Shown: positions 1-58,265 of the stretch, in pieces
Layout: every line of letters starts with the position of its first letter
Numbering within the stretch: the stretch's first letter is position 1
Source of the DNA: an uncultured Lentisphaeria bacterium
GTDB taxonomy: Bacteria; Fidelibacterota; UBA8477
NCBI GenBank assembly: GCA_964543125.1
Contig: CAZIWX010000001.1
Coordinates: 1-58,265, forward strand
Direction: 5' to 3'
DNA: 58,265 bases
Made by a program: the position numbers and the translations under genes
Notes under the pieces: model-generated
Told to the model about the DNA's origin: nothing
The model's database searches: none
What the model saw: only the letters and a program-made list of their open reading frames with translations

Positions 1-333
1 TTCATAACACCCCCGGCCTTCGAGCCGTCTTAAGCCTTGAGAATATATATTTTAAGGAACACATTATGTTCAAATCGGGGTGATATATGATTTTTAGATA
101 AAACACCGGCTATTCTCCTTTATTACATAACTACCGGTAAGGTCGTTCCGTTCCACGGCGGTACTGCCATGCGGGCCGGCCTGCGCCCTGTTCCGGCAAG
201 CTAAAGCATATTTTCATCCTTTTGCCCACGTCGGCGCTTACCGCCGGTTCACCCGTATATTTAAATACTTTATCCATCTGTTCCGCTTATCCGTAGCGGC
301 GTAAGTTTACCCGCACTACTTCAGATTGTCAAT

Positions 334-450
334 TCAAAAACCTCTGGAAGGCGCCTGGCAGGCGGCAATCACCAACGCCATTAAAATCAGAAGTGGTAGA
401 CATAATCTTTGCACGAAATATTTTCGAAAATTGAGAATGAACATGGGCAT
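334..450 (-). pseudogene. 38-codon ORF encoding little more than a lipoprotein-type signal peptide; probable remnant of a decayed lipoprotein gene
   Basis: Hand translation of the minus strand gives MPMFILNFRKYFVQRLCLPLLILMALVIAAC/QAPSRGF*. This has a basic n-region, a hydrophobic core and a lipobox-like IAAC, then a stop 7 codons later. It is below the 60-aa cutoff of the ORF track, and the surrounding 1 kb has no long ORF. Confidence 0.25.
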
Positions 451-577
451 CTTTTCCATCTAACCCCTGTTTTTTCCGGATTATGACCGGCAGAAGTTTA
501 AAATGGCATCAGGTAAACGGCAATAATGATTACTGAATATTTTCGTGTGTACTTAATACGGTGGGGGCTAATAAATA

Positions 578-917
578 GGGTCTGAACGAAAATGTGACAT
601 AAGCCGCCGGCTTGTGAAATTTAACGGTCTCGTAAAAAGACTCTCTCGCAGAGCACGCCCCAGTACACTCCTTCGTCGTTACGGGGCAGGCAGAGTCCGC
701 CCCAAGGTCCTTCGGACGGGGCAGGCAAAATGTTGATTATAAACAAAATAGCACACAAATCAATAAGTGCCTATATTTAATGTGTTTAGGTTGCTTTTTA
801 CCCCTATTAACACACTTTTTACAGGTTCGACAAATTTGATTTAGCTAATCCTTTGTTTCCGCTATCAAACGCAGTCAGATGCTTACGTTACATTTGGCTG
901 TGTTTTCGTTCAGACAT
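578..917. mobile_element. MITE-like non-autonomous element candidate (about 340 bp, no ORF)
   Basis: A perfect 13-bp inverted repeat, GTCTGAACGAAAA (580-592) / TTTTCGTTCAGAC (903-915). Each arm lies 2 nt inside an identical direct hexamer TAAATA (572-577 and 918-923), as a target-site duplication would. The interior has a GC-rich hairpin core plus an AT-rich half. Confidence 0.3.
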
Positions 918-1088
918 TAAATAATATTTCGCTCCGGCCTGACTTTTTCCCGGCTAAGGCCGGTGGACAAATAACCACCTTAAGACTATAACGGCTGCAA
1001 TGGCAGGTATGGGCGTTCTCAACTGAACAAACGCGCCCCGGATCACCGAGGCGCTGGTAGTGGGTGGGTTTATACGCCTTTTTACGGG

Positions 1089-1433
1089 CTAGTGAACTTC
1101 TTCTGTAAAATCATCCAGTACCATGAGTACATCCGGTAAAATCCGCAAGACCGTGGAGATGCCTACCGAAGGTACGCTGAGAATCATGGCATCCAGAATT
1201 TCGTCCCGGGTGGCGCCCGCCCGCAGGGCTTTGGGCACAATGACCTTGATGGTCTGAGGTGAAGGACTCGTCATTTGCAGCGCTAACATGATCAATTGTT
1301 TGGTTTTTTCATCCAGGTGCTCCCCCAGACTGCCCACCATTTTCATGTAGGACACCATTACTTCCTTGCGATGGGTTAACATGAAGGTCAGGCCATCCGG
1401 TTCCAGGTTTTTAAAATCATAATTTTCGCTCAT
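1089..1433 (-). CDS. Carboxymuconolactone decarboxylase / AhpD-like family protein (Cys-less variant)
   Basis: 114 aa. The pattern ...LDEKTKQLIMLAL...ALRAGATRDEILDAM... resembles the CMD-family helix core. The protein contains no Cys at all. Confidence 0.55.
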   Translation of the reverse strand: MSENYDFKNLEPDGLTFMLTHRKEVMVSYMKMVGSLGEHLDEKTKQLIMLALQMTSPSPQTIKVIVPKALRAGATRDEILDAMILSVPSVGISTVLRILPDVLMVLDDFTEEVH

Positions 1434-1460
1434 GCCGGAACTCCCTCATTCACCGGACAA

Positions 1461-3722
1461 TTACTTCTTCGCGTCTACTTCCTGGGCATCGATAACCGCC
1501 AAAGCCGTCATATTGGCCACATCGACCACCTCACTGGAACCGATCTGTAAGAGGTGTACCGGTTTTTTCATGCCCACGAGAATCGGTCCGATCGCTTCAG
1601 CGCCACTTAGCCGGTGCACCAGCTTGTAAGCAATATTACCCGATTGCAGATCCGGAAATATCAATACATTGGCGCTTTCCTGCAGCTGGCTGAAAGGATA
1701 ATGCTCTTTGAGTATTTCCGGGACAACCGCGAGGTCGGCATTCATTTCGCCATCCACCATTCTATCCGGCGCTTTTTCGTGCAGAATTTCCACGGCGCGG
1801 CGCACTTTCTCCGTCTCCGGGTTGGAGACGCTGCCGAAGTTGGAATAACTCAGCATAGCCACCCTGGGATTCATGTGGAAGCGCTTGGCGGTTGCGGCCG
1901 CCATCATGGCAATTTCAGCCAGAATTTCCGGTGTGGTTTCGATATTCACCGTCACATCGGCAAAAATCTTCATCGAGTTTTTAAAAATAAGCAGAAACAG
2001 ACCGGCCACATGTTTCACACCGGGGGCTGTCTTGATAATTTGCAGCGCCGGTCGAATCGTTTCCGGGTACTGTTGTGAAATTCCCGAGACCAGCCCGTCC
2101 GCGTCTCCGGTCTCCACCATAATCGAACCGAAGTAGCTTCCCCGCTGGGCCAGCCGGTTGGCTTGGGCCAGGGTTACACCCTTGCGTTTGCGCAGATCAT
2201 ACAAACGGGTGGCATACGCTTCCAGCTTCCCGCAGGTCAGGGGGTTTAATATCTCCACCCCCGCCAGATCAACGCCCAGGGTAGCGGCTTTTTCCCGAAT
2301 AATCTCCTCCCGTCCCAGTAGGATCGGTGTGGCAATTCCTTCCTGAACCACAAGGTGGCTGGCGCGGATGATCCGGTCGTTTTCGCCTTCCGGATAGACA
2401 ATACGTTTGGGATTTTTCTTGGCCCGGTTGTAGATCAGGCGCATGAATTCGCGGCTTTTCCCCAGACGGCCTTCCAGCTCCTCACGGTACTTGTTCAGAT
2501 CAATCGTTTTCTGAGCAACACCGGTTTCCATGGCCGCTCGGGCTACCGCGGAGGCTTCCCAGATCAACACGCGCGGATCAAACGGCTTGGGGATCAAATA
2601 ATCCCGGCCGAATTCCAACCGCTCAACACCATAGGCCCGGGCGACTTCATCGGGAACATCCTCTTTGGCCAGATCGGCCAGCGCCAGGGTGGCGGCGACC
2701 TTCATCTCTTCATTAATAGCGGTTGCCTGAACATCCAGGGCGCCCCGGAAAATGAACGGAAAACCCAGAACATTGTTGATTTGATTGGGAAAATCCGAGC
2801 GCCCGGTACCCATCAGGATATCCGGACGGGCGGCTTTGGCTTCCGTATAGGTTATTTCCGGGTCCGGATTCGCCAAAGCGAATACAATCGGGTCGGTAGC
2901 CATGGCAATAATATCGGTATGATCAATAATATTGGGGCCGGAAAGGCCAATAAAGACATCGGCGCCGTGCATAGCCTCATGGATGTTCCGCAAGCTGGTT
3001 TCGGCAGCGAACCGTTCCTTGAATTCATTCATGCCTTCCTTCCGGCCTTTGTAGATCACGCCCTTGGAATCACACATGATGATGTTATCCCGCTTTGCAC
3101 CGAGATTAATATAGTGTTCGCAACACGAAATTGCCGCGGCGCCCGCGCCGGAGACCACAAATTTCATCTCAGACAGTTTTTTACCAACCAACTGGATGGC
3201 ATTGATCAACGCGGCGCCCGATATAATGGCGGTACCATGCTGATCGTCATGAAACACGGGGATGTTCATCTCGGCCCGAAGCCGTTTCTCGATGTAAAAG
3301 CATTCCGGTGCTTTGATGTCTTCCAGGTTGATCCCCCCGAAGGTCGGTTCCAGGAGTTTCACCGCCGCGATAAATTTTTCCGCGTCCTGGGTATCCATTT
3401 CGATATCAAACACATCAATATCGGCAAACCGCTTGAAAAGCACCCCCTTGCCTTCCATGACCGGTTTACCGGCCAGCGCACCAATATTGCCCAGTCCCAG
3501 CACGGCGGTTCCATTTGAGATAACCGCCACCAGATTCCCTTTGGCGGTATATTCATTTACGAGAGCCGGATTTTTCTTGATCTCCAGGCATGGAATCGCC
3601 ACGCCGGGAGTATAAGCCAGACCGAGGTCTCTTTGGGTGGAACAGGGTTTGGTCGCCGTAACCTCAATTTTTCCTTTGCGCCCCCGGCTATGATACTCCA
3701 GTGCATCTTTCTTACTGATCAT
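1461..3722 (-). CDS. maeB: NADP-dependent malic enzyme (malic enzyme domain fused to a phosphate-acetyltransferase-like domain)
   Basis: 753 aa. The N-terminus has ...[11 protein letters not shown]... and a GAGAAA dinucleotide-binding site. The C-terminal roughly 330 aa are PTA-like. Length and architecture are typical of MaeB. Confidence 0.9.
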
Positions 3723-3784
3723 TTTACCAATCTCCTTAGTCAGAGCCGATCGCGGATCTGGCGCTATGGTTAAGCTTTCAAATT

Positions 3785-4981
3785 TTATGATTCCCAGAAG
3801 GCTTTGAGCTTACTTAAGCCGGCTTCGATTTGTTCAACATTGATTCCGGAATAGGCAAAGCGTACAAAGACTTTATCCTCGCCTAACAACGGTCGTCCAA
3901 AATGCTCCCGGGAACAGAATGAGACCCCTGTTTTTTCCAGGGCCTCCTTTCGGAAAGTGGCCGAATCGGTGTAGCTTTTCCGCTTAAAAATTTCCGTAAT
4001 ATCCGGGAACAGGTAAAAGGTGGTATTGGGTTTGGAGACCTTGACACCCTCGATCGCCTGTAACGCACGCACCAGTGCATCACGGCGGCGTTGTAGTTCA
4101 GCCAGAATCGCCTGCTGGGGCTCTTCCGGCCCGGAAAGTGCTGCAATACCGGCATATTGGACAAAATGGTTGGAGCAGGATTCGTAGTTCGTGTTGAATT
4201 TCGAAATAGCGCCAACCAATTCCGCCGGACCGACGGCAGCACCGAGACGCCAGCCGGTCATGGCGAATTTTTTAGAAAACGTGTAGAGAATGACCGTGCG
4301 TTCCCGCATTCCGGGTAGCGAGACGATACTTTTACCTTGTCCGCCATAACGAATTTCAAAATAGGCTTCATCGGACAGAACCCAGAGATCGTATTTCAAA
4401 GCCAGGTCAGCGATGTACTGCATTTCTTCAGCAGTAGATTCGGCGCCGATGGGATTCTGATAGTTATTGTAAATAATTGCGACCGTTTTATTGGAAATCC
4501 GGCGTTCAATGTCGCCCCGCTTGATGGCAAACCCGCCGGCGGTGGGTTTAAAGCCATAGGGCAGGGCCGCACCACCCAGAAATTCAATCTGGGATTCATA
4601 AATGGGATAGCCCGGGTTGGGATACAGTACCTGATCGCCCTCCGAGAGGATGACGCCTAAAAACTTACTGATGACCGGTTTACCGCCGGGCTGGACCGAT
4701 ACATTGTCCGCGCTGAAATTGACACCCCGGGCCCGGCCCACATCGTCCGCCAGCAATTCACGCAGCGGCATGATGCCCGGCCCCGGCGCGTATCCGGTTT
4801 TCCCATTTTTAATAGCGGCCATGGCTCCGTCCACGATGTACCGGGGAGTTGGGATATTCATGTCGCCGAGATGAAACGGGTAAACCGTGTGGCCTTTCGC
4901 GGCCCAGGCCGCTGCGTCGGCGCCCACCGCAAATGCCGTTTCCGTTCCCAGTCGGCCAAACCGTTTTGAAAAATTTCGCAT
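3785..4981 (-). CDS. Class I/II pyridoxal-phosphate aminotransferase (aspartate/aromatic type)
   Basis: PLP-lysine motif YTFSKKFAMTGWRLG. The start is trimmed to the ATG at 4981, which is preceded by GGAGGTG, rather than the upstream ATG at 5023. Confidence 0.85.
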   Translation of the reverse strand: MRNFSKRFGRLGTETAFAVGADAAAWAAKGHTVYPFHLGDMNIPTPRYIVDGAMAAIKNGKTGYAPGPGIMPLRELLADDVGRARGVNFSADNVSVQPGGKPVISKFLGVILSEGDQVLYPNPGYPIYESQIEFLGGAALPYGFKPTAGGFAIKRGDIERRISNKTVAIIYNNYQNPIGAESTAEEMQYIADLALKYDLWVLSDEAYFEIRYGGQGKSIVSLPGMRERTVILYTFSKKFAMTGWRLGAAVGPAELVGAISKFNTNYESCSNHFVQYAGIAALSGPEEPQQAILAELQRRRDALVRALQAIEGVKVSKPNTTFYLFPDITEIFKRKSYTDSATFRKEALEKTGVSFCSREHFGRPLLGEDKVFVRFAYSGINVEQIEAGLSKLKAFWES

Positions 4982-5300
4982 GCTACACCTCCGTTTTTGC
5001 GGCGCCAATCGATACTCTTCCATTTATCACGCTAATCTCCTGCGGTACCGGTCCAAATGCGCCTAAAAAAAGTAGTGCTTCTATTAATTTAGTCATGATT
5101 TTTACAAGCTTACAGCCCGGCAAACTCTGGTTGTTGATTTGTCTCCCCCTCGGGTGGTTAAAACACAAATAATATGCCAAGGGTTATTCCACGCGTCAGG
5201 CCGGTGTAGGTTGATGTTTGTTTTAAGCCATTCATATCGGGTCGTCAATATTAAAATTTTAACTGGTGAAAACATTTACATTTTCAAACAATCTTCCAAG

Positions 5301-5332
5301 CCAAACCAAACGGGGTGGCTACCCACCCCGTT
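5301..5332 (-). terminator. Rho-independent terminator after the transketolase-like gene
   Basis: The 10-bp stem AACGGGGTGG/CCACCCCGTT (5309-5318/5323-5332) is followed on the minus strand by TTTGGTTTGG. It lies 24 nt downstream of the stop at 5356. Confidence 0.55.
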
Positions 5333-5355
5333 ATGATTAACCCGTTATTCCCGGA

Positions 5356-7683
5356 TCAGCTCAAAGCATCATCCAGTGAAGCCCGCAATCGATTCAGGCG
5401 TTGATCCCGCTCCGCCGCAAAGCGCTGGATGCCCTTGAAAATCCAACCCGGGGAGATATGAGCTTCTTCGCAGACTTCATCCAGCGAACCACCCGTCCGC
5501 CAACGATTATCCCAATCGGATGAAATCGCATATTCCTCCGCAATTTTGTGTGCCAGCCAATCATGCATGGTGCGCCGGGCGCCGTTGGTGATCACCGTGG
5601 AATCGGCCCAGTCACTTTCCGCCGCGATACGCCGCCGGTAAACTTCCGGCTGCCGTGCGAAAAGCTCCGGACTGACGGCGGCTACCAACTTTACATTCAA
5701 ACCGGATTCATTCAGCCGGGGTAAGAGCTTGATGACATTAGCCGTGGTGCTGGTACCTTGAACAAACAGGCAACCCATTTTGGGCTGGCCCGGTTTGTAA
5801 TCCCGGATCAGATAAGCACCCTTGGCGGCTTCCAGGTAGGAATCGATTCCCAGGGCTTCGCGGTTTGGTATTTCTACCGGTGGCCGGGTAAGATGCAGGG
5901 CAATGATGGGAACCTCCGTAGCCATGGCAGCCCCCAACAGGGGCGCAACTTCATTGTGCTCCCAGGGATAAAGGTTAATTATCCGTCCTTCCGGGAACAG
6001 TTGTGTAACAGCGGGAGCAAAGATACCAAAATGGGTCCGCGAATCTTCAGCGGTTTCGGGGCCGGAATGGCCGGCTACCCAAATCACCTTCCCCACTTTG
6101 ATTTCAGAATCCTGGGCGACCTGGCTGAACAGGCGCAGCAGACCGTACTTCAAATATGAAAATGAGCCGTAGGTTGACGCGGCGGCGTAATACCCGTTGA
6201 ATTCTTCAAACGGTTTAGCGCTCAGATTGACCGCGGCAATACCGGCGCAAATCCCGGCATTGGCAAATTCGGTGATTCCCTGGGGCAAAAGGCAACCTTT
6301 CCGATTGTGAACCCGGTCGTAGAATCCCAATCCGGGAAAATCGCCGGATGCCTTTGCGAAACCCGAAATATTGGTGGAATCAGCCAGATCGGCCGACATG
6401 GCGATCACCAACGGGCGGCCGTATTTTTGGTAAGTGTAAGCATTCAACCAGGCGCCAAACTTAGCGAGACCCGCCCGATTCGGCGCTTTGTCCCCCGGCT
6501 TCGCAAATATTTCAACCGGATAATTTTTATAATCCGTGACGACCGGATCTTTGAAGGGATTGTCCTTGAAATTGAAGTAGGTGCTGGTCTTTTCCCGGGG
6601 CACCGATTCGCCAATTTCAACCAGGGTATCGGCTACATAATCCAGTAGCTTGGAATCCTCGAAAAGCGAAAATACTTTTCGATAATGATCAGCGGTTTGC
6701 TCTCGGCGAGCCTCGGCTTGCGCCGGACCAGCTTCACCGAAACCATCAAAAGTGATACCGTATTTATCCATGAATGGCTGTTTGGTTTTCCAAAACAATT
6801 CACTGTTGAACTTATGCGGCGTTCCATGCGATTTGTTATCGTAAACCTCATATCCGCGGCCTTTGCGGGTTTTGAACCAGGCAACATTAGGCCGTTGCTC
6901 CGGATTTTGGGTGGTCATCATCTCCACCAGCGCCCCGGTCACATCCGGCCAGTCCATGCCGTTTTCCGCTCCGAATACACGAAATCCATGAGAACCGAAC
7001 CAATCCCGGGGCGTGCCGTAAACCACGGAGCTGAACGGGCGATTGTCGATTCCAAAGTCATTCCAGTCCAGCAGGTAATACAAATTATTCAGGCCCAGGC
7101 CCCAGGCCGAATTCATGGTCTCATGAATAGCGCCGGCCGTTGCACCGCCTTCACCTTCGACCGCGAAAACTTTGACATCATCCAGACCAGCCAACTTGAG
7201 GGCGGTTGCCTCGCCGGCCGCCGCCGGAGAACCATGGCCGGACGGCCCGGTATTAAACTTTATGAACAGGGTTTTGCCGGACATCTCGGCATGGCCCGGC
7301 AAACCACCATTATGACGCAGCGTGAGCAGGTCTTCCCAAAAAACCGCTTCACCCGGGATTTGGTAATCGGTATCGCCGGTAGCTTCAAATTTCCGCCGCA
7401 ACGCTTCGTTAAATACCGCCAATGTAGCATAGACCAGCGGAATGGTGTGTCCGGCTACCAGCACAAACCGATCAGCAAAACGCTTCTCCGGATGCCGGAT
7501 ATCCCAGCGCATAGCGCCCGAAAGCATCGTTGCCACGAGCATGTGAACCTTGGAGCGAGATCCGCCGGGATGACCACTCTGCCTTAAATTCAACATGAGA
7601 TCAATGGATTGATCAACCATATCCTTGATTTTTTCCCAGTGGTGAAAATTTTTCTCCAACCGGGTGATATTCAGCTCGGTCAT
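5356..7683 (-). CDS. Transketolase-family thiamine-diphosphate enzyme (long 775-aa form)
   Basis: GHPGGS motif near the N-terminus and a TPP-binding region ...EGEGGATAGAIHETMNSAWGLGLNNLYYLLDWNDFGID... It also has Pyr and C-terminal domains. Confidence 0.8.
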   Translation of the reverse strand: MTELNITRLEKNFHHWEKIKDMVDQSIDLMLNLRQSGHPGGSRSKVHMLVATMLSGAMRWDIRHPEKRFADRFVLVAGHTIPLVYATLAVFNEALRRKFEATGDTDYQIPGEAVFWEDLLTLRHNGGLPGHAEMSGKTLFIKFNTGPSGHGSPAAAGEATALKLAGLDDVKVFAVEGEGGATAGAIHETMNSAWGLGLNNLYYLLDWNDFGIDNRPFSSVVYGTPRDWFGSHGFRVFGAENGMDWPDVTGALVEMMTTQNPEQRPNVAWFKTRKGRGYEVYDNKSHGTPHKFNSELFWKTKQPFMDKYGITFDGFGEAGPAQAEARREQTADHYRKVFSLFEDSKLLDYVADTLVEIGESVPREKTSTYFNFKDNPFKDPVVTDYKNYPVEIFAKPGDKAPNRAGLAKFGAWLNAYTYQKYGRPLVIAMSADLADSTNISGFAKASGDFPGLGFYDRVHNRKGCLLPQGITEFANAGICAGIAAVNLSAKPFEEFNGYYAAASTYGSFSYLKYGLLRLFSQVAQDSEIKVGKVIWVAGHSGPETAEDSRTHFGIFAPAVTQLFPEGRIINLYPWEHNEVAPLLGAAMATEVPIIALHLTRPPVEIPNREALGIDSYLEAAKGAYLIRDYKPGQPKMGCLFVQGTSTTANVIKLLPRLNESGLNVKLVAAVSPELFARQPEVYRRRIAAESDWADSTVITNGARRTMHDWLAHKIAEEYAISSDWDNRWRTGGSLDEVCEEAHISPGWIFKGIQRFAAERDQRLNRLRASLDDALS

Positions 7684-7899
7684 CCTAAGTCCTAACTCTC
7701 GTTCTATTTAAATTTTGGTTGAGTAAATCAATAATTATAGCGGCTGAGATCGAATCATTTTTTTTCAATGCGTCCTGACTCCAATGTGGTTCATTATCAT
7801 GCATCCGGCTAAGCTAATCATTTTTTTATTCAGCGTCCACCCCCGGTAACCTCTCGTCCCACTCGTTCATTCAGCCTGGCCCTATCAGGTCACTCAAGT

Positions 7900-8310
7900 C
7901 TATCGATAATCAATCAGGGATGCCAGCGTCTTTCGACTCAAGACGGCGAACATGGCATTCTGAGCTTCCGACCAGACCGAATGCATACCACAGGTTTCGA
8001 TATATTCGCAAGAAGTATCACGACCGAGGCAGCTATTCAAGGCAATCGGCCCTTCCAATGCTTCCACGACTTCTAAAAGCGAAATCTCATTCGGATTCCG
8101 GCCCAATTTTACACCCCCGGCCACCCCCCGAATTGAAACCACGATTTGTTTCTGGATCAGCGGTTTGAGTAATTTACGCAGATATGGCTCGGGAATATGA
8201 CGTGCTTGAGAAATGTCGGCGATGCTGATCTTTGAGTCACGTCCGTGGTTAACGAGATATCCCATTGCACGAATTCCATATTCGCCTGCTTTGGTTACTT
8301 GGATCATCAT
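7900..8310 (-). CDS. Rrf2-family transcriptional regulator (IscR/NsrR-like, three-Cys cluster)
   Basis: N-terminal winged HTH (AGEYGIRAMGYL...ISIADISQARHIPEPYLRKLL) and a C-x7-C-x5-C cluster (CLGRDTSCEYIETC). Confidence 0.85.
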   Translation of the reverse strand: MMIQVTKAGEYGIRAMGYLVNHGRDSKISIADISQARHIPEPYLRKLLKPLIQKQIVVSIRGVAGGVKLGRNPNEISLLEVVEALEGPIALNSCLGRDTSCEYIETCGMHSVWSEAQNAMFAVLSRKTLASLIDYR

Positions 8311-8469
8311 TTACCTCTTTTTAAGATGGCATTTTCGGCGATTTGGCAGGCCTCCGGATTGATTCCCCCCATATCCCGGCACTGCTTTTAGAGTGTTTGA
8401 CGCGCAACCCTGACACTTATTATTCATGAGAAGTTTCGTCTTATTATGGAGAAATTCAGATTTCCCCAA

Positions 8470-8721
8470 TTATGTGTTCGGTTTATTCGTTTTACTCGTT
8501 TGCAGAGGATGCTCACCGGGGGCCGCGTTTCGAACAACCAGGTTAATACCGCCCAACGTGGCCACCAACCCGATAAATAAAAACAATAACTCCCACAGGG
8601 AAGTCGAGTACTGAAAGATGCTCAGCCAGGCGTGTGTCAAGGCAATAATACCGATAACGATCAAACCGTAACCAATTTTTCGAAATTCAGATTTGGGGGC
8701 GGTTGGAAGGGTTTTGTTCAT
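8470..8721 (-). CDS. Small membrane protein, unknown function
   Basis: 83 aa with two clear hydrophobic helices. No recognisable family. Confidence 0.4.
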   Translation of the reverse strand: MNKTLPTAPKSEFRKIGYGLIVIGIIALTHAWLSIFQYSTSLWELLFLFIGLVATLGGINLVVRNAAPGEHPLQTSKTNKPNT

Positions 8722-8903
8722 ATCGTTCAGTATTATTTCCAGGCTTCAGATATTGCTTCGAATATTTATGTCAGGTGGTAAACGGCAAATAATCTGCCAA
8801 TTCTTTAACCGGCAAATTTATTAAGCCGCATTTTCCTGAATTACAGGCAAAAAAAGCCCCCGCCTCATTGTGCGGCTTTAAAACCAGCTGTCTATAATTC
8901 CGT

Positions 8904-10886
8904 TTACTTAATGTAACTGATTTTCAGGTGTTCCGTCTGGTTGGCACTGGAAACACTGACCAGGTAAACACCACTTTCCACTGCCTGTCCTGAATCATCG
9001 CGGCCATTCCAGCGATAACGCCCGAACCCATCCAGTATGACCTCATCGGAATATACCTGCTGTCCCAGGCTGTTAAAAATTCGGATAGCGATTACCTGAC
9101 GGCGGGTTACCGTAATGGGGAAAGTTACCTGCCCGTTAAAAGGATTAGGGAAAGCCGGGTACAACAGAAAATCCTGTGGCAGGCCGCCGATTTCCGGCCC
9201 AATAGAAACTACCTGCTGAACTCTGCGGTACACCCATTTGTCCGGGTCGAATTGGATCGTGGTGGGAATAAACGGTAAATCCACATCAGTCTGCATGGAA
9301 CGCGAGTCATTCCAAACCCGAACCACTGTATCCCGGGTAGACGTGGCAAAGTGAAAATCAATGGGCATGGCGTAGGTTGGATAGGACGTAGCCTGAACCT
9401 GCTCAACATGCAGCGTTGTTTGCGAAGTAACACCATCCGTACTGCGGGTCTCGTACCACCATTGATACGATGGGCGGCCGCTCCCATAAATCCATTCATC
9501 AAAAAACCACTCCAGGCTGCTACCATAAACCGTTTCACAGACCCCCTGGAAATCGCTGGTTTTGACAGTGGCGTATTGAAATTCCTCCCGATATTGATGG
9601 AGAATATCGAAAAAATTCGAATCACCCACCACATGGCGCAACATGTGGAGTACCCAGGCGGCTTTGTCATAAACGATCCGGTAAAAAATGGAACCGACGC
9701 TTGAAGTATCAACCCGGAAAATCGATCCGCCAAAATCATTGTCTTTTGAAGCCATTTTGGAAAAATAGGCGGCTGTTCCATAATGTTGTTCCGCATAGAG
9801 CGCTTCCGAATAGGCCGCAAAGCCCTCATTCAACCAGATATGGTGAAAATCAGCGCAAGTGATCATGTCGCCCCACCACTGATGCGCCATTTCATGGGCA
9901 TTTAGATATTCGCCATTGCCGCCCATACTGGAGCCGGTTTGATGTTCCATGCCACCACCCCAGTTGAACTGGACCATCCCATATTTTTCGTTGGCAAAAG
10001 GATATTTACCAAACAGGGTGTTGTAAGCATCCAGCATATAAGCGGTTTGCGAGTGCCAATAAGTGTAGTACGCCGAATAGGTTTCCGGGTAAACCCAATA
10101 TTGAAGTTTCATGGAATCACCATCGGCAAAATAATACATATCCTGCCAAAAGCTGTAATTAGTGATCGCCAGGTGCACCAGGTAAGTGGCAATCGGGTAA
10201 TGATGCTCCCAAAACCAGGTTGTGGTGCCGTCGTGATTATTCAGCGTATCCACCAGCAAACCATTGGAAACGACGACCAATCCGTCGGGAACGCGTACCG
10301 TGACAGTCAGAGAGTCGGCTTTATCCCGGGGCGAATCTTTACAGGGCCACCAGGTGTGGGCGCCATAGGGTTCGCTTAAGGTGGAAATAATGCGTTGGCC
10401 GTTATGATAATCAAAAGCAAAGCCCTGAAACCCCACATCTTCCTGGGGGCGCCCGTGGTAGGCAATACCTATAGTGGCCGATTCACCGGCGTTGATGGAA
10501 TCAGTTAGCATCACAGTCAACAGCGAGCCGGTTTGGCTGAAACTCGCGGCATCGAGATAAACTGAATCCACGCTGAGCACAGCGGACAAATCCAGCATGA
10601 TCGTGTTCAAGCCGGCAACCTGAGCGGTGAGGTTTATTCGGGTCTGACCCCGGAGATCCTCATTTTCCGGATCAATATCAAAATAAAGATTATAACTGGA
10701 GACATCATAATCGAACATGGCATCATTGGTCACCGGCCGGGCCAAGGCACGCATTTCCAGCCGGTAATCGTCCACCGCTTTACAAATTATTTCGTCGTTC
10801 GGGGGTGCCAATGGCTGAGCCAGGATAATGGCAAACGGTAAAAAAAACAGGGCTACTCTGGAGTGAAAATGCATGTGCCGCCTCAC
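8904..10886 (-). CDS. M1-family zinc aminopeptidase with T9SS C-terminal sorting domain
   Basis: HEMAHQWWG...WLNEGFA zincin/gluzincin motifs and an N-terminal signal peptide. C-terminal ...FPNPFNGQVTFPITV...GVYLVSVSS...HLKISYIK is a T9SS CTD. Confidence 0.85.
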   Translation of the reverse strand: MRRHMHFHSRVALFFLPFAIILAQPLAPPNDEIICKAVDDYRLEMRALARPVTNDAMFDYDVSSYNLYFDIDPENEDLRGQTRINLTAQVAGLNTIMLDLSAVLSVDSVYLDAASFSQTGSLLTVMLTDSINAGESATIGIAYHGRPQEDVGFQGFAFDYHNGQRIISTLSEPYGAHTWWPCKDSPRDKADSLTVTVRVPDGLVVVSNGLLVDTLNNHDGTTTWFWEHHYPIATYLVHLAITNYSFWQDMYYFADGDSMKLQYWVYPETYSAYYTYWHSQTAYMLDAYNTLFGKYPFANEKYGMVQFNWGGGMEHQTGSSMGGNGEYLNAHEMAHQWWGDMITCADFHHIWLNEGFAAYSEALYAEQHYGTAAYFSKMASKDNDFGGSIFRVDTSSVGSIFYRIVYDKAAWVLHMLRHVVGDSNFFDILHQYREEFQYATVKTSDFQGVCETVYGSSLEWFFDEWIYGSGRPSYQWWYETRSTDGVTSQTTLHVEQVQATSYPTYAMPIDFHFATSTRDTVVRVWNDSRSMQTDVDLPFIPTTIQFDPDKWVYRRVQQVVSIGPEIGGLPQDFLLYPAFPNPFNGQVTFPITVTRRQVIAIRIFNSLGQQVYSDEVILDGFGRYRWNGRDDSGQAVESGVYLVSVSSANQTEHLKISYIK

Positions 10887-10973
10887 TAGTGTCCGGTAAA
10901 CGGTCTGAGACTCCTTTGAGTGGGGATAAATTATCCCGGCTCAAAGCAAATAAAACCAAAAGAGAATCAGACC

Positions 10974-11198
10974 ATGGTGCAAGTTAACACAATTCTACTA
11001 AAATTCCTCAGATTATTTCCGCGCTACGAATTTGAGAAACCGGGAAACCGTTACAATGCGAATCACCAGACCAAATATTTCAATGGCTGGCAACAGCTCA
11101 TTGTATTGTTGTTTACCCAAGGAGGCAGGCAGGCCAGTTTAAGAGACATAGAGACATCCCTGTCAGTCAATTATTTCAAGCGAGGCCCAATAAGCTAA
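10974..11198 (+). pseudogene. N-terminal fragment (about 75 aa) of an IS4-family transposase (DUF4372-type N-terminus)
   Basis: ...FPRYEFEKPGNRYNANHQTKYFNGWQQLIVLLFTQGGRQASLRDIETSL... matches the conserved N-terminal block of these transposases, which are normally about 380-400 aa. The ORF stops after 75 aa and no DDE domain follows. Confidence 0.6.
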
Positions 11199-11432
11199 TG
11201 TTGTGAGTTTTACCGTTAACTTTTTTATGTTAACCTCCTATTTGGAATTCATTGAAATAAATATCGATATTCCCATGTATTGAATTATCTAATAGTTCTT
11301 GCCAAATCAGAAATAATTTGTTGTGTGTTAATACTCTATAAAATTCAGAGAAGGAAATGGACTATTTGAAACATCTGTGGATGAGCCCCATGCTCCTCCA
11401 AATCGAAATGCTCGTCTCCGCGTGTATATATA

Positions 11433-11663
11433 TTAAGATAAATCTCGTTTCATTTGTTCATATTGCTCCCGGTTAATTTCACCACGGGCATAGCGTTTTT
11501 TTAAAACACCCAGTGCATTTTCCGTGGGTGGTAAATTATTTTGCTCGTCATGCCGCCGGCTGTTATTTACAATGGTCACAACTCCCCAGATGATCAATCC
11601 GAGAATCACTAGCCAGAAAATCCAGCCAAACCACATACCGCACCAGTCCATTCCATTCATCAT
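11433..11663 (-). CDS. SHOCT-domain small membrane protein
   Basis: One TM helix followed by the C-terminal motif LKKRYARGEINREQYEQMKRDL, which is typical of SHOCT. Confidence 0.65.
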   Translation of the reverse strand: MMNGMDWCGMWFGWIFWLVILGLIIWGVVTIVNNSRRHDEQNNLPPTENALGVLKKRYARGEINREQYEQMKRDLS

Positions 11664-11717
11664 TATATTTCTTTCCTCCCTTCAAAATATGGGTCATGCT
11701 TTTCTTTAATGATGTCT

Positions 11718-12245
11718 TTAAGAGATATCCAGATGGGCAGTCAATTTCACCGGATTTCGCAGGGTAAACACCACCGGACAGCGTGCCAGAGCCAGTTTTT
11801 CGGCTTCCTTGATTTTCTCTTCCGGTGCATCGCTTTCCACTTGGAGAATCACCCGAACCTCTTCCATGGTTGGCGCACTACCCACACCAAACACCCGCGA
11901 GAAATTCACATCGGCTTCCACCCGAGTGGTGAGTTTTTTTAATTTAATACCCAGCATGGCAGCCATGGTAGCAAATGTCCCGGTATAGCAGGAAGCCAGT
12001 CCGTAAAAGCAGTAATGCATGGGCCCCGGTTGTTTACCGCCACCGCCCATAAAGGTGGGATTATCCACTTTAAAGATTGTCTCACCGCCTTCGTAAGTGA
12101 TTTTAGACTGGAATTGCATATCGCCTTCTTCCAAAACCCACTCTCCCTGGATGACCTGCGTCTTACGGGCCGCCGATGGATCGGCTTTAATTTTTCCCTC
12201 AAACTCCTGAACCTTTTGTGTGTCAACATTGTTGAATCGTGCCAT
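11718..12245 (-). CDS. OsmC/Ohr-family (thiol peroxidase-like) protein
   Basis: 175 aa with an OsmC-like layout. Two Cys lie in ...PMHYCFYGLASCYTG... and there is a C-terminal ...LALARCPV... block. Confidence 0.7.
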   Translation of the reverse strand: MARFNNVDTQKVQEFEGKIKADPSAARKTQVIQGEWVLEEGDMQFQSKITYEGGETIFKVDNPTFMGGGGKQPGPMHYCFYGLASCYTGTFATMAAMLGIKLKKLTTRVEADVNFSRVFGVGSAPTMEEVRVILQVESDAPEEKIKEAEKLALARCPVVFTLRNPVKLTAHLDIS

Positions 12246-12320
12246 GATATTTTTCCCTTTTTTTAATTATTTTGAACTAATTAGACATCATATAATTATT
12301 AGATTCTTAACAATTAAAAC

Positions 12321-13268
12321 TTACCGGCCCATCATGTTCCCCATCATCAAGGCCCGAGCAGCAGCCATATCGATTTGCATTCCTTTAAATTCTTCTCCGA
12401 CAAACATTTTCCTCATTCCCATCATACCACCCATCATTCTTCCCATCATGCCCATCCCATCTTTGTTAGATGATGTTAGCTGTTTGATTTTAAATGTTTC
12501 CAGATAGTAACTAGTTGCCCAGATATCGTCCGGTTTTAACGCTTGTTGGAAGGGCGGCATGGGAGTTCCCTCTACTCCGATGGAAATTATTCGATACATT
12601 CCCTCCGGCGTGTTAGCGCGTTTCAACGGTCTTTCCGTGAGATTTGCAGGACGTATTGGATTTTGTTTGTAATCAACTAACATTTTTGCTAATGGACCAT
12701 CGCCTTTGCCTTCTTCACCATGGCAGCGGGCACAATTTGTTTTAAATATTCTTTCCCCGTTATTAATCAAAAGTGGGGCCTTATCAGGAGCTGGAGGTAT
12801 TGGAATACTTTCACCCATTTTCATATTTGGGGGGGATAGCGATAAAATATATTTTGCTACAGCATACATTTGTTGTTCATCTAATTGCAATTGGGGAAGC
12901 ATTGCGGTGGTGCGCACGCCTAATTTTAGTGTTGTTATCAAATCGTTTTCCGTGGGGCGGGTTCCATACGGAGTTGATTTAAATTTAAACGGATCGGTCG
13001 TAAAATCGGTAGGCTTGGTATCTAATCTATATGCCGCCGGACCATTGCCTTTTCCGTCCGCTCCGTGACAGGCAATACAATACTGATCAAATATCTTTTT
13101 TCCCGCATTTAAAATTGCAGTTTGGTTGGCATCACTTTTTATATACCTGGTAGTTCGTTCGTCTGGTTTTTGAGATTCTTCCGGATAGTTTCCATGTTCT
13201 ATCATAAAAAGTGCAAATATGGGGATTGCTCCGAGTAATATTATGCCTGAAAGTATCATTTTTTTCAT
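12321..13268 (-). CDS. Membrane-anchored dihaem c-type cytochrome with Met-rich C-terminal tail
   Basis: N-terminal TM/signal anchor and two CxxCH sites (CIACHG, CARCHG). Each is followed by ...G(T/V)..MP... distal-Met regions. The last 46 aa contain 15 Met. Confidence 0.8.
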   Translation of the reverse strand: MKKMILSGIILLGAIPIFALFMIEHGNYPEESQKPDERTTRYIKSDANQTAILNAGKKIFDQYCIACHGADGKGNGPAAYRLDTKPTDFTTDPFKFKSTPYGTRPTENDLITTLKLGVRTTAMLPQLQLDEQQMYAVAKYILSLSPPNMKMGESIPIPPAPDKAPLLINNGERIFKTNCARCHGEEGKGDGPLAKMLVDYKQNPIRPANLTERPLKRANTPEGMYRIISIGVEGTPMPPFQQALKPDDIWATSYYLETFKIKQLTSSNKDGMGMMGRMMGGMMGMRKMFVGEEFKGMQIDMAAARALMMGNMMGR

Positions 13269-13315
13269 TCTGAATTCTCCTTCTCTCCTCTAACAAGATA
13301 TTGAATCTTGTTCTC

Positions 13316-13906
13316 TTACACCCATCCGAACCGCATCAGCGTTTTATTGGCCCGCCAGGCGAATAGCGCCGCTAAAACAATCAAGCCAATGGTCAACAAT
13401 GGGGAAAATGTCCCGTAAACTTGCACACCTAAAATGATGGTGGTAATGACGATGAATAAACAGAAGGTAGCTAACCGCTTGCGCAGAACCCGGAACGGTT
13501 TTAACCGGACCGCGAAACTTTCCGGAACAGGTCCATCCGGTGTTACCTCCGCCATCCGCTTCTCAATGGCCGGCTGCAGGCTGAGATGAACATAAGAAAG
13601 CAGTCCCATCAAAACAAACAGCAAGATGGTCTTCAACAAAATCACCCAGTTTTCCCACAGCGCCTGAATACCCAGCGGACCAAAAACTAACAGCAGAAGG
13701 CCGGTAGCCAGCACGCTGGTCTGGAACACGTAGCAGCGCGCAGCGCCGCGGCGGATGATGTTCTCCATGTAACGGTCCGTTGCATAAACGAAACCGCCGC
13801 CCATCATCGTCCGCTCGTTTACCACAATTAAATTGAAAAGTGGAATGGACATGAACACAAAACTTATAATATGGAGAAACTTTAAAACATCATAAAAATT
13901 GTCCAT
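13316..13906 (-). CDS. Polytopic membrane protein, unknown function
   Basis: 196 aa with about 5 hydrophobic helices. Its ATG lies 12 nt after the TAA of the extended DsrE gene, and AGGAG sits directly behind that stop. Confidence 0.5.
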   Translation of the reverse strand: MDNFYDVLKFLHIISFVFMSIPLFNLIVVNERTMMGGGFVYATDRYMENIIRRGAARCYVFQTSVLATGLLLLVFGPLGIQALWENWVILLKTILLFVLMGLLSYVHLSLQPAIEKRMAEVTPDGPVPESFAVRLKPFRVLRKRLATFCLFIVITTIILGVQVYGTFSPLLTIGLIVLAALFAWRANKTLMRFGWV

Positions 13907-13918
13907 TGTAACTCTCCT

Positions 13919-14266
13919 TTAAAAGACTAAGGATTTTTCACTATCCTTTACCCAATTGGATAATGTATCCATACTACTTTTAACCACACCCTCTACCATA
14001 AGCGCCTGTGATACCCCACGGGCATCGCTGCAGGAGCCTCATGCGTGGACATTCGCTCCCCTTCTCAAAAGGCTTTTGATCATGCGGGCAATGTTATAAT
14101 AGCCACTGGGTGTTTTTTGATTTTCCTGGACGCAGGCCACGGCGTCGCCCAATAAAAAAACCTGCACTTTTTCCTCCGTTTTAGACAGCGCAAGTGCCAG
14201 TCGCAGGCCGTTGTAGGATCGTTCGGTTCCATAAGGGCCATCGTTTAATATGATCGTGATTATCAT
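13919..14266 (-). CDS. YchN/DsrE-family sulfur-carrier-like protein, putative selenoprotein (Sec at codon 76, TGA 14039-14041)
   Basis: The track ORF stops at TGA. The same frame continues as GSCSDARGVSQALMVEGVVKSSMDTLSNWVKDSEKSLVF* to TAA 13919-13921. This gives a 115-aa protein of normal family length, with U-G-S-C in place of the C-x-x-C of Cys homologues. A SECIS-like hairpin follows the TGA. Confidence 0.75.
14005..14034 (-). promoter_or_regulatory. Candidate bacterial SECIS hairpin
   Basis: Numbering is mRNA +1 = U of UGA. Lower stem: +8..+11 CCUG pairs with +34..+37 CAGG. Upper stem: +16..+21 GAUGCC pairs with +27..+32 GGUAUC, with one G-U pair. The apical loop carries G at +23 and U at +24. 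Confidence 0.55.
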
Positions 14267-14322
14267 TTACTATCCTTGTTTTACGATGAATTCTAAACTG
14301 AATCAAAATCAGGCTCAATCGT

Positions 14323-14982
14323 TTATCCTTCAACCGGCAAGCCGGCCTCTTTCCATTCCAGAACACCGTCTGCAAATCGAACCACTTTATAACCAGAATT
14401 CCTTAACATTTTTGCCGCTTCTACCGACAACACGCAATAGGGACCGCGGCAATAGGCCACAATTTCCCGGTCTCGCGGAATTTCCTCCATTCGATCTTTT
14501 AGCTCCTCTAAAGGGAGGGACAACGATCCCCGAATATGCCCTTGCTGATATTCCACTCGCGGCCTTACATCAATTACCGTTATCTCGTGATTTCGGAGGC
14601 GGTTCCACAACTCTTCGCGGGTAATCGGTTCCATTTCATCGCGCTCATGGAAAAACAACTTTGTAACCTCCCGGATTTCTGCATTCCGGTTTTCCGCCAG
14701 GGATTGAAGATTCTTCCAGCAATGAAACACATCACCATCTGCCAGACGATAAAAGATACGCACCCCTTCTCGACGATTTTGGATTAGCCGGGCATTCTTC
14801 AAAATTTGCAGATGGCGGGAAGTATTTGCGATAGCCATGCCGACTTGCCCGGCCAGGGAATCCACATCCCGCTCTCCTTGCGCCAACACATCAATCATTT
14901 CCAAGCGCCTGGGGCTGGCGAAAGCGTAGGCCATTTTAGCAAATTCCTGAAAAACCGCATCTTTGAATTCTCTGCCTGTCAT
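14323..14982 (-). CDS. ArsR/SmtB-family HTH regulator fused to a rhodanese domain
   Basis: N-terminal ...PRRLEMIDVLAQGERDVDSLAGQVGMAIANTSRHLQILKNARL... is a wHTH. The C-terminal rhodanese has the active-site loop AYCRGPYC. Confidence 0.85.
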   Translation of the reverse strand: MTGREFKDAVFQEFAKMAYAFASPRRLEMIDVLAQGERDVDSLAGQVGMAIANTSRHLQILKNARLIQNRREGVRIFYRLADGDVFHCWKNLQSLAENRNAEIREVTKLFFHERDEMEPITREELWNRLRNHEITVIDVRPRVEYQQGHIRGSLSLPLEELKDRMEEIPRDREIVAYCRGPYCVLSVEAAKMLRNSGYKVVRFADGVLEWKEAGLPVEG

Positions 14983-14995
14983 ATTCTCGAACTCA

Positions 14996-15017
14996 TATTC
15001 AATTCATTGATTGAATA
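14996..15017. promoter_or_regulatory. Palindromic operator candidate upstream of the ArsR-rhodanese gene
   Basis: Perfect 8-6-8 palindrome TATTCAAT-tcattg-ATTGAATA, starting 13 nt upstream of the ATG at 14982. AT-rich -10-like hexamers lie just beyond it. Confidence 0.45.
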
Positions 15018-15475
15018 GTATAATAATTTAAAAAACGAATTCAATAAAAACTTTTGGTAAGGATGCTTTTGAAGCCGGAGACCCTGGAAAATTCAATAAT
15101 ATTTTACTTTGAGGGAACTCTATAACCTGCTACAAATTGTAAACTCAAAAAAGGAGGCCTAAAAAAAATTGCCTTCTACTGTCCCGCAGCCCTTTCAAAT
15201 CTTTCTTCCAAAAAACTTAATATCCAAGTAATCTTAAACAAATGACATAAAAAATAATTGGTATTTAATACGGACTATGAAGGGTTAGCAAGGTCACCAC
15301 CGTGGAAATACCCTGCTCCACCTGACAATTGATCACCGTTTGAAAAAATCTCTTGTAATTGGGGGGGTATCTTACATTGATTTTGTAAAACCAAACTTTT
15401 GCGGATGAGGATATCACCAAGTGTGGTTTTCAGTCTTATGCACAAATTTTAATCCTGTTAAGGAAGGAGTTCGTT

Positions 15476-16442
15476 ATGAAGACCTATTACCGGTATTTAC
15501 TCGTTAGTCTGATCCCACTGATACCGGTGTCGTTTGGCCGGGCGTAGGTTATGCCCAATGCTCATCTCTTGAACCTTGTCGATTCCGGATATCACCAATC
15601 TCCGGTACAGGCTTTCGAGCCGGCTCCATTTACCAGTGATCAATATATCGATTTATTCTGCGTGCTAAGCAGCAACTCCTGGCCGTCTAGTCCAGAGGCG
15701 GTGGGACAAATTGTTAATCAGTCCAATAGCATATTCAACCTGTCTCTGTTTGGAAACAGTGCGGCACGAGATATTGCTTTCGGAGATATCAATCACGATG
15801 GACTGATTGACCTGGCAACCGACAAATATACCTACCTGAACCAGGGTAACGGGTATGATCCTAACCAAGTTCACTCCCTTGTAAATGGTGGTTCTTATGT
15901 AAAAACCGTTAAATTCGGTGATTATAATGGAGATGGTTATTCAGATTTACTGGTGCTTGAATCAATGAATCACGTAAAACTGTGGAGAAGTGATCACGGC
16001 GTTTATCATACCGCTCCGGATTATTTTTCCCAAGAAGGGCTTGTCTTCTTCGATGTTTCCCGGGATCTGGAGGTAGCCGATCTACACGGATTGGGCGGAA
16101 AAAGCGTCCTTATTTCGATTGACGGCGGTTACTACCAGTCTGGAGAAGGCCTCTACCAATTCGATCCCGTAACGGTAGATGCAGTGCCCGAGCCTCCCAA
16201 ATACCTGGTAATCAATGGCGCTGTAGGTAGGCATCCCCGGGTCCGGCAACGTCCGCTTCGAGATTTACGATGTCCGGGGGCGGTTGGTTTATTCCACAAT
16301 GAAAACCTACGAAGCCGGAATGCATGAATTCCGCTGGAACGGAACGAACAATGCCGGGAACTTACTGCCCTCCGGGATATATATCTGTAGAGTTATTAGC
16401 GGTGATCAAATGCAACTTGCCCGGCTGCTGTACACTAAATGA
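15476..16442 (+). pseudogene. FG-GAP/VCBS-repeat T9SS-secreted protein, inactivated by an in-frame TAG and a +1 frameshift
   Basis: ATG 15476 has the RBS AAGGAAGGAG and encodes the signal peptide MKTYYRYLLVSLIPLIPVSFGRA. An in-frame TAG (15545-15547) follows, then the 258-aa FG-GAP ORF of the track. A tandem GTAG|GTAG (16223-16230) shifts the frame. The T9SS CTD (...NVRFEIYDVRGRLVY...GIYICRVISGDQMQLARLLYTK*) is read in the other frame, ending at 16442. Confidence 0.7.
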
Positions 16443-18268
16443 GAAACAGTGTAATTTCCATCATTGTCCTAATCCCCCTATTCCTCCGCGGTATGGGGGG
16501 CTTGGGCCAAATCGAAGTTGACTGGAACGGTGACCGCTATCCGGATGTGATCACCTGGCGTCAGCATACCGTTGAAGTCAGCCTCAATCAAATGGGGGTG
16601 CTGCAGCCGGCCGGCGTGCTCCGGGATTATCCGGACCAAACGATCAACACGGTGGAAACGACCCTGGACGGACAATCAATATCGGTCGGGTTTACAGATG
16701 GAGGGCACGCTACGATACTCCTTGGTAATCCCATTTCCCGGTACATTTCCCCGCCTCGAATCCCAAGATACGATCCACCGCCCAATACGGTCGATTTCGA
16801 TCTCATCTTCTCCAGCCCCCGGGAGCACTATTCTTTTCGCAGTTTCGGCATGGCCGACCTGGATGGTGACGGCGCGGACGAAGTCCTGACGACCAGATAC
16901 ACACCCGCTCTTGGTGTTAATGCGGTTACGCTGGATGTCTGGAAATCAACCGGGGATAACCAACTGGCAGTCTTCGATACCCTGCCGGGAGCGGTGAGTT
17001 ATTCCACGGAATCGGTGTTAAAGGCGGATGTTGTTAATGATGGTGAAATTTGGACCCTGTTCACACTTCGCATTTCCTCTGAATTTACCATGTTGAAAAT
17101 CGTAAATGACCACTTGCTTTATTACTCACTTATGACAGCGGGATGGTTACCCTATTCTGTTGATGTAGCGGATATCGATCAGGATGGTATAACCGATCTG
17201 GTCACTAATCAGATTTGGGATGGTGACCATCCGCCGACATGGATTTATTTCAATGAGTATGCTTACCAAACACCAAACCATCAAAACTTTTATTACGACG
17301 ATTATTTCAGAATTGAAGGCGTCAACTACGGCGTCAGCTATATCCGGGCCGGGGATATCGATGGGGATGGAATGGAGGAGGTGGTGCTGGGTTCAAGGGG
17401 TGCGCTGTACTATGCCGACACCACCTACATCTATTACTTCGACAAAGCACCGGATTCTTTACAATTCACCTTGAAACGCATTCCCATTCCCTATGCCTTC
17501 AATCCGGCTTATATCGGGCTCTGCGACAGCGACCACGATGGCGTAGACGAAATTCTGGCAATGGGACCCCTGGTTTTATCGCTTAATCCCTGGCGGACGG
17601 CTGAATCCATCATCCTGGTAAAGCAGGAGGACGGGCATTTCCAAATTACCGATATGGATACCACCACTTTGCCTCAAGGTGGATCACATCAGAACATCTT
17701 AAAGGAATATGAGGGAATTTATTATTTTCTAGCTCCTTTTAGCTGGCTTGTTGAAACCGCTCACGGTGTCTCATCATTGTTCCTGTTTAAAATCGAGAGT
17801 GGGCAAATCCAGCATCTGTGGCACAGCCCGTTGATCGACCCCAGTGAAACCTGGTCCGGTGCGATAGGCGACACGGACGGAGATGGCTTGTTGGAAGTGG
17901 CCGGGGTTTTCAATACCTGGAGCTGGCTTTTGTATGAAACCCCTGATATTCATACGGGAATCGCCGCCGAACCTGATCATGGGCTACCGGAGTCATTCAC
18001 GCTTGGACAGCCCTATCCCAATCCGTTCAATGCGGCAGTTCATATTCCCTTCCGGCTGCCGGTTGAGACACACATAAGACTCACCATATACGACGTCACC
18101 GGCCGGCAGGTATGGCAGCCGGCACCGGCTAATTATCAAGCCGGAAACTATAATTTTAGCTGGTTGGGAGAGGATCAGAACGGACGGACGGTGGCAAGTG
18201 GGGTTTATTTTTTACGAATTCAGGCGGGAGACCTGAACCAAACCAGGAAGATTGTATTACTCCGGTAA
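16439..18268 (+). CDS. FG-GAP/VCBS-repeat protein with T9SS C-terminal sorting domain
   Basis: Signal peptide plus several D-x-D-G-D-G...D integrin-like repeats (ADLDGDGADE, ADIDQDGITD, GDIDGDGMEE, CDSDHDGVDE, GDTDGDGLLE). C-terminal ...QPYPNPFNAAVHIPF...IYDVTGRQV...GVYFLRIQAG...RKIVLLR. Confidence 0.8.
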   Translation: MRNSVISIIVLIPLFLRGMGGLGQIEVDWNGDRYPDVITWRQHTVEVSLNQMGVLQPAGVLRDYPDQTINTVETTLDGQSISVGFTDGGHATILLGNPISRYISPPRIPRYDPPPNTVDFDLIFSSPREHYSFRSFGMADLDGDGADEVLTTRYTPALGVNAVTLDVWKSTGDNQLAVFDTLPGAVSYSTESVLKADVVNDGEIWTLFTLRISSEFTMLKIVNDHLLYYSLMTAGWLPYSVDVADIDQDGITDLVTNQIWDGDHPPTWIYFNEYAYQTPNHQNFYYDDYFRIEGVNYGVSYIRAGDIDGDGMEEVVLGSRGALYYADTTYIYYFDKAPDSLQFTLKRIPIPYAFNPAYIGLCDSDHDGVDEILAMGPLVLSLNPWRTAESIILVKQEDGHFQITDMDTTTLPQGGSHQNILKEYEGIYYFLAPFSWLVETAHGVSSLFLFKIESGQIQHLWHSPLIDPSETWSGAIGDTDGDGLLEVAGVFNTWSWLLYETPDIHTGIAAEPDHGLPESFTLGQPYPNPFNAAVHIPFRLPVETHIRLTIYDVTGRQVWQPAPANYQAGNYNFSWLGEDQNGRTVASGVYFLRIQAGDLNQTRKIVLLR

Positions 18269-18278
18269 TTGATTCCTT

Positions 18279-18803
18279 TTACATGGGCCAGAAATTGGAA
18301 TTATTCCAATATTCTTCCCTCAGGTCATCATCCAATCTACGCAGACGCTCCTGATGCTCCAACTCCCAATCGGTTAACCAATGAAACAATTTTTTCCCTT
18401 CCGGGTCTTCAGTGTTTTTTTCCGCCTGCTGATAAAACTTGAAGGCTTTTTCCTCCAGTGTGAGAGCGATATTTATCGCGGAGGAGTCGAAATAACTTTC
18501 CTTGAGTTTGTCCAGGAATTCATGATTCAGAATAGGATCGTCAAAGGCAAACTTTAATTCATCTTCCGTGGGCAGTTCCCATTTTCCCGTATTCATCAAA
18601 TTTTGGAAGGTAATTTTCAGGATTTTCAGGTGATGTTCCTCCTCCCGCGCCATGAATTGAAACAATTCCCGGGCCACGTCGGATCGGGCGGTCCTGGCGG
18701 CCATCAGGAAATATTCATGCCCGTTCATTTCCAATATAATGGCCTGCTTCAGGGCATCTTCCGCAGTCACCAGCCTGGGCTCGGTCCGGGGTGCTGTATT
18801 CAT
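18279..18803 (-). CDS. Ferritin-like / rubrerythrin-family di-iron four-helix-bundle protein
   Basis: Two E...ExxH pairs (EMNGHEYF / AREEEHH and LEEKAFKFY / DWELEHQ). Confidence 0.6.
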   Translation of the reverse strand: MNTAPRTEPRLVTAEDALKQAIILEMNGHEYFLMAARTARSDVARELFQFMAREEEHHLKILKITFQNLMNTGKWELPTEDELKFAFDDPILNHEFLDKLKESYFDSSAINIALTLEEKAFKFYQQAEKNTEDPEGKKLFHWLTDWELEHQERLRRLDDDLREEYWNNSNFWPM

Positions 18804-19078
18804 GAATTCCCTCCTGGTTCAAAACTTTGATTAATATTCCGACCGGCATCTTCCACAACCGGGTTCCGTGTTTGCACACCAAAACCCTCCGCCGTGCGCT
18901 GAATCGCACAAAAAGTTAGGGCCGCGTCCCGCAGGTTGGTCATGGGATCATAGGTCTCATCAAACCGCGCGGTGCATTGGGCGGCGGCCTCGGCACCTTT
19001 AGGACACGGTGTATCGTAGATGGGACACCAGCCTGAGCGAGAATCTTCCGGGGATTGAAGGTTGTGACTCTTCATCAT
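18800..19078 (-). CDS. Small four-Cys protein, unknown function
   Basis: 92 aa with Cys at positions 18, 25, 35 and 57. Its stop overlaps the start of the ferritin-like gene (ATGA). No family recognised. Confidence 0.4.
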   Translation of the reverse strand: MMKSHNLQSPEDSRSGWCPIYDTPCPKGAEAAAQCTARFDETYDPMTNLRDAALTFCAIQRTAEGFGVQTRNPVVEDAGRNINQSFEPGGNS

Positions 19079-19174
19079 TAATTTCCTTAGGTTAGTTTAG
19101 CCGCTACAAAGGTCGTTCCAAGTGTAAATGGCCGTGGTTGACAGACATTTAGGTTCATCAGCGGCGACGAATGA

Positions 19175-20110
19175 CTAGGGGACCGCGATGCGGGCCAGGC
19201 CGGTGCGGGAGAAGGAGCCAAAAACACCCAAACCACCGGTTACACCATACTGAATGGCGGTTCCTCCCGCTCCAATCAGAAATGAGTAAAAGTCATTGGC
19301 CTGATTTTCGTAAAAATAGCCGTAATAATTGGGGTCCAGATTTTTCAGGATAATATGAAGCTGACTGGTGGACGGGCCCCCCTCATTCCGGTAACAATCA
19401 AAGGGGTACGCGGTCGTCCAGGTGGAATCGCCCGACCGCACAAGTTCATTGTAATCCGATCCACAAAAGTAATCATCGGAATAGGTGGCGATTTGGTTGA
19501 TGGCATCCGCTTGAAATTGCCAGGAAATAGTGAAATTGGAATGCAAGACCAATGTATCCGGTAGAATATCGGAATATAATACCGGTTTGGGTGGCGTATG
19601 GGTCTGGCCGGTGAGATGCAGACTATCCGGCGTCGTAATCTCCAATTCATAATCCGTATCCGGTACACCGGTGAAAGTGCCGGCCGGATCCACATAGATT
19701 GATTGATCCGAGCTAAACCGGTTCATGAAACCGTAAGTAGTATCAGCCTGAAGTATAAAATTCCAGGATTGGGTCCCATCCGAGATGGTGACAGCGGCAT
19801 CATCAACCAAATAACTGGAAGCAATGTGCGGCCAGACGTAATAACCATTGTGCTGATGATCGTAGGAATACCAGAGCGTGTCATAAGTGATTGTCTGATC
19901 CGGACTGCTTAAGCCCAATGTTTTATGGACCACCACAAAGCTTTGCAGCGTGGAATCCGTGGAAATCAAGCCGAATACATTCAATTGGGGCGTGGTATCA
20001 CCCGTTACCGGTTCCCAACCCCACTTTCCGCAGCTCCAGAATAATCCCAACCAGAGGGTCGGCACGAGAACAAACAACCGGCGCCGGAAGCGCGAATTCT
20101 TAAAATTCAT
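19175..20110 (-). CDS. DUF4249-like lipoprotein (usual partner of CarboxypepD_reg-type TonB-dependent receptors)
   Basis: Lipoprotein signal (...LWLGLFWSC). It overlaps the 3' end of the upstream receptor gene by 11 nt. Size and context fit DUF4249; the sequence match is from memory only. Confidence 0.5.
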   Translation of the reverse strand: MNFKNSRFRRRLFVLVPTLWLGLFWSCGKWGWEPVTGDTTPQLNVFGLISTDSTLQSFVVVHKTLGLSSPDQTITYDTLWYSYDHQHNGYYVWPHIASSYLVDDAAVTISDGTQSWNFILQADTTYGFMNRFSSDQSIYVDPAGTFTGVPDTDYELEITTPDSLHLTGQTHTPPKPVLYSDILPDTLVLHSNFTISWQFQADAINQIATYSDDYFCGSDYNELVRSGDSTWTTAYPFDCYRNEGGPSTSQLHIILKNLDPNYYGYFYENQANDFYSFLIGAGGTAIQYGVTGGLGVFGSFSRTGLARIAVP

Positions 20111-22586
20111 ACTTCACCCCCACCGTGGGCAGCAACGGAAACATGGGTACACCGAGGCGGCGCACACCAATATACGTACCGGTTTGCCAGTCATAGTTTT
20201 GATTATAGATGTAGGTCAGGGTATTTAAATGATTCGTCAGGTTGATGATCTGGATAAACCACTCTTTTGAACCGTACCTGGTTGGAGTGCGTTTGGAAAA
20301 ACTCATATCCCAGCGAAAATAGCCCGGATAGCGTTCACTGTTCCGGGGTCCATATAAATACCCGGTACTGGTATACCAGGTTGACTGGTCATTCCGGTCA
20401 CCGTAATAATAGGTCTCGGAGCGTCCCCGGATTGGCGTGTAGGGTCCGCCGGTGGAATAGGTGATGGCCGTGCTCATGTGCCAGGCTTTGTTCCATTGCC
20501 AATCTCCCACAATATTGAGCGTGTGGGTGCGGTCATAATTGGGATAAAACCAGTCATTGACCTTATTCCGGCGCTGGGTTAACGACCAGGTATAACCGAT
20601 CCAGCCGCGTAAATTGCCGGTGGTCTTTTTAACAAGCCATTCGATGCCGTAGGCGCCTCCGTCCGTATCGTAAAAATCATTAAATGGATTGGACCGGGAA
20701 GCATCCGAACCTATTAAAAATGAAGTGGGCGGTTTCAGGGTGAGGAGATGTTCGAATGATTTGTAATAAGCCTCCATGCGGATCAGAATGTCCCGCTTGG
20801 TGAGATATTCACCGCCCAGGATGTAGTGCATGGATTGACTTGCGGGGTATTTTTTCGGAATTGCCAACCAGATATCGATGAAATGAAACGTGGCATCCTG
20901 GGGATTTGCCACGCCCAGAAATTGATTGTACACGCCCCAGGCGGCTTTAAGCGAAAAATTGTCTGATAAGAAATATTTAAGTCCCAGGCGCGGCTCCAGG
21001 TACACCTGGTTGGGTTGTAGGGAGTAATGGCCAAGCCGCAACCCCAGTTGCGCCGAAACCAGCGGCGATATTTCCCATTTGTCCTGAATATAAACCGCCT
21101 GTTCAACCGGTTTGGTCAGCATCCACAACAGGGTATCCCGCCGCGTTCTAAAAGTATCGGTCTGCATGTTGCCGTTGAGAAACGTCATTCCGAGATTGAA
21201 CCGCATGGACTTGATTTGCCAGCCACCGTTGAAGGTGTGGCGCGAATTGGCAAACCAGGTCAGCTCCGTTTCCACGGTCCGGTCCTGCACCCAATCGAAA
21301 ATATTCATTTTAAACAAATCACGGTAATAACTGGTGTCGCCGGTAGTGTACTCCCAGCGTTCAGAGTGGTCATCCAGTGCGATCTGAAATCGATACCGGC
21401 TGGATGCCACAAAGGTTTTGGCAATCAGTTTGGGTGAAATAATCCAGCGCCAGGTCAGACTGTTGGTGAAATTACCCCAGCGCCAATCGAAGACGTACCC
21501 GCTCTGATATTTAGTGCGATAATCGGTACCTGCATCGAGGGAGCTGAGGGAACCGGCATATTCTTCCGTGGAATGATCTTTTAGATAAAAAACATCATCT
21601 CCGTAAAACGAACTCCAGGTCAGACGGTGTTTGGATCCAAGATCCAGATTCAGTTTGCCTTGAAAGTCGTAAAAATAATAGGGGAAAATTTGGGTGGGCA
21701 GCTGCGTCCGGCTGCCATCCGGGTTCAGCTTCTTATTATTCCGCAGCCGGTACAGTTGCCAGATGCCATTTGCGATGGCATCAATATAGGTTCGCCGGCC
21801 AGCCAACATCCAGGAGCCCTTGATCCCCATTTTGGGGGTGGTCCTGGGGGTGGGTCCTTCCAGCAGTAATTTACTGGATAGCATTGAAATATTGGCTTTA
21901 CCGGCAAATTTTTCCGTGTTGCCCTCCCGGTTTATAATGTTGAGAATGGAACCCATACGGCCGCCATAGCGCGCTTCAAATCCACCGGCCCGAAAATCGG
22001 CTTCCTTGATTGCATCCGTATTAAAGGTGGAAAAGATGCCCCCCAAATGGGTCGGATTGTAAACCGTGATGCCGTCCAGCATGATGAGATTCTGGTCCGG
22101 CGTGCTGCCTCGGACATACAGGGCACTGGAAAAATCATTGATGGATTGCACTCCCGGCAGCAGTTGGATCGCCCGGAAAACATCCGCCTCCACGAAAGCC
22201 GGCGCGACTTCAATATCACGTTGATCCAGAGTGACCGTGCTGGTGGTGACCAGTTCCTTGAATTTCTGGCGTTCCGCCGTCACGGTGATGGCTTGCCCCT
22301 CCACGGCTTGTTCGGTGAGGCGTATATCCAGCCGTACATTTTCATCCCGGGCAACGGCTACGGGTAATTCCCGCGGTGCATAACCGATGAGGGAAACCAC
22401 CAGCGTATCGGTACCAACCGGTGCGCCGGTGATAACGTAATACCCGTCCACCGTGGAGACGGCGCCCAGAATGGTGCCTTTCAGCATCACATTGGCGTAG
22501 GGCACCGGTTCGCCGGAAGCTTTATCCCGGATAAAGCCGTGAATGGATTGGGCCAATGAAGTCCGGGGTTGTCCCACCAGACTCAA
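20100..22586 (-). CDS. TonB-dependent outer-membrane receptor with N-terminal carboxypeptidase-regulatory-like domain
   Basis: CarboxypepD_reg-like start (GFIRDKASGEPVPYANVMLKG...DGYYVI). Plug domain (...ALYVRGSTPDQNLIMLDGITVYNP...). Long beta-barrel ending ...VGVKYEF. The true start is probably upstream of the TTG at 22586 (see findings). Confidence 0.85.
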   Translation of the reverse strand: MSLVGQPRTSLAQSIHGFIRDKASGEPVPYANVMLKGTILGAVSTVDGYYVITGAPVGTDTLVVSLIGYAPRELPVAVARDENVRLDIRLTEQAVEGQAITVTAERQKFKELVTTSTVTLDQRDIEVAPAFVEADVFRAIQLLPGVQSINDFSSALYVRGSTPDQNLIMLDGITVYNPTHLGGIFSTFNTDAIKEADFRAGGFEARYGGRMGSILNIINREGNTEKFAGKANISMLSSKLLLEGPTPRTTPKMGIKGSWMLAGRRTYIDAIANGIWQLYRLRNNKKLNPDGSRTQLPTQIFPYYFYDFQGKLNLDLGSKHRLTWSSFYGDDVFYLKDHSTEEYAGSLSSLDAGTDYRTKYQSGYVFDWRWGNFTNSLTWRWIISPKLIAKTFVASSRYRFQIALDDHSERWEYTTGDTSYYRDLFKMNIFDWVQDRTVETELTWFANSRHTFNGGWQIKSMRFNLGMTFLNGNMQTDTFRTRRDTLLWMLTKPVEQAVYIQDKWEISPLVSAQLGLRLGHYSLQPNQVYLEPRLGLKYFLSDNFSLKAAWGVYNQFLGVANPQDATFHFIDIWLAIPKKYPASQSMHYILGGEYLTKRDILIRMEAYYKSFEHLLTLKPPTSFLIGSDASRSNPFNDFYDTDGGAYGIEWLVKKTTGNLRGWIGYTWSLTQRRNKVNDWFYPNYDRTHTLNIVGDWQWNKAWHMSTAITYSTGGPYTPIRGRSETYYYGDRNDQSTWYTSTGYLYGPRNSERYPGYFRWDMSFSKRTPTRYGSKEWFIQIINLTNHLNTLTYIYNQNYDWQTGTYIGVRRLGVPMFPLLPTVGVKYEF

Positions 22587-22733
22587 AACGGCGATTATCC
22601 AACCTAATTGTATTTTTTTAACCAGTAATGGATCCTTTCAGGAATGATGCTCAAATTTAAAAGCGGTTAAATCATGAACCCGGTTTTTGCTTCCGGTAAT
22701 ATAAATGTAATCAAACAAGAACCGCTTGCCGTT

Positions 22734-22763
22734 AAAAAAAATCCCCGGCGGGTGCCGGGGATT
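22734..22763 (-). terminator. Rho-independent terminator after the PFOR/DHOD-like pair
   Basis: The 8-bp GC-rich stem TCCCCGGC/GCCGGGGA (22742-49/22754-61) has a GGGT loop and is followed on the minus strand by T8. Confidence 0.65.
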
Positions 22764-22818
22764 TAGCTAGACCATCAAGGAGGAAGTCTATTAACCAAAT
22801 ATCCTTAAAAGGGGCTGT

Positions 22819-23808
22819 CTAGCGATAAGCGTTCAATACTTTCATATAATTCGCCCGCATCAACGCCTCCGGGTCGGCAACGTTGCGGTAATTCATGCTG
22901 CCTTTGAGCTGCTCAACACTTTCATACTCATTTTCATCCAACCAGATAATGATATCGTTCAGGATGGATGCGATGTGCCGGGGCCCATGCTCCAACAGGG
23001 CCGAACACAGCATGGCCGTGTCAGCGCCAACCAGCAGCATTTTGATGACGTCTTCGGCGGCATGAATACCGGTGGTAGCACCGAGGCTCACATCCAAAGC
23101 TGCCGAGAGGACCGAAATCCAACGCAAGGGCAATCGGAGCTCAGCGGAGGAACTCAGGTTGATGCTGGACTCAATTTCCAATGCTTCGAGATTGATATCC
23201 GGTTGATAAAACCGGTTGAACAATGCCAGTCCATCCACACCATTTTCCACCAAGCGCCGGGCAAACGCCGGTAAGGCGCTGAAGTAAGGCGAAAGTTTCA
23301 TGGCTACCGGAATCTCGACCTGGCTTTTTACAGCCTTCAGAATCTCCACATATAAGTCTTCCACTGTGTTGGCCGTGCGGCTGAAATCCGATGGGAGATA
23401 GTAGACATTCAACTCCAGGCCGTTTGCACCGGCTGATTCCATCTTTTTAGCGTAATCAATCCAACCGCCAATCGAAATTCCATTCAGGCTGGCAATAACC
23501 GGGATATCCACCGCCTCTTTCAGCTTACGAATATGCTCCAAATATTCATGGGGTCCCCGAGTGAAATCAGCGGGTTCCGGAAAGTAGGAGAGCGCTTCCG
23601 AAAAACTATCCGTGCCGTAACTCAGAAAATGGTCCAGTTCGTTCGTTTCATGATGAATCTGCTCTTCGAATAGCGAGTACATGATAATAGCTGATGCACC
23701 AGCATCTTCCAGCTTTTTCACGGTGTCAACTTCCCGTGACATTGGTGAGGCGGAAGGAACCAGCGGATTCTTCAGCTCAAAACCCATGTAATTTGTCTTC
23801 AGGCGCAT
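22819..23808 (-). CDS. Dihydroorotate dehydrogenase-like (class-1 DHOD/DHPD family TIM-barrel flavoprotein)
   Basis: 329 aa. N-terminal ...YMGFELKNPLVPSASP... and overall DHOD-family barrel pattern. It starts 13 nt downstream of the PFOR gene. Confidence 0.7.
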   Translation of the reverse strand: MRLKTNYMGFELKNPLVPSASPMSREVDTVKKLEDAGASAIIMYSLFEEQIHHETNELDHFLSYGTDSFSEALSYFPEPADFTRGPHEYLEHIRKLKEAVDIPVIASLNGISIGGWIDYAKKMESAGANGLELNVYYLPSDFSRTANTVEDLYVEILKAVKSQVEIPVAMKLSPYFSALPAFARRLVENGVDGLALFNRFYQPDINLEALEIESSINLSSSAELRLPLRWISVLSAALDVSLGATTGIHAAEDVIKMLLVGADTAMLCSALLEHGPRHIASILNDIIIWLDENEYESVEQLKGSMNYRNVADPEALMRANYMKVLNAYR

Positions 23809-23820
23809 GCCAGCACCTCC

Positions 23821-26800
23821 TTACGCTTCCGGTTCCGGTGATAAATTTGCGAGTTTGCGGTAGTAATCGTACCGGTGCTTGGCAGCTTTTTCAGCTTCGA
23901 CCAGCAGTCTTTGCGCCCGCTCCGGCATACTTTTGGTGAGCATCTTATACCGGGTTTCATTATAGGCATACTCTCTGAAATGGCGCGTGGGTGGTTTGGA
24001 ATCCAACTTCAGAGGATTATGACCTTCCGCTGCCATTTGGGGGTTATAGCGGTACAACGGCCAATGGCCGGTTTCCACCGCCAACTTCTGCTGTTGCATA
24101 CCCTTGGACATGTTAATGCCGTGAGCAATACAGTGACTGTAGGCGATGATGAGGGACGGACCCGGATAAGCTTCTGCTTCCATAAAGGCACGGACTGTCT
24201 GAGCATCATTGGAACCCATGGCGACCTGGGCTACATAGACATAACCATAATTCATGGCCATCATACCCAGGTCTTTTTTATTGTTTGGTTTTCCAGCCGC
24301 GGCAAACTTGGCTACCGCACCGAGCGGTGTTGCTTTGGATGCCTGACCGCCGGTATTGGAGTAAACCTCCGTGTCCAGCACCAGGACATTCACATCACGG
24401 CCGGAGGCCAGGACATGGTCCAGACCACCGTAGCCAATATCATAGGCCCAACCGTCACCGCCCATGATCCAGACACTCTTCTTCACCAGATTTTCAGAAA
24501 CACTTAAAAGCCGTTTTGCCCGGCTATCTGTCAGCCCGGTCAAGATTTTATTCAACTGAGCGACTCGATTTCGCTGATCGTAAATTCCGGGTTCGTCGGA
24601 TTGAGCGGCTTTTAAAATGGCATCAGCCAGATCAGATTTTATCAAACCGGCGGCTTTTAATCCGGTGAGTAATTCATGCGCGTATTGTTGATGTTTATCG
24701 ATAGTGAGCCGAAAGCCAAGTCCAAACTCAGCATTGTCTTCAAACAGGGAATTAGACCAGGACGGCCCGCGTCCCTCGCGGTTCTTGGTCCAGGGTGTCG
24801 TTGGCAGGTTACCGCCGTAAATCGAGGAGCAGCCGGTTGCATTCGCAATGACCATCCGGTCGCCAAATAACTGGGAAGCCAGCTTTACATAGGGCGTCTC
24901 ACCGCAACCGGCACAGGCGCCCGAAAATTCGAATAAGGGCTGCAAAAGCTGTGAGCCTTTGACGGTATGGTGTTTCAGGCGCGACCGGTCAACTTCCGGC
25001 AGCTTCAGGAAAAAATCCCAGTTTTCGCGCTCGGTTTCCCGCAACGGAAGCTGTGGTTCCATATTTATCGCTTTGCGGCTTACATTGCTTTTATCCTTAA
25101 CCGGACAGACATCCACGCAGATTTCGCAGCCCGTACAGTCTTCCACGGCCACTTGCAGTGTGTAAACCTCGCCGGCTTCCCATTCACGGCCGCGCACCTT
25201 GGTCCACTGAAATGTTGCGGGCGCTTCTTTGACTAATTTATCAGCATAGACCTTGGCGCGAATAACGCCGTGGGGGCAAGCCAGAATACATTTGTTACAT
25301 TGAATACAGATGTCTTTATCCCAAACCGGGATTTCCGCGGCAATATTGCGTTTTTCCCATTGGGCGGTAGCGGTGGGCCAGGTACCATCATCCGGGAAAG
25401 CGCTAACCGGCAGATCATCACCTTTACCGGCGATCATCATGGCGGTTACATCCTTCACAAATTGCGGCGCTGTATCGGAAACGACCGAGGATTCGCGTGG
25501 TTTGCCACTGACACTGCGCACTTCGACTCGGTAAAGATTTGCCAGGGTTTGATCCACGGCCTTGAAATTCATACGGACAATTTCATCACCCTTAGTGCCG
25601 TAAGTCTTTTTGATAGCATTCTTGATCTTGGCAATCGCTTCATCCCGTTCGAGTACGCCGGACAAGGCAAAGAAACACGTCTGCATAATGGTATTGATGC
25701 GGACGCCCATACCGGTTTCCCGAGCGACTTTTAGCGCATCAATCGTGTAGAGCTTGAGATTTTTATCAATAATGCCCTGCTGAATATCCCGGGGAATTTT
25801 ATCCCAAACTTCATCAGCGGTATAAGGGGCGTTCAGTAAAAAAGTAGCCCCTCGTTCTGCGTGTTTCAGAATATCCTGCGTCTCCAGAAAAACAAACCGA
25901 TGGCAGGCCAGGAAATTAGCTTTATTTACAAGGTAGGTGGAGTGGATCGGGTTTTTCCCGAAACGAAGATGGGAAACCGTCATGCTACCCGATTTCTTAG
26001 AATCATAAACGAAATATCCCTGGGCGTTATAATCGGTTTCCTCGCCAATAATTTTGATCGAGTTTTTATTTGCACCCACGGTTCCATCGCTGCCCAAACC
26101 GTAAAACATACTGCGGAAGACAGTATCTTCATTGATCGAGAAATCCGGATCGTAGGTCAAACTGGTGTGACCAATATCGTCGTTGATGCCGATGGTGAAA
26201 TGATTTTTGGGCATCTCATTCAATAATTCATCAAAAACACCTTTCACCATCCCCGGCGTAAATTCCTTGGATGACAAGCCATAACGGCCACCGCTGACTT
26301 TGGGCATACTATTGAAGGGCAAGGCCCCCTTACTAGCCGTTTCCATCAGTGCGGTCACCACATCGAGATACAGTGGTTCACCCGGGCCGCCGGCTTCTTT
26401 GGTCCGATCCAGCACGGCAATCGACTTTGCCGACTTTGGAATGGCATCAATGAACGCTTTCACTGAAAAGGGCCGATACAACCGAACCTTGAGTACACCG
26501 ACTTTTTCACCGGACGCAGCGAGAAATTCGGCGGTTTCCTGGGCTGCTTCAGCGCCGGACCCCATGAGAATGATAATGCGTTCGGCAGCGGGGGCGCCCA
26601 CATAGTCGAATAGATGGTATTGCCGGCCGGTAAGCTTACCAAACTGATCCATGGCAGCCTGTACGATTGCCGGGGCTTGGTCATAATACGGATTAACCGT
26701 TTCACGAACCTGAAAGAACACATCAGGATTTTGTGCCGTGCCGCGTAAAACCGGCTTATTGGGGTTCAAAGCCCGTTGACGATGGGCAATGACCAGATCG

Positions 26801-27390
26801 TCATTGATCATGGCTTTAATGATTTCATCATCGAGCGCTTCAATTTTCATGACTTCGTGGGAGGTTCGGAATCCATCAAAAAAATGAACGAAAGGCACTC
26901 GGGCCGCCAAGGTTGCTGCCTGGGAAATAAGCGCATTGTCCATGACTTCCTGCACCGATCCCGAAGCCAGTTGGGCAAATCCGGTCATGCGCGTGGCCAT
27001 CACATCACTGTGGTCACCGAAAATGGACAAAGCATGGGCGGCAACTGACCGGGCCGCTACATGAAAAACAGTAGGCGTCAACTCTCCGGCGATTTTAAAC
27101 ATGTTAGGGATCATGAGCAGCAATCCCTGGGATGCGGTAAAGGTTGTTGTGAGTGCACCCGTTTGCAGGGCTCCGTGAACGGCGCCCGAAGCACCACCCT
27201 CACTCTGCATTTCTATCACATCGGGGACTGTGCCCCAGATATTGGTTTTGCCCGCGGCGGACCAGAGGTCGGCCCACTCACCCATATTTGATGATGGTGT
27301 AATGGGATAAATTGCACACACCTCGTTTGTTTTGTGGGCCACAAACGCGGCTGCTTCGTTACCATCGATCATAACCATGTTTTTAGCCAT
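23821..27390 (-). CDS. nifJ: Pyruvate:ferredoxin (flavodoxin) oxidoreductase, single-chain
   Basis: 1189 aa. Two ferredoxin motifs (CIQCNKCILACP, CTGCEICVDVCP) and the TPP motif GGDGWAYDIGYGGLDH. Confidence 0.95.
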   Translation of the reverse strand: MAKNMVMIDGNEAAAFVAHKTNEVCAIYPITPSSNMGEWADLWSAAGKTNIWGTVPDVIEMQSEGGASGAVHGALQTGALTTTFTASQGLLLMIPNMFKIAGELTPTVFHVAARSVAAHALSIFGDHSDVMATRMTGFAQLASGSVQEVMDNALISQAATLAARVPFVHFFDGFRTSHEVMKIEALDDEIIKAMINDDLVIAHRQRALNPNKPVLRGTAQNPDVFFQVRETVNPYYDQAPAIVQAAMDQFGKLTGRQYHLFDYVGAPAAERIIILMGSGAEAAQETAEFLAASGEKVGVLKVRLYRPFSVKAFIDAIPKSAKSIAVLDRTKEAGGPGEPLYLDVVTALMETASKGALPFNSMPKVSGGRYGLSSKEFTPGMVKGVFDELLNEMPKNHFTIGINDDIGHTSLTYDPDFSINEDTVFRSMFYGLGSDGTVGANKNSIKIIGEETDYNAQGYFVYDSKKSGSMTVSHLRFGKNPIHSTYLVNKANFLACHRFVFLETQDILKHAERGATFLLNAPYTADEVWDKIPRDIQQGIIDKNLKLYTIDALKVARETGMGVRINTIMQTCFFALSGVLERDEAIAKIKNAIKKTYGTKGDEIVRMNFKAVDQTLANLYRVEVRSVSGKPRESSVVSDTAPQFVKDVTAMMIAGKGDDLPVSAFPDDGTWPTATAQWEKRNIAAEIPVWDKDICIQCNKCILACPHGVIRAKVYADKLVKEAPATFQWTKVRGREWEAGEVYTLQVAVEDCTGCEICVDVCPVKDKSNVSRKAINMEPQLPLRETERENWDFFLKLPEVDRSRLKHHTVKGSQLLQPLFEFSGACAGCGETPYVKLASQLFGDRMVIANATGCSSIYGGNLPTTPWTKNREGRGPSWSNSLFEDNAEFGLGFRLTIDKHQQYAHELLTGLKAAGLIKSDLADAILKAAQSDEPGIYDQRNRVAQLNKILTGLTDSRAKRLLSVSENLVKKSVWIMGGDGWAYDIGYGGLDHVLASGRDVNVLVLDTEVYSNTGGQASKATPLGAVAKFAAAGKPNNKKDLGMMAMNYGYVYVAQVAMGSNDAQTVRAFMEAEAYPGPSLIIAYSHCIAHGINMSKGMQQQKLAVETGHWPLYRYNPQMAAEGHNPLKLDSKPPTRHFREYAYNETRYKMLTKSMPERAQRLLVEAEKAAKHRYDYYRKLANLSPEPEA

Positions 27391-27825
27391 ATTTGAACTT
27401 ACCTCCTCTTGAGTCCGTTTTTAGCGCAAATGCCTATTTCCATATCAATTTCATTTTTCCGACTCAACCATTGCAGGCTCCGACTTTAATAGGTGATAAT
27501 ATTCACTATTTCAAGCATGATTCCGTAAATCTGTAAGTAACTTAAAGTGCGCATACCAAGGACTTTAGCACAATATCCGTGCCAGAATGGAATGTAAAAT
27601 ATTACAAACAAACTAGGCTCGCGAAGGTGGCGATTTAAGCTCTTGAAATATATGACCTTGGTTGTCACAATAGCGTAACTCTGAATTGAACTACGAGTTC
27701 CAGCATCCCCTTCCGTAATATGACTCACCCGGCGGAATGGCATACATTCTCAGAATAGAGAAATCCTATCGTGGAATGGCAATTCACGGTTGACCGGAAG
27801 GGGATTTCAACGAACTTTACTCCCC

Positions 27826-28443
27826 ATGCCGGACACTCATTCGAAACTTAATGAATTCTTAGCCGAAGTGCGGGCGTGTCGGGTTTGTGCCGGCATCATT
27901 CCTGAACCACACCCTGTTTTTCAATTCCAGCCAACCGCTAAAATATTGATTGTGGGGCAGGCGCCCGGACGCAGGGTGCATGAAACGGGGACTCCCTGGA
28001 ATGATCCCAGCGGCGATTTTTTACGCAACTGGATGGGGATGAGCCGCGAAAAGTTTTACGATGATATGCTGATCGCGATTATTCCTTCGGGCTTATGTTT
28101 TCCGGGTACCGAAAGCGGGCAAGGCGATCTACCGCCACCCGGGATTTGCTATAAGACCTGGCATCATCGTTTCCTGACCTGGCTTGACCCGCAGATAATT
28201 TTGGCGATAGGGAAATATGCTATCCAAAATTATCTAAAAACCACTGATCCGGTGGGAACCGTCGTGGCCAATTGGCGCTATTATCTCCATGAGGAAAAAA
28301 TATTTCCTTTACCGCATCCCAGTCCCCGGAATCGAAAATGGCTGTCAGACCGTCCCTGGTTCGCGGAGGAAGTAATCCCGGGACTACGGACCGCCTTAAC
28401 CCGAATATTTCACGAATCGTCTCAGCCTGACCGGCTATCTTAA
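27826..28443 (+). CDS. Uracil-DNA glycosylase superfamily protein (family 4/5-like)
   Basis: Motif A GQAPG and C-terminal HPSPRN. The start is placed at ATG 27826 (MPDTHSKLNEF...) rather than TTG 27790. Confidence 0.75.
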   Translation: MPDTHSKLNEFLAEVRACRVCAGIIPEPHPVFQFQPTAKILIVGQAPGRRVHETGTPWNDPSGDFLRNWMGMSREKFYDDMLIAIIPSGLCFPGTESGQGDLPPPGICYKTWHHRFLTWLDPQIILAIGKYAIQNYLKTTDPVGTVVANWRYYLHEEKIFPLPHPSPRNRKWLSDRPWFAEEVIPGLRTALTRIFHESSQPDRLS

Positions 28444-28666
28444 TCCCCAAGGCGTTGATCAGTATAAACTCATCCTCACCGGTCAGGCCGGCGGTTTCCG
28501 GGTGGTTTGCCCGCCCGCATTGTCAGAAATCAAAATTCCTCAGTCAGTTTTAGCCAAAGAACCAATTACATTTTTGCACGATTTCCGTAACAGACGGATT
28601 CACGATGCATTACTTTCGTCTCTGTGCCCGCTCGTGAAATATTCGAGCTAACGACGCGGCTGCTAT

Positions 28667-28697
28667 AAAAAAAGAACGGCACGCAGATGCCGTTCTT
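28667..28697 (-). terminator. Rho-independent terminator after the T9SS-cargo gene
   Basis: The 10-bp stem AAGAACGGCA/TGCCGTTCTT (28672-81/28688-97) is followed on the minus strand by a T-run. Confidence 0.6.
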
Positions 28698-28721
28698 GGG
28701 GTAAACATTTTTTATGCAATA

Positions 28722-30116
28722 CTACTTGAGATATAAAACCTTCTGTGTGACCAGCCGGTTGCCATTGGAAAGTCGAACGAAGTATAATCCTGAAGATTGT
28801 CTGGTTGGAGACCACGGACGGGAATACAATCCGGCCGGTAAGGTCTCATTAAGCAGGGTCGTAACCAGGTGGCCGTTCAGATCATAAATCGATAAGGTGA
28901 TTTTACCGGGTGAATCCAAGGTGAACGAAATAGTCGTCGTGGGATTGAACGGGTTGGGGTAACAGGCATTCAGCGTAAACTGACTCGGTTCAACAATTGG
29001 TTCGGTTGTGACTCCGACAAATGGTTCGGAGGATAAATGGAAACTTCCATTTTCCAGTGGCAGCACGGCCTGTGGGGATCCTAACGGAATCATTTGTGCA
29101 CTAAAGGTGCCGTCCCAAGCCGCGCTGGTGCGGGTAAAATCAACCGTTCCGGATAGACCCACATAGAGATTCTCTGAAATCAGACTGTCAAGAGTCCCAA
29201 AATCCGGATTTGTTATGATCAATAGCAAATCCGTAAGGGTTGCTTGAGGCAGGTAAAAACACTGGGATTCAGGAAACGTCGTTCCGGGCGGGGCAATGGA
29301 GACGGTCCCGGACTCCAGGGGCTCGATCGTTCTTACCCTGAGACCAAAAATATTATACTCACCGGTAGTGACTTGCCGATACGCAACGAGGGAGTAATTG
29401 CTGGTATCACCGGACATCGTGGTAATTCCCGTAGCGCCCGCTGATGAATTCACCGGATCAAAGTTACCCGTTGCATCCAAATGAGTGCCGTCAAAATCAA
29501 AGCTCACACTCCCGGCAACATAATCGGGCACCGGCATTGTATTTTGAAAGGTTCCGGACCCGTTGCCAATTAAGTAAGCCTGAAGTGATCCCGTATCGAA
29601 AACAGCGCCGGTGAATCCGATACTGATTTCACCATCCGAAATTGAACTGACGGTGATATTTCCCATGGTTGAAAGGCGAACACTCATGGTCAGGAGACTG
29701 TCCAAATCACCGCCGCCATTGATAATCGCATCAACGAAACCGGCATCCACCTGAGGTATCCAGCCGTACAACACGGGTAATCCCGCAAAAGGATTTATCA
29801 GATAAGTGCGGTCGTTGATGGTTCCCGTATCGCTGATGGACAGGACAAACACATCGGCCATAACCGTGCTCGAATCAGAAGGGCTCAGTTGATAAGCCAG
29901 CGCTATAAAAAGCGATGTATCCCCGTTCGTCGAAATAAAAGCGCCACTCCCTGCGGCTGTATCGGACGTCGGGAGAATCGACCCGGATACCGCCCAGCTC
30001 TGATTGGGAATAACGGTTCCGTACGAAAAACTAAGGGAACCCTGATTGTACAAATTTTGACCGATCACCGAGTTGATAACAACTATAAATAACATGATTT
30101 TAATGAATTTGGCCAT
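28722..30116 (-). CDS. Secreted protein of unknown function with T9SS C-terminal sorting domain; internally duplicated beta-rich body
   Basis: Signal peptide, then two similar roughly 170-aa Ser/Thr/Gly-rich segments. C-terminal ...CYPNPFNPTTTISFTL...IYDLNGHLV...GLYFVRLSNG...VLYLK. Confidence 0.7.
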   Translation of the reverse strand: MAKFIKIMLFIVVINSVIGQNLYNQGSLSFSYGTVIPNQSWAVSGSILPTSDTAAGSGAFISTNGDTSLFIALAYQLSPSDSSTVMADVFVLSISDTGTINDRTYLINPFAGLPVLYGWIPQVDAGFVDAIINGGGDLDSLLTMSVRLSTMGNITVSSISDGEISIGFTGAVFDTGSLQAYLIGNGSGTFQNTMPVPDYVAGSVSFDFDGTHLDATGNFDPVNSSAGATGITTMSGDTSNYSLVAYRQVTTGEYNIFGLRVRTIEPLESGTVSIAPPGTTFPESQCFYLPQATLTDLLLIITNPDFGTLDSLISENLYVGLSGTVDFTRTSAAWDGTFSAQMIPLGSPQAVLPLENGSFHLSSEPFVGVTTEPIVEPSQFTLNACYPNPFNPTTTISFTLDSPGKITLSIYDLNGHLVTTLLNETLPAGLYSRPWSPTRQSSGLYFVRLSNGNRLVTQKVLYLK

Positions 30117-30196
30117 GATATTTGTTTCCTCCCTATTATATCACTGCCTGGTGAGTCGTTTTAGGTGTCAAGGGGAAATGTAACTGAAATAACTTT

Positions 30197-31504
30197 TCAG
30201 AGATAGTATTTAAATCCGAACATGAACCGCGTCACACTATGGTCCGTCAGGGCCGGGATTGCCACTCCATGAGCTGAATCATAGACCAGTAATGATGTTG
30301 ACTGGAACGTCGAATACTGAAGCCCCAGAATAATTTCATATTCGGTACCGGGATTGAATCCCAGATTAAAATCAAACCGCAAGATGTCGCTGGTGGCATT
30401 TCGCTGGGGCTGATTCATTTTAGAAAACCCGATCTGCAGGGAACCATCCCGTGCGAAAAAGCGCATACTGGCAAAGTATTCATTGGAAGGCTGAAGCAAG
30501 GCGGAAATGTCAGCATTAATTACAGGATCTTTGCTGGTCGAGTCAGGCAGGATGATCAGGTTTGAGGAAAAGTTGATTTTATTGTAGGTGTGGTAGCGGT
30601 ACCCCACTGAAAAATAAACCGGGGTGTACCTGAAGGATAGTCCGGCTCCAAAACGCCAGGGACCGGTCAATTTGTAGGTCAGGTGATCCTTGGCAAAACC
30701 GTGATAATCATCTATTGGAAAGTCGCCAATCTGAATGGTGTCCTTAAGACTGGATTCATCCACGGAGATGAAAGCGGGTGTTTCAATCGTACCGCCCAGG
30801 AGGAGTTCATGAGGAAATTGGATCACAATTCCGGTCTTAAGATTCCATCCCTTGTAATCGGAAGTATAGGCCAGGGAATCAACATAGCGTTGAAAGAAAT
30901 TCCAGATCTGATTCGGATCCTCTTCCACATAGGATTGAGAATAAATATTGGTGCCGTACAAATATGTAAAAGTTGTGCCCAGGCTAACATTTTTCTTGAA
31001 CAGTACCCCCGTTCCCAACGACACGCCATACAAACTACCCGTTTCGAACAGGTGATAGTCTTTATTCCGAAGTTGATCTTCGGTCTGATCATAAAAACCC
31101 AGGTGGGCTTCCCGGTCGAACTGGTAAACCGGCTGAACACCCGCGGCCCAAACCCAGCTCCCACGATACACCGGTACCGGATAAACGCCAGCCAATTCAT
31201 TAAACCGAAAGCTGTTGCGGATGGATGAATCAGAAAAGGTATTCAGGAACAACGTTGATCCCCTCACATGATCCACGCTCAAGTCTGTATAAATAGCCGG
31301 GCGAGTGATAAAAGTCAGGGCAGCCGGATTGACCAACAAAGCTTCCTGATCAAAAACGCCCACATTGTCACCCACCACGCGGGAGGCGCCACGGCCTTGC
31401 ATACCCCAGAAAGGACGCAGCGCGTCCAAGTAATTTTGGCCGAAACCACTGCTCTTGAATAGAAGAAGGAAAAATAGTAAGGCTGACGCCTTGGAGGGAT
31501 TCAT
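30197..31504 (-). CDS. Outer-membrane beta-barrel protein (FadL/PorV-like N-terminal signature), unknown function
   Basis: Signal peptide. The N-terminal region ...GMQGRGASRVVGDNVGVFDQEALLVNPAAL... resembles the FadL/PorV-type motif. Alternating amphipathic strands run to the C-terminal ...FMFGFKYYL. Confidence 0.5.
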   Translation of the reverse strand: MNPSKASALLFFLLLFKSSGFGQNYLDALRPFWGMQGRGASRVVGDNVGVFDQEALLVNPAALTFITRPAIYTDLSVDHVRGSTLFLNTFSDSSIRNSFRFNELAGVYPVPVYRGSWVWAAGVQPVYQFDREAHLGFYDQTEDQLRNKDYHLFETGSLYGVSLGTGVLFKKNVSLGTTFTYLYGTNIYSQSYVEEDPNQIWNFFQRYVDSLAYTSDYKGWNLKTGIVIQFPHELLLGGTIETPAFISVDESSLKDTIQIGDFPIDDYHGFAKDHLTYKLTGPWRFGAGLSFRYTPVYFSVGYRYHTYNKINFSSNLIILPDSTSKDPVINADISALLQPSNEYFASMRFFARDGSLQIGFSKMNQPQRNATSDILRFDFNLGFNPGTEYEIILGLQYSTFQSTSLLVYDSAHGVAIPALTDHSVTRFMFGFKYYL

Positions 31505-31510
31505 GCCGGA

Positions 31511-32302
31511 TTAGCGGCGTTCGCCACTGCCACCCGCAGCGTGTTGTTTCCGGTTTTGATTGGCGGGTTGTTCAGTCTTGCCACTGTCATTCGGGGCATC
31601 GGCGGCCGCGGGCTTGACCACGGATGGAGACGGTGTGGTGCTCGACCGGGCTGGCGTGGAAACATCCGGCGCGGCTACCGGAACCGCGTTGGGTGGAGGT
31701 GTTTGCGTCGAAAAATCGATCTTGTTTTTATGTGGCGCCGCCAATGGAAGAACGGGATTCGGCTCCTCGTTGGATTTTTCCGGATTGTCACCGGATTCGC
31801 CGGGTACGGGTGCCGTATTCAACTGTTGCTGAAGTAATACGGTCAAGGGAGACACCGGAACCGGACGGGCTCCGGTCTCACCCAGGGCTGATCCCCGGCC
31901 AACTTCACGTGCCTCGTGGAGTTGAGCCGCCGGACTGAGTTTACCAAACCCATAGCTGGGATAGTAAACATAGCCATCATAATACGGATTATACTGAATT
32001 CCAGGTGAATATCCTCCGTAAGGATTCCCATAATAACCGAAGCCATAATCAAAACTCGAAAACGGATCATTGGCGCCGTAGCCATAGCCGGGATAGGAAG
32101 GTTCCCACCAGGGATCCCAGGCTGAACCACTACCTAAAAATGGTTGTGACTGATACAAAAGATCAGCCCCCACAATACCCCGAATAATATTATCGTGTGC
32201 TTCGGGCGGTGTCATTACGATGGTGTAGCACCCCTGCAGAAGCAGAAAAGCGGAGATGATCATTATATGGATTGTACGGCGCACAGTGGTGGAAATTACC
32301 AA
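31511..32302 (-). CDS. Lipoprotein with Tyr/Gly/Pro-rich low-complexity core and Pro-rich disordered tail
   Basis: Lipobox LLQGC. Residues 61-120 are extremely aromatic/Gly-rich, and the C-terminal half is Pro/Ala/Ser/Thr-rich. Confidence 0.5.
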   Translation of the reverse strand: MVISTTVRRTIHIMIISAFLLLQGCYTIVMTPPEAHDNIIRGIVGADLLYQSQPFLGSGSAWDPWWEPSYPGYGYGANDPFSSFDYGFGYYGNPYGGYSPGIQYNPYYDGYVYYPSYGFGKLSPAAQLHEAREVGRGSALGETGARPVPVSPLTVLLQQQLNTAPVPGESGDNPEKSNEEPNPVLPLAAPHKNKIDFSTQTPPPNAVPVAAPDVSTPARSSTTPSPSVVKPAAADAPNDSGKTEQPANQNRKQHAAGGSGERR

Positions 32303-32364
32303 TCCTTCAGCAGTTTGTCAAGCATTGCCGGATTAACCAATCGGGGAATCTCCCCTATCACTAT

Positions 32365-33255
32365 TCAACCCTTTAGACGCCAAAATGTTTTATACTTGCG
32401 ACGCTTGAGAGCCAGATAGAGACCTGACAGAATTACACTCCCACCAACCCAGGTCGCCGGAGCAACGCCCTCACTTAAAAACAAAAAGGCCAGGAACGCC
32501 GATTCTGGCGGTTCCAGGAGCATTAATAATGAGACCCGGGTCGGTCCCAATTGCTTCACGCCCCAGTTAAAAATGGTATGTCCACCCACCGTGGGAAACA
32601 GGATCAGCAGTGCTAAAAATATGGCTTCAGCGGGTGTGTTAGGTAAAAAGTTATATCCCTGTGAAACAGCCCAGATAAATAATATTAGAGCCGCTGAAAA
32701 ATAGGTTACCACTACATGATCAACGGTATTGAGAATATTTCGCGACCGATGGCTGAACAAGAAATAGAGCGCTTCAAACAGCCCCCCACCCAGTGCCAGC
32801 AAATTACCCCAAAATCCGGTTTGAGCCTGTAAAGCCTGCCATTGAATTACAGTTGTACCCATTAGTGCCAGGGCAATACCCCAAATTTCCGGCCGCGAAA
32901 GCGGCAGGCGAAAGACAAAGCGAGCTAAAATGGCTACAAAAATAGGGTGAGTCGCTACCAGCAGGACCGAATTGGATACGCTGGTGTAATACAGTGAAGA
33001 TATCCATAAGCCAAAGTGAAAGGCTAAAGCCACTCCGGAAATAGCGGAATTCTTAAATGCACGCCACTCGGGACGTTTTCCGGTCCTCCGGAATAAGAAA
33101 AACGGCAGAAAAAACAGTCCTGCGCCAAACACCCGGTACCACCCAACCACGATGGGTGACATATCCGGGACCAGACGTATCCACAGGGCTCCCGTGGAAG
33201 CCAGGAGTGTTCCGAATAAGACAATAAATCCCGCCTGCGTCTTGGTGGGTTGCAT
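32365..33255 (-). CDS. EamA/DMT-superfamily transporter
   Basis: About 10 TM helices in two EamA halves. The start is trimmed to ATG 33255 (MQPTKTQAGF...), because the longer track ORF overlaps the upstream gene. Confidence 0.8.
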   Translation of the reverse strand: MQPTKTQAGFIVLFGTLLASTGALWIRLVPDMSPIVVGWYRVFGAGLFFLPFFLFRRTGKRPEWRAFKNSAISGVALAFHFGLWISSLYYTSVSNSVLLVATHPIFVAILARFVFRLPLSRPEIWGIALALMGTTVIQWQALQAQTGFWGNLLALGGGLFEALYFLFSHRSRNILNTVDHVVVTYFSAALILFIWAVSQGYNFLPNTPAEAIFLALLILFPTVGGHTIFNWGVKQLGPTRVSLLMLLEPPESAFLAFLFLSEGVAPATWVGGSVILSGLYLALKRRKYKTFWRLKG

Positions 33256-33266
33256 GGTAAATCCGA

Positions 33267-33920
33267 TCAGGGAGCGAAGGTAATGGCCGCGAGGAAGGAA
33301 ATCAGGAACAGGCCAAACACACCGAGTAGATTTGCCAAGATGAATACACCGATAAATCGACCGGTTGTGAGTCCGTAAATGGTTCGAAAACCGTTTACCA
33401 GTAAATACACACCAAAAGCCATATAGATCAAGCCACCAATGCCCGGCAAAAGCATCCACACCGATGCCGTTCCGTTGGCGTAGGCAATAATCCTGAATAC
33501 GGTGCTGTAAGGATATATACCGTGTCCTAACATTCCTAAAGCGAGATGCATGAAAAAAGCACTGGCGAATTGTTGGATAATGACAGCGAGAGGCATGGAA
33601 ATAAGAATGATTTGGTTCCAGTCATATCCCCCGCCCAGCATTTCCAGCATTTCGGGTGGAAGCACCAGAATCCGGCCACTGAAAAGGCCGGTGATCAGAA
33701 GCGATAAGACGAAGCAGATTATTTGCATAAAAACTGAATATTGCAGCGGACCGGCGATTTGCCCCCGGCGCCGCATCAGCGCAAAAACTTCCGCGGGCCG
33801 CTGAATAAACATTCGAATTGTTAGCACCAGCGTTAGAAAAAACCCTGCTGTTTCGCGCTTCTCCCACGGTGGGCCATCTATGATCAGGGATTCATGGAAA
33901 TTCGGTTGGTCGGTGTTCAA
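33267..33920 (-). CDS. Yip1-domain membrane protein
   Basis: N-terminal ...PPWEKRETAGFFLTLVLTIRMFIQRPAEVF... followed by 5 TM helices, as in Yip1/DUF1282-type proteins. Confidence 0.55.
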   Translation of the reverse strand: MNTDQPNFHESLIIDGPPWEKRETAGFFLTLVLTIRMFIQRPAEVFALMRRRGQIAGPLQYSVFMQIICFVLSLLITGLFSGRILVLPPEMLEMLGGGYDWNQIILISMPLAVIIQQFASAFFMHLALGMLGHGIYPYSTVFRIIAYANGTASVWMLLPGIGGLIYMAFGVYLLVNGFRTIYGLTTGRFIGVFILANLLGVFGLFLISFLAAITFAP

Positions 33921-34079
33921 ATCTCATCCTATCCTGCTAATCGATTGGTTCAAATCCGGATGAACCCCCAAATTTAGTCCGTGGAGTGGCTGAAGCTATC
34001 GGATTCCCGAGGTTCGAGGATACTAAAAAGCCACCCGGATATTGGTGGCATTCTAAAGATCAGTATTTATACGCCGGTG

Positions 34080-35681
34080 CTAATAAGTCAGGATCAAATT
34101 TACCAGTTGGACTGCATCGAGAACATTGACAAGGCCATCCAGATTAATATCGGCCCGTTCAATTTGGGAGGGCAGCAGATTCATTCCACTAAGAATCCAG
34201 TTCACCATGAGTACAACATCCCCAATATTGATTTGCCCATCCTGGGTTAGATCGCCGGTATCGATGTCAAAATTATAATTGATGGCCGCCATAACATCAA
34301 TCAAGCCGAACCCATAGTTATTGTCGGGCGATTCGGCGTTATCAGCCATAGCCATGAGAGCTTCCCGCACCATCATGGGGGTCCAGGTTGGATGAGCCTG
34401 TAAGACTAAGGCAGAAGCTCCGGCAACCAACGGTGTAGATAAACTGGTTCCGCTGGCATGAATAAATGCCGAAGTAGTACTCGAACCAGCCGCGTAAGTA
34501 TAGACACCCCGCGCCACTACTTCAGGTTTAAGCCGGCCATCAGCCGTGGGGCCGGGTGAACTGAAACCGGCAATGATATCTTCACTGTTTACAGCGCCCA
34601 CACTGATCACGCTATCCGCATCAGCGGGTGCAATAATATGACCCCAATCGGTGCCCCCTTCATTCCCGGCAGCGGTGACACAAACCATCCCCAGGCTGGC
34701 CGCAATATCCATCGCTTGCGTCGTCAAGGCCGTATGACCATCCATCTGCTCAAAGGTGTACCAATCAATATAGCCTAACGATGATGAAACAACATCAGCC
34801 CCCAGGGCTTCGCCCCATTCCAAACCGGCGACATAATAGTCTTCCTCAATCTGGATTTCCTGATCGACGATTTCCGTTTTAGCCATGAGAAAAGAACAGT
34901 CGAAAGCAACACCCATGAAAATGCCCGGATCGTTACCACCCACAATGGACGCAGTAGCAGTGCCATGTTCCTCTTGATTGGCAGTATCGCCTTCCTGGTT
35001 ATTCGTAATGCTATCATCCTGGATAAAATCGTATTGCCCAACAATCCGGTTTGCCTGGAAAACCAGATGATCCGTGAGATAGCCGGTGTCCAGCATTAAA
35101 ACCCAAATACCGCTCCCGGTATATCCGTCCGCATGTGCCGCAATCGCGTTAATCTGGTCCAACTGACCGTAACTGGCGCCGTAATTCTCAAAAGCCACAT
35201 TAACGTCGTTGGGATTGATATCCCCCCGCTCAACATTCTTTAAGAATCGCCTGGAAACCCGAATGACCCGTTTTGTCTTTTTCACCATGGGAAGTGCTCC
35301 GATAACGGATTCTTCATCATCGGTAGCCATCACTGAAATCGCATTGAACCAACGACTCACCGTCCGTACCGGTACTCCCAACGCCTGGATTTGGCTAATA
35401 TACTCCGGGGGTACATCAAGATCGATGTAGTCAATGATGCCGCGCGTGCCACGCCAAAGTCGGCGGTTGCGGGCGCGTTCCGTCAATTGTACCGGATTAA
35501 AAACGCCCCGATAATATTCTGCTTCAGCGGGTCCCTTATCATTAAAAAGAACCCAGATGGGATGCCGGCTAGGCACGGGTGTGGTCCCCGCCTTAAGGGT
35601 CGAATTCGCCCAAACTACACCACCCAGGGTTGCAAAAAGCACCACAATCAGATCGCGCCAAATTTGATCTTTTTTGAACAT
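34080..35681 (-). CDS. S8 (subtilisin-family) serine peptidase with C-terminal dockerin-like module
   Basis: Catalytic motifs LDTGY (Asp), HGTATAS (His) and SGTSLSTP (Ser). The C-terminus has two Ca-loop repeats, DLTQDGQINIGD and DINLDGLVNVLD. The start is trimmed to ATG 35681 (MFKKDQIW..., signal anchor). Confidence 0.85.
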   Translation of the reverse strand: MFKKDQIWRDLIVVLFATLGGVVWANSTLKAGTTPVPSRHPIWVLFNDKGPAEAEYYRGVFNPVQLTERARNRRLWRGTRGIIDYIDLDVPPEYISQIQALGVPVRTVSRWFNAISVMATDDEESVIGALPMVKKTKRVIRVSRRFLKNVERGDINPNDVNVAFENYGASYGQLDQINAIAAHADGYTGSGIWVLMLDTGYLTDHLVFQANRIVGQYDFIQDDSITNNQEGDTANQEEHGTATASIVGGNDPGIFMGVAFDCSFLMAKTEIVDQEIQIEEDYYVAGLEWGEALGADVVSSSLGYIDWYTFEQMDGHTALTTQAMDIAASLGMVCVTAAGNEGGTDWGHIIAPADADSVISVGAVNSEDIIAGFSSPGPTADGRLKPEVVARGVYTYAAGSSTTSAFIHASGTSLSTPLVAGASALVLQAHPTWTPMMVREALMAMADNAESPDNNYGFGLIDVMAAINYNFDIDTGDLTQDGQINIGDVVLMVNWILSGMNLLPSQIERADINLDGLVNVLDAVQLVNLILTY

Positions 35682-35909
35682 TCTGGTCCCGCTGTGAGAG
35701 GCAAATGTATACCTGCACTCATTAAATACAAGTAAATAACTCACGATTTGGTCACCCGTGTGATTTTTCCCAGCGCAGTATTTCCGAACCGATTTGAATG
35801 GTCTCGGGGGTACAATCGATAACGACCTCAAAACCATCACGAAGATCCGACAAATTCAGTACTTCCCGGTGTTCCGGGTGGGACTGCAACTCAAACGGTG
35901 TAACAGGGG

Positions 35910-37706
35910 TCAGGGAAATCCTCGGGATTTTTCATCATTTGCAATACGGATGTGCAATTCCCGCAACTGTTTTTCGTCCACGCTCGAAGGAGCACCATCC
36001 ATGAGGGAGGTGGCCGAAGTGGTTTTGGGAAAGGCGATGACGTCCCGAATATTATCGGTACCGCTGAGTAGCATGATCAGCCGGTCAAATCCAAAGGCAA
36101 TACCGCCGTGGGGTGGTGCGCCATATTGAAAAGCTCTCATTAAAAAACCGAAGCGCCGTTCTGCTTCTTCCGGGTCCATACCAATCAGCTTAAACATTTT
36201 TTGCTGTAGCGCTGGCTGATGAATACGAATCGAACCACCCGCACATTCATACCCATTGATAACCAAGTCATACGCCCGCGCCCGCACCGCTGCCGGATCT
36301 CTGTCCATTAGTGGAATATCTTCCGGTTGAGGCGAAGTAAAAGGATGATGCCGGGCAACATAGCGCTGTTCTTCAGCGTCAAACTCCAGCAATGGAAAAT
36401 CAATCACGAACAACGGTTTGAACACATTAGCCGGAATCAAATCCTCCCGCCGGGCGATTTCGATTCGCAAGGCGCCCAGGGTTTGCAGACAGCGTTCCCC
36501 GTTCTCATCCGCCACGAGAAATAAAATATCATTATCGGTTAGCTGCCATTCGGATTTCAAATCAGCCAGGACTTTAGGATTGAAAAACCTGCTGATGCCA
36601 CCCGTGAGTCCGCCCTCGCCGACTTTAATAAAGGCCAGTCCCTTCACGCCGTAATAGGTTTTCACCCATTCCGTGAGACCGTCGATCATTTTGCGCGAGT
36701 ATTTATCCGCTACATTTTTTGCAACCAACCCTTTTACGCGTCCACCCTTGGCCAGTACGGATGTAAATCCTCCAAATTCACCCTGTTGGGCAAAATCCGC
36801 AAATTCCCGCAATGGCATTTCAAAGCGTAAATCCGGCTTATCACTGCCATAATTTTCCATTGCTTCAGCAAAACTCATGCGTGGGAAAGAGATGGGTAAA
36901 TCAATATCACACACCTCTTTGAAGATGGTCCGGGTTAGACTCCGGGCCAATTTCAGCACATCATCCTGGTCGACAAAAGACATCTCAATATCGATTTGCG
37001 TGAACTCAGGTTGCCGGTCGGCTCGTAAATCTTCATCCCGGAAACACTTCACGATTTGGAAATAGCGGTCAAGACCACCCACCATAAGCAGTTGCTTATA
37101 GGTTTGAGGTGATTGCGGCAGTGCATAAAAATACCCTTTATGCAATCGGCTGGGCACTAAGTAATCCCGGGCGCCTTCCGGTGTTGATTTCATGAGCACC
37201 GGCGTCTCCACTTCAATGAATCTTTTATCCGCTAAAAACCGGCGCGTGGTTTGGTAGGCGGCGTGGCGCACCATGAGGTTATGCTGAAGTTCGGCGGTTC
37301 TGAGTTCCAGATAACGATATTCCAGCCGCAATTCTTCGTTACCGCTTTCCCGGTTGGAAACGAGAAAAGGCAATGGTTTAGATTCACTTAACACTTCCAG
37401 ATCAGTGATCTCCAACTCGATCTCGCCGGTAGCCAGGTTCGGATTTACATTGCCTTCCGGCCGCTGAATTACCACGCCCCGGACGGCGATGACATCCTCC
37501 AAACCCAAGCGCTTGGCTTGCTTGGCCAACTCCGGTACTTTCACCGGATTGAATGTCACCTGGGTTTTGCCATACCGGTCTCTCAGATCAATAAATATTA
37601 GGCCACCATGATCCCGGCTGGTGGCGATCCAACCATTCAGATTGACCGTTTGGTTTAAATTTTTCCGGCTTAATTCTCCACAGGTATGGGTCCGTTTGAG
37701 TCGCAT
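35910..37706 (-). CDS. aspS: Aspartate--tRNA ligase
   Basis: Class II motifs: FRDEDLRADRQPEFTQID (motif 2) and GGIAFGFDRL (motif 3), plus the bacterial insertion domain. The start is trimmed to ATG 37706 (MRLKRTHTCGEL...). Confidence 0.95.
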   Translation of the reverse strand: MRLKRTHTCGELSRKNLNQTVNLNGWIATSRDHGGLIFIDLRDRYGKTQVTFNPVKVPELAKQAKRLGLEDVIAVRGVVIQRPEGNVNPNLATGEIELEITDLEVLSESKPLPFLVSNRESGNEELRLEYRYLELRTAELQHNLMVRHAAYQTTRRFLADKRFIEVETPVLMKSTPEGARDYLVPSRLHKGYFYALPQSPQTYKQLLMVGGLDRYFQIVKCFRDEDLRADRQPEFTQIDIEMSFVDQDDVLKLARSLTRTIFKEVCDIDLPISFPRMSFAEAMENYGSDKPDLRFEMPLREFADFAQQGEFGGFTSVLAKGGRVKGLVAKNVADKYSRKMIDGLTEWVKTYYGVKGLAFIKVGEGGLTGGISRFFNPKVLADLKSEWQLTDNDILFLVADENGERCLQTLGALRIEIARREDLIPANVFKPLFVIDFPLLEFDAEEQRYVARHHPFTSPQPEDIPLMDRDPAAVRARAYDLVINGYECAGGSIRIHQPALQQKMFKLIGMDPEEAERRFGFLMRAFQYGAPPHGGIAFGFDRLIMLLSGTDNIRDVIAFPKTTSATSLMDGAPSSVDEKQLRELHIRIANDEKSRGFP

Positions 37707-37903
37707 AAGTTTCCTTTTACTTCTTTCCCTCAAGTGCGGCAAATGTAATCTGTTACTTGCCTGCTGCAAAAATTGAATTAGTTAAAATCATTCGTGACTC
37801 ACCGATATATTTCACAATCAAAATTGCCCTTCGACTGGCTCAGGGAGACAATTTTGAATAAGTTTTTCCGAATTTCATAAAACCATATTTACCATCAGAT
37901 ACC

Positions 37904-37934
37904 AAAAAAAGCCGCTCAACTCGGAGCGGCTTTT
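37904..37934 (-). terminator. Rho-independent terminator closing the atp operon
   Basis: Stem GCCGCTC/GAGCGGC (37911-17/37924-30), followed on the minus strand by T7. It lies 23 nt downstream of the atpC stop. Confidence 0.7.
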
Positions 37935-37956
37935 AAATCTGTCAGATCCCTGTTAA

Positions 37957-38370
37957 TTAAGATTTCGACCGCTTAGCGATCCGCAACCGGTTCAGGGCAC
38001 GCTCCCGGGCGTCAAGATCTCGCTGCTCGTCCGCCAGTGCCTGTTGTTTCAGCGCCAATTGGTTTTTGGCCCGCTCGAAAGCTGCCTGAGCGCGTTGCAT
38101 ATCGATATCTTCAGCCGGCTCGGCGGTTTCCACCAAAAGCTGGACATGGTCCTTTTTGATTTCGGCATAACCACCACTGGTAGCCATGTACTTCACCAGG
38201 CTGTTTTTATTGATTTTAACCTCACCTACATCAAGTGCGATCATGGCCGGCACGTGTCCCGCCAGGACACCAAACAAACCATTGGTACTCGGGGCTCGCA
38301 GGTAAGTCACCTGACCTTCGTCAAATACCTGAGTGGGTGTGATAATTTCGAGATGAAAGGTTTTGGCCAT
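37957..38370 (-). CDS. atpC: F1 ATP synthase subunit epsilon
   Basis: 137 aa. N-terminal ...LEIITPT...V..L.AP...G.FGVL.GH.P... pattern. Last gene of the atp cluster. Confidence 0.9.
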   Translation of the reverse strand: MAKTFHLEIITPTQVFDEGQVTYLRAPSTNGLFGVLAGHVPAMIALDVGEVKINKNSLVKYMATSGGYAEIKKDHVQLLVETAEPAEDIDMQRAQAAFERAKNQLALKQQALADEQRDLDARERALNRLRIAKRSKS

Positions 38371-38388
38371 GATTAATGCATTGATTTC

Positions 38389-39807
<1,419 letters not shown>

Positions 39808-39834
39808 TTATCTCGGGCCGTATTCATTTAATAA

Positions 39835-40698
39835 TCAGTCATTCTCAGCCAAAGCTTCGGCTCCGCCCACAATTTCAAGGATTTCCTTGGTAATGGCCGC
39901 CTGCCGGGCTTGGTTGTATTCCAACTCCAGGCGTGAGATCATATCACTGGCATTGGTGGTGGCATTATCCATGGCGGTCATCTGCGCAGCCATATTGGCG
40001 GCATAAGATTCCAGCAGGAAGCGCCACAGCTGGACAGTTAAATGTCTTGGCACCAGGGACCGCACCACCTCTTCCCGGGAGGGTTCAAAGAGAAAATCCG
40101 TTGTATCAACCTGCTCATCCTCCTCCAAAACCAAAGGCAGATATAGCTGCTCCGTGACTTCCTGGGACATCACATTTTTGAAGGCATTGAATATGACTAT
40201 AATTTTGTCGTATTCACCATTCTGGTAGCGCTGAGTAATACTTTCAGTGAACTCGGCTGCGTGACCAAAGTTGAGTTCATTCCAAAATTCAGCATGGCTT
40301 TCAACCACGTTATACCCACGTTTGGTGAAATAATCCCTCCCCTTGCGGCCGATGCAAATTAGTTCGGTACTTTCACGGCCAATGGCGTCAATTGACTTAT
40401 GAGCAAATTTGATAATATTGGTGTTGAAACTACCGCTGAGTCCTTTATCCGAAGTAATGATCACAAACCCTGTTTTTTTGAAATCCCGAATGACCAGCAA
40501 CGGATGCAGGGTTCGGTCAATGTTGGGGATGAGATCTTTCAAAACGCTGTTGATGCGGCGAGCGTAAGGCCGGGCCTGTTCCATGTTGGATTGGGAGCGG
40601 CGCAACTTGGCTGCCGCCACCATTTTCATGGCTTTGGTCACCTGCTGAATGCTGGTGATAGCTGAAATGCGAGTCCGAATGTCCTTTAAATTCGCCAT
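39835..40698 (-). CDS. atpG: F1 ATP synthase subunit gamma
   Basis: MANLKDIRTRI..I..I..T.AMKMVAAAKLRR... N-terminus and a conserved C-terminal helix ...ITKEILEIVGGAEAL. Confidence 0.95.
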   Translation of the reverse strand: MANLKDIRTRISAITSIQQVTKAMKMVAAAKLRRSQSNMEQARPYARRINSVLKDLIPNIDRTLHPLLVIRDFKKTGFVIITSDKGLSGSFNTNIIKFAHKSIDAIGRESTELICIGRKGRDYFTKRGYNVVESHAEFWNELNFGHAAEFTESITQRYQNGEYDKIIVIFNAFKNVMSQEVTEQLYLPLVLEEDEQVDTTDFLFEPSREEVVRSLVPRHLTVQLWRFLLESYAANMAAQMTAMDNATTNASDMISRLELEYNQARQAAITKEILEIVGGAEALAEND

Positions 40699-40703
40699 AA
40701 TTC

Positions 40704-42227
40704 TTAAGCGATAAAGCCCTTAACAAACTCCTCGGTGACCTTACCGAGTTCCTGATCGATTTCGTCGGTCAGTTTACCGGTGCTAACGATTTTCTTCAGC
40801 AAATCCGCCTGACTGGTTTGGAGGTAATCCAGGAATTGCTTTTCAAAATCCTGAATCTTCCGCGCCTCAATCCCATCCAGATAACCACGCGTACCGGCAA
40901 AGAGAATTGCAATTTGTTGCTCTACCGGGATCGGCGAATACTGCTTTTGCTTCAAGATCTCGTACATGCGCAGGCCACGAGCCAGACTCTGCTGAGTCGA
41001 TTTATCCAAATCGGAACCAAATTTGGCAAATGCCGCCAACTCACGGTATTGTGCCAGATCCAGCCGGAGACGACCGGCAATTTTTTTCATGGCGCCGATC
41101 TGGGCGTTGCCGCCAACGCGAGAAACCGAAATACCCACATTCAGCGCCGGCCGTTGACCGGAGTAAAACAGACTCGCTTCGAGATAGATCTGGCCATCGG
41201 TAATTGAAATAACATTGGTGGGGATATAGGCTGACACATCGCCAGCCTGAGTTTCAATGATGGGCAATGCCGTGAGCGATCCGCCACCCAAGTCATCGTT
41301 TAGTTTGGACGCACGTTCCAACAAACGGCTATGCAGATAAAACACATCGCCCGGATAAGCTTCGCGTCCCGGCGGCCGCCTGAGGAGGAGCGACATTTGG
41401 CGATAAGCCACGGCATGCTTTGACAGATCATCGTAGACGATCAATGCGTGTTGGCCGTTATCCCGGAAAAACTCACCAATGGAGGCTCCGGCATAAGGTG
41501 CGATAAACTGTAGCGGTGCCGGATCGGATGCATTGGCAGCCACAATCACGGTATAATTCATGGCGCCGGCAGCTTCCAATTCCTTGGCTACACGAGCAAC
41601 GGTAGAGGCTTTCTGACCTATGGCGACATAGATACAATACACCGGCGAATCGGTTTGATGCGTGTATTTTTGATTGATGATCGTATCGAGAGCAACCGCG
41701 GTTTTCCCGATTTGACGATCACCGATGATCAACTCACGCTGACCGCGGCCAATGGGGATCATACTGTCAATGGCTTTCAGGCCGGTTTGCAAGGGTTCGT
41801 TCACCGGTTTTCGCGCAATCACACCGAGAGCCTTGCGTTCCACCGGAAAAGATTCCGTGGTCTTCAGTTCACCTTTGCCATCCAGGGGTTTGCCAATGGG
41901 ATTGATGACACGCCCCAAAACGCCCTCGCCCACGGGCACTTCTACCACGCGGCCGGTTCGCTTGGCCAGATCGCCTTCTTTAACCAGGCGGGTATCACCA
42001 AACAGTATCAATCCAACTTCATCTACCTCCAGGTTCATGGCCATGCCATACACGCCGTGGGGAAGTTCAACCAACTCGGATGCCAATACATTTTCCAGGC
42101 CGCTTACGCGGGCGATACCATCACCAACCATGATAACTTCGCCCACTTCCGCCACATCGTAGGACACATCAATCTGGTCCAACTCTTTGCGAAGAAGCGC
42201 TGTAATCTCATCTGTGCGGATTTCCAT
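40704..42227 (-). CDS. atpA: F1 ATP synthase subunit alpha
   Basis: Walker A GDRQIGKT. 507 aa. Confidence 0.97.
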
Positions 42228-42247
42228 ATATCTCCTCAGTCTTTTGC

Positions 42248-42787
42248 TTAGGACTGACTTAACTTCTTTTTCAACTGTTCCAGGCGGGTGGCCAGGGAGC
42301 CATCAATTACCGTATTCCCCACCCGCAGACGTAACCCGCCGATAATGGCGGGATCCACAACCGTTTCAAACTCGGGTTTTTTGCCGTAGGCCTTCACAAC
42401 CCGTTGCGTGATTTCATGAATCTGGGCTGGTGACAGGATCACGCTGCTGGTGGCCACCACGCGCACCGAATTCTTCCGATCGTGATAAAGCAATGCAGCT
42501 TTTTTCATGATTTGAGGGAATAATTTCAGCTCACGCCGAATTGCTAATTGCAAAACGAAAGTGCGTAAGACCGGATGAATGAGTTTACCCAAAGCCCGAT
42601 CCAGCAACATTCCCTTTTGCTCCGGGTTGATCCGGGTTGTGATGAGAATAGCTTTCAACGCCCCTACTCGCCGCAGGATGGCGTCAAGTGTACCCAATTG
42701 TTGATACACTTCATCAACCACCTGCTCCCGGTCAGCCAGATTCAGAAGAATTTGAGCATATTTACGACTTTTAATGGCGGTATTCAT
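42248..42787 (-). CDS. atpH: F1 ATP synthase subunit delta (OSCP)
   Basis: 179 aa. Position between atpF and atpA, and an OSCP-like C-terminus ...IGGL.L.VG....DGS....L..L. Confidence 0.85.
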
Positions 42788-42789
42788 AC

Positions 42790-43284
42790 TCAGGACTGTC
42801 CGAATTCCTGAAGCGTTTCATTGATGAGTCGTTCATTCTCCGGTTTGGAAAGTGTCTGACCCATCACTTTGCCGGCGGCATACAGCGACATATCCACAAT
42901 CTGATTCCGAATCTCGGCAATAGCCTTATCGCGTTCCGTTTGAATCTGGCGTTCCGCTTGTTTCAGCAAAGCTTCTGATTTTGCCTTGGCTTCGTCCAGA
43001 ATATCGGCTTTCACCTTTTCAGCGGTTTGCTTACCGGCAGCCACAATTTCCTGGGCTTCGTGGCGAGCCCGGGCAACCATATCTTCATAGTCTTTGGCCA
43101 CCTTTTCGGCTCCCAACCGGGCTTCGTTGGCTTGCGCAATGGAATCCTTGATGAACTGCTCTCGTTTTTCCAAGGCCTTCACCATGGGTTTCCAGGCTTT
43201 GGTTCCCAAGATCAGCAGAACCACCAAAAACGTGATCCAAGTCCAAAACATGAGCCCGGTATCGAATCGCATTAAATTTTCCAT
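42790..43284 (-). CDS. atpF: F0 ATP synthase subunit b
   Basis: Single N-terminal TM helix followed by a long charged coiled-coil. Position in the operon also fits. Confidence 0.9.
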   Translation of the reverse strand: MENLMRFDTGLMFWTWITFLVVLLILGTKAWKPMVKALEKREQFIKDSIAQANEARLGAEKVAKDYEDMVARARHEAQEIVAAGKQTAEKVKADILDEAKAKSEALLKQAERQIQTERDKAIAEIRNQIVDMSLYAAGKVMGQTLSKPENERLINETLQEFGQS

Positions 43285-43328
43285 GATGTCTCCGGTAGGT
43301 CCGTTTTCCTTACCAAATCGTGATCAGC

Positions 43329-43553
43329 TTATTTCAAAACAATAAGCAGCGCCACAACTTCGCCAATGATGGCGACGCCTTCCAGCAGGAAGAGCGGTAG
43401 GTTGACGGCATTGGTGATCGTGCCGGCTGCTTCCGGTTGCCGGGCGATCGCGTCCGCCATGCCATTAGCCAACCGGCCAATTCCATATCCGGCGCCGATC
43501 AAGATCAATCCGACTCCGATAGCTGCGCCAAGGTATGCGAGTGCTAAATCCAT
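43329..43553 (-). CDS. atpE: F0 ATP synthase subunit c
   Basis: 74-aa hairpin protein with the loop ARQPE and the helix-2 carboxylate in FLLEGVAIIG. Confidence 0.95.
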   Translation of the reverse strand: MDLALAYLGAAIGVGLILIGAGYGIGRLANGMADAIARQPEAAGTITNAVNLPLFLLEGVAIIGEVVALLIVLK

Positions 43554-43741
43554 TTACAAAACCTCCTTCAAAACTTTAGAGCTTTGTTTGTAATTAAATG
43601 TCTGTTCATCGTTAATTTTTCGGTTATTCCAATATCCCACTTCGACCGAATCCATCCGGTTAGTTAATCTCTTTCAGGAAATTTTAAAAAATCGTAAAAT
43701 GCATGGTTGAATACCAACTGCTCCTTCGGTGTTCAGCCCGT

Positions 43742-44563
43742 TTAATGTTGAGGATGAATGGCCATACCGATGAATACTGCCGAAAGGAGTGCAAATACAT
43801 ACGCCTGCACTAAAGAGACGATGATCTCCAGAAAATTAATTCCCACATTCAGCGCCACCGAACCAATCCCTATGTAAGCATTATGCAACAGGAAAATGGG
43901 TGCGAAAATTGCCAACATGGCGATATGCCCGGCGGTCATATTCGCCGCCAGCCGCATGGTCAGGGCGAAAGGCCGTACAAACATTCCCATGATCTCAATA
44001 GGGATCAGAATGAACATGATCGGCCAGGGTATATTTCCCGGAACCACACTCTTCCAATATCCAAAAAAGCCGTGTTCTTTTACGCCTGCCACAATGATGG
44101 CAAAAAAGGTAATAATCGCCAGCGCCGCCGTCAGGTTCACATTACCCGTGGCAACGGTACCGCCATGACCATGATCGATATAATTAAAAAGGGGGATTAG
44201 CCCCAGGAAATTCATCGTGACAATTAAGAAGAAAAAGGTCATGATGAGAGGCGCGTAAGTGGCGGCGTGGGCAGCGCCCAGATTGGGAATGACGATTGTC
44301 GACCGCACCCATGCGACAATCGCCTCAAGAAAATTTACAAATCCTCGCGGGGCTGTAATATCTCCTTTACGATAGCGCCGGGTAGGCACCAGGAACAGAG
44401 CCAGCAATAGTGCTGCGGCAATCCACAGCATGATCACATGTTTAGTGATGGAAATATCAAAATTGCCCAGGGATAAATGATACATCACACCGCTGTTAGC
44501 GACATGTTCGACAATCCGATCCCCAATTGTTTCCTCAGCCTGTCCGATTCCGGCCGACATCAA
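43742..44563 (-). CDS. atpB: F0 ATP synthase subunit a
   Basis: Conserved ...FALTMRLAANMTAGH... (essential Arg) and a polytopic topology. Confidence 0.95.
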   Translation of the reverse strand: MMSAGIGQAEETIGDRIVEHVANSGVMYHLSLGNFDISITKHVIMLWIAAALLLALFLVPTRRYRKGDITAPRGFVNFLEAIVAWVRSTIVIPNLGAAHAATYAPLIMTFFFLIVTMNFLGLIPLFNYIDHGHGGTVATGNVNLTAALAIITFFAIIVAGVKEHGFFGYWKSVVPGNIPWPIMFILIPIEIMGMFVRPFALTMRLAANMTAGHIAMLAIFAPIFLLHNAYIGIGSVALNVGINFLEIIVSLVQAYVFALLSAVFIGMAIHPQH

Positions 44564-44983
44564 TTAATTCTCCGTATTTTCAGATACCACGTGCCTCAAT
44601 AATGGCCGGATATGATAAGCTTCACTCAAGTGCCAGGCAAGAAAGTTTATCAGCAAAGAAATAACGAATGGAACCAGCCTGATATTGCGGCTCAAAACGA
44701 TCATAACCACCCACAATCCGAGCAGAATAAATTTAGTCATAAAGCTATATAACATAAAAGCTTGTGCCTGTCGAAAGGTGAGATCATGTTTATGGGAAAA
44801 AAGCCAGAGCGAGGCCGTTGAAATTACTGCCGGAACCAAACCTCCGGCCAGTATTGCAATGGCTATTTCCGGTTGTTTGGTTAGAGAAAAACCGGCGATT
44901 GTCAGACCATTCAGGGCAACCGCTGGCGCTAGGATCTTTAACGCCGGATTCATCACCTGTTTTTCCTGAACATCAATTTCCAT
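44564..44983 (-). CDS. atpI: ATP synthase protein I-like membrane protein
   Basis: Four hydrophobic helices, sited immediately upstream of atpB with a 0-nt gap. An alternative ATG at 44953 would overlap the preceding stop by 1 nt. Confidence 0.6.
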   Translation of the reverse strand: MEIDVQEKQVMNPALKILAPAVALNGLTIAGFSLTKQPEIAIAILAGGLVPAVISTASLWLFSHKHDLTFRQAQAFMLYSFMTKFILLGLWVVMIVLSRNIRLVPFVISLLINFLAWHLSEAYHIRPLLRHVVSENTEN

Positions 44984-45198
44984 AATTCATACATCCCCAC
45001 GACGACGCCAAGTAACGCACCAGTGAGCAACGCCCAGGGTTTCCACCCAAAGTGATAGTCTAAATAGTACCCCAATAAACTGAGCCCCAGTACGCTGCCA
45101 CTGATAGTTGTACCAGCTCCCAAGAGGTCTGAACGACGATTTTTTGATTCTTGATTTTCGGGCTTATAAAGAGGTTGATCTTTTGGTTGGTCAGCCAT
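44953..45198 (-). CDS. AtpZ/ATPase_gene1-like small membrane protein
   Basis: 81 aa. ...GSVLGLSLLGYYLDYHFGWKPWALLTGALLGVVVG... matches the two-helix AtpZ pattern. Confidence 0.6.
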   Translation of the reverse strand: MADQPKDQPLYKPENQESKNRRSDLLGAGTTISGSVLGLSLLGYYLDYHFGWKPWALLTGALLGVVVGMYELWKLMFRKNR

Positions 45199-45580
45199 TG
45201 CTCTGTGCCGGGAGGTCGGTCTTTTCCGTAATCACTGTCACTGATTCCGGTGTCATGGTGCTCTTGCCTTGGAACACGGCGCCATCCTCGATGATAAGTC
45301 GATTGGAAACAATATCACCCTTCAGTTTGGAATACCTGCCCAAGACGACTTTACCTTTCACCTTCACATCCCCTTCCACAATGCCACCGATGATGGCGTA
45401 TTCGCCCTGAAGACCACCGTGAACCACACCGGTTTCCGAAACCGTAACATACCCCGTAGCTTCCACCCTCCCATCTATTTCTCCATTAATGTGTATGCTA
45501 CCCTGGACGATCATGTCGCCGGTGACATGACTTCCACGGCCTACAATGGTTTCGATGCGTAGTATCCGGGTTGATGGCAT
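45191..45580 (-). CDS. Bactofilin (polymer-forming cytoskeletal beta-helix protein)
   Basis: 129 aa of repeating ...G.I.G.V....V.V...G.V.G.I... windings (VTGDMIVQGSIHINGEIDGRVEATGYVTVSETGVVHGGLQGEYAIIGGIVEGDVKVKGKVVL...). Confidence 0.85.
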   Translation of the reverse strand: MPSTRILRIETIVGRGSHVTGDMIVQGSIHINGEIDGRVEATGYVTVSETGVVHGGLQGEYAIIGGIVEGDVKVKGKVVLGRYSKLKGDIVSNRLIIEDGAVFQGKSTMTPESVTVITEKTDLPAQSNG

Positions 45581-45581
45581 T

Positions 45582-46415
45582 TTAATTCTCGATAGTTTGA
45601 GGAAAATTGCTGCTGTTATATACTGTAAATTCCGGAATCAGGGTCAGGGGATCGATGGGTACGCCGTCCAGCCAGATTTCGAAATGCAAATGCGCACCGG
45701 CGGAATGGCCCGTATTCCCCAGGATAGCGATGGGTTCGCCCCGATCCACCAGTTGGCGGGATTCCACCAGATTCCGCTGGTTATGAGCGTACACTGTCAT
45801 ATATCCATTTTGATGATCGATGATAACCATATTACCGTAATAGTAGGTCCAGTTTGAAAAAACCACAAATCCTTTGGCGGCCGCTTTGACGACCCGATCT
45901 TGAATGGACGACAGATCCACGCCCATATGATCAGTCAATGAAAATTTGGATTTCACCCGAAACGGCGCATTCACGAAACCACGAATGGGTGGGTAAGTCG
46001 GTAAATTGTCTAATAACCCGGCCGTGCGATACATGCCGCTCCTGTCGCCAGGTAGGGTCAGCTCACCACCCGTGGTTGCGGGGTATTCGGTCAATAACGA
46101 ATCTCTATTGTCCGGCAAATTCAGTTGAGTGCCCAGCGACTTCCGGATGAACTCGTTCACCTGTTTGATCCGCTTATAATCTTCCAGGACTTGTTCCACT
46201 TGGTTCCGCTCTTTCAGTAAGACCGCATTTTCTTTGGAAGAAATATTAAACTCGATGGCTCGGGGAACCAGATAAATAGCCAAGCCGATCAGTGCCAGAA
46301 CGACCACTATAATCAAAAAGATCAATCGACGCAATGTTTTGGCAGCTACCGTATAGGAGTGGCTGGGATCCTGATTGTCCGGTAAAATGAAAAAAGTGTA
46401 TTTATCCGCACGCAT
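45582..46415 (-). CDS. M23 (LytM-type) metalloendopeptidase, membrane-anchored
   Basis: N-terminal TM helix and a coiled segment. Catalytic motifs DHMGVDL (HxxxD) and GHSAGAHLHFEI (HxH). Confidence 0.85.
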   Translation of the reverse strand: MRADKYTFFILPDNQDPSHSYTVAAKTLRRLIFLIIVVVLALIGLAIYLVPRAIEFNISSKENAVLLKERNQVEQVLEDYKRIKQVNEFIRKSLGTQLNLPDNRDSLLTEYPATTGGELTLPGDRSGMYRTAGLLDNLPTYPPIRGFVNAPFRVKSKFSLTDHMGVDLSSIQDRVVKAAAKGFVVFSNWTYYYGNMVIIDHQNGYMTVYAHNQRNLVESRQLVDRGEPIAILGNTGHSAGAHLHFEIWLDGVPIDPLTLIPEFTVYNSSNFPQTIEN

Positions 46416-46420
46416 GGGGC

Positions 46421-47338
46421 TTAATGCCTTAGAGTATCAATAATTTCCATGAGCCGTGCCAAGTCTTCAGCGGAGTAATATTCGATTTCGATTTTACCCT
46501 GGTCCTGTTTCCGCCCCGGCTTGATGCTCACCCGGGTACCAAAAACAGTCATCCAACGCTCTTCCAAATTACGGACATAAATACTTTTGGTCCCAGAGAG
46601 CGAAACCGAACTTGAAGGGCTGTGATTTTTCATAGCCTGACGCACGGCCGCTTCGGTTTCCCGGACACTGAGACTTTTTTTCAGGATCCGGCGCCAAAGA
46701 TTGAGTTGCTGATGTGAATTCTCCAAGCCCAGGATAGCTCGGGCGTGTCCCGCACTGATTTGAAGATTACGCAAACTGCGTTTGATCTCTTCCGGCAGTT
46801 TTAGCAACCGCAAAGTGTTGGTCACGGTAGAGCGATTTTTTCCAAGGCTCTGTCCCAGTGTCTCTTGGGAAATGCTGTATTTATCAATGAGTAACCGATA
46901 AGCTTCAGCTTCTTCGAGGGGATTCAGATTCTGGCGCTGCAGATTCTCGATGAGCGCCAGCTCCAGCATGTCCACCTCGGAGCTGACCTCCAACAGATAT
47001 GCCGGGATTTCATCCCAGCCCAACTGTTTTACGGCACGCCAACGCCGCTCCCCGGCGATCAATTCATAAGCACCATCCACCGGCCGCACCGTAATGGGTT
47101 GAACCAAACCTTTAGCCTCGATAGAAGCAGCTAACTCATTCAGTGATTCCTGATCGAAGGCCTGACGGGGCTGGAACGGATTGGGTTTGATCTTGGCAAT
47201 GGGAATTTGACGAAATGAATCGGTGTCTCCCGGCGCGCCAATCTCTTCATCCAGCGTGCGATAATTCTGAATAATGGCCGCCAAACCCTGACCGAGCCGC
47301 TTTTTATTATCCGGTTTATTTGGGTCAGGCACGTTCAA
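46421..47338 (-). CDS. parB: Chromosome partitioning protein ParB
   Basis: ParB box GERRWRA, an HTH region and a C-terminal dimerisation domain. Confidence 0.92.
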   Translation of the reverse strand: MNVPDPNKPDNKKRLGQGLAAIIQNYRTLDEEIGAPGDTDSFRQIPIAKIKPNPFQPRQAFDQESLNELAASIEAKGLVQPITVRPVDGAYELIAGERRWRAVKQLGWDEIPAYLLEVSSEVDMLELALIENLQRQNLNPLEEAEAYRLLIDKYSISQETLGQSLGKNRSTVTNTLRLLKLPEEIKRSLRNLQISAGHARAILGLENSHQQLNLWRRILKKSLSVRETEAAVRQAMKNHSPSSSVSLSGTKSIYVRNLEERWMTVFGTRVSIKPGRKQDQGKIEIEYYSAEDLARLMEIIDTLRH

Positions 47339-48086
47339 GCATTTCCTCGACTAAGTTCATATAATTCGCAGCCCCGGTTGAGGTGGCATCGTATAAAATA
47401 ATCGGTTTACCGAAACCGGGAGCTTCACTGAGGCGTATATTCCGGCTTATGAGGGTTTTATATACTCGATCCTTAAAATAGGATTTCACTTCCTCTACCA
47501 CCTGTTTACTCAGATTCAACCGGCTATCAAACATGGTCATGACAACGCCCTCGATTACCAGGGCTTTGTTTACCGATTTTTGGACTTGCCGCACGGTATT
47601 AAGCAATTGTCCCAAACCTTCCAGCGCGTAATACTCACATTGAATCGGAATAATAAGTGAGTGGGCTGCCGTGAGTGAGTTCAGAGTCAACAATCCCAGC
47701 GAAGGCGGACAATCGATAATGATAAAATCGTATTGTTCTTCCACTTCCGATAAAGCCAGCTTTAGAATTCGCTCCCGGGCAATGGCTGAAATCAACTCAA
47801 CCTCGGCCCCCACCAAATTGGGATTGGATGGAATTATGTCCAAATACGGAAGTTGGGATTTTTGCATCACTTCAGCTACTGTTTTGTGCCCTAAAAGAAC
47901 TTGGTAAACATTGGGCACTTCGCCATTCACATGAACGCCGATACCGGTGGTGGCGTTGGATTGGGGGTCCATGTCCACCAGCAATGTCCGCTGTTCAGCA
48001 ACTGCCAAACCAGCAGCCAGGTTTACGGCGGTGGTGGTTTTTCCCACACCCCCTTTTTGGTTAACAATGGCGATTATTTTTCCCAT
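47325..48086 (-). CDS. parA: Chromosome partitioning ATPase ParA/Soj
   Basis: Deviant Walker A KGGVGKTT. The start is trimmed to ATG 48086 (MGKIIAIVNQKGGVGKTT). It overlaps parB by 14 nt. Confidence 0.92.
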   Translation of the reverse strand: MGKIIAIVNQKGGVGKTTTAVNLAAGLAVAEQRTLLVDMDPQSNATTGIGVHVNGEVPNVYQVLLGHKTVAEVMQKSQLPYLDIIPSNPNLVGAEVELISAIARERILKLALSEVEEQYDFIIIDCPPSLGLLTLNSLTAAHSLIIPIQCEYYALEGLGQLLNTVRQVQKSVNKALVIEGVVMTMFDSRLNLSKQVVEEVKSYFKDRVYKTLISRNIRLSEAPGFGKPIILYDATSTGAANYMNLVEEMLERA

Positions 48087-48297
48087 AAACCCTTGTTTTT
48101 CAACATCTTCTTCACAATCCCCGGCAAAGCAGCGCAATATAGCCGTCGGTTTGAGGAAAAACAATGTTTGGATGTTTCACAATCAGGCTACGAATTACAA
48201 AACTGATTTGAAATGTAAAACCCGAATTACCGCGGCCCTTTCCCTTGAATTGTCCGCTCCACGCATCTAAATTCGAGTCCCAAATAAAGGATAGTGA

Positions 48298-48624
48298 ATG
48301 TTTCTCGGAACCGTGGTCGGTACCATCTGGTCAACCAAAAAAGTCCCCCCTGTTAAAAACCTGCGTTTTCTGATTGTCCATCCCAAGGGATTGGACAAAG
48401 AGCCTAATCAAAACATGGTCATTGTAGCTGATGTTCTGGGGGCGGGGGTGGGTGAAGACGTCATCTGCGCTTATGGCCACGCGGCACGCAAAGCGATTCA
48501 GCCCGACAATCCCGCCGAGTTGGCCATCGAAGCGGCCGTGATTGGTATCGTGGATTCGCTGGAAACCGACAGCGATGTCGTGACCCGGGTCATGACCGGA
48601 ACCACCAAGGTTACCCGGCTATAA
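48298..48624 (+). CDS. EutN/CcmL-family bacterial microcompartment vertex (BMC-P) protein
   Basis: MFLGTVVGTIWSTKK...LRFLIV...VIVADVLGAGVGEDVI...AIEAAVIGIVDSL aligns block for block with E. coli EutN as I recall it (MKLAVVTGQIVCT...AIDNIGAGTGEWVL...VIGIVDEV). Confidence 0.8.
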   Translation: MFLGTVVGTIWSTKKVPPVKNLRFLIVHPKGLDKEPNQNMVIVADVLGAGVGEDVICAYGHAARKAIQPDNPAELAIEAAVIGIVDSLETDSDVVTRVMTGTTKVTRL

Positions 48625-48647
48625 CCAACAATTGAATCGGAATCAGA

Positions 48648-49076
48648 ATGGCATTATCTGAAGAACAAATTCGTAATATCGTGGTCTCCATTCGGGAAAA
48701 GCTGGGTCCGGAAGCAACGCCTGACCTGATCAAAACCGCCGCCGTTGAAGCCATTCGTGAAATTGAACACCAAGCGACGCCCACTGGTGAATCCAACACC
48801 CTTACAGATCGTGTGATTGTCTCCATCTTCGGCCATAATAAAATGGGAATTCTGGCGGGTGTGACCGGTATCCTGGCTAATAATCAGTGCAATATTGTTG
48901 ACATCTCCCAGAAAATTATGGGTGAGTTATTCACCATGATTATGGTCGTGGATATCAGTGGTAGTCCGCTTAGCATGGACGGATTAAAAGATCAGCTAAC
49001 CCATACCGCCACAAAGTTGGGAATTAAGATCTTCGTTCAGAACGAAGCTATTTTCACGGCCATGGACCGGCTTTAG
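48648..49076 (+). CDS. ACT-domain protein of the UPF0237 type, with a 55-aa N-terminal extension
   Basis: The C-terminal 87 aa (VIVSIFGHNKMGILAGVTGILA...DISQKIMGELFTMIMVVD...IFVQNEAIFTAMDRL) match the stand-alone roughly 90-aa ACT family. An alternative GTG at 48813 would give the canonical short form. Confidence 0.75.
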   Translation: MALSEEQIRNIVVSIREKLGPEATPDLIKTAAVEAIREIEHQATPTGESNTLTDRVIVSIFGHNKMGILAGVTGILANNQCNIVDISQKIMGELFTMIMVVDISGSPLSMDGLKDQLTHTATKLGIKIFVQNEAIFTAMDRL

Positions 49077-49455
49077 GTCGATTCACGAGCCACGCAGTTC
49101 ACTTAAAAATAATATTATTAATGAATCAGCATCCTAGAGGATTAGCCGATCTGGCCGGTTGATTCCCGGCGCTAAAAAGAATTAATTCGTGTTTGAAGAG
49201 TTCTTGTCCGCAGCACCGGGTTTCAGTCCCCTACTCCAGGATATCTATTGGTCTAAAGCCCTATATTTTCATATATATACGAAACCACGAGCTAAAGTTC
49301 GCGGCAACGGAGACCGGCACTGATTCTTACTTGAGAAAGCCTGGTTTTAGCTTTTCCCGGGTATTTTCCTTCGGCTGCATTCGATTCCTTCCATGCTCCG
49401 ATTTTGTTTGCCGCCCACCGGTCTCCAACTTCTCACTTTTGAATTCCACCTGCTT

Positions 49456-50694
49456 TTATTCTTCCTTCAACTCCTGTGTAAGAAGTGTCTTGGGCTCTTT
49501 TAATAGCAAACTCAGTAACAAACCCACTCCCATCAGGATAATTAAAATAGTGAGGGCTGAAGTCATGGAACCATCTGTTGGTGATTTAAAGGCATCCATG
49601 GCAAAAATAAAAATAATTCCCGAGATCTGACCCATGAGGATCAACAGGCCGTTGGATGTCCCTTCGGGTGTTGGATAGGTCGTTTCGGCACCGAGTTGAA
49701 AACCAATGGGACCCGCACTCAACAGAAAAAATCCTAAAAGAAATGCGCCGGTGAGAACCATGGCATAGTCATGAGTATAAGTTACTCCGGCCAAGCCGAT
49801 GGTGGCGCCGGTCAGAGCAATGACGATGAAGGGAATACGCTTACGCAGGTGATCGGATAGTAACGGTAAAATAATAGCCCCGAGAATACCGCCTCCAATC
49901 ATGATTCCGCCTACCGTGCCGGCCTGGGTAACCGAAAATCCTCTGGGCCGCAGGATATCTTCAATCCAGGTTGTAACTGCATTGAAAACACCCAAACCAA
50001 CGAAAAAGATGATCAGCAACAAAATAAAATCCCGCTGGTGGATGATCTGCTTTAGACCGTCGAAAACCAACGAGCGCGCTTCCAACTCCGGTGGACAGGG
50101 AGGCGTCGGGGGGTGTTCCCTGGCAAATGCCAAAAAGATGATTGCCGCTAAAACCGCGGCTACTCCAAAAATCATAAGCATTTCAATAAACCCATACGTG
50201 ATTGTGAGGTAAGGCGTCAAAGCCACGCCCCCTAGAATTCCGAGATAGATGGCCAGCGTGCCCAAACCAACGGCAGTAGCCCGTTCATGGACCGGGAACC
50301 ATTTCGCGCCCACGCTGGTTACCGCATTTAATACAAAGGGCTGACCGATGGCGATTCCGATTTGAGCGAGCATCACCAGCATATAATTATCCGATACCAG
50401 TCCCCGCATTAATCCGAATATTCCGGTTAGGACAGCGCCCACACCGACTCCGACTTTGATACCGTAAGTATCAATCGCCCAGGATGCAGGAATTGATACA
50501 GCAATGTAGACGATCATAAAACTCATGGACAACAAGCCCACATACAAATCCGAGACATTATAAAACTTGGCGGCTTCGACCGTTACCGGCGCAAAGGTGA
50601 TCCAGAGAAGTTGATTCAGAGCTACAATGACCATATAGGCAATCAGAACGACCCAGCGATATCCGTAAACCTTAAAATCCGAGTGCGATACCAT
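49456..50694 (-). CDS. MFS transporter
   Basis: 412 aa with 12 predicted TM helices in a 6+6 arrangement and a central loop. Confidence 0.8.
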   Translation of the reverse strand: MVSHSDFKVYGYRWVVLIAYMVIVALNQLLWITFAPVTVEAAKFYNVSDLYVGLLSMSFMIVYIAVSIPASWAIDTYGIKVGVGVGAVLTGIFGLMRGLVSDNYMLVMLAQIGIAIGQPFVLNAVTSVGAKWFPVHERATAVGLGTLAIYLGILGGVALTPYLTITYGFIEMLMIFGVAAVLAAIIFLAFAREHPPTPPCPPELEARSLVFDGLKQIIHQRDFILLLIIFFVGLGVFNAVTTWIEDILRPRGFSVTQAGTVGGIMIGGGILGAIILPLLSDHLRKRIPFIVIALTGATIGLAGVTYTHDYAMVLTGAFLLGFFLLSAGPIGFQLGAETTYPTPEGTSNGLLILMGQISGIIFIFAMDAFKSPTDGSMTSALTILIILMGVGLLLSLLLKEPKTLLTQELKEE

Positions 50695-50844
50695 TTTTAA
50701 TCTCCTGTTTTCTATCAGCTAAATTCAAACTGCTGGCTGTTTTCAAGCCTCGGGAGCAGTCATTAGGATCAGTTGTGCGTGAGCGCTTGTGGCTGGAAAA
50801 TAATGCTAGAGGAAATTATTTACTAAAGAAATTTGGCGGATGGA

Positions 50845-51753
50845 TTACCCTTCCAATGCATGCCACAGGTAGAAAGTCGCCAATCCACGGTACGGCTTCC
50901 AGGTCTCCCCCATTTCGCGCACTTGAGCTTCATCCGGCCGCTCGGGTAAACCGTAGAGAATTTGGATGGACCGCTGGAGTCCGATATCAGCCGCGGGCAG
51001 GTAATCCACCCGGCCAAAAGCCATCATGCCAACATATTCAGCAGTCCAACGCCCAACACCCCGGAGTTGAACCAATTCATTGAGCAGGGCGTCATCATCC
51101 AGGTAAGTCATGGACTTAGGCGCCAGAGAACCGGTACGCAAGCCGGCCGCAATGTCCAGAATATATTCTGATTTCCGCCTGCTGAATTGAAGCGGCCGCA
51201 GATCTGCCGGCGTTATACCCCGCATATCCAAAGGTCTGGGAAAGAGATGATGCTCAAGGCCGCACCACTGCACGATTTTACCGAACTGGCGGATGAAACG
51301 CTCCCGGAGACTTGCGGCGAAAGCAACATTGAGCTGTTGATCGATGATGGCGGTGGTCAGAGCCTCGAAAAATGAGTGTTTCCTTAAAAAGGTGAATCCA
51401 TGGAGTTGGCGTGTCACTTTAGCCAAAACCGGATCCCCGGCAACATGGTCGTAGAAGCCGGGCAAATCCACCTGGGTTTGGAATAAATCATGAAAGTAGT
51501 GCTTCACCTTTTCGGCCGTGGTTTCTCCGCCGGCTATATCCCACTCAACCCTCAAATGCGGGATATCAACCGTCCCGGTAGCCGTGACCATGGCGCCCAC
51601 GATGGCGTCACCCACGGGAAAAACACCCGTCATACGATTAGCCTTTACCAATTCCGTAAGTTGGAACGGTGCGCGGGTGACATCCCGAAATGCTCGCTGA
51701 AAATCGAAAGGTCCGGTAAGGTTGAGTTCAAATGCCCGGATTCGCAACCTCAA
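50845..51753 (-). CDS. DNA-3-methyladenine glycosylase II-type HhH-GPD base-excision enzyme (AlkA-like)
   Basis: HhH-GPD region ...LVQLRGVGRWTAEYVGMMAFGRVDYLPAADIGLQ... with the catalytic Asp. Confidence 0.75.
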   Translation of the reverse strand: MRLRIRAFELNLTGPFDFQRAFRDVTRAPFQLTELVKANRMTGVFPVGDAIVGAMVTATGTVDIPHLRVEWDIAGGETTAEKVKHYFHDLFQTQVDLPGFYDHVAGDPVLAKVTRQLHGFTFLRKHSFFEALTTAIIDQQLNVAFAASLRERFIRQFGKIVQWCGLEHHLFPRPLDMRGITPADLRPLQFSRRKSEYILDIAAGLRTGSLAPKSMTYLDDDALLNELVQLRGVGRWTAEYVGMMAFGRVDYLPAADIGLQRSIQILYGLPERPDEAQVREMGETWKPYRGLATFYLWHALEG

Positions 51754-52669
51754 CCTCCTTTACTTTTTTACGCCGCTGATTCAAATCAGCCAATCCAACC
51801 CCACTCAGGATTAATAATCCTCCAAAAATTGTTTTGAGAGTGAGCGCTTCCCCCAACAGGAACCATCCGAAAAAAGTTGCCAACAAGGGAACAAAAAAGG
51901 TAGAGTAGCTGAGGGTTACCACGGAAAAATGTTTAAATAGCCAGAAATACATTGTAAAGGCGATGGCTGATCCAAAAACGGCCAGATACATCACGGCAAG
52001 GATAGCGGAACGGGTCAGGTGAACGGCTTGCCAATCCTCTGAAATCGCGGAACCCGCCAGCAGACCGATGGCACCGATGAACATCCCGGTCATGTTCATC
52101 ACCAGCGCACCCTCGGATTCCACATGTTTTTTATAATAGACATTGGAAGCAGCGCTTCCGGCGACTGAAAGTAAAACCAGGATGATGCCCTTGATCGCGT
52201 TTACATCCAAGGCTTGCCACTGTCCCTGAACGATGAAAATGGTTCCCGTGATTGAGATTAAAATACCGATAAATCGCGAATAATTAAGGTGTTCATCAGG
52301 GAGCATGAAATGAGCAAACAGACTCACTATCAACGGCATGGTAACCCATAAAATCGCTGTAACGCTACTGTAAATATAGAGAGTGCCCCAATAGGTCAGG
52401 CCATAACCAAAAAAGAAATTTCCCAGTCCGATGACAAAATACAGTTTAAGCGATTCCCGGTTAAAGCGTATCCGCCGGCCCTTAATCCAAACAATCAATA
52501 ACAAAAGCCCGGATGCAATAAAAAAGCGAATTGCCGCGGACAGGAACGGGGGGATATCCGCGATGCTGATCTTGATCGCCATCCAGGTTGTTCCCCAGAT
52601 TAGCACCACCAAGGCATAAGCCGCAAATAACCACCCGCGATATACCGTCAAAGGTCTGTTCCTTCGCAT
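51728..52669 (-). CDS. EamA/DMT-superfamily transporter
   Basis: 10 TM helices in two EamA repeats. Its 3' end overlaps the AlkA-like start by 26 nt. Confidence 0.8.
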   Translation of the reverse strand: MRRNRPLTVYRGWLFAAYALVVLIWGTTWMAIKISIADIPPFLSAAIRFFIASGLLLLIVWIKGRRIRFNRESLKLYFVIGLGNFFFGYGLTYWGTLYIYSSVTAILWVTMPLIVSLFAHFMLPDEHLNYSRFIGILISITGTIFIVQGQWQALDVNAIKGIILVLLSVAGSAASNVYYKKHVESEGALVMNMTGMFIGAIGLLAGSAISEDWQAVHLTRSAILAVMYLAVFGSAIAFTMYFWLFKHFSVVTLSYSTFFVPLLATFFGWFLLGEALTLKTIFGGLLILSGVGLADLNQRRKKVKEVEVANPGI

Positions 52670-52759
52670 CCCGTTGGATTCAAAATGAAAGAAACCCCGT
52701 CCCGGGGCGAGGTCTCATGAAAATGATACAACTGGTACCTTCCGGTGGAGTAGGCCGGG

Positions 52760-53656
52760 CTATTTTTTCGTTTTAATGCTGCGGGCCTGCCAGGCAATCA
52801 GGATCGGACTGGCAATGAAGATGGATGAATAAGTTCCGATAAAGATACCCACGATCAATGCAAAAGCGAAGGGCCGGATGACCTCACCGCCCAGGGTCCA
52901 TAAGGTCAAAACCGACAGCATGGTCGTTCCGGAAGTGATCAGGGTTCGGTTCAGGGTTTCATTGATACTGATATTCACGATATTCTTGTAGCTCTCGCGG
53001 CGCATAATATTCACATTTTCCCGGATTCGATCATAAACCACAATCGTATCATTGAGTGAGTACCCCACAATCGTGAGGAACGCGGCAATTACCGTCAGGC
53101 TGATTTCCATATTCAACAGGGAAAAAGCGCCCAGGGTGATGAGCACATCATGGATCAAGGCAACAATGGCGCCCACCGCGTACATAAACTGGAACCGAAT
53201 GGAGATGTAAATAACAATCCCCACCATGGCGATGAGAATCGCACTCAGGGCGTCACCGCGCAGCTCTTTACCGATTTTGGCGGAAACAGCTCCCAATTGA
53301 CGAATTTCATAGCCGTTTTCGCCATCAATCGAAGCAAAAGCTGCTCGAATCCGGGGCAGTTGGCCCTCGGCCATGGTTGCAATGCGTACTAAAAATTCAT
53401 TTCCCGAGCCAAAGCGCTGAATAACCGCCTGGCCATTACTCACCGGGTTCATCGCATCCCGCACCTGACTCACCTGAATATCTTTGGTGAAACGTACCTG
53501 AATCAGGGTACCTCCTTCAAAATCAATACTGTATTTGATTCCGCCCCGGAATATTTCACTAAAAATACCGAACGAGATCAGGATTATCGAAATCGTGACG
53601 GCGATCTTCCGATTCCCAACAAAATCAATATGCGCGCCTTTAATTAGCTCTAGCAT
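52760..53656 (-). CDS. secF: Protein translocase subunit SecF
   Basis: 298 aa. SecF N-terminus (...IDFVGNRKIA...SIDFEGGT...) and an RND-like 6-TM core. Confidence 0.92.
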   Translation of the reverse strand: MLELIKGAHIDFVGNRKIAVTISIILISFGIFSEIFRGGIKYSIDFEGGTLIQVRFTKDIQVSQVRDAMNPVSNGQAVIQRFGSGNEFLVRIATMAEGQLPRIRAAFASIDGENGYEIRQLGAVSAKIGKELRGDALSAILIAMVGIVIYISIRFQFMYAVGAIVALIHDVLITLGAFSLLNMEISLTVIAAFLTIVGYSLNDTIVVYDRIRENVNIMRRESYKNIVNISINETLNRTLITSGTTMLSVLTLWTLGGEVIRPFAFALIVGIFIGTYSSIFIASPILIAWQARSIKTKK

Positions 53657-53669
53657 CGCTTCCGACTCC

Positions 53670-55550
53670 TTAAATACTCAGCTTGGTTAGTGTCCGCCGT
53701 TCGGTGAACATGTTGTAAATCGTCCGCGACACAAAAATAGCGGTTACCATGGAGGAAAGAATTCCCCAGAATAGCACCGTTGCAAAGCCTTTGACCGTTC
53801 CGGTTCCGAACTGCCATAACACCAATGCCGCCAGAAGGGTCGTGATGTTAGCATCCAAAATTGTTGTAATGGCTTTTCCATAGCCTGTATCGATACCAGC
53901 CCGCACGGTTTTCCCACGGCGGAGTTCTTCGCGAATACGTTCAAAGATCAGTACATTGGCATCTACCGACATACCTACCGTCAGGATCAAACCGGCAATA
54001 CCGGGTAGGGTGAGCGTTGCCCCTAAACCTGCTAAAATTGCCAACGTAAACAGTAAATTCAAGAACAGCGCAAAATCCGCAATGAGACCGGAGCCTTTGT
54101 AATAAATGGCCATAAAGACCACAACGAGGATAAATCCCAGGATCGCTGCATTAGTTCCCTGACGGACCGAGTCGGCTCCCAGGGAAGCGCCCACGGAACG
54201 TTCCTCCTCAATCAGCATGGGTGCCGGTAAAGCGCCGGCTCGCAACACTACCGCCATATGTTTGGCATCGGTGATGTCATTCAAACCTTCAATTTGGGTA
54301 CGGCCATCGCTAATTTTGTTTCGAATTACCGGCGCCATTTGAACCCGGCCATCCAGCACGATAGCAACCCGTTTGTCAACATTAGCGGCTGTAATCTCAG
54401 CCCATTTTTTAGCGCCTTCGCCATTCATATTCAAATGCACTACGAACTCGGCCCCGGAAAAGCCACCCATAGCCTCCTTGGCATCGGTGATCACATCACC
54501 GTTGAGTTCGGCTTCTTTTTTTAACAGGTACAACGGCCAATACTTCTGGCCATTACCCTGAATATCACGGGGTTCGGTACCCCAGGCAATCCGGCTGTCA
54601 AAGGGAATTGCGTTCTGAATTGCCGGCTGTTCCAAATGTGCCTTTACCAACCGATAATTTTTTTGAGGAACCCAGATGACGTTGCTACCCACACTCAACA
54701 AAGATGAAAAGGGGCGATTGGCATCACCTTGTCCCTGAATGGCGAGTGAATCTCCACTTTCTTCACCTAGTAATTCCTGGAGTGAGCTTAGTTCGGCCGT
54801 GGTATCACCCGTGGTGGTTGCAGCGGCGGCCGATTCCACTCCCGTGGAATCACCGCTTTTCTCGGCGTTGACTTCCACCCAGGCCTTATCGACTTTATTG
54901 ATGACATCCTGAAGCAACTGGCTGTCTTCCCGCACCAATACGAATTCCAACAATGCCGTTTCCTGGATGAGGCTCCGGGCCTGAGCCTGATTGGTTACCC
55001 CCGCCAACTCCACGATAACCCGCCATTGACCCTGACGCTGAATGTTTGGTTCAGCGACGCCAAATTGGTCAACCCGGTTACGAATAATTTCTTCCGCCCG
55101 ATCAACCGCATCTTTGGCGTCCTTCTCCAGGGCATCCACCACATCATCATTGGGTCCCTTTTCATAGGATGGGAAATAGAGTGCCAATCGAATGTTTTGA
55201 GCATTCGCCTGCCGTTTGAAGACAGTGAAAAAGTCTGTTTCATTTTCACGGGATTCGTTTAAAGCAGAATCAATGAGAGCGATAATTTTATCGTCCAAAC
55301 CGGCTTTGCGAACACGGGATTTGAGCAATTTTTCCAAATCCACTTCGAGAACCACATGCATGCCGCCCTGAAGATCCAAGCCCGGATGAATAATCTTTTT
55401 TTCAAGATCTTCAAGTTTGCCCTGGGTGGACAATTCCTTTATTTCGGCATTCGTAAGTGAATGATACTTAAAGGAGGGATACAGGACGTACGCAGCAATA
55501 AGTATGAGCAGTACGACGAAAGATACGCGGGACCATAATTTACCAGACAT
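53670..55550 (-). CDS. secD: Protein translocase subunit SecD
   Basis: GLDLQGGMHVVLEVD motif, a large periplasmic domain and a C-terminal 6-TM core. The start is trimmed to ATG 55550 (MSGKLWSRV...). Confidence 0.92.
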   Translation of the reverse strand: MSGKLWSRVSFVVLLILIAAYVLYPSFKYHSLTNAEIKELSTQGKLEDLEKKIIHPGLDLQGGMHVVLEVDLEKLLKSRVRKAGLDDKIIALIDSALNESRENETDFFTVFKRQANAQNIRLALYFPSYEKGPNDDVVDALEKDAKDAVDRAEEIIRNRVDQFGVAEPNIQRQGQWRVIVELAGVTNQAQARSLIQETALLEFVLVREDSQLLQDVINKVDKAWVEVNAEKSGDSTGVESAAAATTTGDTTAELSSLQELLGEESGDSLAIQGQGDANRPFSSLLSVGSNVIWVPQKNYRLVKAHLEQPAIQNAIPFDSRIAWGTEPRDIQGNGQKYWPLYLLKKEAELNGDVITDAKEAMGGFSGAEFVVHLNMNGEGAKKWAEITAANVDKRVAIVLDGRVQMAPVIRNKISDGRTQIEGLNDITDAKHMAVVLRAGALPAPMLIEEERSVGASLGADSVRQGTNAAILGFILVVVFMAIYYKGSGLIADFALFLNLLFTLAILAGLGATLTLPGIAGLILTVGMSVDANVLIFERIREELRRGKTVRAGIDTGYGKAITTILDANITTLLAALVLWQFGTGTVKGFATVLFWGILSSMVTAIFVSRTIYNMFTERRTLTKLSI

Positions 55551-55652
55551 GCTTGTCTTTATCCTCCGATATTCATTATCAAAGCTTGCGCTTAGCACCT
55601 TCGTTCGGGCAAAAGCGCGGCAATATAACGGCCACCCTAAGGGTTGTCAAAC

Positions 55653-56654
55653 CTAATAACCGCGTGATTTATCTACAATTCCCGTTAAAGGTTGACCCAG
55701 CAGAAAGCCTTTGAGTTTATTAGCGAAGTCAATGGTTGCAGCATCCACATAACCCGGGTAATTCCCGGCAATATGGGGCGTCATGAATAGATTCGGAATA
55801 TTGAACAAATCGGAGGTGGGCGGCAAGGGCTCGGTCGCGTAGACATCAATGGCGGCGGCGGCAAATAATTTTTGCCGAAGAGCTTGCCCCAAAGCCACTT
55901 CGTTCAGCACGGCGCCCCTGGAAACATTAATGAAAAAAGCGTTGGGTTTCATGGCTTTAAATTCCCGCATACCCACCATCTGCCGGGTCTCTTCCGTCAG
56001 GGGTACGGTAACCACAACGCAGTCGGATTCGGATAGCAATTGGAGCAGACGCAAGCGGGGGTAAACAACGTCAAAATTAGGCAGCACCGAATCCCGGGCA
56101 CTCACGGTCCGTTTTAAGCCGATAGGCCGCATTCCAAATGCTCGCCCCAAACGCGCCACCTCCAAACCAATGGCGCCCGCGCCAATAATCCCCAGCGTCT
56201 GGCCTTGCAAAATGCGAATATTGGCCGCAACCTGCCATTGCATCCATTCCCGCGACTGGCGAAACTGCTGAACCCGGTAATATTGCTTGCTCAGGTACAA
56301 CAACATGCTGAAGACGGATTCCGCTACCGGGATCCGGGTGATATTATCGGCATGGGTGATAAGCACATCACTGGTTTGCAAAGCGTGAGACCAGGTGTGA
56401 TCAATTCCGTCTGATCCGATATGTAGCCAGGATAGTCGCTCGGCACGACTGAAAACTTCCGGTGAGATCGAAAAACAGACCACTACATCCGCATTTATAA
56501 TTTCCCGGGACAAAATCTTCTGATTGGGGCAAAATGCGTAATTGATCTGATCGTCGGGAACGATCTGACGGATCAGCCCAACCATGCGGTCGAAGCGTTC
56601 CTGACGACTGGTCGCCTGAATGGCAATTTTGATCTTTGACTGGGGCAAATTCAC
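55653..56654 (-). CDS. D-isomer-specific 2-hydroxyacid dehydrogenase family protein
   Basis: NAD site GIIGAGAIGLEVARLGRAFGM and catalytic region ...NVSRGAVL...TPHIAG. Confidence 0.85.
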   Translation of the reverse strand: MNLPQSKIKIAIQATSRQERFDRMVGLIRQIVPDDQINYAFCPNQKILSREIINADVVVCFSISPEVFSRAERLSWLHIGSDGIDHTWSHALQTSDVLITHADNITRIPVAESVFSMLLYLSKQYYRVQQFRQSREWMQWQVAANIRILQGQTLGIIGAGAIGLEVARLGRAFGMRPIGLKRTVSARDSVLPNFDVVYPRLRLLQLLSESDCVVVTVPLTEETRQMVGMREFKAMKPNAFFINVSRGAVLNEVALGQALRQKLFAAAAIDVYATEPLPPTSDLFNIPNLFMTPHIAGNYPGYVDAATIDFANKLKGFLLGQPLTGIVDKSRGY

Positions 56655-56713
56655 CTCTGTGTCAATAGTAAATCAAGGTCAGTGGATTAAAATTTAAAAT
56701 TATCAAATGAAAA

Positions 56714-58075
56714 CTAATTGGTCAGACTTTGAATCGGCGCCTGTACACGGCCCCCCCGCTGAATAAAAACACGGGCCTTGAGTTGACTCACTGCCATTAC
56801 CGGTGCCGATCCCAGCAATCCGCCATAATGGACTAGAGCACCCGGTTTCTTGCCGGGCACCGGAATAATCCTCACGGCCGTCGTCTTGGTATTGATCATA
56901 CCAATTGCGCATTCATCGGCAATAATGGCGGAAATGGTATCGGCTGGTGTATCTCCCGGAATCGCCAGCATATCCAGTCCCACGGAGCATACCGAAGTCA
57001 TGGCTTCTAATTTTTCCAACGAAATATGTCCGGCCCGAACGGCATCAATCATCCCCTGATCTTCACTTACCGGGATGAAGGCTCCGGACATTCCACCCAC
57101 CGAGCGTGAGGCCATGGCGCCGCCCTTTTTTACCGCATCATTCAAAATTGCTAATGCCGCCGTGGTACCGGGCCCACCCACATCTTCCAGTCCCATGGCC
57201 TTTAATATTTCAGCCACGCTATCACCGGGTGCCGGCGTGGGCGCCATGGAAAGATCCACAATGCCAAACTCAACCCCCAATCGCCGAGCCACGGTCCGGC
57301 CGATCAGGTCACCCGCCCGGGTAATTTTAAATACGGTCCGTTTGATGCCTTCCGCCAAATCCTGGAAACTGGCGCCCGACATGGCTTTGATGGTATCCAG
57401 TACTACACCGGGTCCACTGATTCCCACATTGATCACGGTTTCCGGCTCACTCACACCGTGAAAGGCTCCGGCGACAAACGGATTGTCCTCCACCGCGTTA
57501 CAAAAGACCACGAATTTTGCACAACCAACACCGCCGGCCTCGGATGTGCGTTCAGCCAGATCTTTGACGATATGGCCCATACGGGCCACCATATCCATAT
57601 TTATTCCAGCCTTGGTAGATGCCACATTCACTGAAGAAGTGATATGCTGGGTGCTGCCAATCGCTTCCGGAATCGAATCGATCAACGCGCGATCACCCGG
57701 CGTGCACCCCTTTTGCACCAGGGCGCTAAATCCCGCCAGGAAATCCACACCCACTGTCTCGGCGGCCTTATCCAGCGTTTGGGCCAGTTTCACAAAACCG
57801 TCCCGATCGAATCGATCAGCCACAATTGCTAACGGTGTAATGGCGATCCGTTTATTTACAATGGCAATGCCCAATTCCCGTTCCACACTCTGAGCAACGC
57901 TAATCAGCTTCCCGGCCCGGCTGGTAATTTTGTCATAGATCGCCTGACACGTCCGATCCAGGGATTCATAAGCGCAATCACGTAAACTGATCCCCAGGGT
58001 TGTCGTACGGATATCAAGATGCTCCACCTCGGTCATTCTAAGGATTTCCAGGATTTCGTCAATCTGCCATGCCAT
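56714..58075 (-). CDS. UPF0210 (DUF711, PFL-like) family protein
   Basis: 453 aa. The N-terminus ...[27 protein letters not shown]... is characteristic of UPF0210. Confidence 0.85.
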
Positions 58076-58265
58076 AAGCGTGAAGATAACCTAGGCAATA
58101 AATCCGTGAAAGCGGAAAGCCAGCGGAAATACCCCGTTTTTAGTCAATAACAGGCTCCGCCACTTGTAAGAGCTCGCAAGCCTTTGCTCACCAATGTTTT
58201 AGACAACTTCTCCACCAAGAGAGAATGAAAGAGGGGTGGCAATGTCCTGGATTCTGAAGCTGAAG

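Follow-up and report, generated by a model that had tools for sequence, protein, structure and literature searches.

A putative stress operon with an ArsR-rhodanese regulator, a DsrE-like selenoprotein and an orphan membrane protein

Six neighboring genes on one strand encode an ArsR-rhodanese fusion, a selenium-containing DsrE protein, a polytopic membrane protein of 196 residues (TM196), a cytochrome c, an OsmC-like protein, and a SHOCT membrane protein. This raises the question of whether they form one system and, if so, what that system would handle. We addressed it by analyzing the whole stretch of DNA that carries them (58,265 nucleotides, here called the window) together with related loci from other genomes.

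Anatomy of the block and its upstream palindrome

Open reading frame and domain annotation of the window places all six genes on the minus strand with spacings of 12 to 75 bp (56, 12, 47, 75, and 54 bp in operon order). The 12-bp value follows from the end of the DsrE frame at 13919, which corrects the first-pass annotation. The features are as follows.

10920..11198, plus strand: truncated IS4-type transposase remnant, a 92-aa ORF with DUF4372 alone (context only)
11433..11663, minus strand: small SHOCT membrane protein, one TM helix and a cytoplasmic SHOCT domain (PF09851)
11718..12245, minus strand: OsmC-like protein with Cys86 (A-S-C-Y-T) and Cys156 (R-C-P-V); NF041052, 76 bits against a cut-off of 95
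12321..13268, minus strand: membrane-anchored dihaem cytochrome c, 315 aa, with two CxxCH motifs and an N-terminal hydrophobic anchor
13316..13906, minus strand: TM196, 196 aa, predicted five-helix inner-membrane protein, N-terminus out and C-terminus in (topology and predicted structure)
13919..14266, minus strand: YchN-type DsrE selenoprotein, 115 aa/codons, motif VHA-U76-G-S-C79 (PF02635, 97 bits)
14000..14039, minus strand: SECIS-like stem-loop, core GAUGCCC-GUG-GGGUAUC at 14026..14010, seven pairs, two of them with compensatory changes
14039..14041, minus strand: in-frame UGA selenocysteine codon of the DsrE gene (homologue comparison)
14323..14982, minus strand: ArsR/SmtB winged-helix repressor fused to a rhodanese domain, 219 aa (PF01022 and PF00581)
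14996..15017, no strand: 22-bp palindromic putative operator TATTCAATcaatgaATTGAATA = TATTCAAT-N6-ATTGAATA, unique in the window and recurring in homologous loci
15017..15044, minus strand: promoter-like site TTGAAT-16-TATACT whose -10 hexamer abuts the operator, a consensus match only, of a kind found regionally at chance level

The first-pass annotation had described a same-strand block with short gaps and without an internal terminator, preceded by a palindrome, flanked by a transposase remnant, and containing genes for a dihaem cytochrome c with a Met-rich tail, OsmC, and SHOCT. Each of these points was borne out: a simple scan of the minus strand found no terminator-like site inside the block, the expected motifs and PF09851 are present, the palindrome lies at 14996-15017, and the remnant holds only DUF4372, the N-terminal domain of IS4-type transposases. 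The same annotation judged the block more AT-rich than its flanks. This is correct for the block as a whole (GC of 0.450 against a mean of 0.4965 for same-size windows elsewhere, sd 0.012, minimum 0.468) but the effect is uneven, being due mainly to the cytochrome c gene (GC3 0.37), the SHOCT gene (GC3 0.46), and the spacers, while the other four genes (GC3 0.50-0.61) lie at or slightly under the housekeeping genes (0.52-0.62). The cytochrome gene, a compositional outlier, was probably acquired separately.

The pattern TATTCA-N6-10-TGAATA has a single match in the window, at the palindrome, where 0.02 would be expected. In 17 of 41 loci (6.4 kb searched) this palindrome also precedes an ArsR-rhodanese gene, at a distance of 20-79 bp, whereas all the remaining sequence of the 1.41 Mb holds 22 looser sites. 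It is conserved ahead of genes with only 37-78% identity. Since it recurs upstream of these genes, the family consensus TATTCAA-N8-TTGAATA is likely their operator.

We regard the six genes as an operon whose members would be transcribed together; the sample's single metatranscriptome gave no reads on the operon region. It is very unlikely, in our estimate, that the block is instead a conserved three-gene module lying upstream of an unrelated, horizontally acquired cytochrome c, OsmC, and SHOCT set that is expressed separately. The closest relative (L086) indeed has the first three genes only, the GC3 of the cytochrome and SHOCT genes is atypical, the transposase remnant sits at the block end, and a 75-bp AT-rich spacer ahead of OsmC could hold a promoter. 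Against this, the window has a single operator, the coding strand is free of terminator-like sites, and the same accessory genes again stand directly behind ArsR-rhodanese in five other loci (L027, L088, L170, L171, and L172).

The selenocysteine codon of the DsrE gene

Every in-frame stop found at the selenocysteine column of the homologues is TGA (13/13), while the remaining 97 of 110 sequences carry Cys. The codons for A82, R83, and G84, which lie in the hairpin, are fixed in the selenocysteine forms (GCC in 11/11, CGT in 10/11, and GGG in 11/11), whereas in the Cys forms the same codons are used freely (29/74, 17/74, and 7/74). Because the homologous stops are all TGA, the other homologues have Cys, and the synonymous sites of the hairpin are fixed only in the selenocysteine forms, we read the in-frame UGA as a genuine selenocysteine codon. 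This agrees with the first-pass annotation, which had named a selenocysteine-containing DsrE/YchN protein, as does the match of Escherichia coli YchN (1JX7) to the protein with an E value of 1.2e-18.

A DsrE-like UxxC selenoprotein family was already reported in 2005 (Zhang et al. 2005, PMC1088965; review PMC13188914). The window's DsrE is a member, sharing the fold family of YchN (PDB 1JX7) and the UxxC motif, with its selenocysteine at the position of the active Cys. The function and partners of the family are not described in those two papers. The present analysis adds a constant ArsR-rhodanese partner, a frequent TM196 partner, and a third invariant Cys, Cys45, next to the equally invariant U/C76 and C79. 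The OsmC-like protein of the block is the Cys counterpart of the UxxT OsmC-like selenoprotein family; it is 84% identical to the product of the L027 gene and 74% to that of the L007 gene, and L171 likewise has an OsmC gene.

A selenoprotein at the center of the block could mean that the operon traffics selenium specifically, delivering or detoxifying selenide or selenite, for example by feeding selenophosphate synthetase. NCBIfam holds selenoprotein forms of rhodanese, OsmC-like, type III SQR, and methyltransferase families, NifS/selenocysteine-lyase-like genes are near in some loci, and a link to selenium use has been drawn for the CGxC DsrE domain in YedF (PMC5322559). We nevertheless consider this highly improbable, the least probable of the alternatives weighed here, given that 97 of the 110 homologous DsrE genes carry Cys and that selA, selB, selD, and yedE are found neither in the window nor among the recurrent neighbors.

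TM196, the regulator, and their neighborhoods

TM196 gave no Pfam or NCBIfam hit. Remote-homology searches and structure prediction, proposed in the first-pass annotation, returned a model (pLDDT 87.9, pTM 0.84) without a match among solved structures at an E value of ≤0.001, and weak sub-threshold hits to CopD (far under the Pfam threshold) and HemJ (UPF0093). The protein belongs to an unnamed orphan five-helix family, strongly conserved and 60-87% identical across many phyla. H12, E48, G69, and R142 are invariant and R32, C58, K92, and R139 nearly so, and all of these except G69 are kept down to 22% identity. Sixteen Lys/Arg residues lie in loops 29-57 and 107-146 and in the C-terminal tail, with none in the other loops.

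At least 11 of 80 genome loci, and each of the four closest metagenomic relatives, combine ArsR-rhodanese, DsrE, and TM196, and a Calditrichaceae MAG (L027) has the full order ArsR-rhodanese/Sec-DsrE/TM196/dihaem cytochrome c/OsmC/SHOCT, yet with a non-orthologous cytochrome at the same position. The idea of one combined system therefore stands as far as co-conservation goes, but not as a fixed set: in DsrE-centered loci ArsR-rhodanese is adjacent in 31/80 and TM196 in only 2-5/80. The stable pair is ArsR-rhodanese with a YchN-type DsrE bearing a [U/C]GxC motif, and the six genes are a mosaic of interchangeable modules. In TM196-centered loci a DsrE gene is adjacent in ∼29/80, including two DsrE subtypes mutually 27-35% identical; YHS-domain proteins are among the neighbors, DsbD adjoins TM196 in a few loci, and YgaP-like TM domain proteins occur in three or four. 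TM196 is also often alone or amid unrelated genes, which, with its rarity in the DsrE-centered search, counts against the overall reading preferred below.

The first-pass annotation had further suggested a link from sulfur or selenium handling to periplasmic electron transfer. In such a respiratory module, electrons from a DsrE-held sulfur or selenium substrate would pass via TM196, whose His12 would hold haem b, to the dihaem cytochrome c and on to an oxidase, or in reverse. HemJ binds haem b through an invariant His in TM1, and TM196 likewise has one invariant His there. Dihaem cytochromes c, though non-orthologous, are found in the operons of the window, L027, and L088, and an SQR/FCSD-like flavoprotein follows the cytochrome in L170 and L172. 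The DsbD neighbors and HemJ hits also fit. However, CxxCH proteins beside TM196 are not above background (7/89 versus 22/493, p = 0.18), most TM196 loci lack a cytochrome, a single invariant His means that bis-His ligation would need a dimer, and both the lack of a similar solved structure and the probable separate acquisition of the cytochrome gene weigh the same way. We judge this module distinctly unlikely. The link itself is not established because the cytochrome family also adjoins Rieske/cytochrome b genes, which are plain respiratory contexts. Of five contexts of homologues of the cytochrome, whose Met-rich C-terminal tail is conserved, three have an ArsR-rhodanese gene in first place and encode SHOCT, OsmC, or DsrE as well; SHOCT is adjacent or fused to this family in L170-L172, and three homologues are SHOCT fusions (P0285, P0333, and P0335).

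The regulator belongs to an uncharacterized family recurring in many uncultured bacteria (at least 7334 clusters at an E value of ≤1e-20), and our literature search found no paper describing such a fusion. Its rhodanese active-site loop reads C178-R-G-P-Y-C183, and both cysteines are invariant in 11/11 full-length homologues.

Its best-scoring model is NF033788, "metalloregulator ArsR/SmtB" (72.6 bits), and ArsR-type regulators also sense metals, so the block could be a resistance or homeostasis operon for As, Sb, Te, Hg, or Cu. In that case the element would be bound by the ArsR domain or by the two cysteines of the rhodanese loop, the DsrE U/CxxC motif and TM196 Cys/His residues would chelate and move it, and the Met-rich tail would be a periplasmic binding site for Cu(I) or Ag(I). 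Conservation of that tail, the CopD hits, and the YHS domains fit, as do ArsM-like or UbiE-like methyltransferases in 9/41 operons and related loci beside HMA P-type ATPases, MerT-HMA with a MerA-like reductase, and Nramp and CDF transporters. This is unlikely all the same. The alpha3 region of the ArsR domain has no Cys and its sole Cys, C88, is not conserved, so the classical metal sites are absent; the CopD hits are far too weak, and the window's operon has no efflux pump gene. The commonest enzyme partner is an SQR-like sulfide oxidoreductase, and persulfide-dioxygenase-rhodanese and TauE neighbors indicate sulfur.

Across the 41 loci, the genes downstream of ArsR-rhodanese include type III SQR-like flavoproteins (15), SAM methyltransferases (9), NifS (3), and persulfide-dioxygenase-rhodanese fusions (2), with TauE in L027. 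Sulfide or sulfane-sulfur handling is favored because related operons carry such SQR-like enzymes, fusions, and methyltransferases, and the sulfur reading of the first-pass annotation gains support accordingly, even though the window's own operon has no SQR, persulfide dioxygenase, or sulfite exporter gene.

Known relatives and a proposed mechanism

The persulfide-sensing systems BigR (Xylella/Agrobacterium), SqrR (Rhodobacter), PigS-PmpAB (Serratia), and SoxR/sHdrR (Hyphomicrobium) likewise use an ArsR winged-helix autorepressor on a palindromic operator, which likewise controls sulfurtransferases, Cys-bearing membrane proteins, and sulfide-oxidizing enzymes, of which SQR, persulfide-dioxygenase-rhodanese, and TauE match genes in loci related to ours. 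The window's regulator lacks the sensor Cys pair that BigR/SqrR have in alpha2 and alpha5, and its invariant cysteines are confined to the fused rhodanese domain. It reaches 42 bits with the BigR model, whose cut-off is 155. E. coli YgaV-YgaP also couples an ArsR-type regulator functionally to a rhodanese, there a membrane-anchored one, but the window has one soluble polypeptide with a CRGPYC loop and other partner genes. In flavocytochrome c sulfide dehydrogenase (FccAB), a dihaem cytochrome c is encoded with an SQR/FCSD-like flavoprotein, as in L170 and L172, whereas the window's operon lacks the flavoprotein gene and its cytochrome is membrane-anchored, ends in a Met-rich tail, and is partnered by SHOCT. 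The Tso "three selenoprotein operon" and SAO systems (NCBIfam; PMC13188914; bioRxiv 10.1101/2022.07.06.499078) also combine small redox proteins having Sec variants with an ArsR-type regulator, TsoR, and SaoD is a DsrE-like CxxC protein. Tso membership was rejected, all Tso models scoring far under their cut-offs (TsoR 40.5 versus 115; TsoB 52.9 versus 805).

The working analogy for TM196 and DsrE comes from YeeE/TsuA-YeeD/TsuB thiosulfate uptake and the YedE1E2/PmpAB zero-valent sulfur transporter (PMC10812762), in which a small Cys-bearing membrane protein is encoded beside a small cytoplasmic sulfur carrier, often under an ArsR regulator. TM196 is, however, unrelated to YeeE in sequence and fold, the carrier is a YchN-type DsrE and not TusA-like, and transport by TM196 is putative.

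The explanation we prefer, with moderate confidence, is a single-promoter, autoregulated stress operon. Its probable inducer is reactive sulfur, or else a related toxic element, and its products would handle reactive sulfur, and possibly selenium, at the inner membrane. The repressor would bind the palindrome against the -10 hexamer and be released when sulfane sulfur or a chemically similar thiophile persulfidates or bridges C178-x4-C183. Cytoplasmic DsrE may accept the chalcogen at Sec76, where TusD/DsrE have the Cys that carries the persulfide, and Cys79 could resolve the adduct. Gene adjacency, with only 12 bp placing the two translationally close, and a topology that puts the conserved face of TM196 (Cys58, Glu48, and an Arg cluster) in the cytoplasm suggest that DsrE contacts TM196, which might hand it a sulfur or selenium anion or receive one from it, as YeeE/TsuA does with its TusA-like partner. 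The cytochrome c, SHOCT, and OsmC-like thiol peroxidase would be a second module within this regulon, acquired separately, since they recur with ArsR-rhodanese and cytochrome-SHOCT fusions exist. They may counter the stress on its periplasmic and oxidative side. The operon would be assembled from parts found again in many uncultured bacteria: an uncharacterized regulator family, a selenium-containing carrier, and a strongly conserved membrane protein that has no name.

Layout, composition and surroundings of the six-gene block

ORF listing and translation recovered a run of six genes on the minus strand, extending from 14982 to 11433 with gaps of 56, 12, 47, 75 and 54 bp in gene order, and a consensus scan of the coding strand of the block found nothing resembling a terminator.

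Genes of the six-gene block, in gene order
First gene, minus strand: ArsR/SmtB winged helix fused to rhodanese, 219 aa (Pfam, NCBIfam)
Second gene, minus strand: DsrE-family protein, in-frame TGA at 14041..14039 and stop TAA at 13921..13919 (Pfam, NCBIfam)
13316-13906, minus strand: TM196, hydrophobic, 196 aa, without Pfam/NCBIfam family match
12321-13268, minus strand: dihaem cytochrome c, 315 aa, with N-terminal hydrophobic anchor, two CxxCH motifs and Met-rich tail
Fifth gene, minus strand: OsmC-fold protein, 175 aa (Pfam, NCBIfam)
11433-11663, minus strand: SHOCT protein, 76 aa, one TM helix plus SHOCT domain

Downstream of the block lies a fragment of 92 aa whose sole domain is DUF4372, the N-terminal domain of IS4-type transposases. 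The ORF, domain, palindrome and GC results together confirm what the first-pass annotation had read in this region, namely the gene order, the short gaps, the lack of a coding-strand terminator-like site, a palindrome and a transposase fragment. The AT-richness that it had judged by eye was also borne out, with a GC content of 0.450 for the block compared to a mean of 0.4965 (sd 0.012) in equal-size windows elsewhere. The shortfall sits in the cytochrome gene (GC3 0.37), the SHOCT gene (GC3 0.46) and the spacers; housekeeping genes have a GC3 of 0.52-0.62, making the cytochrome c and SHOCT genes compositional outliers. Both find their best matches in Ignavibacteria, while the closest named match of the regulator is from KSB1 (78%) and the nearest TM196 relatives (87%) are metagenome sequences. 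The atypical composition and the Ignavibacteria-like matches suggest that the cytochrome c and SHOCT genes are a separate, recent acquisition, joined to a native trio of ArsR-rhodanese, DsrE and TM196.

The remaining window is ordinary chromosome, with genes for pyruvate:ferredoxin oxidoreductase, ATP synthase, ParAB and AspRS, and the best named relatives of the sequence belong to candidate division KSB1. The DNA derives from a microbial-mat metagenome and is present only in two DNA runs of one microbial-mat study; a single small metatranscriptome from the same sample held no reads on the region. No Rfam family matched between 10800 and 15700. The nearby maximum of AT-richness (GC about 0.40) is at 15018-15550, a 530-bp stretch upstream of the operon that separates it from a divergent FG-GAP gene and lacks both a noteworthy ORF and an Rfam match. 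Several secreted products of flanking genes (window 8904-10886, 15551-18268 and 28722-30116), comprising an M1 peptidase, FG-GAP repeat proteins and one unannotated protein, carry type IX secretion C-terminal sorting domains, consistent with an FCB-group-like or KSB1 organism. Rubrerythrin is encoded at 18279-18803.

The ArsR-rhodanese regulator and its predicted operator

The product of the first gene scores above the cut-offs of the ArsR/SmtB models (NF033788, 72.6 bits versus 55; PF01022, 36.2 versus 22) and of the rhodanese model PF00581 (61.9 bits versus 22.2), with catalysis by the latter domain predicted. C178 and C183, both in the rhodanese loop C-R-G-P-Y-C, are the only invariant cysteines in 11 full-length homologues, C88 being present in 5 of the 11. 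BigR/SqrR-type persulfide sensors use a conserved alpha2/alpha5 Cys pair that forms a di- or tetrasulfide. Such an identity was rejected for this regulator, which reaches 42.3 bits against the 155 of NF040642, has no alpha2 Cys and shows a variable C88. Fusions of ArsR to rhodanese form a family of at least 7334 clusters (E <= 1e-20) with only generic annotation in the sources, and no paper specific to them was found in the literature searched.

The palindrome ahead of the regulator gene, TATTCAATcaatgaATTGAATA at 14996-15017, has no counterpart elsewhere in the 58-kb window, and a promoter-like TTGAAT-16-TATACT at 15044..15017, found by consensus scan, adjoins it. In a survey of the DNA upstream of 41 ArsR-rhodanese genes (32-78% identical to that of the window), the palindrome reported in the first-pass annotation proved to recur: a TATTC-N-...-N-GAATA palindrome lies 20-79 bp ahead of the start codon at 17 of the 41 loci, nearly always in the 22-bp form TATTCAA-N8-TTGAATA. 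The rest of the fetched DNA, 1.41 Mb, contains 22 looser sites. These results are good comparative evidence for the palindrome as the putative operator of an autoregulated promoter, with TATTCAATCAATGAATTGAATA as the predicted target of the regulator. The repressor would sense through its fused rhodanese domain and be released upon modification of the rhodanese Cys pair.

An additional short gene for an ArsR-like protein of 91-95 aa occurs between the ArsR-rhodanese and cytochrome genes in two Ignavibacteria-type operons (L170, 3696-3980; L172, 3700-3975), the L170 copy scoring 36.8 bits with NF033788, under the cut-off of 55. The window has no such gene.

Persulfide-sensing ArsR-type repressors, along with the sulfurtransferases and transporters under their control, are being actively studied in work on how bacteria deal with sulfide and reactive sulfur. 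In design, the operon resembles the BigR, SqrR, PigS-PmpAB, CstR and YgaV-YgaP systems, although, unlike BigR and SqrR, the regulator lacks the defining features of those two proteins. Weak NCBIfam matches led us to consider membership in the Tso operon, which was rejected (TsoR, 40.5 versus 115; TsoB, 52.9 versus 805). The parts list and the regulatory logic are familiar; what appears to be new is the rhodanese-fused sensor with its predicted operator, the pairing of DsrE with TM196 and the pairing of the cytochrome with SHOCT, none of which we found described in the literature searched.

A YchN-type DsrE gene with a selenocysteine codon

The DsrE protein matches PF02635 over residues 1-115 (97.2 bits versus 22.7), and its Sec76 aligns with the conserved Cys of the family. 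It falls short of the equivalog models for TusD (30.7 versus 89) and TusC (32.5 versus 94), and its nearest structure is Escherichia coli YchN (1JX7, E = 1.2e-18), so we regard it as YchN-like rather than as TusD or DsrE proper. Sec76 opens the motif U76-G-S-C79, and Cys45 is the third invariant cysteine.

Folded as a single sequence, the SECIS element was not significant alone (z = -0.72), and comparative evidence was therefore required. Among 110 homologous DsrE genes of the fetched loci, the Sec column holds Cys in 97 and a stop in 13, and all 13 stops are TGA. In the window, the frame continues after the TGA for 39 conserved codons to the TAA. A hairpin 3' of the UGA, GAUGCCC-GUG-GGGUAUC, has seven predicted pairs, two of them with compensatory changes (RNAalifold). 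Constraint on synonymous sites is the stronger test: the codons for Ala82, Arg83 and Gly84 are nearly fixed in the Sec forms (GCC 11/11, CGT 10/11 and GGG 11/11) compared to the Cys forms with the same D-A-R-G peptide (GCC 29/74, CGT 17/74 and GGG 7/74), a contrast inflated by kinship of the Sec forms, whose proteins are nevertheless only 57-70% identical to that of the window. With the 13/13 TGA codons, the hairpin and the Sec-specific synonymous constraint, the Sec-containing DsrE/YchN protein of the first-pass annotation holds up, and this comparative evidence identifies the UGA as a genuine selenocysteine codon. The alternation of UGA with Cys, the conserved downstream frame and the SECIS hairpin also place the protein, with Se incorporation predicted, among the DsrE-like (UxxC) selenoproteins. 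This family is already known, having been listed since 2005 with function and partners not given (PMC1088965; review PMC13188914).

In locus L044 (7001-7351), an in-frame stop interrupts the DsrE gene adjoining TM196 at a position other than the catalytic one (…KEHP*VQV…); a sequencing error, decay to a pseudogene or another cause may lie behind it.

Exchangeable partners and the membrane protein TM196

Behind the ArsR-rhodanese gene, 41 loci contain DsrE (25), a flavoprotein (15), TM196 (12), SAM methyltransferases (9), NifS (3), MFS transporters (3) and persulfide-dioxygenase-rhodanese fusions (2). The best match of the flavoprotein is a type III sulfide:quinone reductase (SQR) model, at 223 bits, the cut-off of the selenoprotein subtype being 525.

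Loci in which the SQR-like gene follows ArsR-rhodanese/DsrE
L095, L100, L103, L114, L117, L122, L130, L136, L143, L145, L146, L151, L152, L161, L168

The SQR-like gene and TM196 share a locus in 0 of 27 cases, in a sample biased by the way the loci were fetched, and they may be alternative third partners or may reflect lineage or sampling bias. Centred on DsrE (80 metagenome loci), ArsR-rhodanese adjoins in 31 and TM196 in only 2-5. Centred on TM196, a same-strand DsrE gene adjoins in about 29 of 80 genome loci, mostly 6-120 bp upstream and sometimes downstream, and includes a second subtype only 27-35% identical to that of the window. A full ArsR-rhodanese gene is found in 11 of these 80 loci, OsmC in two (L007 and L027) and the cytochrome of the window in none; the further neighbors are mixed (methyltransferases, YHS, YgaP-like TM, DsbD and XdhC). 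The co-conservation that the first-pass annotation had proposed to check is borne out for ArsR-rhodanese, DsrE and TM196. These three occur together in 4/4 of the closest metagenomic relatives, either by themselves (L086), with DsrE and TM196 separated by a dihaem cytochrome (L088) or with an MMPL/LolA-like/unknown-protein set behind ArsR-rhodanese (L087 and L089). A Calditrichaceae locus (L027) has the full gene order of the window, although its dihaem cytochrome is another one, with 25% identity along part of the protein. Taken together, the neighborhoods point to a modular regulon with ArsR-rhodanese and YchN-type DsrE as its probable hub and TM196, the cytochrome-SHOCT pair and OsmC as apparently optional, exchangeable members.

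Several lineages have three further genes within the module or joined to it (L087, L089, L010, L038 and L008, between ArsR-rhodanese and DsrE-TM196; L027, 10364-12688). They encode an MMPL/RND-like transporter, a LolA-like/DUF1329 protein and a third, unannotated protein of about 420-450 aa, a hint of export across the outer membrane.

The best-supported reading of the block, on sequence comparison, is a putative stress operon under autoregulation that deals with sulfide or sulfane sulfur and possibly selenium too, in which the YchN-type DsrE, here a selenoprotein, would be the constant effector. The assignment to sulfur follows from the partner genes of related operons (SQR-like, persulfide dioxygenase-rhodanese, NifS and TauE) and from known rhodanese and DsrE chemistry. 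The operon may instead serve a metal(loid) role, to which the metal-resistance neighborhoods of related loci, the frequent ArsM-like methyltransferases and the Met-rich tail of the cytochrome point.

That tail is a conserved motif (...VGEExKGMxIDMAAARAWMMGNMMGR) in a family of 112 homologues, mostly from Ignavibacteria/Chlorobi. An identity as cbb3 CcoP/FixP was rejected (TIGR00782, 54.9 versus 179.95; no adjoining oxidase genes). ArsR-rhodanese opens three of five cytochrome contexts, and further genes in these three are SHOCT, OsmC, DsrE, a methyltransferase and an SQR/FCSD-like gene; of the other two, one lies by Rieske/cytochrome b genes and one amid other cytochromes. The SHOCT protein itself matches PF09851 (36.1 bits, cut-off 27), and natural fusions of the cytochrome to a TM helix and SHOCT domain (homologues P0285, P0333 and P0335; L172, 4001-5161) link the two genes of the window even though OsmC lies between them. 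The OsmC-like protein belongs to OsmC/Ohr (PF02566, 68.1 bits versus 27.5) and has Cys86 and Cys156 (CPV), with a predicted peroxidase role; its score with NF041052, "OsmC-related (seleno)protein", is 76 bits, under the cut-off of 95.

TM196 has 1620 matches at 60-87% identity, from KSB1, Fidelibacterota/Marinimicrobia, Aminicenantes, Gemmatimonadota, Bacteroidota, Ignavibacteria, Omnitrophota, Lentisphaerae, Zixibacteria, Desulfobacterota and one Sulfurimonas MAG. Such conservation (loci L006-L089), at least ten phyla in essentially one cluster at 50% identity, is unusual for a small membrane protein, and in many genomes TM196 stands alone, away from any DsrE gene. No Pfam or NCBIfam model reached its threshold, an exhaustive profile search returned nothing beyond the compact family of TM196 itself (192 mostly fragmentary representatives after 50% clustering), PLSDB plasmids gave no match, and no natural fusion was seen among the 120 homologues listed, all of 178-200 aa. 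The remote-homology and structure check suggested in the first-pass annotation gave a confident five-helix AlphaFold2 model (68 homologues; pLDDT 87.9, pTM 0.84) and no family or fold: a PDB-sequence profile search found no match, nor did Foldseek at E<=0.001. TM196 appears to be outside every described family. Its sub-threshold Pfam matches are DUF2214, UPF0093/HemJ, CopD and DUF4149; against CopD, UPF0093 and DUF2214, the window protein scores below 12 bits (cut-offs 34), and of 21 relatives 19 touch DUF2214, 13 UPF0093 and 10 CopD, with best E values of 5e-4 to 7e-6. The sub-threshold matches hint at distant relationship but fall short of membership.

All 16 Lys/Arg residues outside the helices are in loops 29-57 and 107-146 and the C-terminal tail, which places the N-terminus outside, the C-terminus inside and the long conserved helical extensions in the cytoplasm. 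Among relatives down to 22% identity, His12 is invariant and Arg32, Glu48, Cys58, Lys92, Arg139 and Arg142 are invariant or nearly so; His12 (TM1) and Lys92 (TM3) are in the outer half of the membrane and the remainder on the cytoplasmic face. A reactive Cys by an Arg cluster, facing the compartment of DsrE, would relay a sulfur/selenium oxyanion or persulfide, in a logic like that of YeeE/TsuA with its TusA-like partner. We consider it unlikely, though worth stating, that TM196 founds a new class of small inner-membrane relays, either chalcogen-anion conduits or haem electron links, with the entire unit under the control of the very large and uncharacterised family of ArsR repressors that sense through rhodanese. 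In a conduit, the cytoplasmic Cys58 and the Arg cluster could pass S/Se straight on to Sec/Cys in a hexamer of YchN-type DsrE. The main alternative is a haem-based electron conduit, in which TM196 could join periplasmic cytochromes c to the cytoplasmic selenoprotein as a transmembrane electron link; it is weakened by the lack of CxxCH enrichment beside TM196 (7/89 versus 22/493, p = 0.18), and on the same counts we rejected the cytochrome as an obligate TM196 partner. The chalcogen conduit, if true, would provide a function for the long-orphan YchN family, whose E. coli member has a solved structure and, to our knowledge, no assigned function.

While function is uncertain, these results provide concrete, testable hypotheses for three widespread, uncharacterised protein families. 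For the ArsR-rhodanese family they define a regulon and predict both an operator and a sensor Cys pair, YchN-type DsrE proteins gain a testable partner set, and TM196 is flagged as an unannotated membrane protein whose high identity is held across many phyla. If the model is true, it would mean that bacteria of sediments and mats, including KSB1, Calditrichota, Ignavibacteria, Gemmatimonadota, Marinimicrobia and others, have a new, additional way of dealing with sulfide, sulfane sulfur or selenium.

Follow-up and report, generated by a model that had tools for sequence, protein, structure and literature searches.

The window analysed here, a stretch of 58,265 nt from an uncultured bacterium, harbors at positions 13919-14266 of the minus strand a gene that very probably encodes a 115-residue single-domain YchN-type DsrE protein in which the UGA at codon 76 is decoded as selenocysteine (Sec), as judged from the sequence and its comparison with related genes. 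The gene adds a well-supported selenoprotein for FCB-type uncultured lineages, and its relatives indicate that the DsrE-like selenoprotein family is spread far wider than the handful of published examples; the general understanding of selenoproteins remains unchanged by these results. The following features are referred to in the text:

14323..14982, minus strand: ArsR-type HTH fused to a rhodanese, directly upstream of the DsrE gene (Pfam HTH_5 and Rhodanese)
14042..14266, minus strand: N-terminal part of the YchN/DsrE-like gene, 75 codons (ORF list; matches positions 1-75 of the 116 in Pfam DsrE, E = 9e-16)
14039..14041, minus strand: in-frame TGA, probably read as selenocysteine U76, the first residue of U-G-S-C (alignments; same TGA in 65 genomes)
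14005..14034, minus strand: lower tier of the hairpin, +8..+11 with +34..+37 (in the MFE fold; 55.6% paired among 31 same-register relatives, a figure inflated by their selection for having the hairpin)
14010..14026, minus strand: putative SECIS upper stem-loop, +16..+22 with +26..+32 (folds; comparison of Sec- and Cys-forms)
13919..14038, minus strand: C-terminal 39 codons and true stop TAA 13921-13919 (translation; Pfam match of the tail alone)
13316..13906, minus strand: CopD-like membrane protein of 196 aa, downstream (AGGAG ribosome-binding site at 13914-13918, right after the DsrE stop)

Ordinary open reading frame (ORF) callers give only the N-terminal 75 codons of the gene (14042..14266), as the ORF at 14039..14266(-) starts with the ATG at 14266-14264 and stops at the TGA at 14041-14039. 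The initial annotation, which had been made from the window alone, had stated that the same frame remains open for 39 codons beyond this TGA, and the translation (GSCSDARGVSQALMVEGVVKSSMDTLSNWVKDSEKSLVF) did extend up to the TAA at 13921-13919, just ahead of which the tail ends in …SEKSLVF; the joined product is 115 aa long, as proposed. The described junction with the next gene was likewise found, since AGGAG (13918-13914) directly abuts the TAA and is followed 7 nt on by the ATG at 13906. The gene had been called invisible to ordinary ORF calling, and the entry in the protein collection itself is a 75-aa fragment (P0007). Truncation at residue 75 by gene callers thus deprives the annotation of the active-site residue along with a third of the protein. 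When the whole window was scanned for pairs of ORFs that a single TGA connects, this gene was the sole convincing case.

For family assignment, the product was searched with a cysteine put in at codon 76. It covered Pfam DsrE (PF02635) over positions 1-116 of 116 with E = 9.3e-28 and 97 bits (cut-off 22.7), in agreement with the family named at the outset. The 39-aa tail by itself matched positions 78-116 of this model (E = 3.6e-4), and the region after the TGA therefore represents the missing third of the domain. Among 1804 homologues in the protein collection, the best were 114-116 aa long with identities of up to 71%. Thus, homologues do not end at the column of the TGA, which is also apparent from the conserved 39-codon tail in 65 genomes with the same TGA. 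Instead, the TGA falls on the conserved first cysteine of a C-x-x-C motif, as seen in an alignment of 25 homologues (A-C-G-S/T-C-x-D-A-R-G), in YchN and in the DsrE/TusD profile, and the second cysteine of the motif, Cys79, was invariant among the 25 homologues. The sole solved structure found by sequence was that of E. coli YchN (PDB 1JX7), residues 4-117 of which aligned with residues 3-115 of the query (E = 1.2e-18 for the single sequence and 3e-30 with a profile). In this alignment YchN has L-C-K-T-C-T-D-G-R-G at the site of the TGA, and the motif given for YchN-type proteins in the initial annotation was therefore correct. The family profile also reached A. vinosum DsrE (2HY5) and E. coli TusD (2D1P), with the Sec column at their Cys78; these matches are weak (E-values of 0.0035 and 0.017), yet the alignments concur.

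Within the DsrE family, the product scored below the cut-offs of the NCBIfam equivalogs for TusD/DsrE and TusC/DsrF, TIGR03012 (30.7 bits; cut-off 89.25) and TIGR03010 (32.5 bits; cut-off 94.15). Due to these scores and the absence of partner-subunit genes nearby, filing of the protein as TusD, TusC or DsrE was rejected, and the sub-threshold TusC/TusD scores argue for a YchN-like protein rather than a subunit of TusBCD or DsrEFH. By sequence, it is a stand-alone YchN-type member of the family, sharing C-x-x-C-x-D-x-R-G with YchN. The alignment with E. coli YchN, a single-domain protein of about 117 aa with the motif at the same place, spans both proteins from end to end; however, the E. coli protein has a cysteine in place of Sec and one residue fewer in the G-Y-Y-N motif. 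With DsrE of A. vinosum DsrEFH and TusD of E. coli TusBCD it shares the fold family and the Sec column at Cys78, whereas no genes for DsrF/DsrH or TusC/TusB occur nearby, and DsrE and TusD are without the second cysteine of the C-x-x-C motif.

Conservation of the TGA was determined by scanning one genome per GTDB species for the pattern G-Y-Y-N, 17 codons, TGA, G-[ST]-C, 3 codons, R-G. By this DNA pattern, a single scan recovered 65 such genes in as many species-level genomes, at protein identities of 40-70%. The phyla with Sec-forms include Fidelibacterota/Marinimicrobia, Calditrichota, KSB1, Nitrospirota, Acidobacteriota and Gemmatimonadota; further Sec-forms were found in Bacillota (Thermincola among them), Actinomycetota and SAR324. 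Exactly 39 conserved codons follow the TGA in about 60 of the 65 genomes, with the family terminus …V/L-V/T-F. Codon-position entropies across the Sec-forms were alike in tail (1.08/0.81/1.65) and head (1.07/0.85/1.68), and stops in the tail amounted to 0.016 in frame versus 2.2-2.6 in the other two frames. Three Sec-form loci looked degenerate: in L026 the frame is closed by a stop 19 codons past the TGA, the tail of L027 is frameshifted and unrelated, and L053, the second of two copies in one MAG (the other being L042), is without the N-terminal ORF. In a rough neighbor-joining (NJ) tree based on about 100 aligned residues, Sec- and Cys-forms were intermixed, requiring at least 13 changes by parsimony, and some 13 or more switches between Sec and Cys thus appear to have occurred across the family.

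The initial annotation had further proposed a two-tier hairpin in the mRNA downstream of the UGA. In the minimum free energy (MFE) fold, the 57 nt starting at the UGA did form both tiers, pairing +8..11 with +34..37 and +16..22 with +26..32 around the loop G23-U24-G25 (positions 14019-14017), and the upper stem-loop, which is formed by Asp-Ala-Arg and Gly-Val-Ser codons, turned out to be conserved, but the lower tier did not. The numbering given for the E. coli fdhF SECIS was correct (upper stem-loop at nt 15-31, G23/U24; PMC8659212). As in fdhF, the upper stem-loop is located at the same distance from the UGA (nt 16-32 versus 15-31) with G23 and U24 in the apical loop; it differs, however, in having a 3-nt loop, no bulged U17 (E. 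coli criteria of PMC8659212) and a lower stem that is not conserved. Position 17 is an A that is paired with U31 in 28 of 31 relatives. In other clades of the family the register is shifted by 2 nt and the loops are GGN.

Taken by itself, the hairpin of the window displayed no extra stability compared to dinucleotide shuffles (z = -0.07 and -0.38), and resampling of synonymous codons gave a borderline result (z = -1.71, p = 0.05). As dinucleotide shuffles are uninformative in a G+C-rich coding stretch, they were dropped for a comparison of Sec- and Cys-forms and for synonymous resampling. Rfam yielded no match at gathering thresholds across the whole window, and locally only noise (E = 5-6). 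The significance of the hairpin lies in the comparison, that is, in 65 independent genomes with the TGA and in a hairpin that is specific to the Sec-forms.

As a control, 120 Cys-form loci were collected with the same pattern but TGY in place of TGA, 118 of which entered the stability and loop comparisons; Sec-forms were drawn from genomes and Cys-forms from metagenomes, so that their taxon composition is unlike. The MFE of the segment +10..+42 was -10.9 kcal/mol in the 65 Sec-forms and -7.3 kcal/mol in the 118 Cys-forms (Mann-Whitney p = 2e-14). Sec-forms folded more strongly despite a lower G+C content in this segment, and flanking controls were without excess. Synonymous resampling resulted in a mean z of -1.53 for Sec-forms (37% with p ≤ 0.05) versus -0.15 for Cys-forms (5%). 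An uninterrupted hairpin of 5 bp or more, with the loop starting at +22..+26, occurred in 58 of 65 Sec-forms (89%) versus 16 of 118 Cys-forms (14%). The loops of the Sec-forms were GUG, GGG, GGU, GGA or GGC, that is, 3-nt loops with G first at +23 or +25, whereas hairpin positions and loops were scattered in the Cys-forms.

The Sec-forms offer a clear case of a putative SECIS that is written into the codons of the conserved active-site peptide (D-A-R-G-V-S) and occurs in two registers. The register is clade-specific in the NJ tree, and the clade that holds the window comprises 25 sequences, all of register 1 and from FCB-type lineages. The upper stem was 91.5% paired in register 1 (loop at +23; 31 distinct sequences including the window) and 86% paired in register 2 (loop at +25; Bacillota and Acidobacteriota) versus 17-43% in slid controls, percentages that are inflated because both subsets were picked for having the hairpin. 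Free of this bias are the types of compensatory pairs and a set of D-A-R-G-V encoders that was picked without regard to structure. Pair 18-30 of register 1, formed between the wobble positions of the Asp and Val codons, occurs as UA, UG, CG, GC and AU, and RNAalifold independently gave the stem 18-22/26-30 for this register; in register 2, three pairs change between phyla (GC/UA/CG, UA/CG and CG/AU). Among the D-A-R-G-V encoders, all 7 pairs were present in 25 of 28 Sec-forms versus none of 5 Cys-forms, and the codons GCC for Ala and GGG for Gly were almost fixed in Sec-forms and mixed in Cys-forms. A series of decay was apparent as well, in which variants with CGA or GGA at the site keep 7 of 7 stem pairs, the closest Cys-form (TGT) 6 of 7 and the next (TGC) 4 of 7. 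The first two are near relatives from metagenomes, P0005 (CGA, Arg; L186:85-423) and P0006 (GGA, Gly; L187:255-599), the codon being one base away from TGA in each; they either lost Sec very recently by mutation or are Sec genes with an assembly or consensus variant.

Following the established bacterial pathway, a ribosome at the UGA would encounter, 11-14 nt further on, the mRNA hairpin (stem +16..22/+26..32, loop GUG), which would bind SelB·GTP·Sec-tRNA(Sec). Sec would then be inserted and translation would continue to the TAA at 13921-13919, directly before the ribosome-binding site of the next gene. By analogy to this pathway we infer SelB dependence and actual selenium incorporation. The gene might, however, be a relic in an organism that has lost the Sec machinery, so that translation halts at the TGA and yields a truncated 75-residue protein or nothing useful. 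Neither selA, selB nor selD was present among the window ORFs of at least 110 aa, the 58 kb contain no tRNA of any kind and therefore no tRNA-Sec, and the tRNAs that occur in the 65 Sec loci do not include a tRNA-Sec. Three ORFs of sel-like size at 53.6-58.1 kb (453, 333 and 642 aa) really were DUF711, a 2-hydroxyacid dehydrogenase and SecD. The lack of sel genes and tRNA-Sec in the window would suit a relic, as would the visible decay of some relatives (L026, L027 and L053); however, 58 kb out of a genome of several megabases would seldom include sel genes, and decay is not what the window displays: its tail is intact with exactly 39 codons and the normal C-terminus of the family, all 7 stem pairs are kept along with the Sec-form codons GCC and GGG, and its stop codon is coupled to the following gene through the ribosome-binding site. 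We therefore consider a relic very unlikely, and the intact gene and hairpin point to an organism that would be competent for Sec.

Even less probable is a read-through of the TGA without selenium, be it by an alternative code (TGA for Trp or Gly) or by insertion of Cys or another near-cognate residue. The position does seem to tolerate other residues in some contigs, such as Gly (GGA) in P0006 and Arg (CGA) in P0005, but in such a case there would be no role for a hairpin that is conserved, covaries and lies at the canonical distance for a SECIS. In addition, TGA ends about one quarter of the long ORFs of the window and is absent from the interior of ORFs of up to 1189 codons; a genome-wide recoding is thus ruled out, and an alternative genetic code was rejected on this stop-codon usage. 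A private nonsense mutation or a sequencing or assembly error (TGC/TGT to TGA) in a Cys-type YchN gene is effectively refuted: TGA is one base off either Cys codon and CGA and GGA variants do exist in metagenome contigs, but the recurrence of this TGA in 65 species-level genomes, whose proteins are 40-70% identical, and the conserved tail, which together with the standard use of stops also exclude TGA as a sense codon, do not fit a private event, and nor does a hairpin that comes with the TGA, is absent from Cys-forms and has been lost in part by the closest of them.

A family of DsrE-like selenoproteins was reportedly described by Kryukov and Gladyshev in 2004. Its existence, which had been mentioned in the initial annotation along with the remark that the family itself is not new, is documented in several publications from 2004-2005 onwards (PMC1088965, PMC1794560, PMC13188914). 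The Sargasso Sea survey (Zhang et al., 2005) lists a 'DsrE-like protein, Pfam02635, UXXC' with a predicted SECIS (PMC1088965), a DsrE-like selenoprotein was noted in D. vulgaris (PMC1794560), and reviews from 2022 and 2026 list the DsrE-like selenoprotein and call its function uncharacterized (PMC9312934, PMC13188914). As such a 'DsrE-like, UxxC' family has been published, the gene of the window is an additional member of a known family, with the same Pfam domain, the U-x-x-C motif with Sec for the first Cys, and a bacterial SECIS directly after the UGA with a G in the small apical loop. Published examples are few, namely two Sargasso reads (PMC1088965) and one Desulfovibrio genome (PMC1794560), whereas members were found here in 65 species-level genomes across many phyla, FCB-type lineages among them. 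In the scan of one genome per GTDB species, the pattern did not match any Desulfovibrio, and the published exemplar may therefore belong to another subclade. Modest additions to what has been published are the conserved upstream ArsR-rhodanese gene, the two SECIS registers and the CopD-like membrane partner.

Of the related loci, 63 (27 Sec-forms, 36 Cys-forms) have a homologue of the ArsR-rhodanese gene immediately upstream, minimum numbers given that many of the contigs are short, and so do the Cys-orthologue loci L188-L190. E. coli YchN is not known to have such a neighbour, and no description of an ArsR-rhodanese and YchN module was found in the literature searched. Downstream, the gene for the 196-aa membrane protein is probably co-transcribed with the DsrE gene. 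The protein had no Pfam or NCBIfam match; its 1620 homologues from FCB-type phyla, a few of which are tagged PF05425 CopD, share 70-87% identity, and it is therefore more conserved than the selenoprotein itself. A membrane protein of 175-196 aa followed the DsrE gene in 16 loci (13 Sec, including the window, and 3 Cys), and in the window a gene for a di-haem cytochrome c comes next. Other genes that recur downstream encode an SQR/FCSD-like flavoprotein (in 32 loci), an aminotransferase of class V and cysteine-desulfurase type (17) and a methyltransferase (15), and a SLAC1/TehA-type channel occurred after the DsrE gene in 6 Sec-form loci (e.g., L038:39-1016) versus 0 of 120 Cys-form loci. No second DsrE-family cluster was present in the neighbourhood census. 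The closest Cys-type orthologue, P0004, and its ArsR-rhodanese gene adjoin a mer operon (L188:296-5898, L190:400-3932) consisting of MerR, MerT-HMA, a CopZ-like protein, an HMA/TusA-like protein and MerB.

Cys78 of DsrE is cited in PMC6620896 as carrying the persulfide in DsrEFH. As Sec occupies the column of this Cys78 in DsrE/TusD, the protein would most likely be a carrier of sulfane sulfur (persulfide). The intermediate would be a selenenyl-sulfide or Se-S-S that is resolved by the invariant Cys79, and the module would be headed by a persulfide-responsive ArsR-rhodanese regulator. The ArsR-rhodanese is probably either the regulator or the sulfur donor of the module. By homology and gene neighbourhood, a sulfane-sulfur carrier with Sec76 and Cys79 appears to be the most economical reading. 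Rather than a plain sulfur relay, Sec-YchN/DsrE, the ArsR-rhodanese and the CopD-like protein might form an undescribed chalcogen/soft-metal module in which Sec binds the substrate directly; candidate substrates may be selenium/tellurium species or mercury. This is hinted at by the bias of the membrane partner (13 Sec versus 3 Cys loci) and the TehA/SLAC1 channel (6 versus 0) and by the mer operon neighbours, but we regard it as unlikely.

Apart from this locus, the window represents an ordinary chromosome with genes for ATP synthase, ParAB, SecDF, AspRS, PFOR and cargo proteins of the T9SS. When the genes at its ends were looked up, the only contigs identified were siblings (L194 and L195; SRR9849951, JGI 3300023444) that stop exactly at 1 and 58265, which may reflect a shared assembly break or clipping; the parent contig is listed as 83 kb. 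At 15551-16442(+), a 258-aa FG-GAP protein stops at the TGA 16327, and a 52-aa ORF in another frame (16284-16442) bears the FlgD_ig/T9SS C-terminal sorting domain, the usual end of FG-GAP proteins like this one. This split is probably a frameshift due to a pseudogene or an assembly error. Two further families, OsmC-like and CMD/AhpD-like proteins, have Sec-containing members elsewhere. In the window, the OsmC-like protein at 11718-12245(-), the best NCBIfam match of which was 'OsmC-related (seleno)protein' (76 bits; cut-off 95), and the CMD/AhpD-like protein at 1089-1433(-) are both encoded by intact ORFs, and they are therefore presumably Cys-forms.
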